From NCBI GenBank assembly GCA_051294375.1, contig CM119266.1:8712177-8739640 (forward strand): DNA of 27,464 nt, given 5' to 3'. Under the pieces are notes generated by a model. It saw only the letters and a program-made list of their open reading frames with translations, had not been told where the DNA came from and did not search any database. A program made the translations under genes and the position numbers. The stretch comes from Paraspadella gotoi. Its lineage: Eukaryota > Animalia > Chaetognatha. Shown here piece after piece: positions 1 through 27,464 of this stretch. Position 1 is the stretch's first letter, and every line of letters starts with the position of its first letter.

Positions 1-159
1 ACTGGACAATTAGATATTCATGATAGGATATGAATGAATGAATGCTCGAGGCAATAAATGCATGAATGAATGCATACAAGAGAGAACAACTGAAATAATG
101 AATGAATGAATGCATTCAAAAGAGAATAAATAAACAAACTACCTCGGAAACCTCTCCAG

Positions 160-3100
160 ATCGATCGACCAACTGCTCGTCGACATCACTCACTCCTTCG
201 ACTCGCGATTCAGAAATTCTCGGATCCAAAAACTTTTCTCCATCGATGGAGACGAAATCGGGAAAGTGGACGACCTCTTGGAGGCCAACGAAGCCGCGGT
301 GAGGGTAGTCAGTGGCGTCGGAGGTCAGAGAGACCCTGGTTATGACGGGCTGTTGGAGGCTAATGAAGTCGTTGGAAAAGGGGTGTTGACAGGACGTTGA
401 AGTGAAACGCGCCTGAGTTGAGGCCTTCAAATCTTGTTGAAGGCCACATTGGAGTTAGTGAAGGGTGATAGGGTGTTGGCAGTTTTTTGGGAGGCTTTCG
501 AAAGCTATTGAAGCTGCGAGTTTCGCTGTTGGTTTTTGAGGCAGGGAAGACCGTCTTGAGGAACTGGAGGGGTGTTCAAACTCCACTCTACCTACTCAAT
601 CACGTCTATTCTCAAACCACTCTTCTCCAACCACCCTTAACCACCCTTCCCAGGTATTCGTCGGCGTGGGCGACCACGAGTCCGTTTCCTCCACTGATTT
701 TCTCAGCATTCGACGCGAACTTTTCGGAAAAATGAAATCCGTCTCAAAATATTCTAAGATCCGGAGTCAGATCGGCAGGTTGGTTGGTTGGAGGCTTGAT
801 TGATTGGTTATATCGAAGGTTGCTTGCTTGCCTCATTAATTGATAGGTTGGTTTGTTGGATTGATTTAATGGTTGGTTGGATGAATGTGTGTATTGGTTG
901 GTTAATTGTTTGGTTACTTGCATACCTGATTGATTGTTTGCTTGGTTAGTTGCATGGATTGATCCCTGCGATTCAATGGTTGGTTGGATGTTCGTTTAAC
1001 TGGTGCCATGGATGTTAGGCTGCATAATTTCATCGCTTAACTCTTTTAGCTTTTCACATATTTTTAATAAATTAAAGCCGCGTTCACTTATCAATGCATT
1101 TCTGATGACTATCAATATCTCTGTCACACTTTTCCTGCCACAGACGCGACTATCGGACACACCCCCCCCCACCCCCGCCTCCTCCACGCCTCCTCCGAAA
1201 CCGAAAGCTCTCAACCGCCCACCTCGCCGCGTCTCGTTGCTAAGGCGTCGTCAAGGACGACGACGACGACGACGGCGGCGAGGGACGACGACGAAGAGGA
1301 CGACGAACGAGGTGACGGGGAAATGATGATTGTGGAAATGATAAGATGGTTCGATTCATTCAGGTTTATTTTTTTTATCTTAACTTGACTACAGTACCAT
1401 AATTTGAACGAATGATTATATTTTATTGAGGAAAACGCTTTTAAGTTGAAGATTTCTGACAAGGGCGCAAAAAAATAACGATATATTTCAATTTCTTAAA
1501 CATTTTTTTTTGTTCTCTGCAATTTATATTTTTTGCGGAAGACAACATTTTTCGTTTTCTGTGATGAATTGATATAGGTCATTCTTATCGTTTTGCTGCC
1601 GACAAGGCAAGTCCGAAAAATCAGTATAAATGAAATAAAAATTATATTTATAGTATTAATATTATTTTTACCGTTTCTACTATTATTCAGATTTGGTCGA
1701 GAGCGAGAAACACACCGGTAAAGATTCGGGGATCGAAGACGAAGACACGCCGAGGGACAGCGAAGGAGGAAGCAAGACCTCGTTGGTGGAAAGAAGGGAT
1801 GAAGAAGGTGAGAATTAAGGAAAGGGATTAAGGAAAAGGAAAGAGTGGATTAAGAAGGTGAGACTTAAGGAAATGGATTAAGGAAAAGGAAAGAGTGGAT
1901 TAAGAAGATGAGAATAAAGGAAAGGGATTAAGGAAAAGGAAAGAGTGGATTAAGAAGGTGAGAATTAAGGAAAGGGATTAAGGAAAAGGAAAGAGTCGAT
2001 TAAGGTGAGAATAAAGGAAAGGGATTAAGGAAAGGGCAAACAGAAAAGTATGGAAAAGTTTAAATTAAGGAATAGATTAATCGAAAGAAGGGAATCGAAA
2101 AATAAGCTTTGAAGAACTACGAAAGAGACAGTCTATAGGAAAAACAAATTGTTTTCAAAGAAAGTTCAATGAGGGGAATACAAATTATACGTACATGAGA
2201 AGAGAAGATCAATAATAATTTTAAACCAATGAATATTTTAAATAACTTTTGTATTTTTTTCTAGAAACTTCGACGTCGTCAACGAATTTTCAAAAAGGAC
2301 TTCGCGTCGAGAAAATTCGTCTCGAAGCTCAAAGCAGAAACAGGTCGGTCAGTCTTGCCTCTCTCTTCTATCCCGTTTCAAACCCCATTTCGCTTCTGTC
2401 AAACTGTCTCTATCTCTTCTTTTTTCGTTTCCCCAGAAAATCGACCTCCGCCGCCGCTGAAGGCGCCACCTCGCCCGCGGCGGCGTCGAAGGCGACCTCT
2501 TCGGAAAACAAAAGACACTCCGACGAAAACAAAAGAACAACGGACGAAACGAAGAAAAGCGAAAAGAAAAAACTGCCTCCTCTAAAGTGACGACGGGCGA
2601 CGGAGATTTCAAGTCGCGGTTGATGAAAGAGAAGGAAAAGGAGAAAGAGAAGATGGAAAGAAATAGAGAGGAGATAGAGAGGAGAGAGGAACAGAGAGAA
2701 AAGTTGTGGTCCAAAGAAAAGAGGAGATGTTCAGGTGAGAATGTTGATTAAATAATTTATTTAATAATATTTATTAGTAGTTTATCTAACGGGTATAACC
2801 CTATTAAATTTATCTTAAAATAGTAAAATAAGACTTTTATGAAAACGGTATAAAAAGATATGAGAAATGATCTAAACTGCTACAATATGTAAATGAGATT
2901 AAGAACTCGATCTCATTTGAAATGAATTACAAGTTATGTTGCTACATTGAATCATTAAATGCTGACGTTTTCCACCCAGACGCGTCCGGTCCTCCAACGC
3001 CCGTTCCGCCAACTCTCCCGCCAGGGCCACATCCTCCGGCTCCGGAGCTTCCGCCGCCAGCGCCGCAAAGAGACGCCGGCGCCGCAGCGATTCGTCGGCG

Positions 3101-6100
3101 TCGGTGCCGAGAGTCGCGCCGACGAAAAGGGCACCGCTCGTGCATCACAGGTTTTTGCGATATTTGAAGGACTTATCATTAGTGACATTATCATTTATTA
3201 TCCATTCCTCTATCACAGATCCGTGGAGGAAATTCCCGGCGAAGAATCTCGTCGAGATTTCGACGAACTTCGTCCCATCGACGAGGTGAGAAGCGGAACC
3301 GTCGGCGCGAGAAGCGGAAAAGAGGAAGTGAGAAGCGGACACGAAAGGGGCCGAAAGGAGAGAAGCGGAGAAGGGAGAGACACTTTAACCGTCGTGGACG
3401 TGACGTTACTCGAAACCGGAAATGACGTCAGGGATGACGTTACCGATGACGTCAACGTCGACGTCGAATACGAAGTCGAAGACGATTTCGAACAAATCGT
3501 CGTGGACGAAGATGGAGAAGACGAGGTCAGATGTTGCTGTTGAAGATGCTGTTGAAAATTTAGCTCTCTTTGCCAAACCCCGGAACTTAGTTTTAACCTT
3601 AATATTAAACCTTAATCCTAACCTAATACTTAATCCTAAACCTTAATCTTTAATCTTTGACCCAAATTTTTGATCTTAACCTTAAAACTTAGCCTTTAAA
3701 CCCTAAACCCTGACATTAATCATTAACCTAATTCTTAAGCCCAACCTTAAACCTCAGACTTAAACCTAAGACTAAAACTCTTGAAATTTTTTGGGAATTC
3801 TTGCTAATTGATTATTCAAATTTTGTTAATTTAAATTTTGACAATAATAAATTTTGTTTATTTTTTTTTCCAGCCGCCAGCTGCTGCCTCCACAATCGTC
3901 GCAGGCGCCGCGGCCCCAGCCGCCGCTGCAGCCGCGGCTGTCGCCGACGTAGATTTCGAAATCTTCGAAGTCGACGACGACGAATTCGAGGCGGCGATGG
4001 AATCGAAAGCGGCGCCGGCGGAGGCGAGGGCGGCGCCGTCAAAAGGGAGACCGGCGCCGGACGCCGATCGAGACCGCCTCGCCGGGAGGGGGAAGGTACG
4101 CAGGGGGGAGATGGGGGAGATGGGGGGGGAGAAAATGGGGTGAGGTGAAATGTTGAGGTTTGGTTTGTTTGAGAAGAGGGCTGGGTGAGAGTTTTCATTT
4201 AAGATCCACTCTAGATGTCGTTGAACTGAACTGAACTGAACTGAACTGAACTGAACTGAACTGAACTGAACTGAATGTGACCTGTTATGCTACCTACATT
4301 ATTGTGTCATCGTTTGTGACGTCAACTCTGATATTAACTTCCTGCAGGGAGGCCCTTCCGTTTCTTCTGGCATCATCTGTGATATTCAATCCGTGAGAGT
4401 CGTTCACGATCGCTACTCGTTGGGAAAGCAAATCGGTGATGGGAACTTCGCCGTCGTCAGGACTTGCAGGGCCAGGTTGGTTGTTGTAGTTATTGTTGTT
4501 GTTATGATTTGTAGGGAACCGGTTGGATATTTTAAAGATTGAGTTTATAAAGTGAACGTAGAACAAATACATAACTTGTTTTAACTACGGGTCCTTACTT
4601 AAAAAGTTGAAGCATACTCGTTTTGAGCGAATTCCCTTACACCCGGACGTAAATACTACAAGAAATTGTCCCTTCGTATCTTTTGTACAGTAAAGTATTG
4701 ATACAGAGGATACAGTTGCTCGCTGGACCCATTTTAGGGTGGGTCTTTTCTCCTTAGTTCCATTGTATTAAGCCTTTGGGATTTTTAGTACAATAATGAA
4801 TGTCACGTGTGTAGACTTTTAAGTCTTGTGACAGTCTGAGAAGTAGTTGGAAAAAATTATAATTCAATGTTAAAATTTTGTAATTTTAAAGTGTTATTAA
4901 CATTAGTTTTAGATTTTAGTTTTGGGAAAATTTTGAAAACTAAAGATTTGTGTCTTTTTCTAAAAAATATTTCTTATTTCTTATTTCTTATTTGTTATGT
5001 CTGCTTTTTCTCTTTAATTATCAATTCGTGTTTTGTTGTTTTCTTTATCCTGTTTTATCTTTTCCGAATTTTCTCCTTTCAATCCTTTGACAATTAAATT
5101 TTTTTCCAAACTTTATTCTTTCTTGTGAAATTTAATCCAGCGTCTCTTTCCCAATTTTGTTCCCCACGATCCCATTCCCCACACTTGTTCCACACTTGCC
5201 CCCACAGGTACGGCGCCACAGTGGGCGTGACCGGCGCCGAATTCGCCATCAAAGTCATCGACAAATCAAGGTTGAACGGAAAAGAGGAGATGGTGAAGAG
5301 CGAAGTCTCGATCATGCGGCGATGCGCTCATCCCAACATCGTCAAACTGATGGAGGAGATGGAGACGAAGGAGCACATCTACCTCGTGATGGAGTTGGTC
5401 AAGGTGTGAGGCCAATTGATGGGGGAACGAAAAATGTCACAATTTTCATTCTCATTTTTTGGGGATTTTTTCATTTGGCTTTTTTTTTTTGTATCGAAAT
5501 TTACAGTTTCAGGCGGAAGAACACATAGGAAATTATTAATGATTTCCTTTTGAGGAAATAACATTCCTTTCTCCCCACTCACCATCCCCACTCCCCCCCC
5601 CAAGGACGGCGACCTCTTCGACGCCATCACCCGCCACCAACGATTCGACGAACGCCCTGCCTCCCGAATGGTGAGCGACGTCGCCTCCGCCCTTCGTTAC
5701 CTCCACTCGTCGCGGATCGTGCATCGCGACTTGAAACCAGAAAATCTCCTCGTCGTAAGGGGTGAGTTAGTCTGTAGGTCGGTCTTTGTAAGGAAAAGAT
5801 TTAAATTCAAGTCTGATTAATTAATAATAAAAACGGGAAAAATGTAGTGTTTTTTTTGAAACATTCAAAATTAAAGTAAATATTACCGAAAAACTTATTA
5901 CTGCAATATGTAAATGAGATTTTTCTTTCCTTCCCAGGTGAAAGTGGATCTCCCTCCCTCAAACTCGCCGACTTCGGCCTCGCCATGGTCGTCGACGATC
6001 CGCTCTTCACAGTCTGCGGCACGCCCACCTACGTGGCGCCGGAGATTCTCAATGAGACTGGTGAGAGAGAGATAGATAGATAGAGAGAGAGCGAGAGAGA

Positions 6101-7203
6101 GATTCAGTCCCCCCCTCCCAATCTTTTCCAGGTTACGGCCTCCCCGTAGACATTTGGGCCCTCGGCGTCATCACCTACATCCTTCTTTGCGGATTCCCTC
6201 CCTTTCGATCTCCCGATCGACGACAGTCTGAACTCTTTGAGATCATCAAAGCCGGAGAGTTCGAGTATCTCAGCCCTTACTGGGACAGGTACTTGTAGAA
6301 TTTGAACTAAAAATGGCGTAAAATGATGATGATATCGTGATGAGCACTACTGTCTCATGGGCGGGTATGATTGGTACTGGGAGAAAGAGATCCTATCATA
6401 GTGCAGTGAGAAAATAAAATCGTGTGATGCTGATGAAAGTTTATTGAGTTGTGATGCCCCATGGAATATGGGACATAGTTGTGCCATCAATGGATGGAAC
6501 TATAGACAAACATGGACGACCAAGCACATCAAAAGACGTATTAAGGAGTTGCTGGGTCATGATACTTATTTTTCCTACTTCTTTTGCCTCTCCTTTCTCC
6601 TCCTCATCTTCTTCCTCCCTTTTCTCTTTCTCACTCTCTTCCTCTTCCTCACTCTCTTCCTCTTCCTTCCCCCAGCATCTCGTCCCCAGTTCGCGACTTG
6701 ATCGACTCCATGTTGGAGATGGATCCTCAGCGGAGATTTAAGGCTTCGCAGGTGAGGATTTGTGTGAGGATTTGTGCGAGGATTTGTGTGATGATTTGTG
6801 TGAGGATTTGTGCGAGGATTTGTGTGATGATTTTTGTGAGGATTTGTGTGAGGATTTGTGCGAGGATTTGTGTGAGGATTTTTGCTATGGATTTTTATTT
6901 GGATTTCGCTGTGAATGTTTCTGAGGTTTATTCTTTTTTAATGGTAGAAAGATTTAAAATAGATGACGATTTATCAATTTAATTTGATGTGAAAAATCAG
7001 TGGTAAAAAATAAGGAATAAAGAAATATTTTCGGTAGTGACCTTTCATGAAAAAATATTTATAAATCATATCCGAATAATTTTAAATGACGCTTGGAACA
7101 AGTGCAACCCTCATTTACTAATGTCTAATTCATGTTAATTGTGTCTCAGGTTCTAAACCACAAATGGATTCTCAAACACAATCTTCCCGCGCGAGAACCT
7201 TGA
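160..7203 (+). CDS. DCLK3: Doublecortin-like serine/threonine kinase (DCLK3-like), 5' end outside window, multi-exon
   Basis: Exons bounded by GT-AG: 160-298, 654-778, 1144-1311, 1691-1807, 2265-2343, 2437-2734, 2980-3150, 3219-3525, 3874-4095, 4348-4475, 5208-5403, 5605-5761, 5938-6060, 6132-6288, 6676-6751, 7150-7203 (TGA). The first two exons give a DCX domain ([52 protein letters not shown]). Kinase motifs: [71 protein letters not shown]. Three 1-nt homopolymer indels (~1165, ~2585, ~3068) must be assumed in the linker exons. DCLK family assignment is firm; the DCLK3 subtype is from recalled similarity. Confidence 0.88.
1803..2035 (+). repeat. 50-bp purine-rich minisatellite, about 4.5 copies, starting at a splice donor
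   Basis: Unit AGAAGGTGAGAATTAAGGAAAGGGATTAAGGAAAAGGAAAGAGTGGATTA. Confidence 0.9.
3590..3780 (+). repeat. Degenerate (TAACCY)n-like hexamer repeat, intronic
   Basis: Recurrent AACCTT, AACCCT and AATCCT units. Confidence 0.6.
4222..4275 (+). repeat. (TGAAC)n microsatellite
   Basis: About 10 perfect pentamer copies. Confidence 0.95.
4348..7203 (+). CDS. DCLK3: Protein kinase domain exons of the DCLK gene (CAMK group)
   Basis: Seven phase-compatible exons, uninterrupted frame, with Gly loop, VAIK-type Lys, HRD, DFG and APE motifs all present. Confidence 0.95.
6752..6882 (+). repeat. 12-bp minisatellite (GTGAGGATTTGT)n, about 11 copies, starting at a splice donor
   Basis: Directly visible; produces the VRIC/ARIC periodic ORF in the track. 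Confidence 0.95.
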
Positions 7204-7239
7204 GGGAGAAAAAAAGGTTTTGAATGCGATGGAGATTTG

Positions 7240-7245
7240 AATAAA
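7240..7245 (+). promoter_or_regulatory. Polyadenylation signal of the DCLK gene
   Basis: AATAAA 37 nt downstream of the stop codon at 7203. Confidence 0.55.
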
Positions 7246-7931
7246 GTCTGAATACAAATCAATGAAGACTGAATAGAAATTAATTGACACCAGAAATAGG
7301 ACAGTTGAAACGATATCGGTTGTAGAGAATTACATTTGCTTCATCCTATTTAACAAAATTGAAGTTAGACAAATTAAAATTTAATCGTATTTAACACTTA
7401 GACTTAGAATCCTCAGTTTAAAAACGTAATTTTATAATTTTTAAATTTGTCTATTTTTCAAAGTATTCTATTTTATATTGATAATAAGATACTCTCTGAT
7501 GCTCAAATACAACAAAGCATATATAGAGACTTTGCTACAAATCAAAGCGAATTACCTCAAACCTTACAGCATTTGATGATTTGCTTCATTGTGTTGCTGC
7601 ATCGCTTTCTTTTTTGTCCAATGAAGACTGTTTCACTTGCTGATGGAACTCTTTTTCTCTTCTGTTTCAAATCTTAGTTTTCCTGTTGGCACAATCTTTC
7701 ACACAAAATTTTGAAAAAAGAAGCAAAGCTTTGCACGCACAATTTCTTACCGCTGAGTTTTTATAAACTTTTTAAAGTTAAAAAATAAACCAAAACTAAA
7801 GTTTCATATGCCGCTATATAAAAAGTATATATTGTGATTAAGTTATGTTATCAAGTTAAACTTTGTCGCTTAACAGTAAATCAATCACTTTTTATTTTCA
7901 TATTCTATGATAAAGAATCAAAAAAAGCCAG

Positions 7932-8122
7932 TCCCTTCCCCAGGGGAAAGTTGTTCCCCTCTAAGTCTTTCCCCTGGGGAACGCCTTTCCCCTTTCCGGA
8001 AATGTTGTTCCCCTCCAGGACTTTCCTCAAGGAAAAGTTGTTCCCCTCACTGAATAACTTTCCCCGGGGAAAGTCCCTTCGGGAAAAAGAACGCTCCCCT
8101 CATTTAAAATATGTTTCCCCTT
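7932..8122. repeat. Cluster of TTCCCC/GGGGAA palindromic repeats, possibly regulatory
   Basis: TTCCCCAGGGGAA 7936-7948, TTCCCCTGGGGAA 7969-7981, perfect 18-bp palindrome ACTTTCCCCGGGGAAAGT 8057-8074, and three GTTGTTCCCCTC units. Confidence 0.7.
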
Positions 8123-9180
8123 TTAAAAAATGATGTTGGTTACTGTGTAACTAAAAGCGTCCTTAGTGATTTATTTATTGAATTGTGATCTCTAGTTGTA
8201 AAACTTTTTCACTGCCCGACTGGTCAATTCACGCGGTTCTTCTTTTGCACATTTCGCTAATTTAAAATAATAATGATCATTTTGTTACTGTTTCTTTAAT
8301 TTCATTTAAACTGTACTATATAGTATTAAAAAAAATTGATCAGGATTCTTCTGCAAGCGCATAGCGTTTTTGGGATAATCTTAAAACGGTTAATACATAA
8401 ATGATTACTGTCCTTCGAATTTGTTACTTTGTTCGTAAAAATTATGTTCACAATACATTTCCTATGGGTTATAACGATTTTAATGTATTAATATTTATTT
8501 TCAAAAACGCCAATTATTAGACAGAAATAAAAGTTTAGAATATAATACTACTAAAGGAGAAATTAGTTTAGTGGTTGCAAAGATGATGAGATGACGAATG
8601 GGTAAATGCATTAGAGGACAGGGATAAAAGATAAGATTCATGTTGAGGGTAAACCAATAGCAGTAAAATCACACCTTGTCTCAGTTAAAGGGAAAAAATT
8701 TGGCAAAAAATGTAATTGAATTGTTCTGGATTGTACTGATGGGTAAGACATATTCTCCCCTCTCGCCCACTCAATTCGAAATGGTTTTCACCCTTTTGTA
8801 CTAAACGGAAATAACTCTTGGCCCTTTCCGCCACTCTCTGCTTACTCAAGTTGAAAATTCCCGCCTTTTTTTCTCTCTGAAAAAGTTGGCGGGAAACGAG
8901 ATTTGATTTCTTTAGCAAAGAAATCCGTGGAAAAAAGAAAAAAAAATTGGAAAAAAAAATTGGAAAAAAAAAAGAAAGAACAAACTCAAAGCAGCTCAAC
9001 AAACAGAAAAACTTTTAACTTTAAATTCACGATTTTATCTCGAATCTGTGAAACGAAAAGCAATATCCTCTAGCGAAAAAAAGAATGTTTTTATGGCTTT
9101 AACGCTTAGAAAACTCAATTTGTAAAATAAGCTTAACTTAAAAAACGAAACATAACGAAACGAAACGAAACGAAACAAAA

Positions 9181-10384
9181 ATGTCGGTGAAAAAAATTTC
9201 GTTGGGATTTCGAATGATCGAAGTTTTGAAGAAAAAATTCGACGAATTCGACAAAGATAAAAATGGAGTCTTGACTTTGGACGAAATTTTGGAAATGTGC
9301 GACGCTGGTGAGAAAATCAATCGATCGATCAGTCAAAGCGATTAGACAATAATCTTCAATATGAGGCTAATGAGAATAATAAAAAAAATATAGAGAGAGT
9401 CTTGATTGAAAGCTTGCAAGAGTGATGGAGGCCTTAAACCACCAAAGCCTGTCCAAAGTCAGGGGCAAGATAGATTCTTTATTAAATGAATGGATAATTT
9501 TTATATTGGTTGCACCAATTTCATAGTTTCGATAGATAGTGGCAACTTCTAGGGAATCTTCCTGCAGCTGTAACTTGGTCAGCCTTTTGGTAATGTTACC
9601 AAAAATTGATCACGTTATGCGGTTATTGGAATGTCACAGTCGCCTCGTTTATCATTTGGTTCGATCGTAAATTTCATGTTGGTAAAATGTAAATAATGTT
9701 TTCGCAGACAAAAGCGACGCGGAGAAAATAATGAAACATTTCGATATGAACGGAGACGATCAAATTGAGAGAGAAGAATTCAAACACGTCGGATTGTTGT
9801 TGTTGTCGAATCAACAATTCAAGGTGAGGAAAAAAGAGAAGGGAGAGAGATAGCGGTCTTTCTGTCAGTTTTAGAAACTGTCTTTCATTGTAAGATCAAT
9901 ATAAAAATTATATATTCATTAAACAAATAACCTTTAAAAAAATAAAAACAAACAAACAAATAACGTTGACTGTTGATAGGCTGGGTTAAGGCGTCAATTC
10001 CTCTTACAACTTTATATTATCATCGCAGTTAATAGACCAAACGGTTTGCCTCTCTTGGCTTTTTTTAAAATTTTAACTCGGTTTAAATTTTTTTCTTATA
10101 CTTTCCCACCTTTTTCTCCTTGTTCTTTTAGCAATCTACCTCAAGTCTTTTTCTCCTTTTTTTTCTTCATTCATACCTTCTGCCCTCTTCCTCCTTCTCC
10201 CCTCTTCCTCCTTATCCTCTCTGACCTCCTTCTTCCCTCTTCCTCCTGCTCTCTTCCTCTCACTCTTCCGAAAAATTCCTTTCCTTCTTCCTTTTCTTCT
10301 TTCACTTCCTTTCTCTTCCTCCACTTCTCATCGTCGACTATTGACCTCTCTCTCCTCTCCTCTCTCTCCTCCTCTCTTCTCTCT

Positions 10385-10435
<51 letters not shown>

Positions 10436-10584
10436 CCTCATCTCAGTCCTACGACACCAACGGGGACGGCGTTCTCTCAAAGTCCGAATTCTTTTCCGCC
10501 TTAAAATCGATGAAATTCGAAGACGAACAAATCGATCGAATTTTCCGTCGCGCAGACGCAGATTCGTCGGGAACGATCGACAGG

Positions 10585-10619
<35 letters not shown>

Positions 10620-11000
10620 ATCTCAATTGTTATCGTTGTTCATAATCATATTCCCGTTATTTTCGTCGTCGTTGTTGCGAGCTTTTATAGTTTTATAATT
10701 AATAATTAAAAACAAGTGGTTTTTACAGATTAGCCTTAGGATAATTACTTACATACATACATAGTTACATACATTACATTATATTAATTACATATTGTAT
10801 AACTGAGGATGATAATTGACGATTTTGAAATAAAATTTTATCATTAAAAATATTTTTTGGAAAAAATCGAATACCATTTGATGAGTATAATAAATAGCGA
10901 ATTGGACAATGACAAAATGACAAAATGACAAAATGACAAAATGACAAAAATAATCATCAATCGATCACAGATTTGAATTCCTCTCCGCGTTGATGCATCT
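9181..11000 (+). CDS. Four-EF-hand calcium-binding domain (N-terminal part of the fusion gene)
   Basis: Four 12-residue loops with D at position 1, D/N at 3, D/N/S at 5, hydrophobic at 8 and E at 12, each flanked by helical segments. EF4 is split by intron 10584-10970. Confidence 0.92.
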
Positions 11001-12697
11001 CATCGCTCCGCCCACCAACGTCTCTCTCGACGTTGAAGGCGCCTTTAAGAAAAGGAAGGCGCCATCCGGGGCAGAGGGCGCGTCCTCTAGAGGAGGATCA
11101 GGGGCAGAGGGCGCGTCCTCTGCCGGGAAGAGGAAGAGGACGGCGCAGACGACGAAGACGACGACCAAAACGACGACGACGAAGACGAAGAAGAGGAAAA
11201 GAAGTCGTCGAGACAGTTTCGCAGTTTACATCTACAGGGTGAGTGAAAAAGGAGCCGAGTTGTTAATACAGGGTAAGAGGTTTGGTGGGAAATATAAGGC
11301 GACAGTATATGACGTTAGAAGCAGTAAGGTCTAGAAAAAAATGTTGAGGGAAAACAGGAGGAAATACTATAATATTTTTACTTTTTGCCTTATTTTTTCA
11401 ATGTTTAACAAACTGCTTTTTTCTTGCTCTTGTTTTTTTAGGTCGCTCGTATTCCCGACCGATCGCTTTGTCACTGTGCTTGTAGATATTAAACATTAAA
11501 CTAATCCATCATTGGTATTAATTATTGTGTAAGTTTTTTTACAAAAATGTTCCGAACCATGAGTAATTCGCTAATTAATATTATTATATTGCTATATAAT
11601 GTCAAAAATTTTTTTTGATATTTTAAGTTTTTTTAATTGATTCTGATAAAGCTTAAAAAGTTAAGCAAAAAATATAATTACAACTTTTTAAAATTTTGAT
11701 GTTTTATTACTAAAAATTAGTAAAAACTGCTAAAATCATCGGATGATGATGATGATGATGATTTTTTAAGGTTTTTCTCAATTTAAACCCACTTATCATC
11801 AAAATATTGAAAAAAGAATTATACTTTGTGTAGATAACTTTTCATAAGCTATTTGAATCTGCTTTTAAAAATAAAAAATTCCCAAAAAAATTTTGACATT
11901 TCCTATCTATAAATAAATATTAAAAAATTAATTACTAATGCTTCTTACCATTTTAGAAAATTTTGCTCCTTTGAAAGTTTTCTCAGAAATGTATGGAGTT
12001 TCATTTGGAAAGGTTCCCAAATCAAACTTCTGACCCACCCCATTGACGAAGTTTGGTTCTATTGTCGATTAGCCCGATTGTCGCCAAAAATCTCTCGACT
12101 TGTTGACCTTTTGTCTCCTCTCAGGTTCTCCGCCAAATCTTCCCCCAACCCTCCGTCGCCATCTCCTCCAACGCGATGAAGATCCTCGACTCTTTCGTCC
12201 GCGACATCATGCAGAGAATCTCCTCCGAGGCGGCCGGGCTGGCCAAGAGGTGGGTGGCAAAGGGATGCAGTTGAACAGCGACTGGCCTTTGGGTCAACTT
12301 GGAAGTATATTTGTACGTGGTACCTAAATGAGAACGGCAAGGAGCCATGATATGAGTTGGCAAGGAAAGAAGATTCCTCTAATAAATGAATAGTTATGGT
12401 ATGGTCCCCTTGTTTAAAGAAGCGTAATAATGGCTCCTTTGTACTTTGAAATAAATTGCTAAAATTTTTTTGTTTTTTAAATTTCAAACTTCGTTTTGTT
12501 TTCAATTTGCCTTGCTCGTTTTTCTCATTCGTTAATTTTGTTTTTATTTTCAAAAATTGTCCCTCAGAAACGGAAAACGAACTCTTACCAGTCGCGAAGT
12601 CCAAACTGCGGTGAGGCTCCTTCTGCCGGGAGAGTTGGCCAAACACGCCGTCAGTGAAGGCACGAAGGCCGTCACCAAATTCACGGCAAGCGGATGA
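9181..12697 (+). CDS. EF-hand (x4) - histone H2B fusion protein, 300 aa, six exons
   Basis: Exons 9181-9307, 9708-9823, 10447-10583, 10971-11238, 12125-12249, 12568-12697 (127+116+137+268+125+130 = 903 nt). All introns are GT-AG, intron phases 1,0,2,0,2 match, and no frameshift is needed. EF loops: [49 protein letters not shown]2B part: [101 protein letters not shown]. Confidence 0.9.
10584..10620 (+). repeat. (GTT)n microsatellite starting at a splice donor
   Basis: About 12 GTT copies beginning with the intron GT. Confidence 0.9.
11188..12697 (+). CDS. H2B: Histone H2B fold (C-terminal part of the fusion gene), split by two introns
   Basis: Near-canonical H2B C-terminus [29 protein letters not shown] in exon 12568-12697. 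Helix 1/2 region in 12125-12249. KKRKRSR basic region in exon 4. Confidence 0.96.
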
Positions 12698-13144
12698 GGA
12701 GGAGGAGGAGGAGGAGGAGGAGGAGAAAGAAGAGGAGGAGGAGAAGTCGTTTTCAGTCGTCATCATCATCGTCAGAACTTTTGACAATGATGACAACTGA
12801 CAAAAACAATTAGGACATTGTCATACTCGCTTTACCATCAAAAGAAAAGGAAGAATCGCTGAAACTCATTACTCAATCTTCATATGTGGCGCTTATTTTA
12901 TGCTAAATCATTTATCAAAAAAGCGTATTAAGTTTTAAAGCGACTACAGTCTGTTTTTCATTTTAGTTTGTTTGCAAAGCGTTAGGGAGCAGAATCTTTG
13001 CTATTCACATAGCTCGCTTATTTTTATTACTTTTTCAACTACCTTTCACTCTCCCACTTTCTGTCTCTCATTCTATCCTCGTTTAAGTTTAAAACCTGTG
13101 AAGAGATCGAGAAATTTTGAGTTCGAGGCTGAGGAGTGAATGAT

Positions 13145-13145
13145 G

Positions 13146-13178
<33 letters not shown>

Positions 13179-13180
13179 AG

Positions 13181-13249
<69 letters not shown>

Positions 13250-13270
13250 AGAAGAGAGGAGAGAGAGAGA
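13145..13270 (+). repeat. (GA)n microsatellite upstream of the PPPDE-like gene
   Basis: Directly visible interrupted GA repeat. Confidence 0.95.
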
Positions 13271-13375
13271 CGAAGCGGGTTTTCGTTGACTCTCAATTTA
13301 CAGAGTTTCAATGTTTTCTTTGCTCGATTTTTCTAGTTTTTGATAACAAAATCCAAAAATTTAAAAAAAGTTTCG

Positions 13376-15734
<2,359 letters not shown>

Positions 15735-16994
15735 GATGTATGTGTGGGGTTGGGGGTAGAGAGAGGGAAGGTTAAAAGGCCAAGGTTAAAGGCCAAGGTT
15801 ATAGGCCAAGCTCAGGGTCATGTTTAGGGGGTTCTAAGGACTGCGTGATGGGCTATATAGCAGAGAGGAAGTTTTTTTCGTTTTTTTCTGTTTGAGATAC
15901 GGGTCGAGGAGGACTTGGAGAAATTAAGGCCGTAGCGAAGACGAGCAGTTGAGGGACAAAGTTGAGGGACAAAGTCTGCGCTAACTCTGGATTAAATTTT
16001 TAATTTTGCTCTGTTTATAATTAAATTAGGAGTAGAGTGGGAAACTTCTGCTTAACATAGATCATTTTGCTGCATAATATCACTGAGTCGCGAATAAATA
16101 TTTTTTTATCATTTTGAGGAAAAGTATAATATTTAAAAATATTCCCATTTTACTTTTATAAATATAGTGTTGGATTCTCGATTAAGTCAGTCTCGGCTGT
16201 ATAAATGGTAATGTAATCCAAGTTGGTGAATCTTTTTTCATTTTCGGTTCCACAAAAAAATTTTTGTTGGTCATAATCTCACTTCACTGTTGTTTTTGTT
16301 GCTTGCATCTTCGCCTCAAACCTTTTTGGTAGTTCGCATTTGTTAGCACATAGCATTTTATTGCTGATCGTACAAAATCTCTTCGCTTTTATTGATTGCA
16401 TCGTTCTTTTTATTTTTTGAAGAATACAAATTGTTTTTTGTAAGAATTCGAAGATTTATTTAGCAAACCTTTTTTTCTCAACTTTGAACGCGGTGTAAAA
16501 TATACTAGACTCTTTACTATTAGTTAAAATTAGAATAAAGTACAAAGTATCTTTCCAGATTTACTCAACCGATCAATGAGCAGAAAGAAGCTTCGTGTCT
16601 TTTGTTTCCGATTAAAGTCTTAACTCGACAAAAGTTTCGCTCCTGAACTGAACGACGACAACAACAACAGAGCAACAGCTGATTCAGTCGTCTGGATATC
16701 TTCACTCTTTATTTTGTCTTCAATGATGGGATAAAAGACGTGATTAATCAATAAGGGAAAACCAAATTAATTTGGATATAAGAAAGACATAGCACATTTA
16801 CCATCCCACCTCTCCTTCGGGGGCAAAACTCTCCTTCAGTCTTTGTGTCTTACAATTGATTCTTCAATGAAAATCGATTTTAAAATCCTTAACTAAAGAC
16901 TAAAAAAATGTAGTTAATAATCTGGTCTAATTCGATGGTATTAAATCGCAAAACACTCGTAATCCTTTTACCCAATTAGCACAGAGCGCTTCTA

Positions 16995-17145
16995 AATCTT
17001 CTTTGGCCGGCTTCCGCCTCCGCCGGGTTGAACCGGCCCGGCCTCCCTTGGCCTCCCTTCGGCCAGTGTATTGGCTTAGCCGTGGATCGAAACCGGGGCT
17101 CCCGGTTGGTGCCGGTGCGTTAGCTAAATGAGTCATCGGGCAACC
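16995..17145 (-). mobile_element. Putative tRNA-derived SINE or Pol III element
   Basis: Minus strand reads GCCCGATGACTCATTTAGCTAACGCACCGGCACCAACCGGGAGCCCCGGTTTCGATCCACGG: A-box-like TGACTCATTTAG, CCGG-loop-CCGG stem and B-box-like GGTTTCGATCC, followed by a GC-rich body. It is a GC island in AT-rich intergenic DNA. No proper acceptor stem is evident. Confidence 0.45.
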
Positions 17146-17384
17146 ACGGATTGAGTCGATTTATCACTCATGACTCAGTCGATCCTTTGATACGTTTTGC
17201 TAGTGAGAAATGATCACGACTAAATATTTATTTTTATCTATTTCGAAGTGACAAAGTTCAAAAAAATCAAAAATCAACGATAAGAAGTCGAAACTATAAA
17301 ACTCAAAGAAACTGAAAAAAGAAAGCAAAGTTAAAATCTCGCCTGCCTTCGAAAGCGTCGTAGCTGCGAGCAAAACACCCTCTG

Positions 17385-17488
<104 letters not shown>

Positions 17489-18759
17489 ATGGCCTCTCGT
17501 GGTCGAACGCCTCGTCGGCAACGCGGCGCTCCCTTCGGCGGCAACGTGGATCGGGGCCTCATGTTCGGCGACGACGGCGGCGTCGATCGCGGCGCCCGTG
17601 TCGGGCGCGGCGTCGGTCGCGGCGTCGGTCAGGGCGTCGGCGCCGTCTTCCAACGCCCATTCGACGACGCCATTCATCCGGCGACGCTGAAGCAAGCGAG
17701 GAAGAGCGGGCAGCTTAATCTCTCCAATAAAGTGAGTTTATGGATTGGTTTCCAATCAATTATTCAATCAATCATTCAATCAATCTATCAATGTGGCAGC
17801 CAATCAATCAACCAATCATTGTGGCCGCCAACCATTCAATGTGGCAATCAGTCAATCAATGTGGCAATGAATCAATCTGACTGACATTCAATCAATTTAG
17901 GAAATCAATCAAAGGGTCAATCAATTGATAAATCAAACTGTCGATCAATCAAAAAAATCGATGAATAAAAAATGAAGTAATCTAACCAACAAACGAACGA
18001 TAAAGCTATTAATATTATTTACATTGGTCATTCAGTTATCATATCAATCAATAAATAAATCAGTTATGAACTTAATCATTAATCAAATTCTCTCCTAGGG
18101 CTTCACCACAGTTCCTTCTTCAGTCTGGCGAATCAACCTCGATGTCCCTGAATCTTCGAATCCGAACGTCGCTGGTTCATTCGACGCTCAGGGCGAAGAC
18201 AGGTGGTGGGAACAGGTGGGTGAGATGGGAGGTGGTTGTGGGAACAGGTGGGTGATATGGGAATGGGTGACAGTGGTGGCAAATGGTGGGTGAGATGGTA
18301 AGTGGTTGTGGGAACAGGTGGTGGATGGAATCCCTGGTGGGAACAGGTGGGACAGATGGAAATCAGTGGTGAGAAAAGGGTAGGTTTGATTGGAACTCAT
18401 GCGGAAAACAGCTGGGTCTCGTAGTAATTGGTTGTAGGGAGCAGGAGGGTAAGATGGTAAGTACTGGTGGAAAGGTGAGTTTTAATGGGAATTGCAGGTG
18501 GGAAAGGGTGAGTTTGATGTCATGGTAGAACAGGTGGGTCTTATGGGAATTTGGTTAACACGAATAATAGGTGGGTATAGTAGAAATAGATGAGTTTGAT
18601 GGAAACTCGACTTTTTTTGTGTGGGGAAAATATCATTGAAAGCGCTGGATCGAAAATACTCGGTCACCCATGCAAGACTCCTAAAATCACAGACCGATTT
18701 TGCCCTTGAGCGTCGCTTTATAGCTTAAAAGTCGAGAGAGAGAGATGAGAGAGAGATAG

Positions 18760-18798
<39 letters not shown>

Positions 18799-21700
18799 AA
18801 GATTCGACTGCTCTCAAATGTCGCAGGGGTGTTTAAAATTAAAAAAAATATCCGGGTCACGAAATGCATATAATTTTCGTCGTAATTTTAATGAAATAAA
18901 TATTAAATTAAAACACGTGGCTCCTGTGATGCTTTTGGATTTCTTTTTTTCAGAGCTCTATGGCGGATCTAGTGAAATTGATGGTACCTTTGTTTTTATC
19001 TCTTCTCTTATGGCGAAATTGAAATTCATTTGTATCTCAACTTTTGTTTCTATTTCAATTCCGCAGGTGATCTGGCGAAAACTCATTCTCGCCTCGAATC
19101 AATCACGGAAATTTTCTTCCGAATCAAACTTCTTCCGGCATCACTGTTCTGGACGTAAATAAGGAGCTCTGATAGGAAAATACCGTGAAATTAATGAAAT
19201 TAAAATGTTATGGAAAAGGTGTGAAGAATACTTAGAAATGCCAGATGATGATGCAAGAAAACGGATAATGTGAAAAATTTTGCGAATATTTAAAAATGTA
19301 GGACACGAGGGGCTGGACATGAAGCGCAGATAAAAATAAGAGATTGAATGTGTTGCTGAGATGCTGTGGCCATGCTGCAGAAATACTAAAAAAAGTTATG
19401 GTTTTTTACAATTTCTCGCCAGGTTCACGACAACGCCCTCTCGTCTCTCCCGCCGGAAATCGGCGAACTCGTTCACCTCCAGCGCCCCACGCGTCGCACA
19501 ACAAAATACATCGCTGCCGACGGAGATGACGAGATGCGTCGAGTTGAGAGTCTTCATCTGGTCACAATGAGTTGGAGGAGTTGCCGGGGGATATTGGTGA
19601 GGGATAGGGGGAGAGGGAGGAGAGAGATACAGCGAGATAAAAACTGAAAGACAGAAACAAAGACATATGAATACTAGCAGAATCGCTGTTCCTTTTAGTG
19701 CATGCCATAGGTCGAATTCATAACACTTAAATACGTGTTAGTCGTGATCGTTGTAGTTTTTCCCCACGGTCGATTCTTATCCGCGTGGTTTGAGCGTTAA
19801 TCGTCACCTTCTACTTTGGCGCCTTTTCAATTTCCTTTTTCTTTTTTTTTTTGTTTTTTTTTTAAATTTTTTTAATTTCCTTTCCTCGTGCTAAATGATC
19901 GATGCTTCTGGTTACACATTTTTTTTCCTCGATCCGTTTCCTCACTCGGATATATTTAGTGTGAAAATCTCGCTTTAAAACACGTGTATTTTTTATATCG
20001 TATGTCTTTTGTTTGCAAATTTCTTGATCTTCGAACTGCAGATCGCGAGCGACATCTGTTGTACAATAAAGAAATTAAAGCGAGGCCTTTTGTTTTACTG
20101 AGAACACACAATTCTAGGAAAAGAAAAACGACAAAATAACTTACTAATGATTTTAATTAAATAAAAAAATCAATATTATTTTTTTTTTAAGGCGAACTAA
20201 ATCTGTTAGAGGAATTTCGCATCGATCACAATAGCCTCACGTCTCTTCCTTCGTCCATCGGATTTTGACTCGAGTACAGAAACCGATGTCTCCTACAATA
20301 AACTGACTAAGCTCTCTCCAGGTAAGGAATGAATGAATGAATGAATGAATGAATGAAATGAATGAATGAATGGTGGATTAATGATGAAAGAAAATGATTT
20401 ATTTAATTAATACATATGGGTAAAAGCAATAACAATTCTTTTATGGCGTGTTATCGGGTACAGGAAAACCTGAATTTGTATCAATTGACTTTTTACTCTG
20501 TTTTTACTTACTACACTCGAATAGAAAGGTAAGGAAGCAAATATTTTTTCTCCAAATTGAAAAAAAAAATGTAAATCTTTCTAAAAATCTAAGTCTTTCC
20601 TACTTTCGACTCCCAAGTTCGCAGTCAGTCTGTCCGTCCGCCAGGCTTATTTCTCTTTTCTTGATACGAATCTCCAGATGATCAAAGTTTCAGTTGTTCG
20701 ATGTTCCATCGTCTCAAATAGTCGATCTCCTAGCGTCGATTTCTCTCCACTTTAATCAGTTGATGGAATCAGGAATCTTCTTCCATCTTTTCCTCCAATT
20801 TCTGTCTTCTCAGGATGTTGACTCTTGACTTTGCAAATTCTCTTTTTCCTTTCCGTCTGATGTTGACTTGTCTGTCTTACAGATTCATTTGCTTCTCTTG
20901 TTGCCGACGCGCCTTGTCAGAAGCCCTTTCGCAGATTGCTTTCGTATGATTATAATCAAGTCAACCTACATAGTTTTCAGGTTCAAGTTGTCCCGTTCCG
21001 TTATAGAATTTCGTTGCGTGGATTCTCTTTCAATCTGTTTTAATTCCTCTCTCCTTTTCTTTCCTCATCTTTCTATTTTCTTTCCCCTTCACCTGCCATA
21101 CACTTTATTTTCGGATCTCGTTTAACCGTTCAATGTCCTTTTCTTTCAACTCCCTTTTTCTAATCTCTTAACTTTCCATTCTCTGTCTCTTTCAAACTGC
21201 TCATCGTTCCAATCCCTTCGTTTCGCCATCTCTTTATAAATTTATTTTCTTCCTTCCTTCTTTTTTCTTACATTTTTACAATCCACTCTCCATCTCTTTT
21301 TTTTAACACCTTCCTTATCCCCCTTTCCCTTATCCCCCTTCCCTTTCCCCCTTTCCCTTATCCCCTTACCCTTTTACCCCTTTCCTTCTCCTTCCCTTTC
21401 CCCCTTTCCTTACCCCCTCCCTTACCCCTTTACCTTACCCCTTCCTTACCCCTTCCCTTTCCCCCTTTTCCTTACCCCCCCCCTTTCCCCCTTTCCCTTC
21501 CCCTTTCCTTACCCCCTTCCCTTTCCCCTTTCCCATACCCCCTTCCTTTCCCTTACCCCTTCCCTTTCCCCTTTCCCTTACCCCCTTCTCTTTCCCTTTC
21601 CCTTACCCCTTCCGTTTTCTCCGTTCCCTTACCCCTTCTCTTTCCCTTTCCCTTACCCCCTTCCGTTTCCCCCGTTTCCCTACCACCTTCCCTTTCCCCC

Positions 21701-22833
21701 TTTCCCCTTACCCCCTTCCGCCTTTCCCCCTTTCCTTACCCCCTTCCATTTCCCTTACCCTCTTCCCTTTCCCCTTTCCCTACCCCTTGCGTTTCCCCGT
21801 TCCTTACCCCCTCTCTTCCCCTTTCCCTTACCCCTTCCGTTTCCCCGTTTCCTTACCACCTTCTCTTTCCCCTTTCCCTTCCCCCTTCCCTTTCCCTCTT
21901 TTCCTTACACCCTTCCTTTTCCCCTTTCCCTTACCCCCCTTCCCTTTCCTCTTTCCTTACACCTCTTCATTACCCCCTTCCCTTACCCCCCTTTCCCTTA
22001 CCCCCATCCTATTCCCAATCTCTCTCCCCCCCTCTCTCCCCCTCCTCTTTCCAGAATTGAGCTGCATGGATTCCCTCCAATCTCTCGAGGTAAACTCAAC
22101 GCCTTAACTTCTCTCGCCCGAAATCCAACTTCTTCCAAACTTCGAATCTCAACGCGAGGGACAATAACATCGATGATTTGCCTGAAGGAATCGGGGAGCT
22201 CAAGATGTTGAAGGAGCTGATGCTGGGTGAGGAGTCGATCGGACAATCAAACAATCGATCAATCAATCAGACAATCAGTGATCGATTAGAAAATCATTCG
22301 GTCAAACAATGAACAAACAATAAATCAACAAATAGNNNNNNNNNNNNNNNNNNNNNNNNNTGAGGTGGGAATCGTTGGTGGCAACAGGTGGGTGAGATGG
22401 AATCCCTGGTGGGAACAGGTGGGTCAGATGGAAATCAGTGGTGAGAAAGGGTAGGTTTGATTGGAACTCATGGCGGAAACAGCTGGGTCTCGTAGTAATT
22501 GGTTGTAGGAGCAGGTGGGTAAGATGGTAAGTGCTGGTGGGAAAGGGTGGGTTTAATGGGAATTGCAGGTGGGAAAGGGTTGAGTTTGATGTCATGGTAG
22601 GAACATGTGGGTCTTATGGGAATTTGGTTAAGACGAAATAACAAGTGGGTATAGTAGAAATAGATGAGTTTGATGGAAACTCGACTTTTTTTGTGTGGGG
22701 AAAATATCATTGAAAGCGCTGGATCGAAAATACTCGGTCACCCATGCAAGACTCCTAAAATCACAGACCGATTTTGCCCTTGAGCGTCGCTTTATAGCTT
22801 AAAAGTCGAGAGAGAGAGATGAGAGAGAGATAG

Positions 22834-22872
<39 letters not shown>

Positions 22873-25800
22873 AAGATTCGACTGCTCTCAAATGTCGCAG
22901 GGGTGTTTAAAATTAAAAAAAATATCCGGGTCACGAAATGCATATAATTTTCGTCGTAATTTTAATGAAATAAATATTAAATTAAAACACGTGGCTCCTG
23001 TGATGCTTTTGGATTTCTTTTTTTCAGAGCTCTATGGCGGATCTAGTGAAATTGATGGTACCTTTGTTTTTATCTCTTCTCTTATGGCGAAATTGAAATT
23101 CATTTGTATCTCAACTTTTGTTTCTATTTCAATTCCGCAGGTGATCTGGCGAAAACTCATTCTCGCCTCGAATCAATCACGGAAATTTTCTTCCGAATCA
23201 AACTTCTTCCGGCATCACTGTTCTGGACGTAAATAAGGAGCTCTGATAGGAAAATACCGTGAAATTAATGAAATTAAAATGTTATGGAAAAGGTGTGAAG
23301 AATACTTAGAAATGCAGATGATGATGCAAAGAAAACGGATAATGTGAAAAATTTTGCGAATATTTAAAAATGTAGGACACGAGGGGCTGGACATGGAAGC
23401 GCAGATAAAAATAAGAGATTGAATGTGTTGCTGAGATGCTGTGGCCATGCTGCAGAAATACCTAAAAAAGTTATGGTTTTTTACAATTTCTCCGCCAGGT
23501 TCACGACAACGCCCTCTCGTCTCTCCCGCCGGAAATCGGCGAACTCGTTCACCTCCAGCGCCTCCACGCGTCGCACAACAAAATAACATCGCTGCCGACG
23601 GAAATGACGAGATGCGTCGAGTTGAAGAGTCTTCATCTGGATCACAATGAGTTGGAGGAGTTGCCGGGGGATATTGGTGAGGGATAGGGGGAGAAGGAGG
23701 GGGAGAGAGAGCGAAAGAGAGACAGAGAGATACAGCGAGATAGAAACTGAAAGACAGAAACAAAGACACTGTGAATACTAAGCAGAATCGCTGTTTCTTT
23801 TAGTGCCATGCCATAGGTCGAATTCATAACACTTAAATCACGTGTTAGTCGTGATCGTTGTAGTTTTTTCCCCATGCGGTCGATTCTTATCCGCGTGGTT
23901 GAGCGTTAATCGTCACCTTCTACTTTGGCGCCTTTTCAATTTCCTTTTCTTTTTTTTTGTCTTTTTTTTAAATTTTTTTAATTTCCTTTCCTCGTGGCTA
24001 AATGATCGATGCTTCTGGCTACACATTTTTTTTCCCTCGGGATCCGTTTCCTCACTCGGATATATTTAGTGTGAAAATCTCGCCTTTAAAATCACGTGTA
24101 TTTTTTATCATCGTATGTCTTTTGTTTGCAATTTCTTGATCTTCGAAACTGCAGATCGCGAGCGACATCTGTTGTACAATAAAGAAATTAAAAGCGAGGC
24201 CTTTTTGTTTTACTGAGGAACACACAATTCTAGGAAAAGAAAAACGACAAAATAACTTAACTAATTGATTATTAATTAAATAAAAAAATCACTTTATTTT
24301 TTTTTAAGGCGAACTAAATCTGTTAGAGGAATTTCGCATCGATCACAATAGCCTCACGTCTCTTCCTTCGTCCATCGGATTTTTGACTCGAGTACAAAAA
24401 CTCGATGTCTCCTACAATAAACTGACTAAGCTCCCTCCAGGTAAGGAATGAATGAATGAATGAATGAATGAATGAATGAATGAATGAATGGTGGATTAAT
24501 GAATGAAAGAAAATGATTTATTTAATTAATACATATGGGTAAAAGCAATAACAAATTCTTTTATGGCGTGTTATCGGGTACAGGAAAACCTGAATTTTGT
24601 ATCAATTGACTTTTTACATCTGTTTTTACTTACTACACTCGAATAGAAAGGTAAGGAAGCAAATATTTTTTCTCCCAAATTGAAAAAAAAAAATGTAAAT
24701 CTTTCTAAAAATCTAAGTCTTTCCTACTTTCGACTCCCAAGTTCCGCCAGTCAGTCTGTCCGTCCGCCAGGCTTATTTCTCTTTTCTTGATACGAAATCT
24801 CCAGATGATCAAAGTTCAGTTGTTCGATGTTCCATCGTCTCAAATAGTCGATCTCCTAGCGTCGATTTCCTCTCCACTTTTAATCAGTTGATGGAATCAG
24901 GAATCTTCTTCCATCTTTTCCTCCGATTTCTCGTCTNNNNNNNNNNTTGACTCTTGCTCTTGCAAATTCTCTTTTTCCTTTCCGTCTGATGTTGACTTGT
25001 CTCGTCTTTGCAGATTCCATTTGCTTCTCTTGTTGCCGACGTCGCCTTGTCAGAAGCCCTTTCGGCCAGATTGCTTTCGTATGATTATAATCAAGTCAAC
25101 CTACATAGTTTTCAGGTTCAAGTTGTCCCGTTCCGTTTATAGAATTTCGTTGCGTGGATTCTCTTTCCAATCTGTTTTTAATTCCTCTCTCCTTTTCTTT
25201 CCTCATCTTTCTTTTTCTTTCCCCTTCACCTGCCATACACTTTATTTTCGGATCCCGTTTAACCGTTCAATGTCCTTTTCTTTCAACTCTCCTTTTTCTA
25301 ATCTCCTTAACTTTCCATTCTCTGTCTCTTTCCAAACTGCTCATCGATTGTTCTTTCCAACGCCTTCTCTTTCCAATNNNNNNNNNNNNNNNNNNNNNNN
25401 NNNNNNNNNNNNNNNNNNNNNNNNNNNNNNNNNNNNNNNNNNNNNNNNNNNNNNNNNNNNNNNNNNNNNNNNNNNNNNNNNNNNNNNNNNNNNNNNNNNN
25501 NNNNNNNNNNNNNNNNNNNNNNNNNNNNNNNNNNNNNNNNNNNNNNNNNNNNNNNNNNNNNNNNNNNNNNNNNNNNNNNNNNNNNNNNNNNNNNNNNNNN
25601 NNNNNNNNNNNNNNNNNNNNNNNNNNNNNNNNNNNNNNNNNNNNNNNNNNNNNNNNNNNNNNNNNNNNNNNNNNNNNNNNNNNNNNNNNNNNNNNNNNNN
25701 NNNNNNNNNNNNNNNNNNNNNNNNNNNNNNNNNNNNNNNNNNNNNNNNNNNNNNNNNNNNNNNNNNNNNNNNNNNNNNNNNNNNNNNNNNNNNNNNNNNN

Positions 25801-27464
25801 NNNNNNNNNNNNNNNNNNNNNNNNNNNNNNNNNNNNNNNNNNNNNNNNNNNNNNNNNNNNNNNNNNNNNNNNNNNNNNNNNNNNNNNNNNNNNNNNNNNN
25901 NNNNNNNNNNNNNNNNNNNNNNNNNNNNNNNNNNNNNNNNNNNNNNNNNNNNNNNNNNNNNNNNNNNNNNNNNNNNNNNNNNNNNNNNNNNNNNNNNNNN
26001 NNNNNNNNNNNNNNNNNNNNNNNNNNNNNNNNNNNNNNNNNNNNNNNNNNNNNNNNNNNNNNNNNNNNNNNNNNNNNNNNNNNNNNNNNNNNNNNNNNNN
26101 NNNNNNNNNNNNNNNNNNNNNNNNNNNNNNNNNNNNNNNNNNNNNNNNNNNNNNNNNNNNNNNNNNNNNNNNNNNNNNNNNNNNNNNNNNNNNNNNNNNN
26201 NNNNNNNNNNNNNNNNNAATCATTCGATCAAACAATCAACAAACAATCAATCAGACAAATAGATCAATGAAGAAATCGATGAATCGATCCGTCAATCAAT
26301 CAATCGCAGAGTCAACCAATTGCCAAATCAATTAATGAATTAATCAATAGTGCTAAATTAATTACCAGATCAATCAATCAATTAATCAACCAATCAANNN
26401 NNNNNNNNNNNNNNNNNNNNNNNNNNNNNNNNNNNNNNNNNNNNNNNNNNNNNNNNNNNAAGAAAGAGTCAGAGAGAGTCAGAGAGAGTCAGAGAGAGAC
26501 AGAGGAAAAGAGACAGAGACAAAGAGATTCCCAAACTCGGGCGACGTTCGCGTCCTACTTTAAGTTCCCCCAAATGAAGTATAGCCCTGATCATAATTTT
26601 TACATATATGACAGAATCGAAATAACGATCAAATCACCACTGCATTTTAATCAATGTTTGTGCCTCATACCAAAGTGACAATACAACTGAAAGATTCGTC
26701 CTTCATTCCCCTTACCAGGCAACAACCGCCTGACTTCCTTACCCGCCTCGGCCCTGCCTTCCCTCCAATCCCTGACTTACCTCGAAGTCAGGGACAACAA
26801 ACTCACTTCGATTCCGGAGCAGATTTCGTCTTTGACGAGTTTGGAAAGATTCGACGTCGCCAACAACGATCTCGCTACGTGAGAGACTTTGTTCCTTCGT
26901 TCGTTCATTTCTTCGATCATTCATTCATTCATTCATTCATTCATTCATTCATTCATTCATTCATTCATTCAATTCCCTCGCATTCTTCCTCTAGTAATTA
27001 ATTCATTCCTTCCCTATCTCCCTCATTCATTCATTTCTTCCCTCCAGCTCACCCTCATCGTTTCCCTTGAAATCCGAACAATTCATTCATTCATTCATTC
27101 ATTCATACTTCGATTCTCTCGCTTCCTTCTTCCAGTCTGCCCCATTGGCTTACTCGCGTCTGTTAATTCAATATTCCTGTACAATTAATTTATTCATTCC
27201 TCCCTAATTCATCTCTTCCCTTTCAGCCTCCCCTACTCCCTCAGACTCCTCGCCCCGCTCTAATCCCTCTCGATGGGAACGCAATTCAATCATTCATTCC
27301 TTGTCTCATTCATTCCTCCCTTCATTCATTCCTTCCCTGCCTCCATTAATCTCTTTCCTTTCAGCCTTCCCTATTCCCTTGTACTCCTCGCCCCGCTCAA
27401 ATCCCTCTCTCTGGATGGCAACAAAATTCAATCATTCATTCCTTCTTTCCTTCATTCATTCCTT
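17489..27464 (+). CDS. LRRC40: Leucine-rich repeat-containing protein 40 orthologue, 3' end outside window; indels and duplicated exons in this assembly
   Basis: Exons 17489-17731, 18099-18215, 19067-19154, 19423-19596, 20192-20321, 22055-22226, 26719-26878. Exons 3-5 are repeated at 23141-23228, 23499-23676, 24309-24440. Diagnostic LRRC40 N-terminal motifs LKQARKSGQLNLSNK, VWRINLDVP and DRWWEQ are followed by LxxLxLxxNxLxxLP repeats. Confidence 0.88.
18205..18545 (+). repeat. G-rich degenerate repeat built from the LRRC40 exon 2 donor junction (TGGGAACAGGTGGGTGAGATGG)
   Basis: GGAACAG|GTGG occurs with GT at 18216, 18248, 18318 and 18347, with more degenerate copies further on. Confidence 0.8.
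21305..22050 (+). repeat. Long C/T-rich satellite (CCTTACCCCCTTCCCTTTCCC-like units)
   Basis: About 750 nt almost devoid of G, upstream of the acceptor at 22054. Confidence 0.9.
25378..26217. other. Assembly gap (N run); smaller gaps at 22336-22360, 24937-24946 and 26398-26459
   Basis: Runs of n in the sequence. Confidence 0.99.
27227..27440 (+). pseudogene. Tandem truncated copies of an LRRC40 acceptor plus exon start (LPYSL.LLAPLKSLSLDGN)
   Basis: Copies start at 27227 (in-frame TAA and a deletion) and 27365. Period is 138 nt, and both run into (ATTC)n without a GT donor. Confidence 0.65.

Follow-up and report, generated by a model that had tools for sequence, protein, structure and literature searches.

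Comparison with Described Histones

The closest described counterpart of the protein reported here is macroH2A, in which a histone fold, a basic disordered linker and a globular ligand-binding domain are combined in the product of a multi-exon single gene (available portions of PMC8232725 and PMC12153100). In the accessible part of PMC8232725 it is described as the variant of most unusual organization, owing to this non-histone ligand-binding domain, and its linker is reported to compact DNA, more strongly without the macrodomain, an earlier example of a basic linker modulated by an attached globular domain. A second point of comparison is plant sperm H2B.8, an H2B variant with a greatly lengthened N-terminal region that condenses sperm chromatin (PMC9668745, accessible portion).

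The window, the whole 27,464-nucleotide stretch of DNA analyzed, encodes a 300-amino acid protein (EF-hand-H2B) in which four EF-hands are followed by a 71-residue basic linker and an H2B fold. The three-part layout of a single chain is that of macroH2A; the differences are that the fold is H2B and not H2A, the appendage is N-terminal and the appended domain is an EF-hand domain without homology to the macrodomain, for which no match was found in the window exons or in three orthologues. EF-hand-H2B is known from a small set of sequences, whereas macroH2A is found across animals. By analogy, EF-hand-H2B is best read as a mirror-image macroH2A in which a Ca2+ sensor takes the place of the macrodomain, and it would represent an independent counterpart, built on H2B and conserved in at least four divergent sequence clusters in addition to the window. 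It differs from H2B.8 in that its extension terminates in a folded four-EF domain and in its unrelated origin.

The initial annotation knew of no described EF-hand-H2B variant, and literature searches, covering sources available in part, likewise found none. The term EF-hand is absent from the main texts of 10.1101/2021.11.30.470311, PMC2481426, PMC4751559 and PMC12153100 (term search) and from the main text and three supplementary PDFs of PMC12460157, the marker/gene-family spreadsheet of which may include the gene.

Gene Structure and Transcript Evidence

As had been proposed from the DNA, six exons with GT-AG ends throughout join with zero corrections into a single reading frame of 903 nt including the stop, and an in-frame stop sits 5' of the exon 1 ATG. 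The features are as follows.

9039 to 9180, + strand: putative 5' UTR, inferred by arithmetic from the length of the X1 contig
9181 to 9307, + strand: coding part of exon 1, ATG and EF-hand 1 (loop aa 24-35), Pfam match
9708 to 9823, + strand: exon 2, EF-hand 2 (loop aa 55-66, without Gly6) and the long EF2-EF3 connecting helix
10447 to 10583, + strand: exon 3, EF-hand 3 (loop aa 84-95) and most of the EF4 loop (from aa 118)
10971 to 11238, + strand: exon 4, the fusion exon, with the end of EF4, a post-EF motif, the Ser/Thr-rich basic linker, the H2B basic patch and the start of helix 1
12125 to 12249, + strand: exon 5, end of H2B helix 1, loop 1 (2-aa insertion) and helix 2
12568 to 12697, + strand: exon 6, H2B loop 2, helix 3, C-terminal helix and stop

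Pfam EF-hand matches are obtained for exon 1 (E 1.6e-6), exon 2 (E 6.4e-6) and exon 3 (E 3.7e-11), and the N terminus encoded by exon 1 can be aligned with database proteins P0151, P0152 and P0154. The H2B fold assigned by the initial annotation is borne out by a Pfam Histone match in exon 5 (E 9.3e-4) and by exon 6, which has no Pfam match yet is similar to H2B chains of solved structure (E about 3e-17). No stop interrupts the frame of exon 4 between the final ligand of EF4 and the beginning of H2B helix 1. The acceptor of this exon at 10971 is the only one of two AG dinucleotides within 10900-11039 that preserves the frame.

Transcript evidence comes from X1, a public run that is RNA by the guess of the tool and is not recorded as RNA. 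One 1058-nt contig of modest depth (13, one run) lacks introns 4 and 5 and spans the whole of exon 4, all without mismatch. Its alignment ends at 10967, the final four letters of exon 3 being identical to the final four of intron 3; the contig departs from the genome at the exon 4 acceptor, and the remaining 5' part is long enough for exons 1-3. Subtraction of these exons leaves 142 nt, which could belong to the genome from 9039 onward or could consist of a spliced leader and a shorter UTR, with AG acceptors upstream of the ATG giving candidate exon starts at 9061, 9074 and 9110. Two two-mismatch matches to the spliced-leader motif occur in the window, which is within chance (9/100 shuffles). 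The share of words found in X1, 0.30, is closer to the value expected for six exons (0.23) than to that for exons 4-6 (0.12), but it is a weak indicator because repeats inflate it. Of the read mapping over five junctions called for earlier, junctions 4 and 5 are seen spliced in X1, and the splice sites of introns 1-3 are supported by gap-free alignment across the junctions to independent proteins. Separate EF-hand and H2B mRNAs, the latter starting from an internal Met, are the outcome against which the initial annotation had set its proposal; the X1 contig and the full-length fusion proteins make them very unlikely.

The surroundings of the gene differ from those of a replication-coupled H2B gene, which is intronless, lies in a histone cluster and has a 3' stem-loop. 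Five introns are present, the window has no histone neighbors, the adjacent genes being of the kinase, peptidase C97 and LRR types, and a histone stem-loop motif has no match in 12698-13400. Expression outside S phase would be expected from the introns, the solitary position and the lack of a stem-loop match.

Family, Paralogues and Taxonomic Assignment

The same design recurs in several marine sequences: the database has five full-length EF4-linker-H2B proteins, which fall into four clusters at 90%, as well as two partial records. These make EF-hand-H2B a conserved family rather than a mis-assembly. Against the four clusters, the window protein has 88-99 identical residues of 127-134 in the EF part (99/134 for P0154) and 62-65/98 in the H2B part, compared with only 9-18 of 57-62 in the linker, which indicates that both ends are constrained and the linker is free. 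In the EF tree, H2B-fused sequences and non-fused paralogues separate at 100/100; the H2B tree is poorly resolved and contains no single family clade, since it needs 2 changes, and in 4% of the bootstrap trees 1 change suffices.

An artefactual origin of the fusion in the window, by mis-assembly or by read-through splicing between two adjacent operon genes, is extremely improbable. Chaetognaths do possess operons (PMC2481426), the window elsewhere has N gaps and, further downstream, a duplicated, indel-rich block, junctions 1-3 depend on protein alignment, and record P0266 starts at a Met within the EF4 exit helix. However, there is no N in 8500-13500, and P0266 lies on an 820-nt contig too short for the whole frame. 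The join itself, which the initial annotation had placed inside exon 4 and regarded as independent of the joining of neighboring genes, does fall within that single exon, is covered by the X1 contig without mismatch and is found as a full fusion in the four clusters.

With exon 4 alone as query nothing was returned at E<=10 among 2145 candidates, and Atlas matches were weak only, so the protein of the window itself is absent from the database. A metagenome scan yielded 4 loci from 359 candidate stretches; one is a paralogue (L001), the remaining three resemble EF sequences distantly at 31-38% identity, and no DNA of an EF-hand-H2B orthologue occurs among those stretches. The dN/dS comparison suggested earlier for both halves could be made for the EF half against L001, where synonymous sites are saturated (pS 1.0, dN 0.35), and it shows old divergence with constraint only. 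L001, which has the same EF domain, bears the chaetognath spliced leader, 25/25 letters agreeing with the 3' end of SL2.0; the family is therefore probably chaetognath, an assignment made from the paralogue and not from the window or an EF-hand-H2B transcript. The existence of non-fused four-EF paralogues would also explain the origin of the EF module.

EF-hand Domain

The loops of the window protein start at aa 24, 55, 84 and 118. The claim that all four keep Asp1 and Glu12 extends to all 44 loops of 11 sequences, with the refinement that Gly at position 6 of the EF2 loop is absent in 11/11; paired 12-residue loops with these ligands are those of an EF-hand sensor. The domain has the four helix-loop-helix motifs of calcineurin B and calmodulin-type sensors, but the loop-to-loop spacings are short (31, 29 and 34 residues) and the EF2-EF3 helix is continuous, residues 64-81 forming it in the P0154 model. 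Over the whole domain, the paralogue profile finds its best sequence match in the calcineurin-B part of PDB 4il1 (stretch E 1.2e-7). In structure comparison (VIA) the EF domain gives generic EF-hand matches with none outstanding (best Z 9.1, rmsd 4.6), and its EF3-EF4 pair can be overlaid on centrin lobes and on calmodulin-like ones (Z 7-8, rmsd about 2 Å). No named EF-hand orthologue is present among 9 database matches, and likeness to named subfamilies (calmodulin, calcineurin B, penta-EF) is of a generic kind. The AlphaFold models are poor outside the EF domain (mean pLDDT 50 and 52, pTM 0.28 and 0.33, with 60-80 for the pLDDT of the EF domain) and show no inter-domain contact. The EF domain is acidic in the H2B-fused members (net -11 to -15).

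Linker

The window linker is Ser/Thr-rich with a net charge of +14, and a long, basic (net +10 to +16) and disordered linker is found in 6/6 full-length sequences. It is preceded by a conserved post-EF motif at aa about 146-152, encoded by exon 4. The sperm H2B type of invertebrates has an SPKK-repeat tail, from which the window linker differs in having no SP/TP dipeptides; the relatives have 1-3.

These properties bear on an alternative in which a nucleosomal variant works through its linker, compacting sperm, oocyte or quiescent chromatin, and the EF domain, no switch, is a built-in acidic chaperone, buffers locally or is a docking module that carries Ca2+/Mg2+ constitutively. This is unlikely, though it deserves serious weight: the long, disordered basic linker of 6/6 sequences and the acidic EF domain are what it would predict, and H2B.8 offers the parallel of sperm chromatin condensation (PMC9668745, accessible portion). 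The scarcity of SP/TP sets the linker apart from the SPKK-repeat type, and the retention of Asp1 and Glu12 in all four loops of 11/11 sequences goes beyond the need of a pure chaperone.

H2B Fold

The H2B-type fold and C-terminal helix are both present, and among the 50 Foldseek matches listed all are H2B. Identity to mammalian H2B is 65-75/97 across the family. Helix 3 and the C-terminal helix are nearly invariant (30-31/33 identical in 6/6; 31/33 in the window), and changes are concentrated in helix 2 (17-21/30 identical) and loop 2 (1-2/5 identical). D68, E76, L80, E105, E113 and K120 are retained in 6/6 and include the acidic-patch residues E105/E113 and the ubiquitylation lysine K120. These features are shared with canonical H2B, from which the protein differs in its five introns, about 175 extra N-terminal residues, loss of Tyr83 and rewritten loop 2.

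Differences occur at the interface with H4, where D68, E76 and L80 are kept and Tyr83 is lost in 6/6 family members, compared with its retention in 135/138 other H2Bs. In the window Arg replaces Tyr83, the codon being split by intron 5, and the changes in exon 5 helix 2 (mammalian numbering) are K57N, N63D, N67R, F70M, E71Q and R79G, of which F70M and E71Q also belong to the interface set. Across the family N67 is changed in 6/6, N63 in 5/6 and E71 in 4/6. H2B Tyr83 stacks within the H4/H2B bundle (10.1101/2024.12.31.630874, accessible part), and changes at F70 and E71 raise dimer exchange (PMC10657182, accessible part). The family-wide loss of Tyr83 suggests a loosened or non-standard nucleosome; it could equally mean that the nucleosome is never completed.

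The latter possibility leads to an explanation in which the fold serves outside canonical nucleosomes, as a dimer with an H2A variant that does not dock on H3-H4; it could then store histones, sense Ca2+ while tethered to DNA or to a chaperone, or belong to a complex other than the nucleosome. The changes in helix 2 and loop 2 sit where H4 and DNA are contacted and those at positions 83, 67, 63 and 71 agree with it; the H4 contacts D68, E76 and L80 and residues E105, E113 and K120, kept in 6/6, matter mainly in a nucleosome, and we regard the explanation as unlikely.

The window copy is the most diverged member (65/97, branch length 0.81), and a 2-aa insertion in loop 1 together with H49Q, K57N, F70M and R79G is found in none of the five relatives. 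With the modest X1 depth from one run, this would fit a fast-evolving or decaying paralogue of changed or lost function within a genuine family. An intact frame, correct splicing, the 31/33 identity of helix 3 and the C-terminal helix and the close EF match to P0154 speak against such a paralogue, which is considered quite improbable.

Proposed Mechanism

The reading preferred here, at a probability of roughly one half, is of a chaetognath-specific replacement histone, likely paired with H2A in loosened nucleosomes, in which Ca2+ would alter the grip of the tail on DNA or the recruitment of partners. The initial annotation had suggested a role of nuclear Ca2+ signals in compaction or factor recruitment, possibly in sperm, eggs or excitable cells. 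It would have arisen by fusion of a lineage-specific four-EF gene to H2B within the present exon 4. The N terminus of H2B protrudes from the nucleosome, so a 70-120-aa tether would leave space for a 15-kDa domain, as for macroH2A at the opposite end. At resting Ca2+ the acidic EF domain would damp its own basic linker. Ca2+ loading would cancel the charge and open a hydrophobic groove, the freed linker would bind DNA and bridge nucleosomes, and a partner site would be exposed, with the weakened H2B-H4 interface allowing a quick dimer exchange suited to signaling. The charge match may be incidental, because the EF domains of non-histone paralogues are equally acidic (net -12 to -17) without a basic tail.

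Some observations sit poorly with this replacement-histone reading, namely the low confidence and separated domains of the AlphaFold models, EF2 without Gly6, the divergence of the window H2B and the failure of the H2B tree to unite the family as one clade.

More tentatively, arrow worms may possess a core histone with a built-in Ca2+ switch, whose nucleosomes would read nuclear Ca2+ without kinases or calmodulin and then compact, open or recruit factors; if true, this would be the first second-messenger-gated nucleosome, in a phylum with a rewired set of chromatin proteins. Were the protein to reside in nucleosomes, it would offer a direct and cheap test of nuclear Ca2+ acting on chromatin via the histone itself, the making of recombinant octamers, loop mutants and arrays being standard practice, and it is a possible natural template for chromatin-tethered Ca2+ reporters. 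Chaetognaths lack CenH3 and CENP-T, yet seem to possess localized centromeres made of unknown parts (PMC12460157). EF-hand-H2B is another candidate for odd chaetognath chromatin, with no evidence tying it to centromeres.

The top feature match for P0069 (score 0.88) is a separate, uncharacterized ESM Atlas cluster with the automatic name 'EF hand/Core histone H2A/H2B/H3/H4 domain-containing protein', possibly kin to the EF-hand-H2B family. By its description it has EF-hand in 94% and Histone in 100% of its 69 members; its 154-aa representative is too short for four EF-hands, linker and H2B.

Gene Structure and Transcript Evidence

Four genes are seen in the window, all on the + strand.

Protein kinase, ends near 7200, + strand; presumably DCLK-like by its motifs
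EF-H2B, exons 9181-9307, 9708-9823, 10447-10583, 10971-11238, 12125-12249 and 12568-12697, + strand; EF1-EF4, linker and H2B
Peptidase C97 (PPPDE) gene, candidate start near 13376, + strand
LRR gene, from 17489, + strand; taken here to be LRRC40-like

The exon coordinates of EF-H2B in the initial annotation proved correct, with GT-AG ends on all six exons and a joined length of 903 nt encoding 300 codons and a stop. In Pfam, exons 1-3 match EF-hands and exon 5 matches the histone family, and a search of solved structures matches exons 5 and 6 to H2B chains. The fusion lies inside exon 4, as had been proposed, in a stop-free stretch that runs from the last EF4 ligand and the EF4 exit helix through a 71-residue linker to the beginning of H2B helix 1. 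There are zero N between 8500 and 13500. Exon 4 also holds a 21-nt perfect direct repeat (11068-11088 and 11101-11121), giving the linker two copies of a short Gly/Ala/Ser motif, a sign that the linker's length has changed recently.

One public run from one study, RNA by the tool's guess, matches the EF-H2B stretch. Aligned to 10950-12690, it gives a single 1058-nt contig at depth 13. Intron 4 (886 nt) is absent from the contig, as is intron 5 (318 nt), each removed at GT..AG ends, and there are 0 mismatches. The alignment ends at 10967, four letters short of exon 4, with no further intron 3 sequence following, and the four letters preceding exon 4 are identical to the final four of exon 3. 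The contig has 522 nt lying 5' of exon 4, of which the coding sequence of exons 1-3 would take 380 nt and leave 142 nt for a leader, the expectation for a complete six-exon mRNA. Of the five junctions for which RNA support had been sought, the last two are thus seen spliced, and joining at junctions 1-3 is inferred from this 5' length because the contig alignment covered 10950-12690.

Neither AATAAA nor ATTAAA occurs in 12698-13400, and EF-H2B and its neighbours possibly form an operon. Within the LRR gene, a block of ~3 kb occurs twice (about 18250-21200 and 22340-25350, spacing 4074), with a 300-nt stretch 99% alike between copies; it is flanked by N gaps, and many small indels break its exons. 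The block is likely an assembly or gap-filling artefact, and the EF-H2B finding is unaffected by it.

EF-H2B Relatives and Origin of the Fusion

Exon 6, searched against 1.84 billion representatives, had 3497 matches, and one of the 150 listed, P0069, has four EF-hands as in the window (EF part, E 3e-60). With the EF region of P0069, 9 proteins passed from 124 candidates. P0069, P0153, P0154 and P0155 are complete EF4-linker-H2B proteins, P0151 is a mate of P0069 in one 90% cluster, P0152 is a fragment stopping within the linker, P0266 is a member short at its 5' end, and P0156-P0159 have the identical type of EF domain with a different C terminus. Among the 120 of 2987 profile-search matches listed, EF-hand and histone are combined only in the four clusters of the complete proteins. 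The relatives are records from Logan, JGI, MERC and ENA, on contigs of 0.8-3.9 kb where given.

The window protein aligns to them gap-free over exon junctions 1-3. Identities number 88-99 in 127-134 positions of the EF part, 62-65 of 98 in H2B and just 9-18 in 57-62 in the linker, indicating that both protein ends are constrained. By this comparison the fusion predates the divergence of the window and relative sequences, and EF-H2B is a real, conserved histone variant family. An artefact would have to coexist with the spliced contig and these relatives and is extremely improbable.

The paralogues share the EF domain and have no histone.

Non-histone paralogues (P0156-P0159, P0299 and L001:152-910): four-EF domain, then an acidic C-terminal region of ~110 aa

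Pfam matched nothing in this region of the two members that were scanned, and none of the 60 solved-structure matches listed covers it. The paralogues form clusters of up to 53 members from marine records. L001, a transcript-like contig from the metagenome scan, begins with 25 letters equal to the 3' 25 letters of the chaetognath leader SL2.0 (PMC2481426, Table 3), and chaetognath leaders are described there as having no likeness to those of any other phylum. The window is thus likely, by way of this paralogue, to be chaetognath DNA. In the EF-domain tree, fused and non-fused sequences (six rows per side) separate at 100/100, and their similarity extends slightly beyond EF4 over a short conserved motif (~aa 146-152) and then stops. 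The simplest history would be duplication of a lineage-specific four-EF gene and joining of one copy to H2B within the present exon 4; the tree has no outgroup, and this direction is presumed.

Histone Half

The family H2B shares 65-75 of 97 residues with P0214, the mammalian reference. Little has changed in helix 3 plus the C-terminal helix (30-31/33), and helix 2 (17-21/30) and loop 2 (1-2/5) are rewritten. Tyr83, retained in 135 of 138 other H2Bs compared, is Arg, Lys or Thr in all six members; N67 is changed in 6/6, N63 in 5/6 and E71 in 4/6, and D68, E76, L80, E105, E113 and K120 are retained throughout. In the H4/H2B bundle, H4 Y72 and Y88 stack with H2B Y83 and L80 (10.1101/2024.12.31.630874). 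Dimer exchange in vitro is reported to increase when D68, F70 or E71 is mutated (PMC10657182). We read these residues as pointing to a nucleosome whose outer face is ordinary and whose dimer-tetramer contact is loosened; the alternative is a dimer never completing a nucleosome. A role outside nucleosomes, to which the second reading would lend itself and the retained outer-face residues less so, is unlikely. The codon of position 83, where Tyr is lost family-wide, is cut by intron 5 (12249/12568).

The window's H2B is the most diverged member and carries a two-residue insertion in loop 1, as a decaying copy might; next to an intact frame and a spliced contig, decay is very unlikely.

Among the window neighbours, EF-H2B stands apart from other histone genes, and no 3' stem-loop match was found downstream (12698-13400). 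Together with its introns, these features fit a replacement variant; in annelids, clustered histone genes have no introns and variants are often multi-exonic (PMC12153100).

Calcium Half and Proposed Mechanism

Asp1 and Glu12, which the initial annotation had reported in all four loops, are present in 44/44 loops of 11 sequences, and EF2 has no usual Gly at loop position 6. The predicted model of P0154 has four helix-loop-helix units (pLDDT 59-81), a continuous EF2-EF3 helix and a disordered linker (pLDDT ~30), with no contact between the EF and H2B domains. Sequence and fold searches give calcineurin B as a generic relative of the whole EF domain, and calmodulin and centrin lobes as generic relatives of EF3-EF4. 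In 6/6 full-length sequences the EF domain has a net charge of -11 to -15 and the linker of +10 to +16; the paralogue EF domains are equally acidic, yet have no basic tail.

EF-H2B may be a Ca2+-gated replacement histone, to which we give a probability of about 0.5. Beyond the sequence anatomy we infer each step: EF-H2B would pair with H2A and enter nucleosomes that exchange fast, and the tethered EF domain, once loaded with Ca2+, would free the basic linker to DNA and open a partner groove. MacroH2A offers a precedent, its basic linker compacting chromatin more strongly without the macrodomain (PMC8232725). Compaction driven by the linker with a passive EF domain would suit the basic charge and is a plausible if rather improbable alternative; the loop ligands are retained throughout.

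Relation to Described Histones

EF-H2B is a member of the domain-bearing-histone kind. Full-text literature searches, with subscription papers mostly outside their coverage, found no EF-hand-H2B paper, in line with the initial annotation, which knew of no described variant, and the family is apparently undescribed so far. In term searches of the text and three PDFs of the chaetognath genome paper (PMC12460157), neither H2B nor EF-hand occurs; that paper describes loss of CenH3 and CENP-T and apparently localised centromeres. The ESM Atlas holds a 69-member cluster auto-named EF-hand/histone (154-aa representative, score 0.88), of whose members 100% have Histone and 94% have EF-hand_5, so a database already records the pairing in a different form that is uncharacterised and possibly an independent fusion. 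P0014, a 260-aa protein, seems by eye to join a ubiquitin-like N terminus, H2B and the beginning of H2A.
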